Assembly (NCBI RefSeq): GCF_006345805.1
Contig: NC_043007.1
Location: forward strand, 63,922,001-63,986,000
DNA length: 64,000 nucleotides
Direction of reading: 5' to 3'
Source of the DNA: Octopus sinensis
Taxonomy: Eukaryota
Shown here: one piece after another, positions 1 to 64,000 of the stretch
Position numbering within the stretch: the first letter of the stretch is position 1
How the letters are laid out: each line of letters begins with the position of its first letter
Program-made: the position numbers and the translations under genes
The notes under the pieces: model-generated
Told to the model about the DNA's origin: nothing
The model's database searches: none
The model's input: the letters and a program-made list of their open reading frames with translations, nothing else

Positions 1-529
1 TTTCCATCACTCTGTAGGAAAACTGACCTATCCTAATGCTGCAACCAAACATGTCCTGTTAATGAATTCCAAACCATTAGTTGCTGATAACCCAGATATA
101 TTACCATAGAAATAGCAAGCCCATGCACAATGGTAGTGTATAATCCTTAATATATGTGGAGATTACAGCCTACTGTCATATCCAGCAGACATAATGATCA
201 CACAGACTTATATGTAACTTGACACCATCCAAATTGGTTAACTCCCCACATGATAACTAAATGGGTTGAAGTGCCACACCCTGCAGAACAAGGGCTGACA
301 CCAACATCCTGTCTTTTTTACCACATAAGGTATTTGATGAAAGAACTGATTATGCTAAGACAGGTAAAACAATTGCTTGACCTGAAATGCCCACTGAAGG
401 CCTAAATACTCTCACCTAGAAGCCATATTAAATTTCTTTTAAATGCTCTTCACTCTGATTCTGAACATCTTATAAAGTGGATGTGCTCTAAACCCATGTA
501 ATCTTTAATAAATGTATGTATATATACGT

Positions 530-622
530 ATCATCATCATCATCATTTAACGTCCGCTTCCATGCTAGCATGGGTTGGACGGTTCAACTGGGGTCTGGGG
601 AGCCCGAAGGCTGCATCAGGCC
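530..622 (-). mobile_element. RTE LINE 3' tail fragment
   Basis: (CAT)n then tttaacgtccgcttccatgctagcatgggttggac, the same sequence as the 3' end of the RTE at 60390-63316. Confidence 0.8.
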
Positions 623-639
623 AATATATATATATATAA

Positions 640-739
<100 letters not shown>

Positions 740-847
740 GTATATATATATATGTATGTATATATATATATGTATATATATATGTATGTATATATATATA
801 TGTATATATATATATGTATGTATATATATATGTATGTATATATATAT

Positions 848-1177
848 GTCATCATCATCATCATCGTTTAGCGTCCGATTTCCATGCTAGCATGGGTTGG
901 ACAGTTCTACTGGGGTCTGTGAAGCCAGAAGGCTATTGAAGCCAGAAGGCTATTGAAGCCAGAAGGCTCATCAGGCCCAGTCAAATCTGGCAGTGTTTCT
1001 ACGGCTGGATGCCCTTCCTAACGCCAACCACTCCGTGAGTGTAGTGGGTGCTTTTTACGTGCCACCCGCACAGGTGCCAGACAGAGCTGGCAAACGGCCA
1101 CAAACGGATGGTGCTTTTTATGTGCCATCCGTTCGTGGCCGTTTGCCAGCTCTGTCTGGCACCTGTGCGTGGTGGCA
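848..1177 (-). mobile_element. RTE LINE 3' UTR fragment with fold-back at its truncation point
   Basis: (CAT)n, ccatgctagcatgg and ggatgcccttcctaacgccaacc motifs; internal 17-bp triplication at about 920-968; inverted repeat 1060-1177. Confidence 0.85.
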
Positions 1178-1287
1178 ATATATATATGTATGTATGTATG
1201 TATATATATATATGTAGATATATGTATGTATATAATATGTATGTATATATATATATGATGTATATATATAGTATGTATATATATATG

Positions 1288-1327
<40 letters not shown>

Positions 1328-1480
1328 TATGTATGTATATATATATGTATGTATATATATGATGTATATAATATATATGTATATAATTATATATATATTA
1401 TATATATATATGTATTGTATATATATATATGTATATTATATATGTATGTAGATATATATATATATGTATATATATGTATG

Positions 1481-1515
<35 letters not shown>

Positions 1516-1668
1516 GTATGTATATATATATGTATATATATATATATATCTATATGTATATATATGTATGTATATGTATATATGTATATATTATATATAT
1601 TATATATATGTATATATATTATGTATGTATATATATATATGTATATATTATATATATATATATATATC

Positions 1669-1708
<40 letters not shown>

Positions 1709-1711
1709 TTT

Positions 1712-2101
1712 TCTTTCTTGTTTCAGTCATTTGACTGCGGCCATGCTGGAGCACCGCCTTTAGTCGAGCAAATCAACCCCAGGACTTATTCTTTGTAAGC
1801 CCAGTACTTATTCTATCGGTCTCTTTTGCCGAACCGCTAGGTGACGGGGACGTAAACACACCAGCATCGGTTGTCAAGCAATGCTAGAGAGACAAACACA
1901 GACACACAAACATATACACACACACATATATATATATATATACGACAGGCTTCTTTCAGTTTCCGTCTACCAAATCCACTCACAAGGCTTTGGTCAGCCC
2001 GAGGCTATAGCAGAAGACACTTGCCCAAGATGCCACGCAGTGGGACTGAACCCGGAACCATGTGGTTGGTTAGCAAGCTACTTACCACACAGCCACTCCT
2101 G
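1712..2101 (-). mobile_element. tRNA-derived ~400-bp SINE (family A, CORE-like)
   Basis: Reverse complement of the copy at 15557-15958: A/B-box head, cttgggcaagtg core, internal TA/TG microsatellite, caaatgactgaaacaag tail. Confidence 0.85.
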
Positions 2102-2125
2102 TATATATATATGTGTATATATATA

Positions 2126-2318
2126 TCATCATCATCATCATCGTTTAACGTCCGTTCTCCATGCTAGCATGGGTTGTACGGTTCGACCGGGGATCTGGGA
2201 AGCCAGAAGGCTGCACCAGGCTCCAGTCTTGTCTGGCAATGTTTCTACAGCTGGATACCCTTCCTAACGCCAACCACTCCGTGAGTGTAGTGGGTGCTTT
2301 TTACGTGCCACCTGCACG
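2126..2318 (-). mobile_element. RTE LINE 3' tail fragment
   Basis: High identity to 60390-60585. Confidence 0.85.
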
Positions 2319-2353
2319 TATATGTATATATATGTATATATATATATGTATAT

Positions 2354-2393
<40 letters not shown>

Positions 2394-2420
2394 GTATATA
2401 TATATATGTATATAATAATG

Positions 2421-2453
<33 letters not shown>

Positions 2454-3706
2454 ATATAGTATATATATATTATATTAATTTGTTATATATATATTATATA
2501 TTATATATAATATGTGTATATATATATATATATTATATATATATATGTATGTATATATATATATATGTATGTATATATATATATATGTATGTATATATAT
2601 ATGTAGTAAATATAATATATGTATATATATATATATATTATGTAATATTATATAATATATATTAATATAATATATATATATATGTATGTATATATATATG
2701 TATTATGTATATATACATAATGTATATATTATGTATATATATGTATATATGTTATATCATATATGTATATATATATGTATATATACCTATATGTATATAT
2801 ATACATATATGTATATATATATATGTATATATATATTGTTATATATATATGTATAGTATAATATATATGTATATATATATATGTATATATATAATATATG
2901 TATATATATCTATGTATATATATATATGTATATATATATATGTTATATATATATGTATATATATATGTATATATATATATGTATATATATATGTATATAT
3001 ATATGTATATATATATATGTATATATATATGTATATATCTATTTTATATATCATATATATATGTATATATATATATGTATAATATATGTATATTATATGT
3101 ATATATAATATATATGTATATATATGTGTATATATATATATGTGTTATATATATATGTATATATATGTATATATTATATATATGTGTATATAATATATAT
3201 GTGTATATATATATATGTTGTATATATATATGTGTAATAATATATATGTATATATATGTATATATATATATATATATGTGTAATATATTATTAATATATA
3301 TGTATATATATATATAATGTATATATATATATGTATATATATATCTGTATTATATATATATGTATATATATATATATATGTATGTATATATATATATGTA
3401 TATATATATATGTATATATATATATATGTATGTATATATATATATATGTATTATATATATGTATATATATATATATGTATATATAATATATGTATATATA
3501 TGTCTAAATATTATATGTATATATATATTATATATATATGTGTATATATATATGTGTATATATATATATTGTATATATATATATGTGTATATATATATAT
3601 GTATATATATATGTGTTTATATATGTGTAATATATATATGTGTATATATATATATATGTATATATATATGTGTATATATATATGTGTATATATATGTGTG
3701 TATATA

Positions 3707-3754
<48 letters not shown>

Positions 3755-4105
3755 ATATATGTGTATATATATATGTATATATATATGTGTCTGTATATAT
3801 ATGTGTATATATATATGTGTATATATATATATATATTATATATATGTGTATATATATATGTGTATATATATGTGTGTATATATATATATGATATATATAT
3901 ATATAATATATATATATATATGTATATATTATATATATATGTGTATATATATATATGTGTGTATATATATATGTGTGTATATATATATGGTGTATATATA
4001 TATGTGTATATATATATATATATTGTGTGTATATTATATATATATTATATGTGTATATATATATATGTGTGTATATATATGTGTGTATATATATATGTGT
4101 ATATA

Positions 4106-4147
<42 letters not shown>

Positions 4148-7100
4148 ATATAATGTCTGAATCAAACTGTTTTAATCTATGTGTGTGTGTATGTGTATTA
4201 TTTGAATTGTATACAACACTTGTTAGATATATAGAGATCTAAAGTAGATTTACAGGTGTGTATTGAATGTATTTTTCAAGTTTATTTCACTACTGAAACT
4301 AAGGTTCTTGGAAAAAACTTTATTGTCAGAAGTTCTCATACCTATTTAAGAAACATTTTTGTTTACTGATTTTCTGTCTTTCATTTTCCTTTCCTTATTT
4401 GCATTCTTCTTTATTTCCTTGTTTCCTTTCTGCTTATCCTTCCTCATATCATTTTTCTCCCCATCCTTTTACTTTCAATTTCTTAAATGTTTATCTTCAT
4501 TTCTTTCTTTTCCTTTCTCTTCTTCATTCTATTTGCTTCATTTTTTTGTTTTATTTTTTGTCCCCATTTAAAAAAGATTCTATCTTTCTTCCGCCTTTCT
4601 CCTTCTCTCTCTATTTTTCTTTTTTCTTTCGTTCTTTTTTTCTTCTATTTCTAATTCATTAATCTTCAAATTCTGACTGTATTCTGAATGGTAAAGAATG
4701 TTCCCTCTGATAAGTCATTTTTGCTCTAATCTCTTTTTTAGATTACTATTTTGTTTTTGGTTTGTGTATTTTTTACTTATTTAATTTTGTTGTTGTTTTG
4801 GCTATTTTCTTGTTTGAGTTGTATCACTTTTCATTAGGTTCTCTGTTTGCATCATTCTCTACTAAAAAGTAAAGCAACAGCAGCAGCAACTGCAAGAACA
4901 ACAACAAGTTATCTTGGAAAATTGAGGGAGAAGAAAATACTATATGATATCTGTCAGAAAATACTATCTGATTGCAGACTGGTAGAAAGAAGAGGGGAAG
5001 GAAAACTGAAAAACAGATAGTATAAGGAAGAAGGGTTGAAGTAAGGAAAATGGAAATACAAAAAGAAATATAGGGAGTGGGGTATAACAGAAGAGAATAA
5101 TAGAGAGAAATTGGAATAAGGAGAAAGTAAGGCAAAGATAGATGAATAATTAAGAGAGTGAGAGCATAAAAGAAAGAGATTGAACCAGAAATAGATGAAG
5201 CTTATGTATATGTGTTTTTTAATTAATTAATTAATTAATTAATTACAAATGGAATGTGAGGCTAATCATTCCTACATTGTTATTTCATTATGGTCAATTT
5301 ACAATTCCATCTGCATCTACCACACATCTTAGTTATAAGCAAACTCAAAAACTATGCTTTAAATATTGGAGAGTTAAAAGCTCTAAGTATGGGTATGTTC
5401 TTTTAATTATATTTAACCAGTTTTCTCATTATAGTTCGAGTTAGTCTGTAGAGTAATTTGCTGTAAGCTGTACTTTAGAAAACTTATATATTTCTACTAT
5501 GCTTGCAGACCAAATTTGCTTCTCTTTTTTTAATTTTTTTTTTTTTTTTTGCCCAGAAACTTCAGTTACTTCCATTTATTCTGAACACATATGGTGATAT
5601 AACTAGCTGTATCAATAAATGGAATTGTGACACTATAACCATGCATGTTTTGAAATTAATATCAAGCTTTAAAATATAAATGGCCTGAAGGCAGTTTGTT
5701 CAACTAAACCCTTCAATGCAAGTGCTCCAGCATTGCCACAGTCCAATGACAGAAGCATGTAAAAGATAAATGATAAAGATATAGCATGATATTTCATAAG
5801 ACGGTAGTTCTTCATTGACAATTCTGCTTTGACATGTTATGTCTTCTCACACAAGCATGATGTTAAAATTTCTGTCCTTACTTGGATATTTAGTAGTCTC
5901 ATATACAGTACTCCTGCCTTTCCTATCACCAATCATATTATTTGATCATATCTAATAACTTTCCCAAACCTCTCTGTGTGTTCATACTGTTTTTACATTT
6001 GCATGAATATAAAAGGATGTCTCCAAGTTAAAAAAAGAGAGAGTAGCGAGCATCTGGATGTTTTGTGTCTGCAGTTTATCTATCTATATATTTTTCATTC
6101 ATTAGTGAAAATAGATCTCAATATTAATAACAATAATCAAGTTTGGAAAAGGGATAAAAAATTTAATAAATCAACTAGATAGTTCTGCAAATATGAGGAA
6201 TTTTACATGAAATGTTGAAATTTGCAACTGTTTGTGGCAATAGAGGCCAGTTGGCAAAGTGGTTTGGGTGTTCAGCTACCTGCTTATAGCTCATGAGTTC
6301 AAATCAGCTGCTGGCATTTTGTTGTATTTTCAGGTAGAACAGTTTATTCTACTCTACTTCAGTTTTCCTGGAATAAACTAATAATCTTATCTACAGTCCT
6401 AAACATCTCTTTGAACCTGTGCACAAAGAAAAAAAAATCATTAATAGGATCTTAATATGTTATAGAACATTGCTGTTGTACTTAGCAGTAGGATTAATAG
6501 AACGCTTTTTATCCCAATGGCATGGACAACAATCAGTTCACCTGATCAATGGCAGTTTTGGATTTATTCAGGTTAGTTACACATTGGTAACAGATGGTAC
6601 TACTTGACAACAATACCAAGAGTTCAAACGCTATTGTAGTTATTGTACTGCATTTATTGGTAAAGTGTATTATGATCCTATTTTCCTTGCTTTAATGAAC
6701 TGAAGAAAATCGTTAACTCTACTGCTTTGAAGTGAAGTGGTAAATGCACGGAAAGGGTGAAAGGATATCAGTTCAACTGCATAAATATTTTCCTGTACAA
6801 GTAATGTGATTGGTTTCTTTTCATTTTTTTTCTTCAAGATTATTGGGACTTATACCACTAAGTAGTTGAGAGGCATATTATGACTTGCATAGTAACAGCA
6901 CTGCACAGCAGGTAGTGTCATAAAATCGAGATAAGCATTAAAAGTCTCTAGAGCTCTTGTCAGTTATACGATGTTGTACATGAACCAACAACGGAACTGC
7001 TATGTAGAAGCTTGAGCTGTTAGAAATAGCAGCTACATTTTTCTTTCTCAAATCATACCTTACTGTCTTGAAAATGAAAGAACAGACAGTGCATTCTTAG

Positions 7101-7867
7101 ACATACAAAGCAGGAGATGGCCATGATTGGAATGCCTTTGTCTGATTGACTTGGGGGCTAAAAATACAATTACATTATAACATTTTGTATATTGTACTTA
7201 AAGTAGATGTATCATTAAGTATGATATATAGATTGCTATTTTAAACACATTCTGCTTCCATTACTAATAATGAACAATTACAATAACTGAACTGTAAACT
7301 GTTGGTAGGAAGAGCACTGCTCTCAACAGTTTACAGAAGTGTTTCATAACATTTTAGTGCTTAATTGAAATCTTTGAAAGTTAGGTACCTTTCAAAGAAT
7401 ACAGTGATTAACTTCCATCCCAAAATATAAACTAAAGTGTTATATCAATTAATAACAGTGAAAATTGTTTTGGCATTTTAATTAAATTATTTTAGATGTG
7501 TCTGGTTATGAAAATTCTGAATGCACAAAGTTTATGAGAAAAGACCAGTACTTCAAACCAGACCAAAATACCGGATATGAGTGAGAAAATTAAATAATTA
7601 AAAAGGAATGTAATAATACATTACGAAGGATATATCATACACTCTTATTCATTAGTTATTAATATATCAATGGCCAAACATTCAAATTCAGAATTTGAAT
7701 GTATAGATAGAGGTTAACACGTTATTCTTGCTGGTCAGGATACATGTAAGTGCCAAAGTATGATTTTGTAGCAATTTGTATCTTTGGGAATATTCTCCTG
7801 ATGGGAGGAGTGGCACCGTTATATTGTTTTATATCCATTATTTTATGGTACAGTATATGATATGGGA

Positions 7868-7931
<64 letters not shown>

Positions 7932-8129
7932 CTTAAGTCTTTCATTGTTTGATTTGCCTAATAGTGGTTTTGTCTCTAATTTAATATATATATATATATA
8001 TATACATATGTGTGTGTGTGTATATGTGTATATGTGTATTTGTGTGTGTATATGTGTATATATATGTATATATATCTATATATATGTATATAAATATATA
8101 CATATATATAGATGTATATATATGTATGT

Positions 8130-8425
8130 TGGTTGGTTGGCATCCTTTTTGTCTCGGGAGACAATGGAGTTGCACATAAAATAATCTAGTCCGGCTTTTA
8201 CATTTCATGTCCTAATATATCTCCTACTGTGGCTGTGTAGTCCTATCCTGGACAAACACTCCCTCTGGCAGGTGCCGCAAATGTAGCAAAGACTTTGCCT
8301 GGCTGGTTGTAATGTCATAGTGTCTTGTTGATATCTTTTTTTGTCTTTCCATTTCTTCTCTCTCCCTCTGTCACTCCTTTGTGTTCCCTCTTTTACGGTA
8401 CGTTGGCAATCTCCACAGTTGTCGC
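8130..8425 (-). mobile_element. RTE-BovB-like LINE 3' end
   Basis: Minus strand encodes ICGTCQRECLSRIGLHSHSRR (C-terminal CxxC..SRIGLxSH zinc knuckle of BovB-type RTEs) and ends in a (CAAC)n tail. Confidence 0.7.
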
Positions 8426-11105
8426 AGGGCTAAGTTGATTATATCAACCCCAGCACTCAACTGGTGCTTGGTTTATTGACCCCTGAAAGGGACGAAAGGC
8501 AAAGTAGGCCCTGTCAGAATTTTAGAATGTAATGATGACTGAAATGCTGATAAACATTTTGCCCAACGTCCTAACAATTCTACCAGCTCACCACCTTGCC
8601 CTATTCCAATACTAAACAAAAGAAACAAACTTATTTTTTAACATGCTGACACATGTCCAAATTCTTTCTCATGAACTTCAAAACAGATCTTTCTGACACA
8701 TTATGGGGAACAATCAATGTCCAAAGTGCAGCAAAAGCAGTGTAAGCTATTATTTATCATTTCTTCTCAAACCAGTGGTAATGTAAAGTTGACCAAAACG
8801 CCTGTTAGATTAAATCATGCTTTGGATAATAATCTAATCCTGTTTGCATTACATATGAATAAAATATATAGATATACATAAATATGTAAGTCATACATAA
8901 ATATTTATTTATATGTGGGTGTGAGGTGCAGGAATGGCTGTGTGGTAAGAAGCTTGCTTTCCAACCAGATGATTTCAGGTTCAGTCCCATTTCATGGCAC
9001 CTTAGGCAAGCGTCATCTACTGCAGACCCAGGCCAACCAAAGCCTTATGAGTGGATTTGGCAGACAGAAACTCACGGAAGCTTGGAAAATATCTTGACCA
9101 TTGCTTTTCGAGCAATTAGTCCCTGTCAGCATGTATGTATACAATTATGTGCTTTGACTGCAGCATTAGAGTGTTTAGCTCTTATTTCTAGCAATGTAGG
9201 TGTTTCTAACACCCACAGTCATATTTAATGATGGTTATAGTTTTCCTTTATGGTACACATTGTTTACTGCTGCCTACATTAATTATGTGTGTGTGTGTGC
9301 ATATGTGTGTAACAGGTGAGGATTGGTGACAGGAAGAGCATCCAGCTGTGGAAAATTCACTTCAACGAATTCCATAGATGCTCTCAGCTTCCACTCTGTA
9401 AAGTGGTTGGTATTAGGAAGGACGGCACCCAGTTGTGAAAACTATGTCAAAATTAACAATGGAGCTTGGTGCAGTCCTCTCGCTTACTAGCTCCTGTCAA
9501 ACTGTTTGATCCATGCTAGCATGGAAGACATGTTAAATGATGATGATAATGATGATGATGATGTTTATATATATATATATATATATGTATGTGTATGTAT
9601 ATATATAATAAACACCTAGATATAAACAGGCATATATCAAAACATATGTAGACATGTATTTATAAGTATATATATATATATATATAACATGTATATATAT
9701 AAATGTGTGTGTGTGTATGTGTGTGTATACATAGTCAAACATTCATACACAGCACACATATCAACATGATGCTTTGTTGTGTATTTTGAAATCATCTTAT
9801 CTACTGTTAAAAGGAAATGTTTTAGATAAATCTAAAAGATACAATGAAATTGTTATTTCCTTTTGTTTTGTTTGTTTCACCAAGTGATTTTTGGAATGTT
9901 ATACCAATGCTACAAAATGTTCCCATGAATTGATAAGATACTTATCCTCTTTCTGTCTTCAATATCTGAGTTTTGTTATTGTTTTCGTTGAGTTTTCAAG
10001 AACAATGGTAGAGTATTTTATTGTAGTTAATCTTTGCTTTAACTCTTTACCTCTCATCGATTTGAGAATGAAATACTGTATCAGAAATTATTGTTACCCA
10101 TTGCTTGAATGTTAATTTTTTCTTCAGTGCCATCAGTATCACTGTCATCATTGCTGCCACCACCACCATCAATGTCATTACCACCACCACGACCACCATC
10201 ATCAATAACTACATCCCCATTATCTGACAATTGTTTTACTTTACCAGTATGGATTAAATAATTTTGCTTTGCAGAATGTATGTATGCTATGTTCTTATCT
10301 TAACTCTAAGGCATAGTTATTATCCACTAGTCAATCTTTACTATTTTCCAAGTCTTAGTGTCATGACTACTACGTGTATGTTCCATCAAGCAAATCATAC
10401 CATCATTCCATAACATGTGCCCAGTCTATCCACATTGCATGTGGTTAAAACATTTACATGGTGGCATATGACATTTCTCCTGAGATAGATTAAGGCAATA
10501 TTATAACACATAAATGCTACACCTCTTGTATGCCCAATACCACAATATATTAAATCCCAAACTAGTGCTACATGACTAGAAGCTCTACCAACGTTGCCAA
10601 GGGGAAATGTTTGTTGTTTAAATATTACAGCTCAAATATGATGATAAATTAATTTCTCTACTTTAGTTTATAGGGCTTCATGCCTTTAGTGTATTTAGTG
10701 CTTATGTGTCACTGACACATATCATCATACTTTCCCACAACTTCATCATAATATTTATTTACCTCATAGCATTACCCGTATTACATAGATTAAAAATTTA
10801 TGGACTGTTTCTAGCCAGCCATGCAATCAGTTAATGGTCTTCGGTGAAATGGTAGTGTGAACTCTTAACAATTCTAGCACATCTGGTACATTAAACTCTT
10901 TTGATTCCTCAGCAACCATACTAATGGTGGTTATATTGCTTTGCTTGTCGAGATAGTTTATATTAACTATACAGTGTAACTACCTATCTATTTGGCTTCA
11001 TGAATTACAAAGTGTAGAAAACTCAATGTAGTAAATAATTAGCTTTGGATAAATGATATATATCTTCATGTATTTATTATATTTGGTCTTCACTTCAGGT
11101 TTATT

Positions 11106-11302
11106 ATTATTATTTTAGTTCCTTTGTCAAAGCTCTTTTGTCACACATCCTGTGACATCCTTAGTGACTCACTATCCCATGTGGTATACCATAGAAAGAC
11201 AAAATGGAATAAACAGAACAAGAGGAGACATGTGGGATAGTCACTGAAGAGGTCACAGGATGTACGATGAAAGAGCTATGACAAAGAAACTAAAATAATA
11301 AT
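11106..11302. mobile_element. Mini Penelope-like element: inverted pair of hammerhead-bearing repeats
   Basis: About 70-bp inverted arms (11106-11178 vs 11234-11302), each containing a hammerhead core. Confidence 0.65.
11240..11282 (+). ncRNA. Minimal type I hammerhead ribozyme
   Basis: gtca-CTGAAGA-g gtcacaggatgtacgat-GAAA-gagc-TA-tgac; stem I gtca/tgac. A decayed mirror copy lies at 11126-11168 (-) with stem II gtcac/gtgac. Confidence 0.65.
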
Positions 11303-11995
11303 CATCATCATCATTGTTTAACGTCCGCTTTCCATGCTAGCATGGGTTGGACGAATGACTGAGGGCTGGCGAACCAGATGGCTGCACCAGGCTTCAATCT
11401 TGATCTGGCAGAGTTTCTACAGCTGGATGCCCTTCCTAACGCCAACCTCACCAAGAGTGTAGTGCGTGCTTTTATGTGCCACTGGCATGGGGCCAGTCAG
11501 GTGGCACTGGCAATGACCTCACTCGAATCTTTTACACATGCCACTGGCACAGGTGCTAGTAAGGCGATGCTGGTAACGATCACGCTCCAATGATGTCTTT
11601 TACGTGCCACTGGCACGGAGGCCAGATAGCCGCTCTAGCAATGATCACGCTCGGATGGTGCTCTTAATACCCTACTAGCACGGGGCTCAAGTGCCAGTAA
11701 TGCAACGCTGGTAACGATCACGCTCAAATGGTGCTTTTTAAGTGCCACTGGCACGGAAGCTGAATAGCCACTCTGTCAATGATCACACTCGTATGGTGCT
11801 CTTTGCACCCCACTAGCATGGATGCCAGTCATCAAATTTGATTTTGATTTTTGATTTCACTTGCCTCAACAGGTCTTCGCAAGCAGAGTTTTAGTGTCCA
11901 AGGAAGGAAAAGGTACGCATAAGTGAGCTGGTAACACCCCTGACATAGGCCACGAGATTATGGTCTCATTTGGCTTACCGTGCGTGAGAAGACCC
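11302..11995 (-). mobile_element. RTE LINE 3' UTR with ~65-bp tandem array
   Basis: RTE tail motifs, then repeated gtgccactggcac..gatcacgctc..atggtgc units. Confidence 0.8.
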
Positions 11996-12255
11996 AGCAA
12001 GCCAAATAATAATAATGATAATAATAATAATAATAATAATAATATTAATAATAATAATAATAAAGCTGAAGTGAAGACCAAATATATAGTGCATTGTTCA
12101 ACAGGTACTTATTTTATCAACCAAGAAAGGGTGAAATACAATGTTAACCTTGGCAGAATTTGAGCTCAGAATGTAGAGACAGATGAAATGCTGCTAAGCA
12201 TTTTGCCTGGTGTGCTAATGCTTCTGTCAGCTTACCATCTTCGTATTGCTAACTA

Positions 12256-13123
12256 TGAGGTGGTATCAAAAGGTTCCTGGACTAGTTTGTTTAATAAAAA
12301 ATAACTCATCTAAGTTCTAAGGTCATCTTCAAGACAGTTGCCTTGTGCAGCAATACACTGATCCAAGCATTCCTGTAACTTTTGGAATCTGGCCTGGAAG
12401 TTGTTTTCCATAAGTGAGGACCTGTGATTTGCTCTGGATCTTGACAATAGTGTTAAAACGGCACCTTTTGAGCTGTATTTTCATCCTGGAGAAGAGATGA
12501 AAATTCACAAGTGCTAAATCTGGTGAATAGGGTGAGTGCGGAAGTGATGCCATGTTGTTTTTGGCAGCAAAGAGGAGAGCTTGGTAACAGAGTGCATTGT
12601 CATCATGAAGAATCCAATTCTTCATGCACCGTGAATCCGGTCACTTTTGTCAAATGTCCTCCCTCAAACACTTCAAAACGTTGCAGTAGAACCCTCAATT
12701 AATGGTTTGGCCCTGGGGGACAAATTCTCAATGCACAATACCATATTTCTGGGGATGATGCTCATGGCAGATCTTCCAAGGACATTCTTCTGCTTTTGAA
12801 GTGCCCGTGCTACTCAAAACATTGTGTACGCCTTGTCACAGTAAGCTTGCTAAAGTATGCTCAATGTCTCTGTAGCCAACTTCCCAAGTTTAATGCAAAA
12901 TTTCATGTTGGCTCTTTATTCCTGTCCATGACAAAATCGCAGACTACGGGATACATGTGATCACAAAAACACAAATTTCACAACTTGTGAAGTAAGTACA
13001 GTGATGTCACTCAGCACACTGCCTCATGAAGGCCACAGCTAACTCTCACTGCATGCACAACCATGCACTGCCATCTGTTGGCGCACTACAGAACTAGTGC
13101 GGGAACTTTTTGATTCCACCTCA
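12256..13123 (-). mobile_element. Internally deleted mariner transposon
   Basis: TIRs tgaggtggtatcaaaaggttcc / ggaactttttgattccacctca with TA on both sides; minus strand LHDDNA..PHSPYSPDLA..FHLFSRMK. Confidence 0.9.
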
Positions 13124-13679
13124 TATTAAACTCACTCCTCACTATCTACTATGGTTAATTATATAATTTTCATTCATTAATTAAAATTTTAGGTTGTCTC
13201 TTTTGCCTTTCTTAACCAGAATTTGTCATTAGATAATGACTGTTGTCATCACTCAGTGTAATTTTAATTCAAATTGTTTGGCTTACTTACATTATATCTG
13301 CTGTTGCCCACCTCTCTATTGCATTTTCAAGCAGTAGGCACCCCTAGACATATTTCCTCAGTCATTCTATACATAATGTGTGTGTGAGAGAGAGAGAGAA
13401 AGTCACAGTATAGTTCCAAGAATACTTAACCTGATATCAAATTTAGATAATAACTATGATCAGATAATGAGGATGATAATGTTGACAATCACTTGAATTA
13501 TACTCTTAAATACCTTCTTTACATAGCCAAGAAAAAGCAAGAGTTCAAGTTGAGTCTTTTAGCTGTAAGTTTATGTACAATTATGTGTAATGATGTTTGC
13601 TGGCATTGCAATGTTTTTTTCTATTGTTTTTTTACCAGGTCTATTATGCTATAGTATGTATTCCCTCTTCATGTTGAAT

Positions 13680-13893
13680 ATTGGTTTCAAATTTTGGCAC
13701 AAGACCAGCAGTTTTGAGGAAGGGGCTAAGCTGGTTACATCGATCTCAGTGCTCAACTGGTACTTATTTTATCAACCCTCAAAGGATGAAAAAGCAAAGT
13801 CAACCATGACAGAATTTGAACTGAGAATGTACAGACAAATGAAATGCCACTAAGCATTTTGCCCTGCATGCTAACAATTCTGCCGCCTCACTA
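13680..13893 (-). mobile_element. tRNA-derived ~230-bp SINE (family B)
   Basis: Minus strand ggcagaattgttagca..gagttcaaattc..tttcatcctt..aagtaccagttgagcactg, shared with more than 10 other copies in the window. Confidence 0.85.
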
Positions 13894-13896
13894 CAT

Positions 13897-14000
13897 AAAA
13901 AAAATATGGAATGCTTCATGAATTTACATGTTATTCTTGCACAGGGATGATGCTAATGTCCTCTGTATAATTCTAGTATATGTACAGCCAAAGCTAGTAC
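13897..14000 (-). pseudogene. RNU6: U6 snRNA retropseudogene
   Basis: Minus strand gtactagctttggctgtacatatactagaattatacagaggacattagcat..caagaataacatgtaaattcatgaagcattccatattttttt aligns end to end with U6; multiple substitutions and a short deletion. Confidence 0.9.
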
Positions 14001-15175
14001 TTTCATATTATCACACAAGAATATTATCACAGAGAATATTATCTCACTAAACAAACTATTGACATCATTCTGTCTTTCCTTCACTATTATTACTGGCAGC
14101 TGCAAGCATGGCAATGGCTATTAGAGAGAAATGAATGGTACCATTGCTGTAGATGGCTTTACCACATTGATCAGAGATGACCTTAATGTTGATGTTCATC
14201 ATAGTTTAGCCCAAAGTCTAGTCTAATTCATTAGGTTTGTGTTTGAAGGCATTCTAGCTATGACCATCTTGTTTTCTTTTGTTTTTGGCACAGTCTATCT
14301 CATATTATATATTGCCCGCTATGTCTTTGTGTCCTTTTTTTTTAAGATGGTATGGTGGAAATTTAGAAAGATTTGGCTACTTTTTCTGGCAGATCAAAAG
14401 ACTGCTCTGCAGCTACTGCATTGGTTCATGTATTTAATTTTGTTGCTGGTTGTTTCTGCATTGGTGAGAGTGTTGGTGGTGGTTATGTTGTGAATACTGT
14501 ATGAAGTAGTAGCAGCAGCAGTAGTAGTAGTAGTTGTTGTTGTTTTTGTTGTTGTTTAATATTAAATCAGCCCTGACTGACCAAAGGATTTTCAGCAGTG
14601 AGCGTTCTTTCTTTTTGAAAATTTAAAACTAAATTGTTCATTGTATCCTTCAATATTTTTTTAATGGTATGGTTTAGTATGAAAAAATTTTTTATTTCAC
14701 TGTTATTTCTATCAGGTCAACCTATCATGTAGAATCTCCATAACTGACTCAAGCTTCAGTCCCTTGCTGACTTTATTATTGTACTTGTTGTCATTGGTGG
14801 CGGTAGTGGTAGTGGTGGAGCTTTTGTTAATGGTAGTAGTTTGTCACTGTTGGTAGTAGTAGTTTTGGTATTACTCTTATTGTTGATAGGGTTGTGACTT
14901 GGCAGAATTCTTAGCAAACCAGACAAAATGCTTAGCAGTTTTCATCCATCTTGATTATGTTCTGCGATCAAATTCTGCCGATGTTGACTTTGGACTTTGC
15001 CTTTCATCTTTTCAGGATCAATGAAATGAGTACCAGTTGAGCACTGGGGTCAATGTAATCAACTAATCCCCTTCTCCAAAATTTCAGGCCTTATTATTAA
15101 CACTGCTGATGTTATTTATGGCATCACCCTTCATAGTATTAGCATTAACTGCTTTAAAATGTAGGTGGTGGTGAT

Positions 15176-15555
15176 ATCTTACTATAATGGGTGTTATGTC
15201 TGTCTGTCTGTCCCCTCTCCATGGTCAAACAGCTGGACCAATGGTCACGATGTTTCTCAGGATTACAAAAGAGGTAATCAGGAAAGTTTTTAGCGAAAAA
15301 AAACGTGAAAAAGTATGATTATTTAATGGATATTGAGTTTTGTGTTAATAAATCACTTTTGTTTTTTTTTTGTTAACATTCTGGCGACGAGGATTAACTC
15401 TGGACCCCCCTCCCCCTTGTATAGTTCATGAATTTAGAGAGTTTAAATTTGCGATACTGTCCCTTTATATCCCATCATAGATGGGAAAATTTACTATCTC
15501 ACTATAATGGGCATTATGTCCGTCTGTCTGTTCATTTCTTTGTCTGTTCCCTCAT
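15176..15555 (+). mobile_element. Possible Helitron/Helentron-type non-autonomous element, start duplicated in tandem
   Basis: atcttactataatggg..gtctgtctgtc..acagctggacc at about 15176, repeated at about 15496; this 5' TC..ctataat + (GTCT)n layout resembles rolling-circle MITEs. 3' end not found. Confidence 0.35.
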
Positions 15556-15556
15556 C

Positions 15557-15958
15557 CCGTAGGCGTGGCTGTGTGGTAAGTAGCTTGCTTACCAACCACA
15601 TGGTTCCGGGCTCAATCCCACTGCATGGCACTTTGGGCAAGTGTCTTCTACTAATGCCTCGGGCCAACCAAAGCCTTGTGAGTGGATTTAGTAGACAGAA
15701 ACTGAAAGAAGCCTGTCATATATATGTATGTGTATGTGTGTGTATAAGTTTGTATGTCTGTTTGTCCCCCCAACATTGCTTGACAACCGATGCTGGTGTG
15801 TTTACGTCCCCATAACTTATCGGTTTGGCAAAAGAGAGTAATAGAATAAGTACTAGACTTACAAAGAATAAGTCCTGGGGTCGATTTGTTCGACTAAATG
15901 CAGTGCTCTAGCATGGCCACAGTCAAATGACTGAAACAAGTAAAAGAGTAAAAGAGAG
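15557..15958 (+). mobile_element. Full-length family A tRNA-SINE
   Basis: Head ggcgtggctgtgtggtaag..ggctcaatccc, core ttgggcaagtg, microsatellite, tail gactgaaacaagtaaaagag. Other copies at about 8925, 31622, 42085, 44740(-), 51530, 53733 and 57467. Confidence 0.85.
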
Positions 15959-16991
15959 ACCACAAGTAACTCTGGATTTTCATTGTATAGTTTGTGTTCT
16001 CATTGTAGATATGAAGGGATTCATGAGGATGGTTAATAGTGAAAATAAAATGGAAAAAATGTGTGTCAGTATATAGTATGTGTGATTATTTAGTGGTTAT
16101 TGAAGTGTGTCAGTCTTGAGCAAGATTGGAAACGGCTAATCAAAGCAGCTGTTGTTTACATCTCAGTTTTGTCAATCAAAGTAACCCATGGTACCAGAAC
16201 ATCCAGACATTATTCGCATAGAACATTGAGAGGAAAGTCTTAGTTTGATTTTTTGCAACCCTAAAGATTCCACTCACACATTCACAGCAAACAAGGCACA
16301 GAGCCAAGACTTTAGATCATGTAGGTGTATTTTTACCCACTCCAATGTTTACACACGGCCAGTTATATGTCACTATGAGTAGAGCAATGAACTCCAGTAA
16401 TTTGAAAATTAGTGTCAACCAAACAGAAAATGTCATCTGCAAAGACATTTTGTAATCATATTGATATTATCGAAAGAAATGTGATTCATAATTTAAATAA
16501 GGAAATTTGTGAACTTTGAATGTATAGAGTATAAACAAACATAAAATAGCGTAAGCAACTAAAATAAAAGTATATCTAAATAACATTTTTTCTTAATACT
16601 CTTTATGTAGTGGTGGAAGGAAGCTCTGGCTTTCATTAGGGGTGGTCCACATAACCATTCATGATACAGAGGCTGGGAGCCTATTTCAGTTCAGGAGTGA
16701 ATCGTCATCGCATGTCACTTAGTTGCAAACACATGTCAATACATATCACCAACTATAATGTGCTTTCTCTAAGACATCACCCAGTAATCTATCAAGTCCA
16801 TTCACACATTTCTCAATACATACTACTGTTATGACTTCCCTCCTTCATTTTATGCTTCCGACATAGATGAGTAGATTTTCTTGTACTTGTAAGGCTAATA
16901 TATAGTTTAACTCCCAGTCACCAAAACAAAAAAAAACATTATTTATGTTATTTACATTTGACGGATATTTATCCTCATCTTGTTTGTTGTT

Positions 16992-17037
16992 AACACAACG
17001 TTTCAGCTGATATACCCTCCAGCCATCATCAGGTGTC
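16992..17037 (-). ncRNA. Minimal type I hammerhead ribozyme of the Penelope pLTR
   Basis: gacac-CTGATGA-t ggctg gagggtatat cagct-GAAA-cg-TT-gtgtt; palindromic ACGU helix III. The + copy at 17955-17992 has AAAAC in place of GAAAC and a deletion. Confidence 0.75.
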
Positions 17038-17212
17038 TTGGGGGAAATTTCAAACCTGGGTTCTCATTCCTAAGGTATTTTTCAATGTTGTTGTTGCTGT
17101 TGCTGTTGCTGTTGTTGTTGTTGTTGTTGCTGTTGCTGCTGCTGCTGCTGCTATTCAGGTCACTGCCTGGAATCGAACTCTGAATCTTGGGGTTTGTAGC
17201 TCATGTTCTTAA

Positions 17213-17804
17213 TGAAATAATCGAGCTCAGTAACAATGTATTAAGCAGCAGCTACCCCAAAAACATACTATCCACTCCAATTATGAAGAAAAGCGAGGAT
17301 GAAACCAATAAACTGTCCACAGTCTGTCTACCCTCTGTGAAAGGCCTCTCTGAAAAGATACAAAAGATATGCAGCCCATATGACATCAGGACAGTATTCA
17401 AGAGTAATATAACACTTTGCAAATATCTCCTTCAAGTAAATCCACCAATAGAAGAGAATATGACCAAAAACTGCGTGTACTCCATCCCATGCAACTGTGG
17501 TAGGTTATACAAAGGCGGAACATGCCGCCCCCTCAAAATAAGGGTAGAGGAACATCGCAAAGCTATGACACGAGGAGATATTGATAAATTGGGTATAGCT
17601 GTTCATGTATGGAAACACAAAGACCACCTCTCCCTGTGGGATGAAGTTAGAATAAAAAACAGAGAACACCACTGGAAAATATGAAAACTAAAAGAAGCAG
17701 CACATATGCTAGGACACAACAATCTCCTAAGCAGACAGAGTGCAGATCTGAATAACATATGGGAACCGGTATTAAGGAAGGATAGAAAAATATTAGATTT
17801 ATAA
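17213..17804 (+). pseudogene. Penelope GIY-YIG endonuclease domain (one in-frame stop at 17682-17684)
   Basis: LPSVKGLSEKIQKI..NCVYSIPCNCGRLYKGGTCRPLKIRVEEH..HVWKHKDH..REHHWKI*KLKEAAH..IWEPVL. Confidence 0.85.
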
Positions 17805-17839
17805 GCCCTAAAATCCACTCCATAATTGCCCACGAACAT

Positions 17840-17898
17840 ATGGCATAGTAGTTAAGAGTGTGGGCTACTAACCCAAGTTCGATTCCAGGCAGTGGCCT
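17840..17898 (+). promoter_or_regulatory. tRNA-like Pol III A/B-box module inside the Penelope terminal repeat
   Basis: tggcatagtagttaagag (A box) and agttcgattcc (B box); B box also present in the inverted copy at about 17158-17212. Confidence 0.6.
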
Positions 17899-18627
17899 AA
17901 ATAATAATAATAATAATTACATCGAAAAATACCTTAGGTTTGAAATTTCCTCAAGACACCTGATGAAGGCTGGAGGGTATATCAGCCAAAACAATATGAG
18001 GACAAATATCTGTCAAATGTAAATAATGGACATAATTCCTCATCTCTTAAATATAGAACTGTGTTAAAAAAAACAGTCTAATAGGTGTAAAAATATGTGT
18101 AGAAAACAAATAATGAAAACAAAAATTTGCACAAACAAATGAGGGCAGGGTGGTGGATATTAGAGGACTTTCAGAAAATTCACAAGATCTGATTTTTTCC
18201 TCATAACTTTCAGGTAAATGGATATATATTGAGGAAATTATATCGAAATACCATTCAAATGGCATAGATTATGATTATAAAGAAATATGGGGAAAATGTT
18301 TTCTGAAGGAGTGGGAGAGGATTTCGGAAAATTCACACAATCCAATTTTTTCTTTCATAACTCTCAGGAAAATGGGTATCTTTTTATGAAATTTTACAGA
18401 AATACCTTTCAAACAGCGTAGGTTACGATTATAAAGAAATTTGTGGGGAAAATGTTTTCTGAAGGGGTGGGGAGAGGACTGTTGGACAATCCACATGCGT
18501 TTTTTTCTTTATCGTCATAATCTATGCCGTTTAAAAGGCCATGGAGAGGTTTATTTCAAATCTATCCTTCATTGCATTTTCAATATAATCACATTTGAAA
18601 ACTAGTGCTTGAGAATGGAGAATCTCA

Positions 18628-18790
18628 ATCATCATCATTTAACGTCCACTTTCCTTGCTAGCATGGGTTGAACGATTTGACTGAGGTCTGGCGAACCAGA
18701 CTCCAATCTGATCCGGCAGAGTTTCTACAGCTGGATACCCTTCCTAACGCCAACCACTCCGAGAGTGTAGTGGGTGCTTTTACGTGCCAA
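18628..18790 (-). mobile_element. RTE LINE 3' tail nested in the Merlin-like element
   Basis: catcatcatttaacgtcc..gctagcatggg..ccttcctaacgccaaccactcc. Confidence 0.85.
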
Positions 18791-19859
18791 TTCTGATTAC
18801 TATGAATACATCAGCTCTTTTCATTGTAACAATCAAGAGTCAGTTGAGTTCCTTCATTCATATAGAGTATTACTACACAGTGATATGCCCACATTGAAAC
18901 AATGATGAGAAAATACCTCACTCTAACAATTTTGAAGATAGCACACAGAAACATATACAAGTTCTTCATAGAGGCACACATAGATACATACACAAGTTCT
19001 TCATAGAGGCAGCCAAGTTATACCTGCCTCTCTCGAATCATTGGCGTCAAATAATTATCAACCAAGACAATGGTATATATATGTATGTTTGTGCAAATTT
19101 TTGTTTTCAGATTCGTTTTCTATATATTTTTTTACATCTATTAGACTGTTTGTTTTTTTTGTTTTGGTGACCAGGAGTTAAGCTATATATTAACCACTTG
19201 TAATAGTAATTGTTGTAATTGTTCATTCAACCACCTTTACTGAAGGTTATATATCATTCTCTATGATATACAGATATGTTCCATGAAGTTTACTCTATGA
19301 TCTCTTTTGATGTGGAGTTTACTGTAACTAGATTAGGCTGCAACTACTAACCAAGTACATTATATTGGGTAGTTGTTAACCCACACACATTTTCTTGTTC
19401 GTCATAGAAGACCTCCATGAATTACACTGGTCACATATCTAGATAACCTTTGGCCTTTACTAGCAGTCACATTAGAAAAGCAATATTTAACTAAGTAAAT
19501 GTTTCAATGCCATGTTATTTATGAGAAATTTTGTATTTAGGTTTCATTTTGTAGATGATTAATGTGCATGCGTGCACTTTGTTTTGTTTTTTACTGATTA
19601 TTCTGATATGCAGAATGTTGTTTTGGATTATTTGTAATTTGTTGTGATATAAAGCATGGGAGTTGTGTAAAAGTGGTGAGCTTGGCAGAGTGAATGGTCT
19701 TGCTCTGAGAATGCACCTACAGATTGGAGTAGGACAAGGTAAGCATGGTTTTGTGGGGTTTCCATGAGTAGCCCTTTGAGGTCACCTTACTTTTGGGGAA
19801 TTATTCCTTGTTGAATTTTTTTTGTTTCTTTGTTATTTTAGTTTTTACACTATTTTTAC

Positions 19860-21330
19860 AACTCTTTGCAACAAAGGCTTAGGATGTATCACAAAAGAAT
19901 TGCAGCTTGTGTGTAGTCCCTAATATCTCAGGTACTCCATGATATACAAACATTATTTTGAGATGAACTGTTATATCAATAACCTAGTGACAGTAAAGTT
20001 TGTTCTCTCAACAGAACTCAAGCAATAGTCCACCATTAAGTCTAAACAAATCTATCCCTAAAGTTTGTCTGAAAGTTCTGTTTGGATGATCAGTTGTGCA
20101 TGGTTTGTACTATCTTTTATACAGATTGTACAGTTTAGCACTAGTTCATTTAGCTTATAGCTCAGGCCTGGCCACTTTTCGCTGATTCATATGTTCCTTG
20201 CATTTCAACTCACTCTGATGGGCTTTATGAAGTTTATTGAGAACATTTTCTTAAGGCTTATGCCCTTCTGTAAAAGGCTTTTATGTATTACTAGGAGAGG
20301 ATGGGCTGCCAAATATAGTTTTAATGTTCTTTCACATTCACTGTATTCAGTCAATCTATCCTGACATTTCTGTTTGACTGAAGAGTATATGTCCATTTTC
20401 AGGTGCTTTTCCAGATTCTCCTGGTCAGAAGCATATACTGGGAGGTTCTTCATGATGCTGTTGACAGATATTTGTGCTTTCCATGAGTTCTGTGTCTATG
20501 TCTACTGCTTTTTCTGTTTATTGTATGTCTGTTGTTTATAGTATGTCTGTTGTAACAAAACCCAGAACAACATGCCCTAGAGAACATGAAATATTATATT
20601 GGAATGCATTATAACATCTCATTCTGAAATTATTGATCTTTCAGGATAAGGTGTTCAAAGTGTGATTCCCCAAGAGACTTAGCAGTGGCTTATAACTGTC
20701 ACTAACTAAAAGTGTGGTCTATCAAAAAGATTCTGAACCTTTCACTGGTCCATATCAACACCAACACCTCTTTTTTGATATGACCATATCTCTGCCCAAC
20801 TGATGTAAGAGATCTGGAAGCATAATTGACAGGCCCCCGTTCCTCATTCTGTTTCTGTTGAAAAGAAACACTCACAGTCTGAAACTGGATGCATATCTGC
20901 TGACACTTTACATCTCCAAACTATTCATTGTTTGGGCTTGGTTGGCTCTCCAGAGCCAGTGATTTCTCATATGCAGCAAGTCTCTTAGGAGTTTCACCTT
21001 TTCTGCTAACTTAACTTTCCTGATATATCATTCCCAGTAAGCTACATGGCTAACTTACAATGGTGGGCTCCTGCATATCTCTTTCTTATTGTCATGGTTT
21101 TACTTGAGTCTGACTTTACTTGTTTATTTGAAATGATGTGACCCAGGAAATTAACTTCCCACTTATATTCCCCTAAGTTTAGAAGTATTCCTGCATTCTC
21201 AATTTCTTCAGCATCACATGAAGTCAAGAACTAGGTTCCTTCTGTGTACACCATCATATAACTACATCATCTACATTTCAAAGAATGTCCTCTAAACTCT
21301 CTGCAGCCTCTGCAACAATTCTATTTGTTG
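19860..21330 (-). mobile_element. Degraded Gypsy LTR retrotransposon pol remnant
   Basis: Minus-strand fragments in RT-RNaseH-IN order: VDDV, EVNFLGHIIS..KSDSSK, DH..LLSLLG, VPEILGT; many stops and frameshifts. Confidence 0.65.
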
Positions 21331-22335
21331 CATTTTTATATTAAAGCATACTTTTCCACATATTACATTCTTCAATAAAAGATACAAGAAATCTATCTTT
21401 AATTGTGCCATACTATAGTTACTCAAAGTCAACTTTGGATAGATTCAACCTTTTATAATAATGTTTCATGCCCACTACCCCATCCCACAAACACACACAC
21501 ATATAGACTTACATCACAATATCTACATACTATTTTTAATTAATTTAAATTTGACTTATCTTTCATGATGAGATAAAATATAGTGTAAGTTAAGTGCTGG
21601 GGATTGGTTTAATTCTCCCAAAACTTGTAGCTTTATGCAGTGTTAGAAATCAATATTTATTTAGTTGTATTGTTTTATTTCCTATATTGAAATCCTATCA
21701 GTTTAATTTGCCTTTCATCTCTCCATAATCAATATATAAAAAAATACTAGTAATGTATTGGTGTCATTTCAATCAACTATACTTCTCACCTTTATAAATT
21801 TATGGCCTTGTGCCACTGTGAAAAAAAATCATTATTCCACTTATTTTCTATTTTCTATTTTCACCTTGATAAATTTACAAATTTGGAACAAATGAAATGA
21901 CTGCAAACAATGGCTGATTCTTTCATATGACCTTATATCTCTTTTGGCTTCATTAGTTTAATCTTTCTCAGTGCTTTACTGTCTTTATAACTTGAGTACT
22001 AGATAATCGGTATAGCATGAAAGCCTTGGCTATTGTTCTCAGAAAGATGCATTGTAACACTTTTGATGTGTTGTGAAGAAGCTGAGAATTTCAGATTAAA
22101 CCACCTGCTTCTAAACTATACAAAGATCCTTACTTGCTGAGTTAATTTTGCAATTAAAATCAATATCTCAATTATTATAGGTTTACAGTTCTTAAAATTG
22201 AAATTCTATAGTGCTTAAAGCTATTTATCTCATCTTAATGACATAGTTTTCAGCAGAAAAACAAAAGAGTGATTCCCTCAAAAGAGCCAAAGAAAAGAAA
22301 ATCAAATACCATTATTTTGAGCCATCATCAGTCAT

Positions 22336-22380
<45 letters not shown>

Positions 22381-23436
22381 TGTGTGTGTGTGTGGAAGGG
22401 ATGTTGTGTTCATTCAAAGATGTTACACACTACCACAATATCATACATTATTTATTATTAACAAACTACATTGTTTAGTTAACTAGCAGCTGCATACATG
22501 TACCTTTCAACATAGGTGCAATCACATTCATGTGAAATGGAAGAAAATCTATATTCATTTTTATGTATGTTTATATACATAAAGCACACACACATTTGTA
22601 ACTTGAAATATTAAGATTTATCTTTGCAGAAATTTAATTAAGACTTTCTTTTTGTGATTAGTTTTTCATTTCTTGTCGTATATTTAAGTTTTATAAATGT
22701 GATAATATCTTGAAATAGTGGAAATTTATTGATGCAAGCAAGGGATGAGTATGGAGAGGAGCAAACAAATGCGAGGTTTAAACTGAAAAAGAAATATGTG
22801 AATAAGGATTGAAGTACCACCACCATCATCACTATCACTGCTTTCAACATCAGCTCAAACAAGACAGTCATCATTATCATTTTAATGCCTACTTTCCCAT
22901 GTTTGCATGAATCAGACAAAAGTATGTTGGAGCAGAGTTTTCTATGGGTGGATGTCCTTTCTATTGCCAACCATTACTTGTTTCTCAGCATTCTTTCTAC
23001 TATAGGTACTAAACCTGAAATTTTGTGGAAGAGGACTAGTCAATAATATCAACCCCAGTACTCAACTGGTATTTATTTCAACTCTGAAAGGATGAAAGAC
23101 AAAATCAACACTGGCAGAGTTTGAACTCAGAACACAAAGACTGATGAAATGCTGCTAAGCATTTTGTCAGGCATGCTCAACAATTTTGCCAGATCGCTAC
23201 CTTTCAGTGGAATTATAATCACGATGGGCTAATGTGGAGAACTGGAAACAACAAAAACAAGGAAACAACAACTGGAAGCAAACAAGAACAAGTTTTTTGT
23301 TTATAAAGATCATGCAACATGTCAAGACATGCAGAGAAGCCTGGACATGCTTTTGCAGTGGACTGCAAGCAAATGGCATCGTTACCAAAGCTGTTGTTTA
23401 TAAACAGCAAGTGAACATATGTAGACAAAGGAAATG

Positions 23437-23524
<88 letters not shown>

Positions 23525-23554
23525 TATATAATGATTTTTTTTTCAATAGAAATA

Positions 23555-23755
23555 TTACCCTAGTAGGCATGTTCTTCCAGCAAAGTCCAGTTTGTACCCT
23601 TCTTCTAGTGTATAGCCCCTCCAGCAAAATTTTCTTCAGTTCTTCAGGATAATTAGTAGTATCTTCTGTACCACCATCCATTTTAGTGTTTAGCAGCAAT
23701 TTAATGTACCACTTAAATCTTTTGAAGTAGCCTTTACTAACAATAAAAGGATTTT
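23555..23755 (-). mobile_element. Tigger/pogo transposase fragment
   Basis: FIVSKGYFKRFK..YPEELKKILLEGLY..TGLCWKNMPTR matches the Tigger F.ASxGWFxRFK..YP..L..II.EGGY..ETGLFWKxMPxRT pattern. Confidence 0.7.
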
Positions 23756-25881
23756 GCATCAAAAGTTGCAGTGCACACCTTAAAAACTGTCATACAAATG
23801 TTTAGCACTCACCATGTTTATCTGCACACTACTTCCAGTTTAACCATCAACTCACACATTAAGAAGCCATTCCATTTTTAAGTGTCACATCAGATTCCTG
23901 AATAAACAATGTCTGGGTATTTAATGGAGTGGCTTCAAGAGCATTTGACCTTAATTTTATTTTTATTGTTATATATTGTTCTCTGTGGTGAGAAATTCTG
24001 TTGCTATTTCTAATCACACACAAGCTTCCTCATTGGCCTACCTAGTCGGTATGAAAGGCTAAGTTAACTTCCCAGCAGGTTTTGAACTTCAATATTACAG
24101 CCACTCCATCATCTTTCTAATGATTAAACAATCATAACATCTATTTTCCAAATTATCACTGAGGCATGTATAAATATATCTAGCAGATACCACTATATAA
24201 TGATTTCAAATTTTCACACAAAGCCAGCATGTTTAGGGGAGAGAGTAAGTCAATTACATCGACCCCAGTGCTCAACTGGTACTTATTTTTTCAACCTTGA
24301 AAGGATGAAAGACAAAGTTGATCTCAGTGAAATTTGAACTCAGAACATAAAGACAGATGAAATGCTGCTAAGCATTTTGCCTGGCATACTAACGACTCTG
24401 CCAGCTCTCTGCCTTGATACCACTATATAATGCCAGCCAATGTGTGTGTTATGATTATGACTTTAGATAAATAACCCAGTATCTTAACAACTGTACCAAT
24501 GCACTGTTTGGAAACTCTTCACCTCTAAGACTGTTTTGATGATGTATTTACTGTCAATATTTATTTATTATATTGGTTCTATCTCTATTTGTGAAGTAAT
24601 GTATTTAGGTTTAACAATTGCTTCTAAATATGTGAATAAGATATTTTTTTAATGTTTACAAATGCAACTATATTTCAATATAAACTCATCTATTTTGTGC
24701 TGAAATTATATTTTATTATTTAACAGCTTGCAAACCTGTACCTGAGTGAAATTTGTTCTTGTTATTTATCTAGAATAAATTTGGCAACAAAGTTTCGGTT
24801 GGTGGCTATAGTAGTGATGATGGCAGTTGTCTGACCCTGGAACCCTAATGGCAGAGGCCACTAATTTGTAACTAATGCCAGCCTTTTAAAGACAGTAATT
24901 ATATTTAGTCTTAAACTACATATTTAATTATATTATCTTGAAATTTTACATTTCTTATGACAGAATGAGTAAATATCTCAGCATAATCAATAAATATCAT
25001 AAAATTTGTATATAGATGTTACTAACTCACCTCTGACCCCTCTCTTCAAGATCTCTGCCAAACATTTTAGATTTTGTTCAACACCAGCTTAAACCACTAA
25101 ACCATTGTTTAGGCATCCTCATTCAGCTCTGGTGAAGCAAACTGTAGCATGAGAACTATAGCATTAAGACTGTCTGTTAAATGTATGATTATGATAGTCA
25201 TTCACTAATATTGATTTTTCCTTACTGCATAAATATTTCTGGTTATTTTTATTTATACTCCTTGCATTAAATATGTTAACACTAACTTAACCACTGTAAC
25301 AGTAATGAAATGACTGTTAACTTATCAAATGTGGTGAGCATGTTAACTCTAATTCATTGAAACTAAGCCTGTATTATGCAGAGATAAATATTGTTGAATG
25401 GTTAACTAAAACAAATAAAAGCAAGGGCCAGAACTGAAAATCAAAGGGAAAGTAATTTAAAAAACAAAAAAAAATGCTAATACATTATAATTGCAATTAA
25501 TTAAAATTTGAAATAGGTAATGCAGTGGTAAGTATATTAGTCTGATCTTTATCAGGCACTTCTAGACATGATTCAGTCTTTTTATTAGACCCCGTAATAA
25601 AGGTAAGCAAGCTAGCAGAATTGTTAGAGCATTAGAAAAATACTTTGCACCCATGTCTTTCAGCTCTTTACATTCTGAGATCAAAGCCTGCTGAGATCAA
25701 CTTTGCCTTTCATACTTTTTTTTGGGGGGGGGGGGGGTCAATGAAATAAAGCACTACTTCAATAGTGTGGTCGAAAAAAATAAAGTACCTGTACCAGTTA
25801 TGGTATTAACTAACATGGTTCAATGGTATTAACTAACATTCTTTCCTCAAAATTGCTAACAATGTGCCTAAATTATAAACC

Positions 25882-26108
25882 TATTTCTTTACTACCCACA
25901 AGGGGCTAAACACAGAGGGGACAAACAAGGACAGACAAACGGATTAAGTCGATTACATAGACCCCAGTACGTAACTGATACTTAATTTACCGACCCCGAA
26001 AGGATGAAAGGCAAAGTCGACCTCGGCGGAATTTGAACTCAGAATGTAACGGCAGACGCAATACCGCTAAGCATTTCGCCTGGTATGCTAATGTTTCTGC
26101 CAGCTCAC
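25882..26108 (-). mobile_element. Young family B SINE with TSD, inserted in an older SINE
   Basis: Flanked by tgcctaaattataaacc at 25865-25881 and 26109-26125. Confidence 0.9.
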
Positions 26109-26291
26109 TGCCTAAATTATAAACCATTATCAAACTTCCCTGTGAAATGTAGTTTATGTGGCTTAAACTACATGCTTTTGTTTCTTAACACAAAAAAAGA
26201 CAGTGGATTGGTAGAATTGTTTTAGCATCAAGCAAAATGCTTTTTGTTGTTTATGGCCCTTTACATTCCAAGCTTAAATACCTCACTGAGT

Positions 26292-26712
26292 TTGGGCCAT
26301 TGCATGACTTTTAGAGGCCCCCCTGCAACTTTTTGTTTCAAGGCCCCCATCTTTTCAATCAAAATTCATAATCTATGCACTTTTATTATCTGCAAAAATC
26401 ATAGTCCCTTACAGCTTGTTGGATTTTAGAATCATCACAGCAGAGTCTGCTATGATAATTCTAAAATACAACACATAAAAAAAAAACTTACGGTATATTT
26501 TTTTTCTACTCCTCTGTACATAGATAGATACACACACATACATACACTCACACAAACTTCTGTGTGTGTGTGCGTGCACGCGAATGTTCACACACGCACA
26601 CTTTGTTTTTGGTACGGAAAGAATTTTGCCTCCAGTTTTTATTGCCTTAGGAGGTCAAAGGCTACTGTTCTGGGTACAAAGTGACCAGCTTTTCAACATC
26701 AAATAACAACAC

Positions 26713-26762
<50 letters not shown>

Positions 26763-27481
26763 CACCACATGGAGAGAGAAATGAATAGAGAAAGAGGGAG
26801 AGACAGCGAGACTAAGCGACATGTGTGTGTTTGGTAGCAGAATCGTTAGCACGTCGGGCGAAATGCTTAGCGGTATTTCGTCTGCCGTTACGTTGTGAGT
26901 TCAAATTCCGCCGAGGTCGACTTTGCCTTTCATCCTTTCGGGGTCGATAAATTAAGTACCAGTTAAGCACTGGGGTCGATATCATCGACTTAATACCTAT
27001 GTCTGTCCATGTTTGTCCCCTCTATGTTCAGCCCCTTGTGGGTAATAAAGAAATAGGTACATGTCTCTCTCTTTCTTTTTCCCTCTGAGCTGGCCAAAGC
27101 CTTGTGAATGGACTTCATAAAACAAAACAGCTAAAAGCCAGACATATATACGTGTGTGTATGTATGTATGCCTGTGTGTGTATGTTTGTATGTATGTATA
27201 AGTATACAACTCTGACCTTTCATCACCATTGCTTCTTTTTTGTATCTTTTCTCTTGAAGTTGTTCTTATTTCCTAAGGAATTTGTTGAAAAGCTTTTTTC
27301 GTTTACTTATTTCGTTTCTTTTAAATTTATTTACAGTACACCCTCATATTTTTTTCCTTGTCTTTTCAGTTAACATCTTAACCAAAGTAAATAGATGGCT
27401 CATCTATGTAGTTTGATCTTAACATGGGGCCCCTCAACCATGGAGGCCCCCTGCAACTGCAAGGGCTTAGCAACAGCCCTG
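26292..27481. mobile_element. hAT-like non-autonomous element with nested SINEs
   Basis: Ends ttgggccattgc / gcaacagccctg; repeated gaggccccctgcaact subterminal motifs; 8-bp TSD cactgagt/cactgagg splitting an older SINE. Confidence 0.6.
26830..27057 (+). mobile_element. Young family B SINE
   Basis: CpG-rich, near-identical to the reverse complement of 25882-26108. Confidence 0.9.
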
Positions 27482-30400
27482 CACTGAGGTCAACTTTACC
27501 ATTTATTCTTCCAAAGTCAGGTGCTAGAATTGATGTAATCAACTGTTTCTCAAACTTAAAATTTGAGGCCTTGTGCCTATATCAGAAATCCTTATTAGAC
27601 CTTTTCAATCAAGCATAATCATTGAATATTTTAGCAGTTTGAGAGACTTTCCTACATGTTCTTTCATTAGTGTTGTTTGTTCGTTGAATTATTGAGTAAC
27701 TGAGCAGCTCCAGTAAATTATGGCACTATAGCAGGTGGAAGAGTAACACATTAAACATTTAGTAATGACCTGAACAAATTTATGTTAGGTTTATCAGAAG
27801 CTTTCTAATTATGTCCTTCCTTTTGCTTGATTATCCTAGAATTTTAGAATTTGAACTCTCTTTTGTGGTACCTGTCATTATAGATAGTAAAGATTTGTTT
27901 AAAAGAGGAGGTTAGCTGTTGCTTTATCAGTTTGTATGCTACTTACTCTATAACAATTAATGAATAATCTTGACGTTTTTGTTAGTTTTGATGCTAATGT
28001 TATTTTCTCTGATTACTCACATCACACCTCTCTCCCCTCTCTCTCTCTCCTTTCTCTCACCTATCTCCCTCTCTCCACGCTCTCTCCTTCTGAGATAGCT
28101 ATGTATATCTGTTACCACAAGGTGTCTATTTCTGTCCCTCTACTCATACTCTAACCTTTCATCTAGTACAAAGCCACCTTCCTCAACAGTACTCCCCAGC
28201 TCACTTGAGGGGGTCTTCTCTTGGAAATTATTTGGTGACTTCACTGTTACTGGTGCCACATAAAAAGTACCCAGTACACTCTGTGAAGTGGTTGGCACTA
28301 GGAAGGGCATCCAAATATAGAAACTGTGCCAAAGCAAACAGTAGAGCTTGGTGCAGTCTCCTGACTTGCCAATTTCTGTCAAACTGTCCAACCCATGCCA
28401 GCATGGAAAACAGATGTTAAATGATGATGATGATGATGATGATGATGACAATGACAATAAGGATTGTACATACCTCACAGTATGTACTGTATACATTACT
28501 TTCAACTTTTAAAAAAAATTATTTATTAATCAGATAAAGAAGGTATAGCCTTTGTGGGCCCTTCCAACCTGGTCAGTTCAATGCAAACAGTTCATTTCAG
28601 CAGATGGAGGGTCAATGCAGAAGGGCAATGGTGTTACAGAGAGAGTGTACAAGTTCTTGATAGGTGCAACACTGTAGAAATGATAAAAAAGGAAAAACTG
28701 GCTAGTATTTCAAGTGGTATATATTTGTCAAATCTAGAGAAATGGAATCCATTGAAGTGTGAGTAGATGAAGGACACAGGGTGTTGGTAAGTTTGTAGTT
28801 AGAGTATATTTTAGTGTATCTCAGAGTATATAAGGTTCATACTTATTAGAAAGAAAATATGATGCCTAGATTTTGCAAACTTAAAAAGATTTCCTCTGCT
28901 GCTGGAATAATATATACAAAATGAGAATCCATCATCACAAATATTTAATTATCAGTCAACAGAGCAGAATTTAGATGTCCACTAGAGTTTTTTTTTAAAT
29001 ATTATACAAACACTTAGAAAAAGATACAAATTTTACATAGAGTGTGATCATAACTGTGTGATTGAGAAATGTGTTCCCTAATCACATGGTCTTGGGTTCA
29101 ACCCCACTACATGGCATCTTGGGCAAATGTCTTCTGTGTGTGAGACACACTCACACCCATATTATATATGTTTGTGTGTGTTCAGATTTTCCTCAGAGGT
29201 TGTAAGCAAGGGCTTTGCTGACTGTCATTTGCTTGCAGTCCACTGCAAAAGCATGTCTTGACTGTTTGTTGATAGACTGTGAGATTATTGCTTGGAAACA
29301 AGTCGGGACTAGCAGTTAAAAGAATGGTGGTGGTGGCGGCGACGATGGTAGTGATTCTCTGCAGTTCAATCCATTCTGTGCAACTATACCTGATCACTTT
29401 TCAACAGATCTAAAATTTTAGTGAATTACTGTTGGATAAACAATAAAAGCTAGATTATCCATCAAAGTGTCTCGCTTCAAAGTTCCTACTGACTACAAGA
29501 TCATGAAATTTAGTTAATTTCTAGCTATTTTGTCGCTGTTATTGTAGATTAGCCTTAGATCAACTCTGCTCATGCAGACCTATGATCAAAGCTATTCCAT
29601 CTTTTTTAGAATGTGTAGGACAGCATTATCTAATGTGCCCATTCCTTATTTCAGATGTGATTTAAGGAAGATTTGGCTGATGTTTCTAGTGGTACCCTCA
29701 TAGCTGTTGTTGCTATTCAGCAAACAGAACCACTACAACCACCACTCCCTCTTTCTCCTATTCGTCTCTCTTAGAATTTTGCCTATAGCAAGTTTTGTGC
29801 ATAGTGCTGTTGGCACTAATTATACAAATTCTGTACTTATTAATTATATTAATTACACATAATCTCATTAATTATACAAATTCTCTACTGCCTTTATCAA
29901 TGAGTTACACTTTTCTCTTTGGTACATATTTTGGCCCAAAAGAATAGTTAGTATTGCTTAAGATTTGGTTCTCTTTGCATCATTACTGGAAACACCTGAC
30001 ACAAAAAAGTTTTAAAACCCAGTAATCTGGCTCTTAGCGGGTGTTTTGAAAATTCCTTACAGAATAATGACCGTGCTCTGCATCGTTACGACTGCCCTTT
30101 GGCAAAGCACAGTACCCATTCAGCCACCTTGCCAGGGATACAGCAAAGTCATGGGACTGCAGCATGGCAGATTGTGAAGAGGTAGTGGAAGAAATCAACT
30201 GAGCTAATGGCGCTTCTTACATTGATGCTGAGTGGAGGAATCCTAGAAGATCAATGGCCAGGACCACCAAGCTCTATCAAGAGAGTAACTGCAACACATC
30301 CTTATGGGCGGCATTCATGGTTGTGTAATCAGCTAATAAAAGAATCACTATGACTCAAGCTCTCAATTCAAATTCATAATAATGGAATTGGATAGTGACA

Positions 30401-32032
30401 AAATGTATTTGGGAATCTGTGAAACCAGTGTAAACAAAAAATCTGGCTCTTATTGTTCTATTTTGAGCAGTATTAATTTATCTCAAACTGGCTGATTACA
30501 CAGTAGTTGGCCAAATATTTGGAACTAATCCAATGTTGCAATTGTGTGAGAGCCAGTGAACAAATGTGTTGTGATAACATGTACTGTGCATTTGCTAATT
30601 GCTTAGATATCTATGTAGTAATGAGCATGCACAGACACTGTCTCAACTATCCCGTTCTTTGATCCAATGTCACATCTAGAGTGTGACAGTTGGAGGGAGG
30701 AAAAGAAAGCTGCACCAGCACTCAATTGGTATTTATTTTCGGCTGAATGCACTGGAACAATGTGAAATGAAGTGCCTTGCTGAAGAACACAACATATTAC
30801 CTAGTCCAGGAATTAAACCCATGACATTATGATCATGAATCAAACACTCAAACCATCTGGTTCCCAAACTGTGTGCCACATGATGTAATTAAGTGTGCCT
30901 TGAAAAAGTAAGATTATATTTCAAAATATGGAAAATACAAACTGAAATTCACTATAAAGTTCATATATAAATGTCAAAGTGGCAAAAAACTAAATACTAA
31001 GTTCTAAACTAAGAACGAGAGGTTGTCATGTCATTCAATTCATTTAGGCTAATTATGGTATGACAGTGTTATTCAATTTTGAAACTGAAATTTCATAAGG
31101 ATAAGAACTAAATTAGCATCAAGCTATCCTTGAAATTGATGTTTTATGGACATATTCAGTGCATGACTATGTTTCAGTTTATTTCAGCCATAGCCTCTGT
31201 AGTTTTCATTTCAATAAGTGTGAAAAATATACTATTGAACTAAATCTTTTAATACATCCTCACGTATTGCAACTGTATTTCAAATTTTTTCACTCATATA
31301 GTAGTGAGAATTTTCATCTTTTCAATTAATTTTGAAAGACTTCTCAAAAGAGTCCGATAATATGTGACACACTGCCACTTTTCACAGCTCACTGGTCACT
31401 TGTCTCAGTTTGACTCTATTAGTGATCTGTGCTGTTTGTGCTGTACAATTTACATTAACAGACTAAATTACCCATAAAATGGAAAAGTTTATTAATATAG
31501 CTTTCAGCCTTAAGATTTACAGCCTAAACATATGATCTGTATTCTAAAACACTTCTACTACAGCCCTGGACTGACAGAAACCTTCTGAATAGATTTGGTG
31601 GATGAAAACTGGAAGAAGTCCCAGGCATGACTGTGTTGTTAAGAAGCTCACTTTGCAACCATGTGGTTTCAGGTTTAGTCTTATTCCACAGCACCTTGGG
31701 CAAATGTCTTTCACTCTAGCTCTGGGCAGACCAATGCCTTTTGAGTCACTTTAGTAAATGGAAATTGTGTGGAAACCAGTTGTGTGTGTGTGTGTTTATA
31801 TATGTGTGTGTGTGTTTGTATTTATGTTAGTCTTTTTCACCACTTGACAACCGGTGTTGGTTTGTTTATATCCCTGTAACCTCATGGTTTGGCAAAAAAG
31901 GCTAATAGAATACATACCTGACTTAGAAAAAAAATACTAGATTTCATTTGTACAACTAAATCCTTCAAGGCGATGCTCCAGCATGGCAGCAGTCCAATGA
32001 CTGAAGCAAGTAGATGATGAAATATAAAGATA

Positions 32033-33171
32033 CAAGGGTCAGCTGAAAAGTTCATAGGCTATCCAAGATACTTTCATGGAATGTGACCAAATGAGGTTTA
32101 TTTTTCAACATCATTCCCTTTGCAGTCCACACACTTCTTCCATCAGTATTGCAATGCTTGGATCCCATTGGTGTAGAAGCTCTCATCCTGTTGGTCAAAA
32201 GAGTCATCAACAGTAGATATGATGCCATCATCACTGCAATGCACCAGTTTTGCAAGTGTTTTTTTCATGTTGGAGAACAGATGATAGTCAGATGGGGCCA
32301 AATCAGAATATGGTGGGTGATCAACCAGTTCAAAGCCACAATCATGTTCAGCAGCCATTGAAAGCAAGGACTTTTGTGCTGGAGCATTGTCCTGATGAAA
32401 CAAGACCCCTTGTGTCAGTTTTCCTGGGCATTTGGTTTTCATAGCTTTTTGTAACTGCCTCAGCAAGTTGGCATGGCATTCTCCATTGATGGTGTGGCTT
32501 GTTTGAAGATAGTCAATAAATGCAATGCCTTTTGCATCCCCAAAAACAGGCCAGCACCTTCTCTGCAGATGAAATGACCTTTGCTTTGTTTGGAATAGGT
32601 GAGGAGGGGTGTTTCTACAGCATGGATTGTCTCTGGTTCAAAGTGACGAAACCAACACTCATCCTGGGTTAGGAAACATTCAAGGAAATCAGCTAGATCT
32701 GCCTGAAACAATGTCAGATTTTCCCATGGTGTTTTCTGCCTGGTGTGCTTTTGATCAGGTGTCAGAAGATGTGATACTCACCACACAAAAACCTTCATCA
32801 TGCCAAGTTCATTGTACAAAATATTCCCAACTCTCTCATGGGATATGCTAATGTCATTAGCTATTTGATTTATGGTCAATCTCCTGTCATCTATGTGGTG
32901 AACACTATCAAAGCTATCATTCTTTAATATAGCAAGCATGTCACCATGAATGCAGGTCCTTGATAACACCATGATGCCAAATTTTGTCCATTTTCAACGG
33001 AAGTCAGTACTTGTTACTTTTGAAGTCTTCTTTGAACACTGAGATGTCAGTTTACCTGAAAAGAAACAATGAAGTTATTAATAAGAAGAGTTGAAATTAA
33101 TACAAGCAAGCTTTCACAGGTCTAACATTGCTCCTTCATAGTCAGACTATGAACTTTTCAGCCCATTCTTG
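32033..33171 (-). mobile_element. Mariner transposon, decayed
   Basis: TIRs caagggtcagctgaaaagttcatag / ctatgaacttttcagcccattcttg with TA flanks; TQDECW, FHQDNAPA, HPPYSDLAPSDYHLF motifs. Confidence 0.9.
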
Positions 33172-34014
33172 TACATGTGTGTGCATGTATGTATGTTTGT
33201 GACCCTTTGTCATGACATTAATTGTATGAAGCATGTGTACAAATACTACCATCATATAAGTTGTGTCCTTTGCTTCCAGTCTTTTGTGAAAACAACTGGC
33301 CATGGAGAAATATTACCTTACTTGGAAACAGATGAGGGTTGGTGACAGGAAGGGTATCCAAGCCATAGAATATCTGCTTCAATGAATCCCAACTAACCTA
33401 AGCATGCATGGAAAAGTGAATGTTAAAAACGATAACAATGAAGATGATGATGTGCACACATTTGCATGCACGCGCACACACACACCTGACAGGCTTCTGC
33501 ACAGTTTTCACCAAACAAATTTGACTCACAAGACTTTGGTTAATTCAAGACTTTCATAGAAGATATCCAAGCTGCCATGTAGTGGTATCAAATACAGAAT
33601 CACATGGTTGTAATATCAACTACACTCATGTGATAAGTCAGACTCGGTTTGGTTAACTGTTCTCTTTTTCTCACCAAAAATCAGGCTTTCTATCTTATCA
33701 TCTGCAATCTTTCAATTTATTTGTGGTTAAACTCAATACATGACCTGGTTTTGCTCCCCACTTGGAATTGTTTTGACTAATGTCACAAATGTTCTTGCAT
33801 TTTTTTTAGTAAGGAATCAATGACAAAGCATTTCCAGCAACTTCTCTGCTACAAATCTGAACTGTTTCTGTCTATGTTATGAATCTTTCCCTTTACAAAT
33901 CACTGAATCTTCTATTGTAAGATAAACTAATCTGTAAATAGTAGCTGAAAGGTTTGTTTTCTTTCTTTTTTTTTTTAAATAATGCTGTACTTACTGTGAA
34001 ATATTATATAGGAG

Positions 34015-34905
34015 TAGAGGAAATTGGTATCATACCAAAAGGTTTAGTTGAGAGAAAGAGAGAGAGAGAATAAAAGATGGAGATATGGATAAAAGAGGGA
34101 GACACTGCAAAGGTAGAAAGATAAAGAACAAAGAAAATAAATCTCTCTAAGCAAGGGAGAGAGAGAGAAAGTGAGTGAGTGAGCAAATAAAAGATTGGAA
34201 GAAAAGAGAAAGAAAGACAAGATACTGAGTGAATTGGGGGAAGAGTGGAGTCAACAGAAGTGAGTGAAAATGTAGAAAATGAGAGAAAAACAAAGAAAGC
34301 AAGAGAAAAGGTAGAAAGAGTAAGTGAAATATAAGAGAGCATAAATGGGAGGTGTGGGAGAATCGAATGCAATTTTTAAAGGTGTGAGGGGGAAGATATA
34401 GGCAGAGAAAGATAGAGAGAATGAGTGAGATAATTTGAGGAAGCTATAAAGGTGAAGAGAAGAGGTTTTGAGAGAGAACAAGTGAGAATGAGTTGCAGAC
34501 AGAGAGGAAGAAGAAGCAAAAGATGCAAGTGAAAGATACTGATGTGAAGAGACAGCTGGAGAATGGGAATAGAGGGAGCAGATAAAAGTGTGTGAGAGAG
34601 ACACTGACAGACAAGCAGAGAGAGAGAGTGAATGAGTGGGTTAGAGTAGCAGGAGCAAGTAAAAGAGGAATGTGAGATAAAGAGAGAAAGTGTGTGTGTA
34701 AATGAAGAGTGGGAGTAGAGGGAGCAAACAAAGGAGGACTATATACAAAAAAGAGGAAGAGAGAGAGACTGATAGACAAGCAGAGAGAGAGAGAGAGTGC
34801 AGGAGTAGAGGGGTTATCAAAAGAAGTAAGTGAAAGAAGGGGGAGAGAGAGACAGATAGACAGACAGGACACTAGCACAGAGGACATGCATAGAGGGAGA
34901 GAGAA
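34015..34905. repeat. Purine-rich (GA) low-complexity tract
   Basis: About 900 bp dominated by G/A on the + strand. Confidence 0.85.
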
Positions 34906-35249
34906 AGTGTGTAATATGATATCTGTTGTTGAAGAAAGTGATGATTTGCAGGAAAAGCTAAGTAAATCTTGAACAGCAGCAGTCAGAAATTCAGTGGCGT
35001 TTATCCAAGAACTTGAAGACTCTAATCCATGTTGCTACCATGTTGCTGGCAGGTTTCATGTGAATTTAGATTCTGTCAAATTAGAAATTGCATTCATCAG
35101 GTTCTCATTAGGGGAATGTTTGCAAAAAGAAGTTTATCTTTCTTTTTCAATCTCCTTTTCATTTCTTTCTCTTTTTTTTTTTTTTTTTTGCAAGGTATTT
35201 TTTTTGTTTTCATTTCTTCTAATCACACTATTTTCCTGCTCCCCTCCCC

Positions 35250-35605
35250 TCCTACTCATCCTCCACCATCATCATCATTGCAATCATCATCACCCTCATC
35301 ATCATTGCCATCATTCTTATCTTCTCCTTTTCTTCTGCATTCTTTTTCTTTTCATCTACATCATTGTTGTCATCATCATCATCATCATAACCATCATCTT
35401 CCTCATCACCATCATCATCAACATCATTATCATCCTTCACCTTTATTAGTCCTCAATTTGAGAATAGCATTTCATAAACAAAGTTTATTTCTGTAGTGTT
35501 TTATTTATTTTTTATTCCAGAGCATCATCCTTTCTAGTCACTTCCTTATAATTTATTGATTACTTGAGGCATTGCAGCATATCTATCTATCTATCTATCT
35601 ATCTA

Positions 35606-35664
<59 letters not shown>

Positions 35665-35782
35665 TTATCTAAGTATCTGTCTGTTCTTCACTGTCTGCCC
35701 ATCTGCCTTTCTCAAATACTTTTCACTCTCTTCAGCTTATCTTTCCTTAACCATCTTACTCTTACTTTCAACTGTTCAAGTT

Positions 35783-35847
<65 letters not shown>

Positions 35848-35885
35848 ACACACACACACTCACTCACTCACTCATTCACACTCAT
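35250..35885. repeat. Microsatellite cluster (CAT)n, (TATC)n, (CA)n
   Basis: Directly visible tandem runs. Confidence 0.95.
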
Positions 35886-36962
35886 TCTAACCTCTCTTTC
35901 TCTCCAATTCTCTCTCTCAGAAACACAATCTCTATGTTTTCTACTCCTTTTCTGAATAGTTTATAGCCCCTAATTATGCTGGAGTTGTTATGGGAGGTTC
36001 TTTTTTTTAATATTTTCTGCAAACTTCAGTTTAACTACTAGTTTGAAAAAAATGAAATATAAAAAAACTTCTGATTCATCAGCAATGGACATATTTTATA
36101 AGATAAATTTTTGCATCTGTCATAGAGTTTCTCTTCACCTTCTTCATCTCTTTGAACTATTAAATGTCCTAAAATAACTTAATCTAAGCTTTATGAGCTT
36201 CAATTCTTCTCTTTCACCTTTTGTATTCACTTCTTCATTGTTGTTGGGGTTTTTTTCCTCCTAGATCACTCCACCCACTGCCCCCTCTCCACACACACAC
36301 AGAGAAATCTAAGCCCAGAGATATTCCATTTCTAGACAGGAATGTTGAAAGGTAATCTGAAGTATTTAATACTTGTATTTCTCTGGTAGCGAAATTATCC
36401 CTTTCTCTGCTTGCATAACAAACAAAACTAAAAAGAGGGTAAGAATGAACAGCTTTGTAGGACTTTGACATCTTGTGACTTGTGGAAACATTAATTTAAT
36501 GAACAAACTTCTTCATTGACATTGATATAGTTCAAACCAACAAAACTGTGTTTGATGATAAGTTGGTCACTTGACCTTCTAGGTGTTTAGCTAACATATC
36601 AACATTTTATCCTATTTTCAGTTTGACTGTGTTCTTTCTCAACAGGAATGTTGAAAAATGATACAAGATATTTAATGCTTTGCACTTTTCATTCCTACTT
36701 CTTTTCAAGAAAACTAAAATTGCCTCAATAAAATTAAAAAGCAGAGGTAGAGGCGTTTTTTTTTTGTTTTTTTGTTTTTTTGTTTTTACATAAGCTGATG
36801 AAATAGGCTATACTGGAATTGATGCCACTTATAGCAATGGTTTATTTTGGTAGGCTGAATTTTGGTGTAGTACCCTAATGTTTGATTTATATCTGTTGCA
36901 TTATGGGTTTACTTGGATTACTTTCACTATTTAACAATAAATCAACAAGAGAACCTCTACAT

Positions 36963-37290
36963 CAGTAGTTCTCAATGGGAATCCATATGGCCCCTTGTGG
37001 TCCATATAAGATTTTGGAGTGTCTACACAAACAAAATAGTAAATTGAGTCCACAGTAGTATTTTAAGAGTCCTTGAAATTTTTTTACTTCAGATGCAAGT
37101 AACAACTAGGTTTCTTTCTTTGACATTTTACATAGTTCAGCCTACACAAGTGAATGTGTAGAAAACAAAATAAGAATTTTGAAAGAAATATCTATAAAAC
37201 TAGTTTTCAAACATCGAATGGCTATGGGGGTCCACCAGAATAAAACAGTAATCAAAGGAGTCCATAGGTAAAAATGCTTGAGAACCACTG
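36963..37290. mobile_element. hAT (Charlie-like) MITE
   Basis: TIR cagtagttctcaa / ttgagaaccactg; perfect 8-bp TSD ctctacat (36955-36962, 37291-37298). Confidence 0.9.
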
Positions 37291-38666
37291 CTCTACATGG
37301 TTGCTCAACCATGTAGTTGTAGAAATGCTAGCCAAATCCCCCCCAAATCATAACCCCTAAAAATGAAAGAACCCATTTTAATACTTTGATACATCGATAA
37401 AAATTACTTTGATCTAAATGAATGAATACATTCTCTTTGTTTCCACTGGTATTTCTCTTTTCAAAAATTCACTTCATCACAGCATGTGTATATTATAACT
37501 CACTTCTTACTGGGTCAGCTAGAACATTGATACTTATAACCTTATTTCTAACATTCACTTTAGTTTCATATATTGATTTCAAGGCCAACAACTTTGGGGG
37601 AGGGGAAGTAAGTTGATTACATAGGCCCCAATAGTCAACTGCTACTTATTTTATCTACCCCAGAAGGATGAAAGGTAAAGTCAACCTCAGTGGAATTTGA
37701 ACTCAGAAGTAAAGGCAAACAAAATGCCACTAGTCATTTTGTCTGGTGTGCTTACTTCAGTTTTATAGACTAACTAGAATACCTAGCACTGCCTGGGAAA
37801 CAAGGCACACCACTGGTGGCCAATCTATCGAATGAGAAATGATCATAATCCTGTATAAATGTATTATTTTGAACACAATGAGTATATTATTTGAAATAGA
37901 TATACACATTTCTTTTTCACTTTCTAAATTAATATAACTCATGTAGAATAAATTAAATTATGCATTAGAAGCAGCTCAATAATGTAAACATTATTAATTT
38001 CACATACTTAACTCATATCCATCATTTAAAGACCAGGAACCTCAGATTTTCATCAACACAGATCTGCTTTAAAGATACATAGTGTTAAGAAAACAGAAAT
38101 GTTATCAACATTCAATTTGTGTGTGTGTGTATGTAAGTTGAATATCAAATATATTTTATATACAATTTATCATCATCATTTAATGTCTAAGTTCCATGCT
38201 GGCATGGGTTGGACAGCTTGACAGGATCTGATGGATCCAAGGACTGCATCTTGTTCCTGAGTTCATTTTGGCATAGTTTCTATTACTGGATGCCCTTCTA
38301 ACACCATTTACTTTACAAGGTGTACTAGGAGCTTTTTTGCTCTCTTTACCCCTATCCACACAAGTCTAACCCTAAACTCTATACCTCACCCTTAAAACCT
38401 TACCCGATATCCTAATCTTATACCCTAACTCTAAACCAATTTCTTTTCTCACAGGAGTTAATCCATCTTTTATGCTTAATACATAAAAATATTTAAAAAT
38501 AAAAAGGGAAAATGTCAAATAGAAAAGTTATGGTTGGTTATGTACACTAAACAGAAAGTGTAAGGGCAAGCAAAACGAAAAAAAAGAAAAACTTTAAACA
38601 TTTTTTTTTTCAGAATCATAAAGAAATTTCTACCTAGAAATAGAAAAATAAAGAAGTTAGACTGGT

Positions 38667-38710
<44 letters not shown>

Positions 38711-39818
38711 ATGCGTGCATGTGTGCATGTGTGCATGCATGTGTGTGTATTAGAGCTGCTTTTCATTTAAAACTTTTGTTTTACTTATACAGCACCATTG
38801 CACATCAGCTGATAGGTTTTATACTATTAGCATATATACCTCACCTAGTGATGCAAATTCATTTTGGGGATGACTTGAGTATATGTTGCCAATGAGCTGA
38901 GACAACAGCGAAATATCAATAGCCACCATTCTCATTCACCTACAGTTCAGTTTATTTCATCTGGTTTTGACGTATTCACCGTTTTTTGATACTTGATGCC
39001 TGAAAGGGACTTTCCTCAGACAAAATTCCGCAGTTAATCAGTGTATAAATAATACATGTATATTAAGTATGTGGCATCCATAATGTTTCTATTATTAGAA
39101 ATGCTTCTAATTCAAAATTTATCATCATCATCATCATCATCATCTTCATCATCATCCTTCTTTAACATTCATTTTCTGTGCTGGCATGCATTGGACTGTT
39201 TGATCAGAGCTGAAAAGTTGGAGAACTGCACCAGGTTCCTGTCTGATTTGGGTTGGTTTCTATGACTTGATGCCCTTCCTAACACCAACTACTTTACAGA
39301 GTGTGCTGGGTGCTTTTTACATGACAACAGTACACAGGACTCTTGCTGGCTAATCCTCTTCAGCAGGGGGAGTGACATTAGCACTTCTGGTATGGAGGAT
39401 GGGTCTTCTTGAGTACAGAAAGGTGTCAGATATCTCAGTCCTTTGTCATCTCCTCTATAAGAGTCAATGTCCTGAAATCATCCTTTAATGTGTGTGTGTG
39501 TGAAGGCACTCGGTCTACTGGTTAGGGCGTTGCACTCACAATCTCAAGATTATGGTTTCATTTTTTGACTGTCGGTGCATTGTGTTCTTGAGCAAAACAC
39601 TTCATTTTATTTTGCTCCAGTCCACTCAGCTGCAAATGGGTAACCCTGTATTATCATCATCATCATCTTCATTTAATGTCCATCTCCCATGCTGGAGCCA
39701 GCCAGGTAGAAGACTACACCAGACTTTTGTGTTTGTTTTGGCATGGTTTTTACGGCTGGATGTCCTTCCTAACACCAACCTGTACATATGTATGTATGTA
39801 TGCATGCATGCATATTTA

Positions 39819-41087
39819 TTGGGTCATCCCATAAATAATGTGGTTTTTTCAATTGCATGAACTAAAAGTCAGAGAGGGATGGAATAAACTACCTGCATTA
39901 ACTTGCTATAAAAGCTGGTAGTAATTTTATGTTGTCCTTATTCTTAGTGCAAGTTTTGAAGAGTGCAGTTCGATTTTAACAGTTATTTTTTCAAAGCTAT
40001 AATGGAAGTGACAAAGGCGCATATTCAGCATATTTTGCTTTATGAGTTCAATAAAGGCAACAACACAATGGAAAATGCAAGGTATATTAATGCAGTATAC
40101 GGGGATCAGACAGTAAGCATAAGCCAGTGTCAACGGTAGTTCCAGCAATTCCGAGCTGGAAACTACAGCCTAGAAACTCATCCTGGAAGATCTGTAGAGC
40201 TTAATGAGGATGTCCTACAAACCCTGGTGGAACAAAATCCTATTGTAACTGTTGAGGAACTAGCAGAGAAGCTTGGTTTTGGTCATTCAACCATTCATCA
40301 ACACCATCAGAAAAGTCAGCAAATTGGGTCAATGGGTTCCTCACAAACTTTCCAAGTCTAACTACTCACAGAGAGTAAATGGGTGCTCTTCTTTGCTGCC
40401 ACGTCTCATGAATGAACCTTTTTTGGACTGAATGGTGACTGATGACAAGAAATTGGTTCTCTATAAAATTGTCAAGTGCTGAAGATAATGGGTAGGGAAA
40501 GGAGAAATACCAGCACCCCAGGCTAAAGAAGGTTTTCACCCATGTAAGGTATTGTTATCTGTTTGGTGGGATATGAAAAGTTTAGTTCACCTTGAACTTT
40601 TAAACCCACACCAAATGATAACAAAGGAAATCTACTGCAAGCAGCTTGAGTGGCTTAAGTCAGCACTAGAAGAAAAATGACCATCTTTGCTTTCAAGACG
40701 AAAGGTGTTCTTCCATCAGGATAATGCTCGGCCACATACAGCAAGGATGACATTCCAAGTCTAGAGTAGTTTGAATGGGAAATGATGCCCCACCCATCAT
40801 ATTCGCCAGACATTGCCCATCCAATTATCATTTATTTTGCAGTCTTCAAAATCATTTGGACAAAAAAAATATGAATTCTGTAGACGAGGTCAGAATAGTA
40901 CTGGAGGAGTATTTTTCATCACAGACAAGTGAATTTTGGGAGAGGGGCCTTGCAAGTCTAACAGATAGCTGGAAGAAAATTGTTGAAAATGAAGAGTATA
41001 TTTTAGATTAAAAAAGAACTTTGGTTATCTTAATTTTGAAAAATAAAAGAAGTATAAAAAAACTGCATTATTTATGGGATGACCCAA
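39819..41087 (+). mobile_element. Full-length decayed mariner (D,D34D; cecropia-like)
   Basis: TIR ttgggtcatcccataaataatg at both ends, TA TSD; transposase 40002-41011 MEVTKAHIQHILLYEF..WVPHKL..FHQDNARPH..YSPDIAPSNYHLF with stops and frameshifts. Confidence 0.95.
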
Positions 41088-41372
41088 TATATGTATGCAT
41101 GTAGGTATGTATGTATGTATGTATGCATATATGTATGTATGTGTTATATATTACTTTAAGTATATAAACTGTATGAAAAAAAAAGGATATAATTCAACAT
41201 AGGAACAAAAGTTATGGTGTAGACATTGCTTCATAGCCACATGGTTTTGGGCTGATTCCACTTGATACCATCAGTAAAAGTTAATATTATTTAGCTAGCA
41301 TTGTTAAAAATAAATCATTTTAGTGTTTTTTCCTTATTATAGATATCTATGTCTGTTTGCCTGAATCTTCAG

Positions 41373-41592
41373 CCCTTTAGCATTTAGACTGGCCATATCC
41401 AGCCAAAATATTTTACCTGTTTTAGCTTCAAACTTACCAGTTCAAGCCTCTCACACCTACACTGCAGTGTCATTCTAAAAATAAACAATCTCATCATCAA
41501 AATCTCAAAGTTACAAGATAATGTTAGATTAATTCAAAACAATGTGAATAAATAAGTAATATATATGACGGAATAATCTAAATGCTAAAGAG
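41373..41592. mobile_element. piggyBac-like MITE (copy 1)
   Basis: ccctttagcattta..taaatgctaaagag-ttaa; inverted homologue of 46177-46396. Confidence 0.75.
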
Positions 41593-42195
41593 TTAAAATG
41601 CTCTAACTCGAGAGAATGCAAATTAAAAGGAGTTTCTCCCTTTCTCTCTCGGTCGATGTATGTTCCTATGTGTTTGTTGGGGAATGAGTGAGTGTGTGTG
41701 TATATGTATGCTAGTGTCTGTGTGGGTATATGTCTGTGTGTGTGCACATGTGTGTGTGTGTCTGTTATTCATGAATTTTTACATTTCTTGAACAGCTCAA
41801 AATTACTGGGCTGTATTAAAACAATAATCAACAGCAGTCTTGGTTTTTCAGGGTTTTAGGTTGATGAATGAAGTGGAAGATATTTTAAGTAAAAGATTGT
41901 GTATTTAAGAGTACATTTGTTGGAAGATTTTATTGGCACAATGTATAGTTTTGCTAAAATTATAGAACACACAAACAAAGAGACTTTGAATGTTAATATT
42001 ATAAAGATCTTATGTATTAAGTACTACTATATGTATTCCTCACCTCTTCTCTCATCTGTGAATACTGTATTCTGTTTAGTCCATTCCGGTTCATTCCAGC
42101 ATCATTGCATGGAACCTTGGGCAAGTGTCTTTCACTATGGCCTCTAGCCAACCAAAGCCTTGTGAATGGATCTGGTAGACAATTTAAAAGAAGTC

Positions 42196-42344
<149 letters not shown>

Positions 42345-45300
42345 AGAGAGAGAGGGTGGGAGGGGGATATATATATATGTACGTGTGTGTATCTTTGTAT
42401 TTGTCCCCCACCACTGCTTGACAGCCAGTGTCCACTTCTTTACATCCCCATAACTTAGTGGTTTGGCAAAATTGACCAATAAGATAAGTGCCAGGCTTTA
42501 GAAAGATTAATCCTGTGATCAATTCATTTGATGAAAACCCGTCAAGGTAATACCCCAGCATGAGTGCAGTCTAATGACTGCACCAAGGATAAGATAAAAG
42601 ATTATTTATCTATTGTCTAATGCGTGGTTGATCTTCACAATCCCTAAATCTTTATATCTTAAGAAGAATATTGCTTTCCATCATCTTACAATTTATCATT
42701 TGTGCAAGAATTAATGTGAAGGTTTGTAAATAGACAAATTATCTTCTTTTAGAGATTTGATGATTCTTTATTTTCGTAGAATTAGGATGGGTTTTATTTA
42801 TTCAGGAAGCCATTTTTGTTTTCAAATTTTTTGTTAGACTCTTAGATGTTTTTACAAATGTTTCATTCAGCTTATTTTTATCAGTTCTAGAAACCTTTTA
42901 GTTATTGGTTCTTTGATGTATTGGGTTACTTTTATTTAAATGATTTTATCTATTTTATTTTATATGTCATACATTTTGTTAACAATAGTATCATTGGTTA
43001 CAATTTCCCCATGAACCTTCATTTCAGATTTTAGAGTAATAAGGGTGTGTGTCTAATTTAGATAGAAGGGATACCACAAAGTGTTTTTGTTTGACACATT
43101 GGTTTATTATCTTACTGATATGTATATCTTTTGTTGATATTCAACACACACACACACACACACACATGTTTTTATACAATTGGCTTCAGTAAAATTCCTA
43201 GCTATTCAATTTTGCTTACAAGTTTTTGGTCAACAAAAGGCTCTGGTAAAACATGCTTGTCCAAGGTGCTGTGCAGTGAGATCAAACTGGAATTAATGGT
43301 TACAAATTAAGTTTTTTAACTATACAGTTATTCACATGCCTATACTTTCTGATTTGTTAGGTTTCTATTTTTATACCATCTTCCTATTTATACCTTGTAT
43401 ATGTGGTTAGGATGTTTATACCTTGTATGTGATTTGGGTGACTCATGATCATAAGGTCATGGGTTCAATTCCTGGACAGGAAAGCACACTGTGTCCTTGG
43501 GCAAAGCACTTCTTTCCATGTTGCTCTAGTCTACTAATGAGAACTAGCCAGTTGTTGCTGCTACCCTTACTCCTTCCAACTATTACAACTTGGATATTCT
43601 ACCAAATTAAGAGTGAACAAACTGGGAGTATAAATGTCTGCTTATGACAACATAAGTTCCTAAAATAATTGGCAAAAAACATGGTACCTGCTACCAAACC
43701 ATAATCTCTTAATTAATAAGCCAAAGAATGGGAGGTAGTACTCACAGTATTTGTGGGGATCAGCTGCCTTCCTTTTCGCTTCTTTGAGTCTACTATTGTC
43801 ATCCCTTCTCTCATCAAATATACCCAACCATTACAAAATTAAATACTTCTGTTCCTGTTCAGTTTGTTTTATAAACTGTTTGTGTGTCTTCTCTAATAAT
43901 TCAGAAACTAGAAATTCTTAATATTTAACGAATGATTATGGAGCAAAATAGCAAAATAACACAAAAAAGGGATTTTTTTGTATTTGTTTTTCCAAGTTTT
44001 ACTTTTTCAGTTAATTATTTGGATATACAATACATAAATTGTGGTTGTGCATAAAATGAAAGTAGTCATACAAAGAAATTAAATGCAATGACAGAAATAT
44101 GGGTTATATGTAAAACGGAAAAAAAAATTCAAAGGGATACTATTAAAATACTTTTACGCTCATAGATACATAACAACACAATTTCTTTCATATATTATGG
44201 GCTATAATAGTTAGCAGTATATATTTACATTCACATGTTGGGAAAATTTATTTTTATTTATCATTCATTAACTTTTGGTTAGAATTGTTGAAACATGAAA
44301 TAAACTATCTATGATGATTGTTAGCTGTCAGAACATTACATTCTTCAAAAGTTCCATGCTTCCCAAAATTTTCCAACACTACTCCTGACATGCCTATTCA
44401 CCCTTTCCTCTGTAGCATTTTCCCTGTTCATTTTTCTCTCTTTTTATATTTTAAATTGTGTACTGTGCACGCACTTATTGCTGTCTTTATTTGACTTAAT
44501 GCTGCTTCCTGTCCCCTCTTTTACCCTTTTCCAACAAGCTGTAGTGTTGTGTACAATAAGCTCATTGTCATTATTATTTAACTATTTCTTCCAAATAAAG
44601 AATAGAATAAATAAGAAATGGATGAACATCAGAACAGCTTTCCTTATTGTTGTTGTTTCGGATTTGTTGCTCATTATGGGCCTTGCTGCTCTCTATAATT
44701 TTGTATACTTCTCCAAAATTCTTCTGCTTCTCTTGTTGGTGGTCAGTTGACTTTCGGTTTATTCTTATTCTTTTACTTGTTCTAAAGGATTTAGTCAAGC
44801 AAATTGATCTCTGTAACAATTTTTAAATCTAGTACTTATTCTGTTGGACTCTTTTTGCTGAACTGGTAAGTTATGGGGGCATAAACAGACTAACACTGGT
44901 TGTCAAGCAACAGGGAGACAAACAAAACACAAAAATGCACACTCGTTACAGGATTCCACAGTTTCTGCTTTGTAAGGTATTGGTCAGCCCGGGGCTAATT
45001 TAGAAGACACCTACGAAGCAGTACAGTGGGACTGAACTTGAAACTATATGGCTGGGAAGCAAACTTCTTAATCATACAGTCATGCCTGTAATTCTCCATA
45101 AAACCTCTTTCTTCTGTTCGTATAAGTATTACTGCTTTTTCCTATTTGGATTCTTTGTAATTTTTATAGAGGTTCTATATTTCAGGCACTCTTCTACTTC
45201 ATAAATTTTTCCCTTCATTATATTTCCATATATTTCTTACATTTTTTTAACTCACTTGTAGGTTTTATGTCAAAATTTTATAATAATTGGTATATCTTTT

Positions 45301-46176
45301 CTTTTTCTTTTTTTCTAATTAAAATGTCTTTCTTTGATATTAATGTGGGTTTAGATGCTTCATCATGATGGCCTTTGAGACAGTATCCATTTCCCTTTGT
45401 GATTACTATGCCTGTTGTATAAATTATTTGGTTAATATCTATTATCTGTTTCCTAGGTATTTTTGAGAACTCCAACTAGTTTTGAAGGTAGATCTATACA
45501 ATCATTTTATTACTATCTTACTATCAGATATTTCTCATAATCTATTGTGTTCATATTTTATTAGTACCATTGTAGTTTACATTTTGTTGGTTAGCAACCT
45601 ATAAGCATACAAGTTTTACTTTTAGTTTTTTTTTTAGAGTAAGGATATTGCCTTTCATTACTTATGGTTTTATAATGTTAGAAATATATTTGTTAACTTT
45701 AGAAATCTGTATTTGTAGTTTGATTTTTTTGAATATTTTGTTATTTGACATTTATCATATCCTTTGTTTATATCTTTCACTGTTTATTATTTATATTTTA
45801 TCAGCTAATTTTTTCCCCATGAGTATGTATCTCCTTTATATTAGATAGTCTGTTGACATCTAAATTTATTTTTTTATGAAGATTTTTTTTCTCCAGAGAA
45901 TAAGTCGATCATTATTGGTGTTATTATTTTAGGAATAGAATATGTGTGTAAGTATGTGTTAAGTGTGCGTATAAAATAAAAATGTATTTCTCTGAAGTTT
46001 ATTTATGCATTTTCTATTTTATTATGGATTTTGACTAATAATGTCTAAGCCTTTGCTTAGTTTGTAGTCATTTTTACAAGGTTCTCACTTGAAATTGTAT
46101 TTGAATATTTGCAGAAAGTATTTATAAAAACATGATTTTCCTACTTTGGTACAATATTACAAGCATAATTGATTAA

Positions 46177-46396
46177 CCCTTTAGAATTCAGATTAGTCTT
46201 TCAAATGTAGTGCTTATTTATTCACATTGTTTTGAATTAATCATGCATTATCTCATACTTTCAAGATTTCAATGACGTGATTGAAAATTTTTTTAATGAT
46301 ATTGTAGGGGAGGTATGAAAGGTCAAATCTGGTCAGTTTGAACATAAAACAGGCAGAATATTTTGGCCAGATATGGTCAGTTTAAATGCTAAAGGG
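46177..46396. mobile_element. piggyBac-like MITE (copy 2)
   Basis: TTAA-ccctttag..ctaaaggg-TTAA. Confidence 0.85.
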
Positions 46397-47462
46397 TTAA
46401 ATCAAACTTTCTAAATTCCTGGTACATATTTGTCAAACCTGAATGAATAAAAGAATAAAGTCAGTCATGGCAGTATTTGAACTCAAAATGGTAGACATCT
46501 AGTCTAGTGTTCAACTGCTTTTGACATATCACTAATTAATTATTACTAATAATAATAGTTTCTAATAAGGCAGCACATTTGTGGGTAAAGTGTGTAATTC
46601 TTGTTAATTAACGATGGTACTTGACTAAGAGATGATCACAGTGAGATCTGAGCACCTAATGTAAAGGAATGTAATTAAATCCACAAGTAAGGATAATGTT
46701 AATTTCTAACATCATCACAAGTTCATTCAATATGTAGGACAGTACAGTTGATTAGATTGAGACCAATATCTAACTTGCTCTAAGGTGGCAAGCTGGCAGA
46801 ATTGTTACATGCCAGGCAAAATGCTCAACAGCTTTTTGTCTGTCTTTACATTCTGTGTTCAAATTCCACCAAGGTCAGCTTTCCCTTTTATCCTTTTGGA
46901 GTCAATAACGTAAGCACCAGTTGGGCACTGGGAATGATGTAATTGACTAGCCTCCACCCAGAAATTGCTAGCCTTGTGCCAAAATTTGAAATCAATATTT
47001 GACTTGCTCTATTTGTATGGCCTCTAAAAGGATAAAAGCAAAGTCAATCTTGGTGAGATCTGAACTGGAAACACAAAGAGGCAGAATACTGTAAGGTATT
47101 TTATTCAGTGTTCTGCTGATTCTTCCATTCTTTGTCCTCAATAATGATTAATAGTTTCTAAGATAGACACAAGATCACAAATTTAGAAGGAAGGGTTAAA
47201 CCAATTAAATTTACCTTTTTTTTTTGAATGGTACTTTATTGGAAAAGTGAAAGGTAAAAATTAACTTTGGTGGGATTTAAACTCAAAAAGTAAAAAGCCA
47301 GAAGCAATACCACCTGGTATTTTTTCCAAAACTCTGTCAATTCTGCCATTCATAATGATTTCTTACAATATTAATAACAGCAACATTTTTCACAAAGTCA
47401 TGATATTGATATATTTTATAATTGTGTTTTCTCTTCTCTTTTTATTTTTTTCATTTATTCAG

Positions 47463-47600
47463 CAAAATTGAAATCTTTCCCTGAGATATTAAGTTTATCC
47501 AATCCTGATTTAAAAAGAGCAACAAATCTATCATCCCGAGATGTGCAAATTCTAAAAGGAGCTGTTGCTGAATCTATTCCTATGTTACCTATTGTCACAG
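47463..47600 (+). CDS. XRCC3: Internal coding exon of DNA repair protein XRCC3 (RAD51 paralogue), N-terminal region
   Basis: Polypyrimidine tract + AG (47461-62), GT donor at 47601; 138 bp, phase 1/1; translates (A)KLKSFPEILSLSNPDLKRATNLSSRDVQILKGAVAESIPMLPIVT, matching recalled vertebrate XRCC3 [28 protein letters not shown]..SSILT. Confidence 0.85.
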
Positions 47601-50280
47601 GTGAATATACAACTTTTTATTGTTATGTATTGTAACTTACACATTTTGATGATAAAAAATTCAGAACTCATTATTTTATGACACAAATCCCTGTTTAGTT
47701 AACTTCTGATATAAACAGACTGGTCATAAAAAGACAAGGGATTCAGGTGTGCAGTGATTAATAAGGAAAAAAGAAAGCTTAAATAGTTATTTATTCTTGA
47801 CGTTAGAGTTGTAGATATATAGATAAGCTCAATTGTTCAGTATTTCAAAATCAGAAGTGTCTGTGAGCATCTGTGACCACTTTTTGATGGATTGACTTCA
47901 GAGAACAGGGAATGAGGATTTCTAGCATTCATGCACAGGTATGGCTGTGTAAATGAGGAGTTCAGTTACCAACTATATAGTTTTAAATTCAGTGCCACTA
48001 CATGACACCTTGGGTAAGTGTCTTCTGCTATAGGGTGGTGATGATTATAAGGTGCAGTGTGGCAGAAGGTTGAATGTGTACAAAGTTTATTGTATGGACT
48101 GTCTTAGCACAGCCTCTGCTTTTAGTGTGACTCAGGGTTTTTCAAAGGATGTGAAGCAGGAGAATTTGTAGAGTGCAAAAACTGAATTCCATATGGTCTT
48201 TAGTTTTGCACTTTTATATAACCTGAGTTCAAATGCTATCAGTGTCATCTTTACTTTTTCTCACCTTGATAGGAGAAAGGGGTCAATTAAGAAAGTATCA
48301 GGTGTAAACTAAATAGTTCCAAATGACAATGTTTTTCGTCTCTAAATTTATTGTCTTTTATCAATGTATGGAATTATTAGGGGAAAATATGTAGCTCAAA
48401 GTTTAATCCTTGCAAAGAAATTTATGTTATGGTTTATTTGTTTGAGACTAATGGGGTGAGTGACAATTTTTAAAGTGCAGTCTTAATTTGTTTGATAAAT
48501 TAAAATCTAGAAGTGTAAATATATACTTGATTAGATAAATAATAATTCAATCAATGTTAAGAAAAGCACTAAAGACTATAACAAAAAAACTGAATTGCTA
48601 TTTAAATAATTTTTTGTTCTATCCATCTATTGTCAGAGACAATCAAGTTAATTAGTTAACTCTTCAGAATCAAATCCATTGATATCTAGTTATTACCTGA
48701 AAAATTCAACTCCTCTTCTGGTTACACAGCTAGGAAGAGGATTGAACTGAGCATTGTTAGCTAAGGAAATACTTGACTAATTTACAATACTACCACTTCT
48801 TGTAACACTGCGTTGTTCTCATTTAATGATACCTGTTTTATAGTTAAGTAGAAAGGGCTAAATGAGAATTAACTGACATAGCCTTGGACACACTGCAGTA
48901 GCAATGACCGGATACAAGCCACCAACCTCACAGTCAATCTCTTGGGTGCTTGTTCAATGTCCAGGTACCTATTGTTGCTCTCTTTAGGTATCAATGAAAT
49001 AATTTGACAGAAAAAGAAACAAAATATTTTAAAAATATGGAATAATTCTAGAGCCAGAGTTTTTAAACAATTTGTCTTAATGTTAGCAATGTCAAAGCCT
49101 TTTAATTTGTCTCAAAAACTTCTATCACTGAGTTTCTACATCTTTGACAGTAGTAGGTTAGTGGAAAATTTTTAAATGAACAGTGTATAGTCAGAGAATT
49201 GGGGAAGCCATCCAAGCAGGAAGAGAGTTGTGTTTTTGTTGATAATGCTTGTAATGGTTTTTGATGTAGTGGATTTAGTGATGGTATTGATTTTATTGGT
49301 GTTTTACAAGTATGAAGTTATAGGGGGTAGGGAATGTTATTGTGTTGGTGCAGGATGGTTGTGATGAAGAATGTAGTGAAAGTAATGTGTTCATTATGAG
49401 ATTACAAGTGGTTGCTGCTGATGTTATTTAGCCCTGGGTTAGGCATGGTAATGCAGATCTATGATCAAAAGTGCTCCAGCTACAACCATTTTCTCTTTTT
49501 TTTTATGAAATGCATGAGACTACATTATTCAATGGTGGCTGCTGCTATTACTACTGCTTCAGCAGTAGTTGTTGTTCCTCTTGTTGTTGTAATGTTTCCC
49601 TTCATATGTGGAATGGGAAGGAACATTGTTTCCAGTTTTTGTTTTTTGTTGTTATTATCATTCTAGCTGGGAATGGTGTGATGGTAGCAATATGTTCATT
49701 CACCTTTTGGGCATATTTCCACATCCCATCATTCAACATACATAAAAGATATGGCCTCTTTACGCAGAGAACAAACTATATTACTTCATGGTAACTTTTA
49801 GCTTTCACCCTACTACACATGTGCACACACGCACACACATGCACAAAGCATACATACACACTCACATCCATATTTTACATGCACTCACATAGACATATAT
49901 GCACACACACATACACACACACACATGTGCACGCACAAAAACACTCCACTTCTCTATCTCCTATTCTCTTCCTATCCAGTTTAGAAATTTAACCTCTCTT
50001 TTCCCAGTCTCACATAAGCACTTGTCTTATCAAATAAACCTGTTGAGCATTCATTTCCTTCTAGTAGTCTGGTTTAATAATAATAATAATAGTAATAGTA
50101 ATAATAATGTGGATGATGATGATAACTTCTTACATTGGCACAAGGCCAAAAATCTTGTGGGGAGGAAATAGTCAATTATATTAACCCCAGTGCTTCACTG
50201 GTACTTTAGTTTCCCTGGAAGAATGAAAGGCTAAGTTGATGATAATAATAATAATGATGATGATGATAATGATAATAATG

Positions 50281-50313
<33 letters not shown>

Positions 50314-50477
50314 GTAGTAGTAGTAGTAGTAGTAATTCTTTCTACTAAAGGCAGAAGGCCTGAAATTGCAAGGGAAGGGATTAGTCAATTACATTGATCC
50401 TCGGTGTTTCACTGGTACTTAATTTATTGACTCCGAAAGGATGAAAGACAAAGTTGACCTCGGCAGAAAATAATAAT

Positions 50478-50520
<43 letters not shown>

Positions 50521-50529
50521 GCAACAACA

Positions 50530-50975
50530 ACAAAATAGAAGCTATACCAAGACTTACAACTCAACATACTGTCAAAAAAATAACTCTACTAGGAACAGCC
50601 CACATCTTGCACAAGACATTAGCATTTCAAGAGCACAGCCCAAATAGAACAATCTTTACACATAATACACACACCCTATACAATAAGCACCTCATAAAAT
50701 AAAACATCACTGCTCTTACAACATGTAATCTATAAGATTTACCCAATAAAATAACACAACTGATGTTACACTTACCACACAACACCACGTAACATTACAC
50801 TCACCACTAATATAGCACAAGAAATAACAAGCAAATCCCACTGCAAAACAAATTGAATAGGAGGAGTTTATACACATCTGAACACTGTGAAAATAAGAAC
50901 TCACAATAATACACCCTAAGAAGCATGGAGATCCAGCAGGTGACGCAGCAGAAGCTCATATAAAACTCTCAAAGA
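50530..50975 (+). mobile_element. R4/Dong-type non-LTR retrotransposon 3' fragment
   Basis: IEAIPRL..VKKITLLGTAHILHKTL matches the R4-clade C-terminal motif QKxxLLGTAHILRKxL; preceded by (AAT)n. Confidence 0.65.
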
Positions 50976-52114
50976 AATAATTTCAAATTTTGACACAAGG
51001 CCAGCAAGTTCAGAGTAAGGGGTAAGTCAGTTACATCAAACCCCAGTGCTCAACTGGTACTTATTTTATCAACTCTGAAAGGACGAAAGACAAAGTTGAC
51101 CTTGGCGGAATTTGAACTCAAAACGTAAGGTTTGGCGAAATGCTGCTAAGCATTTTGCCTAGTGTGCTAATGATTCTGCCAGCTCGCCACCTTGAAGCTA
51201 TCAAAGAAATAATACTTCCTACTATGGACACAAAGTCTGAAATTTGGTGGGAAGGATAGTTGATTACATCAACCCCAGTATTCAACTCGTACTTATTTTA
51301 TCAACTCCAAAAGGAGGAAAGGCAAAGTCAACCTTGGCAGAATTTGAACTGAAAATGTAAAGACAGACAAAATGCCTCTAAACATTTTGTCCAGTATGCA
51401 AACAATTCTGCTAGCTCATTGCCTTAACTATCCAAAAAATAATAACAACAGTTGGTTCTTGGCAACAAATAGGGAACATTATAAAATGGGTTGCTAAAAC
51501 AGTTGGGTTTTACATCAAGTGAGTATATAGGTGCAGGCATGACTGTGTGGTTAAGAAATTTACTTCTCAAACACATGGTTTCAGATTCAGTCTCACTGTG
51601 CAGCATTTTGGGCGTCTTCTGTAGCTCTGGGCTGACCAGTGTCTTGTCAGTGAATTTGGTAGACAAAGACTGTGTAGAAGCCCATCTTACGTGTGTATGT
51701 GTGTGCATATGTGCATACATGCATGCGTATGTTGATATATGTGTGTCTATGCAAATGTCTATATTTCATACATAAAAATGCTGAGCTACAAACAATGACA
51801 GATGTCATTCCCTGTCAACAGATTATGTACTAACTCTGTATTTTTGAGGACATGTGGAAAAAAAGAAATATCCCTTATTTGAAAACATAAGGGTAGTAAC
51901 AGGAATGATATCTGGCAGGAAAATAATCCTTTCAAGGTCAAAAAAGTAAGTACCAGTTGATCACTGAGGTCGATGTAATCAACTTACCCCATCCTGCAAG
52001 CTGTGTCAAAATTTGAAATCAATAATATATGCATTATCATCATCATTTAACACCTGCTTTCCACGCTGGCATGGGTTAGATGGTTTGACTGGTAAGCCAG
52101 AGGGCTGCATCAGA

Positions 52115-52266
52115 TTCCCCAGATCTCAATCCATTGGACTATTATATGTGGGGGCGTTGTTGAGAGAGATTTCAATGAACACACCCATAACACCAAAGCT
52201 TCTTTGGAAGCTGCCATTGAGTAATTTCCAAAACAGATCTGTCCTCAAATATCTTACACACCCTGT
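52115..52266 (+). mobile_element. Tc1/maT-type transposon 3' fragment
   Basis: SPDLNPLDYYMWG motif; ends with caccctg-TA. Confidence 0.7.
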
Positions 52267-52279
52267 ATACATATATATT

Positions 52280-52550
52280 CATACATATATATATATATAG
52301 GTACCCGAAAGTGACTAGAAACGTTCTCTGTGCGACAAACCCATTGTCATGCAGACTTCTGCTGCTAAAAGCCACTTGATGCAATCTTCAAGCATCAGTA
52401 ATGCCGACCAGCATTGTCAAGTGAAGTCGTACTACCATGTGGTGCATCTTTGTTTTGCAGTGCTTCTCCTTTGTTCGTTTGTTTTTTGCAAATGAAGGAA
52501 CAGCATGCTTCCTCGAAATTCTGTTTTCTGCTGGGGGAAATGGCAACCAA
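52280..52550 (+). mobile_element. Mariner 5' portion cut by the assembly gap
   Basis: MKEQHASSKFCFLLGEMAT resembles mariner N-terminal xEQRxxIKFCFxLGKxAT. Confidence 0.65.
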
Positions 52551-52650
52551 NNNNNNNNNNNNNNNNNNNNNNNNNNNNNNNNNNNNNNNNNNNNNNNNNN
52601 NNNNNNNNNNNNNNNNNNNNNNNNNNNNNNNNNNNNNNNNNNNNNNNNNN
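52551..52650. other. Assembly gap (100 N)
   Basis: N run; two different, oppositely oriented mariners flank it, so the true size is unknown. Confidence 1.
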
Positions 52651-53730
52651 CTGGGAAACGCTTTCCTTTCAAAAACAACTTCATGGCTGGGAAGAGATGA
52701 AAATCAGAGGGTGCAAGGTCAGGAGAGTAGGGGGATGGGGGAGGAGTTCATAGCTGCGCGCCTGTGCTTCTGATCCGGCAACACGCGAGTTGTGGACCAG
52801 AGCGTTGTCCTGCAGGAGAAGGATGCCTTTGCTGATCTTGCCCCGCCTCTTGATTTTGATAGCTTCTCTTAATTTCCTCAAAAGTGAAGCATAATAGGCT
52901 CCTGTAATTGTGGTACTATTTGCCAGGAAATCTGTCATCACTATTCCGTCCTGGTCCCAGAAGACTATGAGCATGACCTTGCCAGCAGAGGGCTGCACCC
53001 TTGCCTTCTTTGGAGGGGGTGAGTGTCACGGTGCTTCCACTGCATTGACTGGGCTTTGGTCTCTGGATCATAGTGATGGACCCAGGTTTCATCCTGTGTA
53101 ATCAGTCTTTTGAAAAATTTTGACCTACTTCTTGGCACATCTCCAAATTCATCCTTGAGCACTCGACGCGTTCTTGCTTCTGGAAAGGTGTGAGCAACCT
53201 GGGAATCCATCTGGCAGACACCTTTTGCATATGCAAATGGTCATGAATGATAGTTTCCACAGACCCGGTACTAATCTTGACCTCATGGGCTATTTGGCGA
53301 ATAGTTATGCGTCGATCTTCCAAAATGGCAGCCTCAACTTGGCGGACAGATGCCTCATGAATGGCAGAAGTGGGGCGACCAGATCTGGGAGCTGTTTCTA
53401 CAGAGCTCCGACCATGTTTGAATTCACGATGCCAGCGGTTCACAAGGTCATATGATGGGGCATCATCACCAGAAGTTACTTTCATTTCATCAAAAGTCTC
53501 CCGTGGTGTGCGTCCTTTCAAATACAAAAACCGGATCACTGCTCGACACTCAACAGGCTCCATTTCACACTTGACTCAGTTCAAACACCTATAAATCAGA
53601 AACCATAATTAGTTCAGAGCTGTAATTTGCCACTTAATCTATAGAGATATAAATAATTACACATGCAAAATTTCAGCTAGATCAAACAACTGCAAGTGGG
53701 TCAGAGGCATTACTTATTGAACATCCCTCA
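52651..53730 (-). mobile_element. Young mariner (irritans-like) with frameshifted transposase, inserted into a family A SINE
   Basis: MEPVECRAVIRFL..VSARWIPRLLT / ITQDETWVHHYDPETK / SAGKVMLIVFWD..LLQDNA; TIR ends catccctca-TA followed by the SINE B-box region. Confidence 0.95.
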
Positions 53731-53842
53731 TAGGTTCAGTCTCACTGTGTAGCATCTTGGGCAAGTATCTTCTACTATAGCCTCAGGCCAACCAAAGCCT
53801 TGTGAGTGGATTTAGTGCACAGAAACTGAAAGAAGTCCCACG

Positions 53843-53912
<70 letters not shown>

Positions 53913-54966
53913 TCTCTCTCTCTGTATCTACATTTGTCCCCCATCACTGCTTGACAATTGGTGGTCGTGTGTTTACATCCCCATAACTAAGTGGTTCAGC
54001 ATAAGAGATTGATAGAGTAAGTGCTAGGCTTCAAAAAATAAGTCCTAGAGTCGATTCGTGTGACTAAAAACCCTTCAAGGTGGTACCCCAGTATGACAGT
54101 AGTCAAATGACTGAAAAAAATAAAAGTTAAAAGATAATGAGGAGGCTGATATACATGTATGTGTATAGGAGACAACAAGGTAATAATATTTCCTTCTACT
54201 TAATAATAATATTTCTTCTTTTTCTTCTTCTTCAGCCTTTAATTTAACAAAGCAAAGTAATGTCCCTCCTGCTTTGAAAGTGGACAAACTTTCAACAAGC
54301 TGTGAAATTCTTGACAAAGCTTTGAGAGGTATGGATCAGTTTTGATTGTGTATCTATGTATTGTGTGTTTGTAAACTGATATCTCAGTTTTCACTTCTTC
54401 TAACCAATAACTGAATTGAGTTTCATATCTGGGAAATAATGTTTTATTTGTAATACATATTTGCATCTTGATTATTTTCTAGAGTGTTAAACAGATAAGA
54501 GGTAGATCTCTTTTATGATATGAAGTTGATTTCATACGAGTAACTTTTCTTCATCAAGTATCTATTCCTATACAGTGAATTCTTACTGCGGTATTTGGTA
54601 AAAAATTATATTTGAAATGGTATGGCTTTATGGTTAAGAAGCATGCTTCACAGTTACCTGGCTTAAGGTTCAATCCCACTGCATGGCTCCTTCAGTGTCT
54701 TCTACAATAGCCTTGGGGCAATCAATGCCCACTGAGTAAATTTGGTAGATGGAAACTTTTAGGGTTAGGGTTAGTAACTCATTTTATATATATATATTTT
54801 ACTCTTTGCTACACCCACACAACGATTTTACCATCATGAAGCCAGAATTTTCTACACCTCAAGAACTTCATTATTAGTCTGCAATCTAACAGTGTTGATA
54901 GCCCAGAACTCAGGTTGAGTGCTTCTCTGGAAATACCCTACTGGGACCTTAGATTATATATATATG

Positions 54967-55045
<79 letters not shown>

Positions 55046-55069
55046 TATTTATGTATGTATAAGGTATTT

Positions 55070-55891
55070 GTGACTGAAGATGAGCAAACTAGCTTGAAAC
55101 TGAGTCAGTCTCGTGATCCTGTTGTCTGCTGGAGGATGGTAGAGGTTTGCTCCCCTGCTGGTAATGTATATGTACAGTGTGCAGTGCTGCACTAATAACC
55201 AGCTGACAGATGATCTGCCTGGGGTTAAACTAGTTGTAACATAGAACAGCCATTTTGATGTGGCAATTAACTTTACAGCAGCAAGCTGGCAGAAACGTTA
55301 GCACACCGGGCGAAATGCTTAGCAGTATTTCATCTGCCATTATGTTCTGAGTTCAAATTCCACCGAGGTTGACTTTGCTTTTCATCCTTTCGGGGTTGAT
55401 TAACTGCACTGGGGTCAATGTAATCGACTTAATCCCTTTGTCTTTCCTTGTTTGTCCCCTCTATGTTTAGCCCCCTGTGGGCAATAAAGACATAAAATTA
55501 ACTTTACTTGTTAGTATAGATACTACTCTCATCTCTTCTTGAAATTTTACAACTAGCTACTTTGCTTGTTGCAAATCAGTGACTGATGGTCACTTTGTTT
55601 ACAATATATTGCTGGCTGGTGCGGATTTTGGCCACCTCTCTGGCAATCAAGTGTTCACTATTGAAGATGAGCAAACTAGCTTGAAACTAAGTCAGTCACA
55701 TGATCCTATTGTTTGATGGAGGATGGTAAAGGTTCACTCCTCTGGTGACAATATATATGTACAGGGTTCAATGCTGCACCAATAACCAACTGGGGCTAAA
55801 CTAGTAGTAACAATGTGGCGATTAACTTTACTTGTTAGTATAGTTACTACTTTCATCTTTTCTTGAGATTTTACAACTAGCTACATTGCTT
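55070..55891 (+). repeat. ~356-bp tandem unit (about 1.65 copies) with a hammerhead core; retrozyme-like
   Basis: 55070-55276 plus 55508-55568 aligns to 55657-55891; each copy has (c/t)TGAAGA-t gagc aaacta gctt-GAAAC-t(g/a)a-GTC-agtc. Confidence 0.7.
55277..55495 (+). mobile_element. Family B SINE with 12-bp TSD
   Basis: TSD aattaactttac at 55265-55276 and 55496-55507. Confidence 0.9.
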
Positions 55892-55939
55892 ATATATGTA
55901 GCATAGACAATGGATATTAAATGATGATGATGATGATGT

Positions 55940-56538
55940 ATGAGTATACTCTGCTAGATGTGTAATGTAAGTGTACATGTTCGCCAGAGTGCTAGTGTTT
56001 CAAGAGGAATTAGTTGCTGTATGCTAGAGAGAAGACTGCGCTGGTTTGGTCATGTGATGCAAATGGATGCTGGCAGCTCCATAAAGAAGCACTGATCTCT
56101 CAAAGTAGATGGAACACATGGAAGTGAGAGACCCAGGAAGACATGGAATAAACTTCAGGATGCTGGATCTGTCAGGTGAGATGACAAAGGACTGAGATGT
56201 CTGGCACCTTGCTATACTCAAGAAGACCCGTACTCTACAGCAGAAGTGTTAAGACCAGTCCCCCTGGTGGTGAAAAGCACTCATAGCGGTGTCACATAAA
56301 AGTGTCCATGCAGTTTCACATTAAAACGCCCATGCAACACCATGTAAAAGTGCCCATGCAGTGCCATGAAAAATCGCCCATGTGGTGCCACATAAAAGCA
56401 CACTCTGTAAAGTGGTTGGCATTAGGGAGGGCATTCAACCATAAAAATCATGCCAGACTGGAATCTGGTGCAGCTAGCCATCTATGGTCAAACTGTCTAT
56501 GCCAGAATGGACAATGGATGTTAAATGATGATGATGAT
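55940..56538 (+). mobile_element. Older RTE LINE 3' end
   Basis: ERRLRWFGHVMQMD..RPRKTW, then ttggcattagggagggcat and a (GAT)n tail. Confidence 0.8.
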
Positions 56539-56698
56539 ATTTATATTTTTATATATATATATATTATGATGTGAGAGCGTTAAACAGTGAAAAATATGAA
56601 TATGCTAAAAGCATGTTTGAACTTGTAAACAAGCCTTTCACTGTGTTTTGTCATGAAGAAAATTTCTTGCTGTAGACATATGATGTAAATATACCCAA

Positions 56699-56792
56699 AT
56701 CAGCTCACAGCACCACCTGTGAGATGCAAGCATTTCAGAGTAGTTATTTCCTCTTCAGTCACAGAAACCAGGCAGTGGTGCTGCAAGCTGAT
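56699..56792 (-). ncRNA. Extended type I hammerhead ribozyme
   Basis: atcagcttgcagcaccac-tgcctggttt-ctgtga-CTGAAGA-gga aataactac tct-GAAA-tgcttgca-TC-tcacag-gtggtgctgtgagctgat; core intact, 6-bp plus 18-bp stem I. Confidence 0.85.
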
Positions 56793-58829
56793 AAAAGAGA
56801 CAATTTCTCTTATGTTTTTCCAGTCAACATAGGTTGGCTGGTAGTACAAATCGATGGTACATCGTAATTACGATGAGCCATCAAATATACACACACACAC
56901 ATACACCAAGTGTAGTGTATAAGTCTCTGTTTTGTGTTTGTCTTCCATGCCTCGACAACTAGCGTTGGTCTATTTTACTTCCCTGTAACTTAGCAAAGAA
57001 GACTGATAGACTAAGTACCAGACTTGGAAAAGATAATAAGTTCTGGGGTTGATGTGTTCAACTAAACCCTTCAAGATGGGATGGTGTCCTAGCATGGCTG
57101 CAGTCTAATGACTAAAACCAGTAAAAGAATAAAAGCCATTTGTGGATGTTGAGACACTGCACTAACACTTTTGTCCAGATTTGTTTGTTTTTTATTTATT
57201 TATCCTTTTTGCAGATAAGTTAGATCATTTAGATATGTGATACTTGATATGATAACTTGATTTTCATTTGATTAGTAGTCTATTATTGGACCTCCAATAT
57301 TTGTTTGCACACAAACTGTCTGGAAGCTTAAAATACACAAGGAATAACTTGATCAGAATATATGACACATTCAGTGGAGGAAAGGAATATTCCACATTTT
57401 ACAAATTTGGCACAAAAGCCATTTAAAGTTTTCCTAACATATTTTATGAGTTAGTGAATTATTTACAGGCATGGCTGTGTGGTAAGAAGTTTTCTTCCCT
57501 ACTACATGGTTCCAGGTTCAATCCCACAGCATGGTACGTTAGCCAAGAGTCTTCTATTACAGCTTTGGGCCAACCAAAACTTTGTGAGTGGATTTGGTTG
57601 ATGGAAGTTGAAAAAAGTTAATCGAGTGTATGTGTGTGTGTATATAATGATGATAACAATAATAATAATAAAAGCAAAATTCTGTCTATCCATCTGGGTC
57701 CCCTATATCTCAGTCTACATTTGCTCTACATAGACATATTATACCATTTTGGAATCAGGATGATCTCAGGATTGAAAATCTGACCATTTGGTTCTTGACC
57801 ATCCAGCATTGGGATCTGATTTAAAAGCATTTGGATTGCTATTTCTAACAGCTAAAGCTCCAGTTGATTCACACCATCTTGGTGACATTTGTCAGATGAT
57901 GTCAGAGGTCAAGAGGGTGATAAATGATATTCACTTCATTAATTTTACATTAAGATAAGAACATTGGGACAAATTGGCCAACAGTTGGAATTCGACTTGG
58001 TACTGGAGCAGTAGAATGATTGCATTACAGAATTAATTCTCATTTGTCCTTAATTTCTGATCAAACACCACCAGGGCATATAGTCATTATAGACGTATTG
58101 TAGTCGTGCTATTTAGCTCTCTTTAGTTTGGTGCTGCAAGCCCAATTAGCCTTCCACATGAGCTAGCTTAAAAGTCTACCCCCATGTAGACTTTTAAGCT
58201 ACTATTAAATAAATACGAAAAGAAACACACTCTAGATTTAGAGCAGTAATACTTAGAAGGTTGACTGCTATGGCCGGTCAGAGAATGATAATTGGTTTTG
58301 CACTTATAATATAGCTGGTTTATAAATTTGATTATGAGAGTGTGAAAGTGTAAACATTGATTGGAAACTGCATATTTTTTTTGTAAAATTAATGTAACTT
58401 CACAACACATCTAAAAAAAAACAGATAAAAGGAACCTGCAAAATAGAAAACAGGATAAAAGTTCATCACATACTTACGCCAAACAAACTTAATTATCAAA
58501 TGGCTATTTGTCTCCATGTTTAGAATCCTCCATGCCCATCCCTTACTTGTCTTTTACTGAACAGCCATCTTAAATTTCAGTGTGAAAGAGTATGAATGAA
58601 ATTTAATTTTTTTTGTTTTGCATGGATAAAGCTGAAGTTTTAAATATATGTTTGAAATAAAAAATGTAATTTTTGAAATTTTGTTGGATATTCCATTATT
58701 TCACTGAATGCTTCGTATATGTCTTGGGTGCCTAAACGAATTAGTAAAAGCATAGTTCATGCTACCAAGCCATGCTCACTTGCGAGTGATGACTATGACT
58801 TTTCTTTTAACGTATATATATATATAATA

Positions 58830-58860
<31 letters not shown>

Positions 58861-59232
58861 GTAATACTAAGTGATTAAGGGTTTAGCAACGATTTGCCTC
58901 ACCACACACCGAGTTTAGAAATAGCAGTCAAAGAGTTATAGCTATTCTTTCTACTAAAAGGGAGATCTCAGTAAAACCACAGCACTTAGAAGGCAAACGC
59001 AGGTAAGAGAGAAAGAAATGACGACAATCATACAATATTAAGTCACCTACGGACGTACGTTTCGAAATTAAGTTTTAGGAAAGCATAAGAATTAGATAAT
59101 TATGTCTTACCCAATTATTTTTCTCATCAGCGTAGGACACTACAATTATGAATAATTGTATATTAAATTTGGAGGTACTAGAAGACATCACCTCAACTCA
59201 TAGAATGAGAGCATTAACAATATTGCTTTCAC

Positions 59233-59286
<54 letters not shown>

Positions 59287-59313
59287 GTGAAAGCAATATT
59301 GTTAATGCTCTCA
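58861..59313 (-). mobile_element. Non-autonomous Penelope-like element in (TA)n with hammerhead and terminal fold-back
   Basis: Flanked by TA runs; hammerhead 59046-59136; perfect palindrome 59206-59313. Confidence 0.6.
59046..59136 (-). ncRNA. Type I hammerhead ribozyme with long loop II and palindromic helix III
   Basis: cctacg-CTGATGA-gaaa..52 nt..tttc-GAAAC-gtac-GTC-cgtagg; predicted cleavage between 59052 and 59051. Confidence 0.85.
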
Positions 59314-59339
59314 ACAACAGCAAACCTACAACCATATCT

Positions 59340-59760
59340 AATATGCAAATCTATTGAAACTGCCTTCTTATGGCCTCATCTCATGTCTCTTGGATTGATA
59401 GCTTCTTATGACTGTTGCGACATATGCCAACAGAGCTCTTTCTGTTCCTTTCTTCTATCAACTTTAGCAATTCAGCTTTGTCCACCCCCACTCTCTTCCT
59501 TCTATACATCAATGACCTATGTCACATACAACAATGCTCACTTTTGTGCAGATGATACTATCCTTCATTCTTTACTAACCTTCCTCAACCATTTATTGTC
59601 CTCATGCAACCTGCACACCTCACACAAAACCCACACTGAACAGGTATCCTGAAAGTGTATTCTAGTGAAGCTATGCCAGTTTTGTCTCTTTCAATAGCAA
59701 GAAAACACAAATGGTACTCATATAATAAAAGCACCATTGCACTATGTTACATTGTTTTCA
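59340..59760 (+). mobile_element. Degraded CR1/L2-type RT fragment
   Basis: PTLFLLYINDL and HFCADDT motifs in adjacent frames. Confidence 0.7.
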
Positions 59761-59819
59761 TGGAAGATTGTTAATGAAGGACTCCACTTATATGACAGTA
59801 ATGCTTGTCTACAGTTATC

Positions 59820-60388
59820 ACCTGCCATTGCTTTCCTACTGCTCAGCAAAGTCTCTGATTTCCAGTTTTTGTGAAATTTATCCTACCATCATACTTGTTA
59901 TTCTCCATTTCTTCTATAGTATCTTAGAATTTAGTTTATTTACTTTTATACCTACTAGTTGTCACTCATCTGTTGTCATTCTTTTGGATGTATCCAGCCC
60001 AATTCCATTTCAGCAACTCTTTATATTTGCTAATGTCATTTAGTTTTATTTGTTCTCAGACCAATTTCATTGTTTTATGGTCTTCCATATTATTCAAAGC
60101 ATAAATACATTTGTGAGCATGTTGAGCTAATAGTTCTTTGTCAGGTTCCATATTTCTGCACCATTGTACTTCAATACAACTTCTTTAAAATTATCTAAAT
60201 TTTTAGCCCCATATTTTGGATTTCTAATACACATTCCATTCAGTTCACTCTCTAAATTTTGCCAGGTGAACTTTTCCTGAATTTGTTTATTGTTCCAGAC
60301 TGGATTTGAATTTAGATCCTTTATTTCTAAACAAAACATATCAACATCCTTATCCACTAAACCACTGATACAGATAGAAAATTGGAAT
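59820..60388 (-). mobile_element. Old RTE-like LINE 3' part (target of the young RTE)
   Basis: VLKYNGAEIWNLTK and LKWNWAGYI motifs, equivalent to YGAETWTLTK and LKWxWAGH. Confidence 0.6.
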
Positions 60389-60613
60389 TCATCATCATCA
60401 TCATCATCATCGTTTAACATCCGTTTTCCGCGCTAGCACGGGTTGGACAGTTCAACCGGGGTCTGGGAAGCCAGGGGCTGCACCAGGCTCCAGTCTGATC
60501 TGGCAGAGTTTCTACAGCTGGATGCCCTTCCTAACGCCAACCACTCCGCGAGTGTAGTGGGTGCTTTTTACGTGCCACCTGCACAGGTGCCGGGGGGGGG
60601 GATCGGGGGGTCA

Positions 60614-60862
60614 GGCATCGGCCACGATCAGTTGGAGCTTTTAACGTGCCACAGGCACGGAAGCCAGCCAAGGCGACGCTGGCAACGGCCACGTTCGGAT
60701 GGTGTTTTTTATGTGCCATCGGCACAGAAGCCAGTCGAGGCGGCGCTGGCATCGGCCACATTCGGATGGTGCTTTTTATGTGCTACCGGCACAGAAGCCA
60801 GTTGAGGCGGCGCTGGCAACGGCCACGTTGAGATGGTGCATTTTATGTGCCACCGGCACAGG
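60614..60862. repeat. 67-bp tandem array in the RTE 3' UTR
   Basis: Units start at 60614, 60681, 60748 and 60815. Confidence 0.9.
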
Positions 60863-60990
60863 TATCACAACTACTATTTCCATTGATATTTATTTCAATG
60901 TTCATGTTCATGTTCTTGTACTTGACTCAACAGGTCTCCTCAAGCACAGCGGGACGTTCTGGAATCCAGGGTACTTTGAATGGGCAGGGG

Positions 60991-63316
60991 CTATGCGGTA
61001 CTGGTGCAGGAAGCAGCCCGGGTCTTTGCAGTCACAGCATATCTCCAGAGATCTCGGTCCTTCGCCATTGCCTCAGTGAGGCCCAACACTCTGAGGTCAT
61101 GCTTGACTACATCATCCCATGTCTTCCTGGGTCTACCTCTCCCCCTGATACCTTCAACCTTTTGGGAGTGGCACTTCTTCACACATCTCTCCTCATCCAT
61201 CTGCAGTACATGACCATACCATCGCAAGCGTCGCTCTTGCACACCACATCTGATGCTTCTTATGTCCAGCATTTCTCTCAGGGTGCTTACACTTTGTCGT
61301 GCGTGCACACTGACATTATACATCCAGCGGATCATGCTAGCTTCATTTCTTTCAAGTCTACGCATGTCCTCTGCAGTCACAGCCCATGTTTCACTACCGT
61401 GAAGCATGGCAGTTCGCACACATGCATCATACAATCTACCTTTCACTCTGAGCGAGAGACCCTTTGTCGCCAGTAGGGGTAGGAGCTTTCTGAACTCTGC
61501 CCGGGCTATTCGTATTCTAGTGGTGATACTCTCTGAGCATCCACCTCCACTACTAACTTGGTCACCCAGGTAGCAGAAACTATCAACTACTTCTAGTTTC
61601 TCCCCCTGGAGTGTGATGGAATCTGTTTTCTGAGTGTCTGTGGTGTCTATTGTCCCTGTGCATCTGCCGCACATGAAAGCTATCTTATCAGTTAATTTCC
61701 CTTTGATGTTGCTGCACCTCTTATGCGTCCATAGCTAACATTGGGTGCATCTTATGGAGTTTCTACCTACACCTTTCCTACAGCTCAAGCAGGGCCACCT
61801 GCCCGAGGGTGTGTGTGCTGAGTTCGCCTTTCTGCTTACTATAACTTTGGTCTTTGCTACATTTACTCTAAGGCCCTTTGATTCTAACCCTTGCTTCCAC
61901 ACCCGAAATTTCTTTTCTAGTTCCGGTAGTGATTCTGCTATGAGAGCCAGGTCATCAGCATAGAAGAGCTCCCAGGGGCATCCTGTTTTGAATTCCTCTG
62001 TTATTGCCTGGAGGACTATGATGAATAAAAGGGGACTGAGGGCTGAGCCTTGGTGTACTCCTACTTCTACCCGGAATTCTTCACTATATTCGTTGCCAAT
62101 CCTAACCTTGCTGACAGCCTCTCTGTATAGAGCCTGTACAGCCCTTATTAGCCATTCGTCAATCTCCAGTGTCCGCATCGACCACCAGATAAGGGATCGG
62201 GGGACCTTGTCAAAGGCCTTCTCCAAGTCCACAAAAGCTATGTAGAGGGGTTTATCTTTAGCTAGGTACTTCTCCTGCAGTTGTCGGACCAGGAATATAG
62301 CATCAGTGGTGCTTCTACCCGGCACAAAACCGAACTGCATCTCATCTAAGCAAATTCTCTCCCTAATGAGATGGGTTATGACCCTCTCTGTGACCTTCAT
62401 CACCTGATCCAACAGTTTAATACCCCTGTAGTTATTTCTATCTAGAGCATCACCCTTACCCTTGTAGCAGTTGACTATGGTGCTGCTACGCCACTCATTG
62501 GGTATGACTCCATTATGAACTACCTGGTTTACAATGCGGGTGACTAGGCCATAGCCCACATAGCCAGCTGTTTTAAGCATCTCAGCAGTGATTCCTGATG
62601 GGCCGGAGGCTTTACCTGGTTTCATATCCTTAATTGCCTTAACTACAAGGGAGCTATCTATTCGGATAGCTGGTCCCTCTACTGGGTCAACATTTTGCAG
62701 GCTCTCCTCCTCCCATTCATTCTCCTCATTCAGCAGTCTTTCATAATGGCTTCTCCAAGCCTCTTTCTTTTCACCAACATTAAGAGCAAGTGCCCCATCA
62801 TCCATGCGGACACATTTCTCTCCTGTAACATCACTATTTTCTCTCTCACACTGTCTGGCAATCCGAAATACCTCAGCTCTTTGGTCCTCACATCGCTAGA
62901 CATTGGAAAACTTCTTTTCTACTACATCTTTGGCTATGTATACCTGCCACCCAGCCTCCCTTTTGGCTACCTGGTACAGTTCCCTGCTACCCCCATCCCT
63001 CCAGGCTTTCCAGGCCTGTCTCTTTGCACTAATGGCTTTGTCTACTGCACTATTCCACCACCACGTAACTCTAGGTCTGGAAGGGACTTTGCACCATCCA
63101 CAGACTTGGTCTGTGGCCCTCAGCAAGCTGTCCCGTAGAAATTCCCAGCTACCTTCTATGTCTGACGTCTGAAGCTCCTCCTCCCTCTCATCAAATTTCT
63201 TGATGAGGATGTCCCTAAATCTCTGACCATGTGATGGGTTCTTTAGCTTCCAAATCCTTCTTTTCTGGATTGGTTTGTTTCTTGGAGTCCTTCTGGCCTC
63301 AAGCTTAAAGTCACTA
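60991..63316 (-). pseudogene. RTE ORF2 reverse transcriptase with PHD-type finger; two in-frame stops (62896-62898, 61735-61737), no frameshifts
   Basis: NYRGIKLL, QFGFVPGRSTTDAIF, FVDLEKAFD, GVHQGSALSPLLF, YADD, YLG, RLRWYGHV; the three track ORFs share one frame. Confidence 0.95.
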
Positions 63317-64000
63317 TTATTATGATAATTTAAATTGTTGCAATACATTAGCTCATTTAGATTACTTGTTTATCAATAAGTACTATTCAGCCTTATCTCT
63401 CAGTGGTAGTATCCACTAAATGTTATTCATTAATTAATCACCACACCTGGAAACAAGTACAGCAACCTAAACTGTATTGCTTTCACGCAACAGGTCTCTC
63501 ATATTGAAAGGAGACCAAGTTTATATTAAAATTTGTATTTTTGAGGCACTGCCAGAGTCAAATCTTTGCAGTAGCTGTAAAACTAGGTCTCTACAGACTG
63601 AAAGCATCCATAATGTGAATGTATTTGATAACTGGTATCTGAGAAGTATATATTGCATATTCATCACTGTGGTCATATGTTGGTGTGTGATCTCTAAACA
63701 GGTTACTTTCTCTCATCACTACCATCTATACTCAAACCCATTGTCTTTACTAGATGGTCTGCATGTGTCAACATCCTCTGGACACCTTTATTTGTGCTGT
63801 TATGAATCTAATCAAATCTGATTAGGTAAAATGTCTATTGTGGGTTATAGGTGTAGGTCATCAAAGCAGACCTTACATTAATCATTGATCCAGTCTCTGC
63901 TGATAGAACACAAAGTTTATCTGACTTAACCAGCAATTGTTGGGTATTGTAATTGTTAAGGTGACTGTTTCATCTAAAGATGTTGGCTGAACCTTTAAGA

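Follow-up and report, generated by a model that had tools for sequence, protein, structure and literature searches.

The window, which is the whole 64,000-nucleotide stretch of Octopus sinensis DNA analysed here, carries at 16937-18062 one insertion that consists of an inverted partial terminal repeat (pLTR) of a Penelope-like element (PLE), a 5'-truncated ORF piece and a direct terminal repeat (Table 1). The two arms, 16937-17212 on the minus strand and 17827-18062 on the plus strand, are inverted, flank a fragment of a GIY-YIG-type endonuclease and align with each other block by block at 77-100% identity. The ORF frame between them shares 59% identity with the PLE protein P0001, and with an E value of 4e-18 it matches P0015, a protein that bears PF01541, in the endonuclease region; a Pfam search with the window frame itself gave no direct match. 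A premature in-frame stop is present at 17682-17684 and the true stop is at 17802-17804. A general repeat search of the window was dominated by microsatellites.

Table 1. Parts of the PLE insertion, with positions counted from the first nucleotide of the window
Feature	Positions	Strand	Basis
Inverted 5' arm: partial pLTR (head without A box, spacer, ATG, hammerhead, short tail end)	16937..17212	-	Alignment with right arm and family copies
Minimal type I hammerhead, whole core	16992..17037	-	The one place in the window that fits the family's core pattern
Likely start codon of the family ORF, 34 nt ahead of the hammerhead core	17065..17067	-	In-frame ATG of copy L399
Spacer, a CAG/CAA tract found only in the window copy and L002	17086..17152	-	TRF, copy comparison
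3' part of tRNA-derived head; B box 17169-17178, no A box	17153..17212	-	Arm alignment
5'-truncated ORF: end of RT thumb/linker and GIY-YIG-type endonuclease	17213..17804	+	Matches to P0001 and P0015
Position of family 5' wall and fold-back hairpin	17827..17833	+	5' ends of family copies
tRNA-derived head; A box 17841-17851 (1 change), B box 17877-17886	17834..17898	+	Arm and tRNA alignments
(AAT)n spacer	17899..17917	+	Sequence; present across the family, length varies
Broken hammerhead	17955..17991	+	Aligned to left arm
PLE tail, up to the outer one of two 3' end sites (putative RT start sites) seen in the family	17992..18062	+	3' ends of family copies

The insertion is a decayed and broken copy with damage in both arms. 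The left arm begins 12 nt inside the head and therefore has no A box. In the right arm the A box is changed and does not match the A/B search pattern, there is a 9-nt deletion between the A and B boxes, a 14-nt deletion takes out the ATG, and the hammerhead, whose core position is 17960, has lost GAAA and the cleavage site, leaving the left-arm hammerhead as the only whole core in the window. The layout of this hammerhead, as read from the sequence, has a 4-nt palindromic helix III and a G-U pair at the base of helix II, and its cut site is predicted to lie between 16997 and 16996 on the minus strand. The MFE fold of the left arm did not contain a hammerhead, that of copy L261 did, and the hammerhead fold was not obtained for a dimer in RNAcofold. 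The preliminary description had placed tRNA-like boxes, a trinucleotide spacer and a hammerhead after the GIY-YIG stop and had seen this module in both arms. The module is real and family-wide and the inverted arms do align, but both copies in the window are damaged, and because neither arm is complete, presence in both is by itself poor evidence. The spacer had been given as (AAT)n in one arm and CAG/CAA in the other; both tracts are there, but CAG/CAA was seen only in the window copy and L002, and the family-wide spacer is (AAT)n(AAC)m. L002 has 990 nt in common with the window copy at 97.6% identity, has different flanks and ends exactly at the tail. It includes sequence upstream of the sense head and therefore some templates started elsewhere.

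When the 2.7-Gb host genome was searched at the DNA level with the ORF piece, 3,037 candidates were obtained, of which 40 were scored and 30, the window included, were taken as ORF-anchored loci. A tRNA-like head followed the stop in 28 of the 30; in L003 the head is deleted and L027 ends there. Thus, the case that other copies lack the tRNA module, which had been named as a danger to the earlier reading, does not hold. In RT-anchored loci the full unit, about 2.6 kb long, runs from the head through (AAT)n(AAC)m to the ATG, has the hammerhead among the first codons, and continues with the tail, RT and endonuclease; the head comes again about 30 nt past the stop. Where units are in tandem, the head forms the 5' leader; the spacer and 19 nt separate it from the ATG, and the hammerhead core lies 34 nt into the ORF. 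In L399 the ATG is in frame with a stop-free stretch that matches P0005 aa 18-285. Head, spacer, hammerhead and ORF start were contiguous in 6 of 30 loci anchored on the ORF N-terminus (4 of these 30 are one insertion and 2 are arms of one), and of these six copies, three begin at the head and three run upstream into a preceding ORF end. An RVT_1 match was found in L020, RT, endonuclease and head occur in that order in L132 and L148, and homologues carry PF00078/PF26215 and one of them PF01541. The 3' ends fall at two sites that are 30-36 nt apart, with 15 long and 15 short ends among 30 tail-anchored loci, and loose read ends accumulate at both sites. The pLTR tandems, the inverted 5' arms and the optional 30-40 bp tail are all present in the family, and a whole hammerhead core was found in 70 of the 119 copies that cover it fully.

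An extra zinc finger between RT and endonuclease is a Neptune/Nematis trait (PMC8557442). It is present in the control families L212 and L214 of this genome and is absent between RT and endonuclease in L223, and therefore the family is, on this trait, a Penelope/Poseidon-type element with a single RT + GIY-YIG ORF. A quick tree, in which there were no named Poseidon elements, placed it apart from the zinc-finger controls. The copies have a median identity of 94% to the column majority, the longest stop-free frame among the family loci examined is 551 aa, and among those loci there was no complete head-ORF-head copy and no intact ORF; judging from its copies, the family is old. In protein searches of its own genome with a family RT and P0009 the top matches were to the same family and no recognisable sister family was seen, and searches of viral contigs and of other genome contigs found no relatives. 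The family does occur in two other organisms, because contigs from them cover all 30 bins, with letters that are mostly the same.

For one 21-mer of the head there are 3,847 exact matches in the genome, and for its reversed control there are none. A natural head copy aligned end to end with host tRNA genes, the best z being 8.7 relative to shuffles, and among 27 sequences of six isotypes the best score was with Arg-TCT. In L070 the A and B boxes are 45 nt apart, which is the tRNA spacing, and such a pair was seen in 8 of 20,000 shuffles; the same pattern recovered 30 of 30 real tRNA loci. ARAGORN called no tRNA in the window or in 36 loci, Rfam (RF00005 included) found neither tRNA nor hammerhead in the window or the family copies, and the acceptor and T stems of the head are degenerate. 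By its alignments and boxes the head is derived from a tRNA; by the ARAGORN and Rfam results it is not a functional tRNA gene. A profile of the head gave weak matches, with E values of 0.008-1, to the heads of other SINE families in the genome, and what was captured may have been either a tRNA gene or a SINE. The A and B boxes diverge as fast as the rest of the head (5.0% and 5.0%). Equal decay is what is expected in dead copies and gives no sign of selection.

The preliminary description had proposed that the element may spawn SINEs or retrozymes that depend on Penelope, and had called for solo copies to be counted. The first 90 of the 3,847 exact matches, all on contig C1, were taken, and 86 heads remained after removal of 4 duplicates. 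An ORF end is attached to 22 of these. The other 64 copies start in the head, and for 62 the upstream 1.2 kb contain no ORF piece, so that ORF-less units of about 300 nt are the majority class. The hammerhead and tail followed the head directly in 75, after a spacer insertion in 3, and were absent in 8, several of which have another element inserted in the spacer. These figures bear on two related alternatives, that the head with (AAT)n is an independent SINE, or that the ORF-less unit is a SINE or retrozyme lineage with masters of its own. The abundance of copies without an ORF piece, the 8 heads without hammerhead or tail and the weak likeness to other SINE heads would be in keeping with such a lineage, but the PLE tail is on 78 of the 86 heads, and because the head comes after the ORF in nearly all ORF-anchored loci and before the hammerhead and tail in those 78, it is not a separate SINE. 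This is how the module belongs to the element, as had been claimed. When 206 heads from all loci were compared, linked subfamily alleles were found at like frequency in solo and ORF-linked copies; for example, a variant at hammerhead position 7 was present in 11 of 67 ORF-linked and 17 of 91 solo copies (P 0.83), and the single site that differed between the two classes (P 0.002) is a CpG. Divergence was also alike, 4.5-6.5%. Target duplications of about 9-12 bp flank the whole unit in 3 of 12 simple solo copies, 1 found by script and 2 by eye, and thus, where they were seen, they bracket the unit rather than the head, which had been the other case raised against the module. Among the 30 tail-anchored loci L264 and L281 have a direct duplication of the hammerhead part, and no longer arrays were seen there. 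Since the subfamily alleles are common to both classes, the ORF-less units look like by-products of the autonomous element, and an independent lineage of either kind is very improbable.

When the 5' ends of the copies were mapped, 63 of the 85 copies at risk ended within 32 nt, at -10 to -41 of the anchor, whereas only 2 of the 22 remaining copies ended in the next 32 nt upstream (Fisher P 2.9e-8), that is, 0.34 and 0.033 ends per 10 nt, respectively. Genome-wide counts of exact 21-mers rise from 792 directly ahead of the head to 3,847 within it and 11,407 in the tail. The wall lies at -35/-36 of the anchor, 13-14 nt before the A box. In type 2 Pol III genes 10-20 nt separate the start from the A box. 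As an indirect proxy for a transcription start, the position of the wall would thus fit such a gene, whose start in the window would lie at about 17827-17828. At the wall, fold-back letters were counted 769 times and read-through letters 464 times, with some fold-backs counted on both strands, and the copies that reach it mostly fold back on a 5-bp hairpin. Short of the wall, at -10 to -28, are 37 of the 63 clustered ends. Two RNA runs on L148, in which the hammerhead is deleted in part, were unstranded and their depth tracked copy number, and for these reasons they are silent on start site, strand and polymerase.

The pile-up of ends could also arise if the head is passive, or makes short transcripts only. 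In that case the RNA for the ORF would come from Pol II, by host read-through or from a cryptic promoter in the pLTR, the wall would be made by hairpin self-priming, and the T-run deficit described below would be chance or a trait of the clade. It is in favour of this explanation that the promoters known in PLEs are of the Pol II type (PMC2377424; PMC3846280), that PLEs in general have pLTRs with a defined, palindromic 5' end (PMC3846280), and that L002 implies a template that started upstream. The hairpin at the wall is also the strongest cDNA-end hairpin nearby (-3.7 vs -2.6 kcal/mol in L075) and for that reason could cause stops by itself. However, the endonuclease region shows no pile-up of ends despite its hairpins of -2.6 to -3.4 kcal/mol, and 20 of the 63 ends adjoin plain flank with no inversion. 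Taking these together with the T-run counts below, we regard a passive head as rather unlikely. Another explanation is that the head is a processing signal. RNase P would cleave RNA from Pol II read-through at the tRNA-like 5' end, and templates of unit length would be set free in the way that HDV ribozymes release those of R2. A cluster of ends at -24 to -29, which is the position of tRNA nucleotide 1, agrees with such cutting, but the stems that would make the head tRNA-like are degenerate and neither ARAGORN nor Rfam calls a tRNA, 21 ends are found further upstream than nucleotide 1, at -30 to -39, and the fold-back requires sequence to -35. It would also leave the lack of T runs unexplained, and we consider it improbable.

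Pol III terminates at runs of four or more T. Therefore, if Pol III transcribes the unit, its sense strand is predicted to have no run of four T (T4), and this absence was predicted before the runs were counted. In the column majority over the 2.6-kb sense strand the longest T run is 3, T4 is present at any one site in 10% of copies at most, and 17 natural copies have 0-2 T4 each, at private places, with 2.5-6.3 expected. Ten majority T4 on the L223 reference were found to come from the inverted upstream arm and not from the sense strand. The composition null expects 5.0 T4 (P 0.004). The codon-aware probabilities of finding none were 0.034 and 0.0017 for the 551-codon frame and 0.30-0.36 for the N-terminal part, and when combined, as products over two non-overlapping natural frames, they were about 0.01 by synonymous permutation and about 0.0006 by third-position resampling. 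The apparent depletion is that of one family, and hence one data point, and under the most conservative null its P is only about 0.01. In the same genome, two linker-zinc-finger PLE families with the same T content, which were found via a GIY-YIG Pfam search, have 8-13 and 10 T4 per ORF and also have T5 runs; one of the two has CCAAT/CRE-like repeats after the ORF in place of the head. G4 runs are also absent from the family, and in the control PLE frames too they are absent or single.

The same count was made in PLE loci from other organisms, 48 of 60 being used after 12 were dropped as short or duplicate. None of the 25 loci with at least 4 T4 expected had zero, and the lowest ratio of observed to expected among them was that of L322, which alone among them has an A/B pair in the UTR. 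Of the 23 loci with fewer than 4 expected, 7 had zero, where about 3 would be so by chance from composition. No head was found in these seven, and so low-T4 ORFs occur without a head, which favours the passive head; against it are the lack of any zero-T4 foreign locus with at least 4 expected and the high T4 numbers in the controls from the octopus genome. No head was found in 43 foreign 3' regions with the tRNA profile, which is a weak one because neither L322 nor the two arms in the window were recognised by it.

Both the clustering of 5' ends and the lack of T4 point to the head as an internal Pol III promoter for the whole 2.6-kb protein-coding unit, a reading that we consider probable, though not strongly so. 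They add two lines of support to the captured tRNA promoter that the preliminary description had inferred. Pol III would start at the wall, would read through the ORF because there is no terminator inside it, and would stop at the first T run in the flank. The resulting ragged 3' end would be harmless because reverse transcription of PLEs begins inside the RNA, at the tail. When the first tail is primed, the abundant 300-nt ORF-less units would result, which run off the 5' end of the RNA and whose cDNAs would often fold back and self-prime on the 5-bp hairpin at that end; when the second is primed, the products would be ORF-bearing and mostly 5'-truncated copies like that in the window. The architecture, the distribution of ends and the lack of T4 are observed, and from these we infer the polymerase, the start site and the two-tail model. 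In Poseidon of Anolis carolinensis reverse transcription is initiated internally and the tail marks two start sites; the ORF of that element also overlaps the hammerhead, which is dispensable for insertion in vitro (PMC11167929). Counted against Pol III transcription are the three of six head-to-ORF copies that extend upstream and L002, the template of which started elsewhere. How an RNA of this kind might be translated is a matter of speculation, one idea being that the unstructured A/C-rich spacer permits translation of uncapped RNA. (CAA)n and omega leaders support uncapped initiation and the spacer resembles these (PMC3963034), a likeness that we offer as a lead only.

Much of what is described here has precedents, as PLEs, tail, hammerhead, inverted arms and solo pLTRs were already known (PMC4209133; PMC3846280; bioRxiv 10.64898/2026.07.22.740005). 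Like Poseidon of Anolis and Penelope of Drosophila virilis, the octopus family combines RT and C-terminal GIY-YIG in a single ORF, forms pLTR tandems, carries inverted 5' arms, ends 3' at two sites about 35 nt apart and has a minimal hammerhead that overlaps the ORF start (PMC11167929; PMC2377424). It is the leader that is different. Penelope of D. virilis has a promoter of the Pol II type, TATA-less with a DPE and an intron (PMC2377424), and that of Adineta PLEs is TATA/Inr-like (PMC3846280), whereas in the octopus family the leader is a tRNA-derived A/B head and the unit is without T4. The TRIMp3 elements Cassandra, Helenus and Ajax also have a Pol III promoter derived from a small RNA in the terminal repeat, a tRNA head in the case of Helenus, but they are non-coding, non-autonomous LTR elements of 311-1263 bp, their autonomous partners having been argued to require Pol II, whereas the octopus family encodes RT and endonuclease (PMC10886601). 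The likeness to Schistosoma SMalpha, which had been drawn in the preliminary description, holds in so far as the SMalpha/Sj-alpha SINEs combine a Pol III promoter with a type I hammerhead; it is loose, however, because the hammerhead here sits within the start of the ORF, and those SINEs are non-coding tandem repeats whereas here a minimal hammerhead is part of the pLTR module of an autonomous family (PMC6765202). Animal non-LTR retrozymes are, like the solo units, ORF-less, hammerhead-bearing derivatives of pLTRs and often monomers, but they are defined as tandem arrays whereas the solo units are dispersed and have alleles in common with the autonomous copies (bioRxiv 10.64898/2026.07.22.740005; PMC7229834). 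The main text of the retrozyme preprint (bioRxiv 10.64898/2026.07.22.740005) does not mention tRNA, Pol III or a promoter, and the accessible text of PMC13282606, PMC7761336 and PMC7229834 makes no mention of a tRNA promoter in a PLE. In our literature search no paper described a PLE with a tRNA or Pol III promoter; the family may be listed in Repbase, Dfam, supplements or subscription journals, which lay outside this search.

Pol III normally makes only short non-coding RNAs. Its promoters in mobile elements have so far been those of short non-coding parasites (SINEs, TRIMp3, SMalpha), and autonomous elements were taken to need Pol II. If the reading preferred here is true, an element with an 830-codon ORF driven by Pol III would break that rule, and its RNA would be a natural long uncapped mRNA. 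A PLE could use Pol III because its reverse transcription is primed internally and needs no poly(A) end, and because the terminal repeat already joins the promoter to the RT start site, the route from a PLE to SINE-like units would be short. R2 RNA is translated uncapped. Like the octopus family as read here, R2 is a protein-coding retroelement whose RNA comes from a polymerase other than Pol II, but it is co-transcribed with rDNA and excised by an HDV ribozyme and has no promoter of its own (PMC6765202).

A possible second case is L322, a metagenome contig in which two identical units of 2,791 bp make up an intact tandem PLE. Its protein is 36% identical to the family protein and was outside the family clade in the quick tree. 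Its stop is followed by an A/B pair, then by a short run of AAT, and a hammerhead is located at the ATG; such a pair was seen in 6 of 20,000 shuffles, and the region aligned to tRNA-Thr with a z of 4.5 and to the octopus-family head with a z of 0.2, which makes the two heads unrelated. That L322 is a second tRNA-headed PLE is suggestive only. A more general proposal would be that in some autonomous PLEs the Pol II promoter was swapped for a captured tRNA promoter, that Pol III terminators were purged along the whole coding strand and that the uncapped 2.6-kb RNA is translated via its (AAU)n(AAC)m leader, with at least two origins, here and in L322, which would amount to a class of Pol III-transcribed protein-coding retrotransposons; this is possible, although we lean somewhat against it. 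The T4 test is cheap and applicable to any PLE library. In the L322 unit there are two T4 and no T5, for which P is 0.002-0.004, 0.10 or 0.17-0.20 depending on the null.

The window insertion, a decayed Penelope-type (PLE) copy with inverted arms, has a near-identical partner, L002, which lies 1.15 Mb away from it and ends exactly at the family tail. The two copies have the deletions and the inversion junction in common and differ in their flanks, and it is likely that L002 arose by re-mobilisation in trans of a defective copy. L322, a metagenome contig, carries an intact PLE in tandem whose source is another organism, with only two runs of four T (T4) per 2.8-kb unit. It is possible that this is an independent instance of the family's design. 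The control family (L212, L213, L218 and L219) is young, with intact 781-aa frames that have a zinc finger in the linker, a separate open frame of 300-430 aa upstream of the ORF and CCAAT/CRE-like repeats 3' of it.

Features noted, with coordinates (G000, this genome)
Feature	Location	Strand	Remarks
L002	G000:C11:62787743-62791373		97.6% copy of window insertion
Region 3' of stop in L322 PLE	L322:2757-3030, contig JGI1357J11328_10009043		segment with A and B boxes, short run of AAT, hammerhead
Control PLE family	L212, L213, L218, L219 (e.g. G000:C1:207474300-207479500)		comparison
LINE reverse transcriptase-like open frame	window 61735-62895	-	386 aa
Second hammerhead-like motif	window 56715-56768	-	by-eye reading; unrelated to family's
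Different hammerhead-bearing repeat, in L080 with family head	L080:1470-1870, L207:43-413 (both oriented)		inverted arms
U6 snRNA-like sequence	window 13900-14000	-	64.8 bits; 6-nt deletion

In five loci (L051, L069, L105, L117 and L023) the (AAT)n spacer holds pieces of another LINE that may resemble Dong/R4 elements, which target TAA repeats. The second hammerhead-like motif of the window, read by eye with a helix III of 4 bp and a helix I of 6 bp, had no Rfam match. In L080, a single case, the family head is followed by the different hammerhead-bearing repeat, which occurs in L207 too. The U6-like sequence is probably a pseudogene. Finally, eukaryotic PLE sequence was found on 36 contigs (L345-L380) within prokaryotic MAGs of the genome collection, and these contigs are probably host contamination.

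What the first reader, a model, noticed from the sequence alone, without database searches (positions are those of the whole stretch)
55070..55891. Tandem ~356-bp hammerhead-delimited unit: candidate non-LTR retrozyme
Seen: cores at 55074 and 55661 are 587 bp apart; removing the SINE plus one TSD (231 bp) gives a 356-bp non-coding monomer. Each copy has different lesions in stem I or the core, and the combined consensus (gtgact-CUGAAGA..GAAAC..GUC-agtcac) would be complete. Established: metazoan non-LTR retrozymes are short tandem repeats with one type I hammerhead per unit that yield circular RNAs.
Basis: partly seen in the sequence, partly recalled or inferred. Interest (0 to 1): 0.75.

Follow-up and report, generated by a model that had tools for sequence, protein, structure and literature searches.

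The report
Decayed ribozyme repeat in octopus intron
This is an old, worn-down tandem repeat built around a self-cutting RNA motif, a known kind of mobile element in animals, lying in what appears to be an intron of an octopus DNA-repair gene and probably no longer active.

Summary
The repeat is real: two hammerhead cores 587 bp apart, a SINE with a 12-bp target-site duplication in unit 1, and a 356-bp non-coding monomer (units 88% identical). Cleavage would follow the second GUC (55110/55697), not the first, and no 2-nt lesion needs mending.

New here:
- The monomer's two ends pair into a ~52-bp rod with G-U bias on the ribozyme strand (z -4.8; 13 G-U vs 2 A-C).
- The host is Octopus, and the array lies in sense 740 bp past an XRCC3 exon.
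- No Penelope ORF is adjacent.
- One unnamed protein record is a spurious ORF of a third, SINE-free copy (paralog or ortholog).

Only copy 1 keeps the full core. Copy 2 has C3>U and a broken stem I, and neither is predicted to fold actively. Best reading: a decayed ~1.8-mer of a non-LTR retrozyme, probably PLE-mobilised, roughly 18 My old. Copy number, cleavage and circular RNA are untested. A second, better-kept hammerhead element lies 1 kb away on the other strand. It is a known kind; my searches found no octopus report.

The parts
55061..55891 (+). Whole array, about 1.8 units of a 356-bp monomer plus one SINE. Both ends are eroded; no clear target-site duplication (best shared flank word 6 bp, in AT-rich simple sequence)
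55068..55116 (+). Hammerhead 1, type I: stem I 55068-55073 with 55111-55116; core 55074-55080; one extra U at 55081; stem II 55082-55095 (4 bp, G-U at 10.1-11.1, 6-nt loop); GAA 55096-55098; palindromic stem III 55099-55109; cleavage predicted after C55110
55111..55177 (+). 3' arm of the extended stem I (start of the monomer)
55265..55276 (+). First copy of the SINE's 12-bp target-site duplication; the empty site is at 55820-55831 in unit 2
55277..55495 (+). Interspersed SINE inserted into unit 1 (tRNA-derived octopus type is recalled, not tested); 6 of 97 non-CpG positions differ from the window majority
55496..55507 (+). Second copy of the SINE's target-site duplication
55597..55660 (+). 5' arm of the extended stem I (end of the monomer), present once; pairs with both 3' arms, better with that of unit 1
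55655..55703 (+). Hammerhead 2: C3>U, first three stem-I pairs broken, stem III 3 bp; cleavage site equivalent C55697; probably inactive
55698..55891 (+). Unit 2 after its ribozyme, with two 16-bp deletions, ending at the point equivalent to 55567
54969..55044 (+). (TG)38 microsatellite just 5' of the array; possible target or later erosion
54236..54328 (+). Host XRCC3 exon (about residues 63-94), donor site about 740 bp upstream of the array, same strand
47463..47600 (+). Preceding XRCC3 exon (about residues 18-63)
56566..56886 (-). Separate, approximately 320-bp structured element with its own type I hammerhead (core from 56758, cleavage site 56723, bulged stem I of 25 pairs); not homologous to the 356-bp unit outside the core

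Best explanation
A decayed genomic copy of a non-LTR retrozyme: a non-coding 356-nt unit with one type I hammerhead. In the ancestral family a tandem transcript was cut after the second GUC of each ribozyme (inferred from topology). The released monomer was closed into a circle by a host ligase (established for coral, mussel and axolotl retrozymes; not shown here). It folded as a rod whose two ends form an extended stem I capped by the ribozyme (pairing shown computationally). A borrowed reverse transcriptase, most likely from a Penelope-like element, copied more than one turn and inserted about 1.8 units beside a (TG)n tract in an XRCC3 intron (inferred). A SINE then entered unit 1 (shown), and point changes, CpG loss and deletions disabled the ribozymes (lesions shown, inactivity inferred). 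Today it most likely does nothing and is spliced out with the intron.
For: Topology beyond chance. Size, GC and tandem layout fit the published definition (PMC7229834; mussel repeats are about 350-390 bp). The arms pair at -54.4 kcal/mol, z -4.8, 0 of 1000 shuffles, against -29.3 on the other strand. A strand-neutral alignment gives 39 Watson-Crick, 13 G-U, 2 A-C and 9 other, p=0.004; a decaying DNA palindrome would give G-U and A-C equally. Stem III is palindromic and the two copies could pair 9 of 11 positions as a dimer. None of 78 PLE-type proteins hits 52-59 kb at E<=1, while they hit the PLE remnant at 17 kb with E 1e-74. P0080 is collinear with the SINE-free unit across the point where unit 2 ends and across the core (174 nt in both). 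PLEs make up 6.83% of the O. vulgaris genome (PMC13282606 supplement).
Against: Only 1.8 units, and no further copy in the window. The one outside copy may be the ortholog of this locus: it shares U at position 3 with copy 2. The whole circle is only modestly stable (z -1.8, 3 of 100 shuffles), and the minus-strand circle scores z -2.2. The native 177-nt region around hammerhead 2 is not unusually stable (z -0.8), and 167 of 6354 background window pairs match its duplex energy (the 25 best were mostly in TA-rich repeats). The G-U bias with the copy-2 arm is not significant (9 vs 4, p=0.13). No target-site duplication. No Rfam hammerhead family matched. Predicted stem-I pairing is about 0 in both copies.
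Confidence: 0.62

Rival explanations
1. The remnant of the pseudo-LTR of an autonomous Penelope-like element: a 5'-truncated copy (55061-55567) followed by a second copy ending at the same point (55891), with the coding part never copied or lost. It grades into the best explanation, since retrozymes are proposed to derive from pLTRs.
For: The layout can be read as a partial tandem with a shared 3' end, the PLE hallmark described in 10.1101/2021.04.23.441226. It adjoins a microsatellite, a bias proposed for some PLE clades. 24 of 57 Xenopus retrozyme families matched known elements, 21 of the 22 matched being PLEs, at their termini.
Against: No PLE coding trace nearby, though the 78 query proteins are relatives of one family only. 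PLE ribozymes are usually minimal and lack helix III, like the 17-kb one here, whereas this one has a 4-bp helix III and a long rod. No DNA similarity to the PLE remnant in the window.
Confidence: 0.2
2. A single dispersed hammerhead-bearing monomer that was duplicated locally at DNA level. The tandem would then say nothing about a circular intermediate.
For: Only two copies; the neighbouring element at 56566-56886 is such a solo monomer; unstable simple repeats flank both ends.
Against: P0080 carries the same join between the unit's end and the 5' arm. If it is a paralog, the join is a family property. It is about as far from each copy (29 and 26 of 44 residues) as the copies are from each other (29 of 44).
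Confidence: 0.13
3. Hammerhead 1 has been kept by the host as an intronic ribozyme that cuts XRCC3 pre-mRNA and tunes splicing or yield.
For: It lies in sense in the intron, 740 bp from the donor. All core bases are intact, and 26 consecutive bases are identical in both copies. Conserved intronic type I hammerheads exist in amniotes.
Against: Its long 5' arm is gone, replaced by simple repeat. Half of its stem I is G-U and position 11.1 is U. The active fold lies 9.9 kcal/mol above a decoy in which the core pairs with stem III. No conservation data.
Confidence: 0.04
4. A chance hammerhead look-alike in an ordinary duplicated stretch, or a box C/D scaRNA (Rfam SCARNA7).
For: No Rfam hammerhead hit; the best Rfam hit over the site is SCARNA7, E 0.0026.
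Against: Shuffle controls. The SCARNA7 hit scores 26 bits against a cut-off of 65 and also hits two other TG tracts.
Confidence: 0.01

Closest known systems
Metazoan non-LTR retrozymes, especially Mytilus galloprovincialis repeats of about 350-390 bp (PMC7229834)
   Same: Head-to-tail non-coding units of 150-450 bp, one type I hammerhead each with a real helix III, GC below 50%, self-paired monomer, PLEs in the same genome.
   Different: Only about 1.8 decayed units, one interrupted by a SINE; no evidence of expression or cleavage. Sequence relationship to the mussel family was not tested (supplement unreadable).
Vertebrate non-LTR retrozymes as non-autonomous PLE derivatives (bioRxiv 10.64898/2026.07.22.740005)
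   Same: Low repeat number is usual (75% of families have at most seven units). About 44% of X. tropicalis copies are intronic. Most genomic dimers tested were inactive (1 of 9 cleaved).
   Different: Fails that paper's definition of an active element; no parent PLE identified; molluscs were not among the taxa sampled.
Pseudo-LTR hammerheads of Penelope-like elements (example in this window at 16960-18040)
   Same: Type I topology, tandem occurrence, palindromic helix III region allowing a dimeric fold.
   Different: No RT or GIY-YIG frame attached; helix III is present; long rod; no sequence similarity to the window's PLE.
Conserved intronic type I hammerheads of amniotes (RECK and others; PMC6155905)
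   Same: Type I ribozyme in sense in a host intron.
   Different: Those are single and strongly conserved; this one is tandem, eroded and carries a SINE.

Membership tests
Non-LTR retrozyme | Head-to-tail repeat of about 150-450 bp | tested here: met
   356-bp period after removing the SINE and one duplication; about 1.8 units
Non-LTR retrozyme | One type I hammerhead per unit | tested here: met
   Topology in both units; complete in unit 1, degenerate in unit 2
Non-LTR retrozyme | No protein coding; GC below 50% | tested here: met
   Six frames broken by stops; GC 41%; the only protein hit is an unnamed singleton without Pfam domain
Non-LTR retrozyme | Highly self-paired monomer | tested here: inconclusive
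   Terminal rod strong (z -4.8, G-U bias p=0.004); whole circle z -1.8
Non-LTR retrozyme | Loop 1-loop 2 tertiary contacts of canonical type I ribozymes | tested here: inconclusive
   6-bp stem I followed by an internal loop, and a 6-nt loop 2; likeness to the Schistosoma layout is recalled, not tested
Non-LTR retrozyme | Target-site duplication longer than 4 bp, when present | tested here: inconclusive
   Best shared flank word is 6 bp of AT-rich simple sequence; ends eroded
Non-LTR retrozyme | No LTR, primer-binding site or polypurine tract | not tested
   No LTR-type layout is visible; PBS and PPT were not searched
Non-LTR retrozyme | Many copies across the genome | tested here: inconclusive
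   No other copy in the window; one outside copy seen only as a translated frame; no octopus DNA collection available
Non-LTR retrozyme | Self-cleavage and accumulation as circular RNA | not testable with these tools
   Needs transcription assays, northern blot or RNase R RNA-seq
Active retrozyme (definition in 10.64898/2026.07.22.740005) | [quoted passage not shown] | tested here: not met
   Hammerhead 2 has C3>U without the compensating G8>A (PMC3088659) and three broken stem-I pairs
PLE pseudo-LTR | Adjoins an RT plus GIY-YIG reading frame | tested here: not met
   0 of 78 PLE-type proteins hit 52-59 kb at E<=1; the queries cover one family
PLE pseudo-LTR | Minimal hammerhead lacking helix III | tested here: not met
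   Helix III of 4 bp in copy 1 and 3 bp in copy 2
PLE pseudo-LTR | Partial tandem: truncated copy before a fuller copy, shared 3' end | tested here: inconclusive
   Compatible (55567 and 55891 are equivalent), but the right end abuts the orphan tail of another repeat and may be a deletion
Domesticated intronic hammerhead | Conserved at the orthologous intron across species | not testable with these tools
   No cephalopod genomes on hand

The most novel reading that the evidence does not exclude
Octopus genomes carry several unreported retrozyme families at high density (four unrelated hammerhead groups, seven motifs, in this 64 kb), with young copies expressed as abundant circles. At this locus the sense-strand ribozyme, perhaps rescued as a dimer through its palindromic stem III, still cuts XRCC3 pre-mRNA, either tuning a DNA-repair gene or releasing a 587-nt circle that carries a SINE. 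The family-level part is likely (about 0.6); the probability given is for residual function at this locus.
Probability: 0.06. Interest if true: 0.65.

Novelty: new member of a known kind. Interest (0 to 1): 0.3.

Why it matters
It extends hammerhead retrozymes to cephalopods. Three targeted searches of the paper library listed no such report, and the 2026 O. vulgaris repeat annotation never mentions ribozymes in its text or supplement. Part of the unclassified octopus repeats may therefore be ribozyme elements. The locus is a clean seed for a genome search: exact period, empty and filled SINE site, corrected cleavage site. With 190 PLE families in the same genome, it is also a fair test of the idea that retrozymes derive from PLE ends outside vertebrates. 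The locus itself is probably inert, and a specialist would expect such elements in a mollusc.

Tried and rejected
Rfam: the gathering scan of the window gave only a U6 match. The E-value scan of 53-58 kb gave 16 weak hits, none a hammerhead; SCARNA7 was rejected as a TG-tract effect.

Tandem Repeats Finder misses the array. Unconstrained folds never show the active ribozyme. Pair probabilities were also low for the better-kept hammerhead 3 (0.005-0.09), so this method under-calls hammerheads and inactivity is not proven. RNAalifold of the two copies gave 0 of 36 pairs with double changes and an unrelated fold; two sequences carry no covariation signal.

A relaxed core census gave 9 motifs against 0-6 in 15 shuffles and is mostly noise. 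Weak window hits at 29532-29484 (E 0.052) and 52512-52538 were read and dismissed. An exact core pattern found 0 matches in prokaryotic genomes, as expected. A profile search for more translated copies returned only P0080 among 12 candidates.

Pfam found nothing for the PLE remnant or the two exons. The PDB search placed the first exon on XRCC3 but not the short second one; the second was placed by the octopus protein. XRCC3 exon 1 and the next exon were not found in the window. The prokaryotic promoter scan and tRNA scan were uninformative.

I considered that unit 1's two ends are co-adapted and that the dimer joins two different circles, since the 5' arm pairs better with the copy-1 arm. Simpler: copy 2 has decayed more, as P0080 sides with copy 1 at 4 of 5 informative residues. 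Left open. No structure or complex prediction was run because there is no protein of interest.

Full report
Observation. Two copies of a 26-nt hammerhead core region lie at 55075 and 55662, identical to each other and found nowhere else in the window at up to three mismatches (2 matches; 0 of 100 shuffles reach 2). Direct-repeat blocks at spacings of 587, 571, 555 and 324 bp resolve into two units that agree at 203 of 230 aligned positions, with two 16-bp gaps in unit 2. A 219-bp interspersed repeat with 11 other window copies at E<1e-10 sits in unit 1 between two identical 12-bp words 231 bp apart; unit 2 has the empty site. The SINE-free monomer is 356 nt, GC 41%. Homology runs from about 55061 to 55891, about 1.8 units. 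A descriptor search found 4 type I hammerheads in the window against a mean of 0.025 in 200 block-wise dinucleotide shuffles; at stricter settings the counts were 3, 2 and 1, none reached by any of the 200 shuffles. Rfam does not detect them.

Correction of the fold. In that register the first three stem-I pairs of copy 1 are mismatches. Cutting after the second GUC (55110) gives copy 1 six contiguous stem-I pairs (three G-U), a 4-bp stem II after one extra U, and a 4-bp stem III. Both copies and an outside record keep the same spacing before the core, so there is no deletion to mend. Copy 2 has U at position 3 without the compensating A8 that natural variants show (PMC3088659, section read), and its first three stem-I pairs are broken. 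The differences around stem I are largely what loss of CpG from a self-complementary hexamer would give (inference); the monomer has 2 CpG against 15 expected. Stem III is a palindrome, and the two copies could pair 9 of 11 positions, so a dimeric fold is possible, as described for other hammerheads.

An RNA-level signature. The 70 nt before hammerhead 2 pair with the 70 nt after hammerhead 1, which are the two ends of the excised monomer: -54.4 kcal/mol, 52 pairs, z -4.8, 0 of 1000 shuffles; the opposite strand gives -29.3 (z -2.5). With the copy-2 arm the value is -40.9 (z -3.5, 4 of 1000). A strand-neutral alignment counts 39 Watson-Crick, 13 G-U, 2 A-C and 9 other positions (p=0.004), and 39, 9, 4 and 10 with the copy-2 arm (p=0.13). 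Decay of a DNA palindrome is strand-symmetric, so the excess of G-U points to past selection on plus-strand RNA. Against this, the whole circle is only z -1.8 (3 of 100), the native 177-nt stretch around hammerhead 2 is z -0.8, and 167 of 6354 background pairs equal the copy-2 duplex energy.

Present activity. The active fold of hammerhead 1 lies 9.9 kcal/mol above a decoy in which the core pairs with the 3' strand of stem III, even when the long 5' arm is supplied. Stem-I pair probability is about 0 in both copies. The method ignores tertiary contacts and also scores the better-kept hammerhead 3 low, so inactivity is likely but not shown. In Xenopus 1 of 9 genomic dimers tested cleaved (10.64898/2026.07.22.740005).

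Context. Two plus-strand exons, 47463-47600 and 54236-54328, encode about residues 18-94 of XRCC3. The first matches XRCC3 chains in the PDB (E 0.00095) and the named Octopus vulgaris protein P0001 at 100%; the second differs from P0001 at one residue. Residues 95-335 are not in the window, so the array most likely lies in sense in an intron of more than 9.6 kb; the downstream exon was not seen. A (TG)38 tract ends 16 bp before the array, and (TG)n also precedes hammerhead element 3 on its own strand. Only 0.2-0.4% of positions lie that close to such a tract, but this is two cases noticed after the fact. No convincing target-site duplication was found. The right end abuts the orphan tail of another repeat and may be a deletion breakpoint.

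Relatives. No octopus DNA collection was available. A 57-residue open frame across the junction, searched against 1.84 billion proteins, gave one hit, P0080 (E 2.4e-19), an unnamed singleton on a 1575-bp contig. It is collinear with the SINE-free unit from the insertion site through the core and 3' arm (174 nt to the core in both). It matches copy 1 at 29 and copy 2 at 26 of 44 residues, and the copies match each other at 29. It is best read as a spurious frame on a third copy. It shares U3 with copy 2, so it may be the orthologous, SINE-free site of another octopus rather than a paralog. A profile search added nothing. Of 78 relatives of the PLE remnant at 17 kb, none hits 52-59 kb at E<=1.

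Age. The Jukes-Cantor distance between units is 0.128, about 0.064 per copy. On the scale in PMC13282606 (0.065 = 18 My; passages) this is roughly 18 My. The SINE differs from the window majority at 6 of 97 non-CpG and 9 of 26 CpG-like positions, so it entered soon after. These are rough figures.

Mechanism. Shown by computation: tandem unit, type I topology, terminal rod, SINE insertion, lesions, host exons. Taken from the literature (PMC7229834 parts 2-4 of 6; PMC7761336 passages and section 8): tandem transcripts self-cleave, monomers are closed by a host ligase such as RtcB, and a borrowed reverse transcriptase, probably from a PLE, makes more-than-unit-length cDNA. Inferred: that this locus arose that way and is now inert. 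The layout can be read either as a permuted 1.8-mer or as a truncated copy before a fuller one with a shared 3' end, the PLE pattern (10.1101/2021.04.23.441226, passages); both fit PLE machinery. PLEs cover 6.83% of the O. vulgaris genome in 190 families (supplement search).

Comparison and novelty. It looks built to work like the retrozymes of coral, mussel and axolotl and meets the sequence-level criteria I could test. It fails the definition of an active element and the PLE-ORF and minimal-ribozyme criteria of a pLTR; copy number and circular RNA are open. Searches for octopus with hammerhead ribozyme (5 papers hold both terms, 4 listed), cephalopod with self-cleaving ribozyme (7, 5 listed) and octopus with retrozyme (3, 2 listed) showed no report of octopus hammerheads. 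I saw the listings and read passages of only one of those papers. The library lacks most subscription papers, and the supplements of PMC7229834 and of the 2026 preprint (parts 1-3 of 5 read) were not seen. PMC6155905 and PMC7151607 were seen as passages; some searches were search listings. The SINE's family type and the likeness of the loops to the Schistosoma ribozyme are recalled, not tested.

Verdict. A real, decayed member of a known class in a host where I found no report of it. Interest 0.3. The better experimental lead is the neighbouring element at 56566-56886 (minus strand), which folds at z -5.2 (0 of 100 shuffles) and keeps a full core with a 25-pair bulged stem I.

Noticed in passing
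window 56566-56886 (-): Second hammerhead element 1 kb from the array: intact core at 56758, stem I of 22 Watson-Crick plus 3 G-U pairs with a 10-nt bulge, palindromic stem III, weak 3-bp stem II, whole region z -5.2. Single copy in the window, unrelated to the 356-bp unit outside the core, antisense to XRCC3.
   Followed up: partly
window 16960-18040: Penelope-like remnant: endonuclease-region frame at 17211-17783 whose relatives carry RT, flanked by inverted terminal repeats, each with a minimal hammerhead (17032 minus; 17960 plus, decayed).
   Followed up: partly
window 11115-11295: Long imperfect inverted repeat (z -12) with a hammerhead core at 11244 (+) and, read by eye, a decayed copy on the other strand near 11170; a fourth hammerhead group.
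   Followed up: partly
window 47463-47600 and 54236-54328 (+): XRCC3-like exons; one residue differs from the named O. vulgaris protein; the first coding exon and all later exons were not found in the window.
   Followed up: yes
window 13900-14000 (-): U6 snRNA-like sequence, 64.8 bits, with a 6-nt gap; probably a pseudogene.
   Followed up: no
window 54759-54774: Short TTAGGG run, the only one of two or more units in the window, about 290 bp before the array, followed by about 180 bp of unclassified sequence.
   Followed up: no
window 60991-63369 (-): LINE-type reverse transcriptase remnant in several broken frames (Pfam RVT_1, E 1.5e-29).
   Followed up: no
window 32143-32637 (-) and 53102-53575 (-): Mariner-type transposase remnants (Pfam Transposase_1 and HTH_48).
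   Followed up: no
window 56286-56399 and 60614-60861: Minisatellites of period 24/48 and 67 inside another interspersed repeat family.
   Followed up: no
window 52551-52650: Assembly gap of 100 N between the two XRCC3 exons.
   Followed up: no
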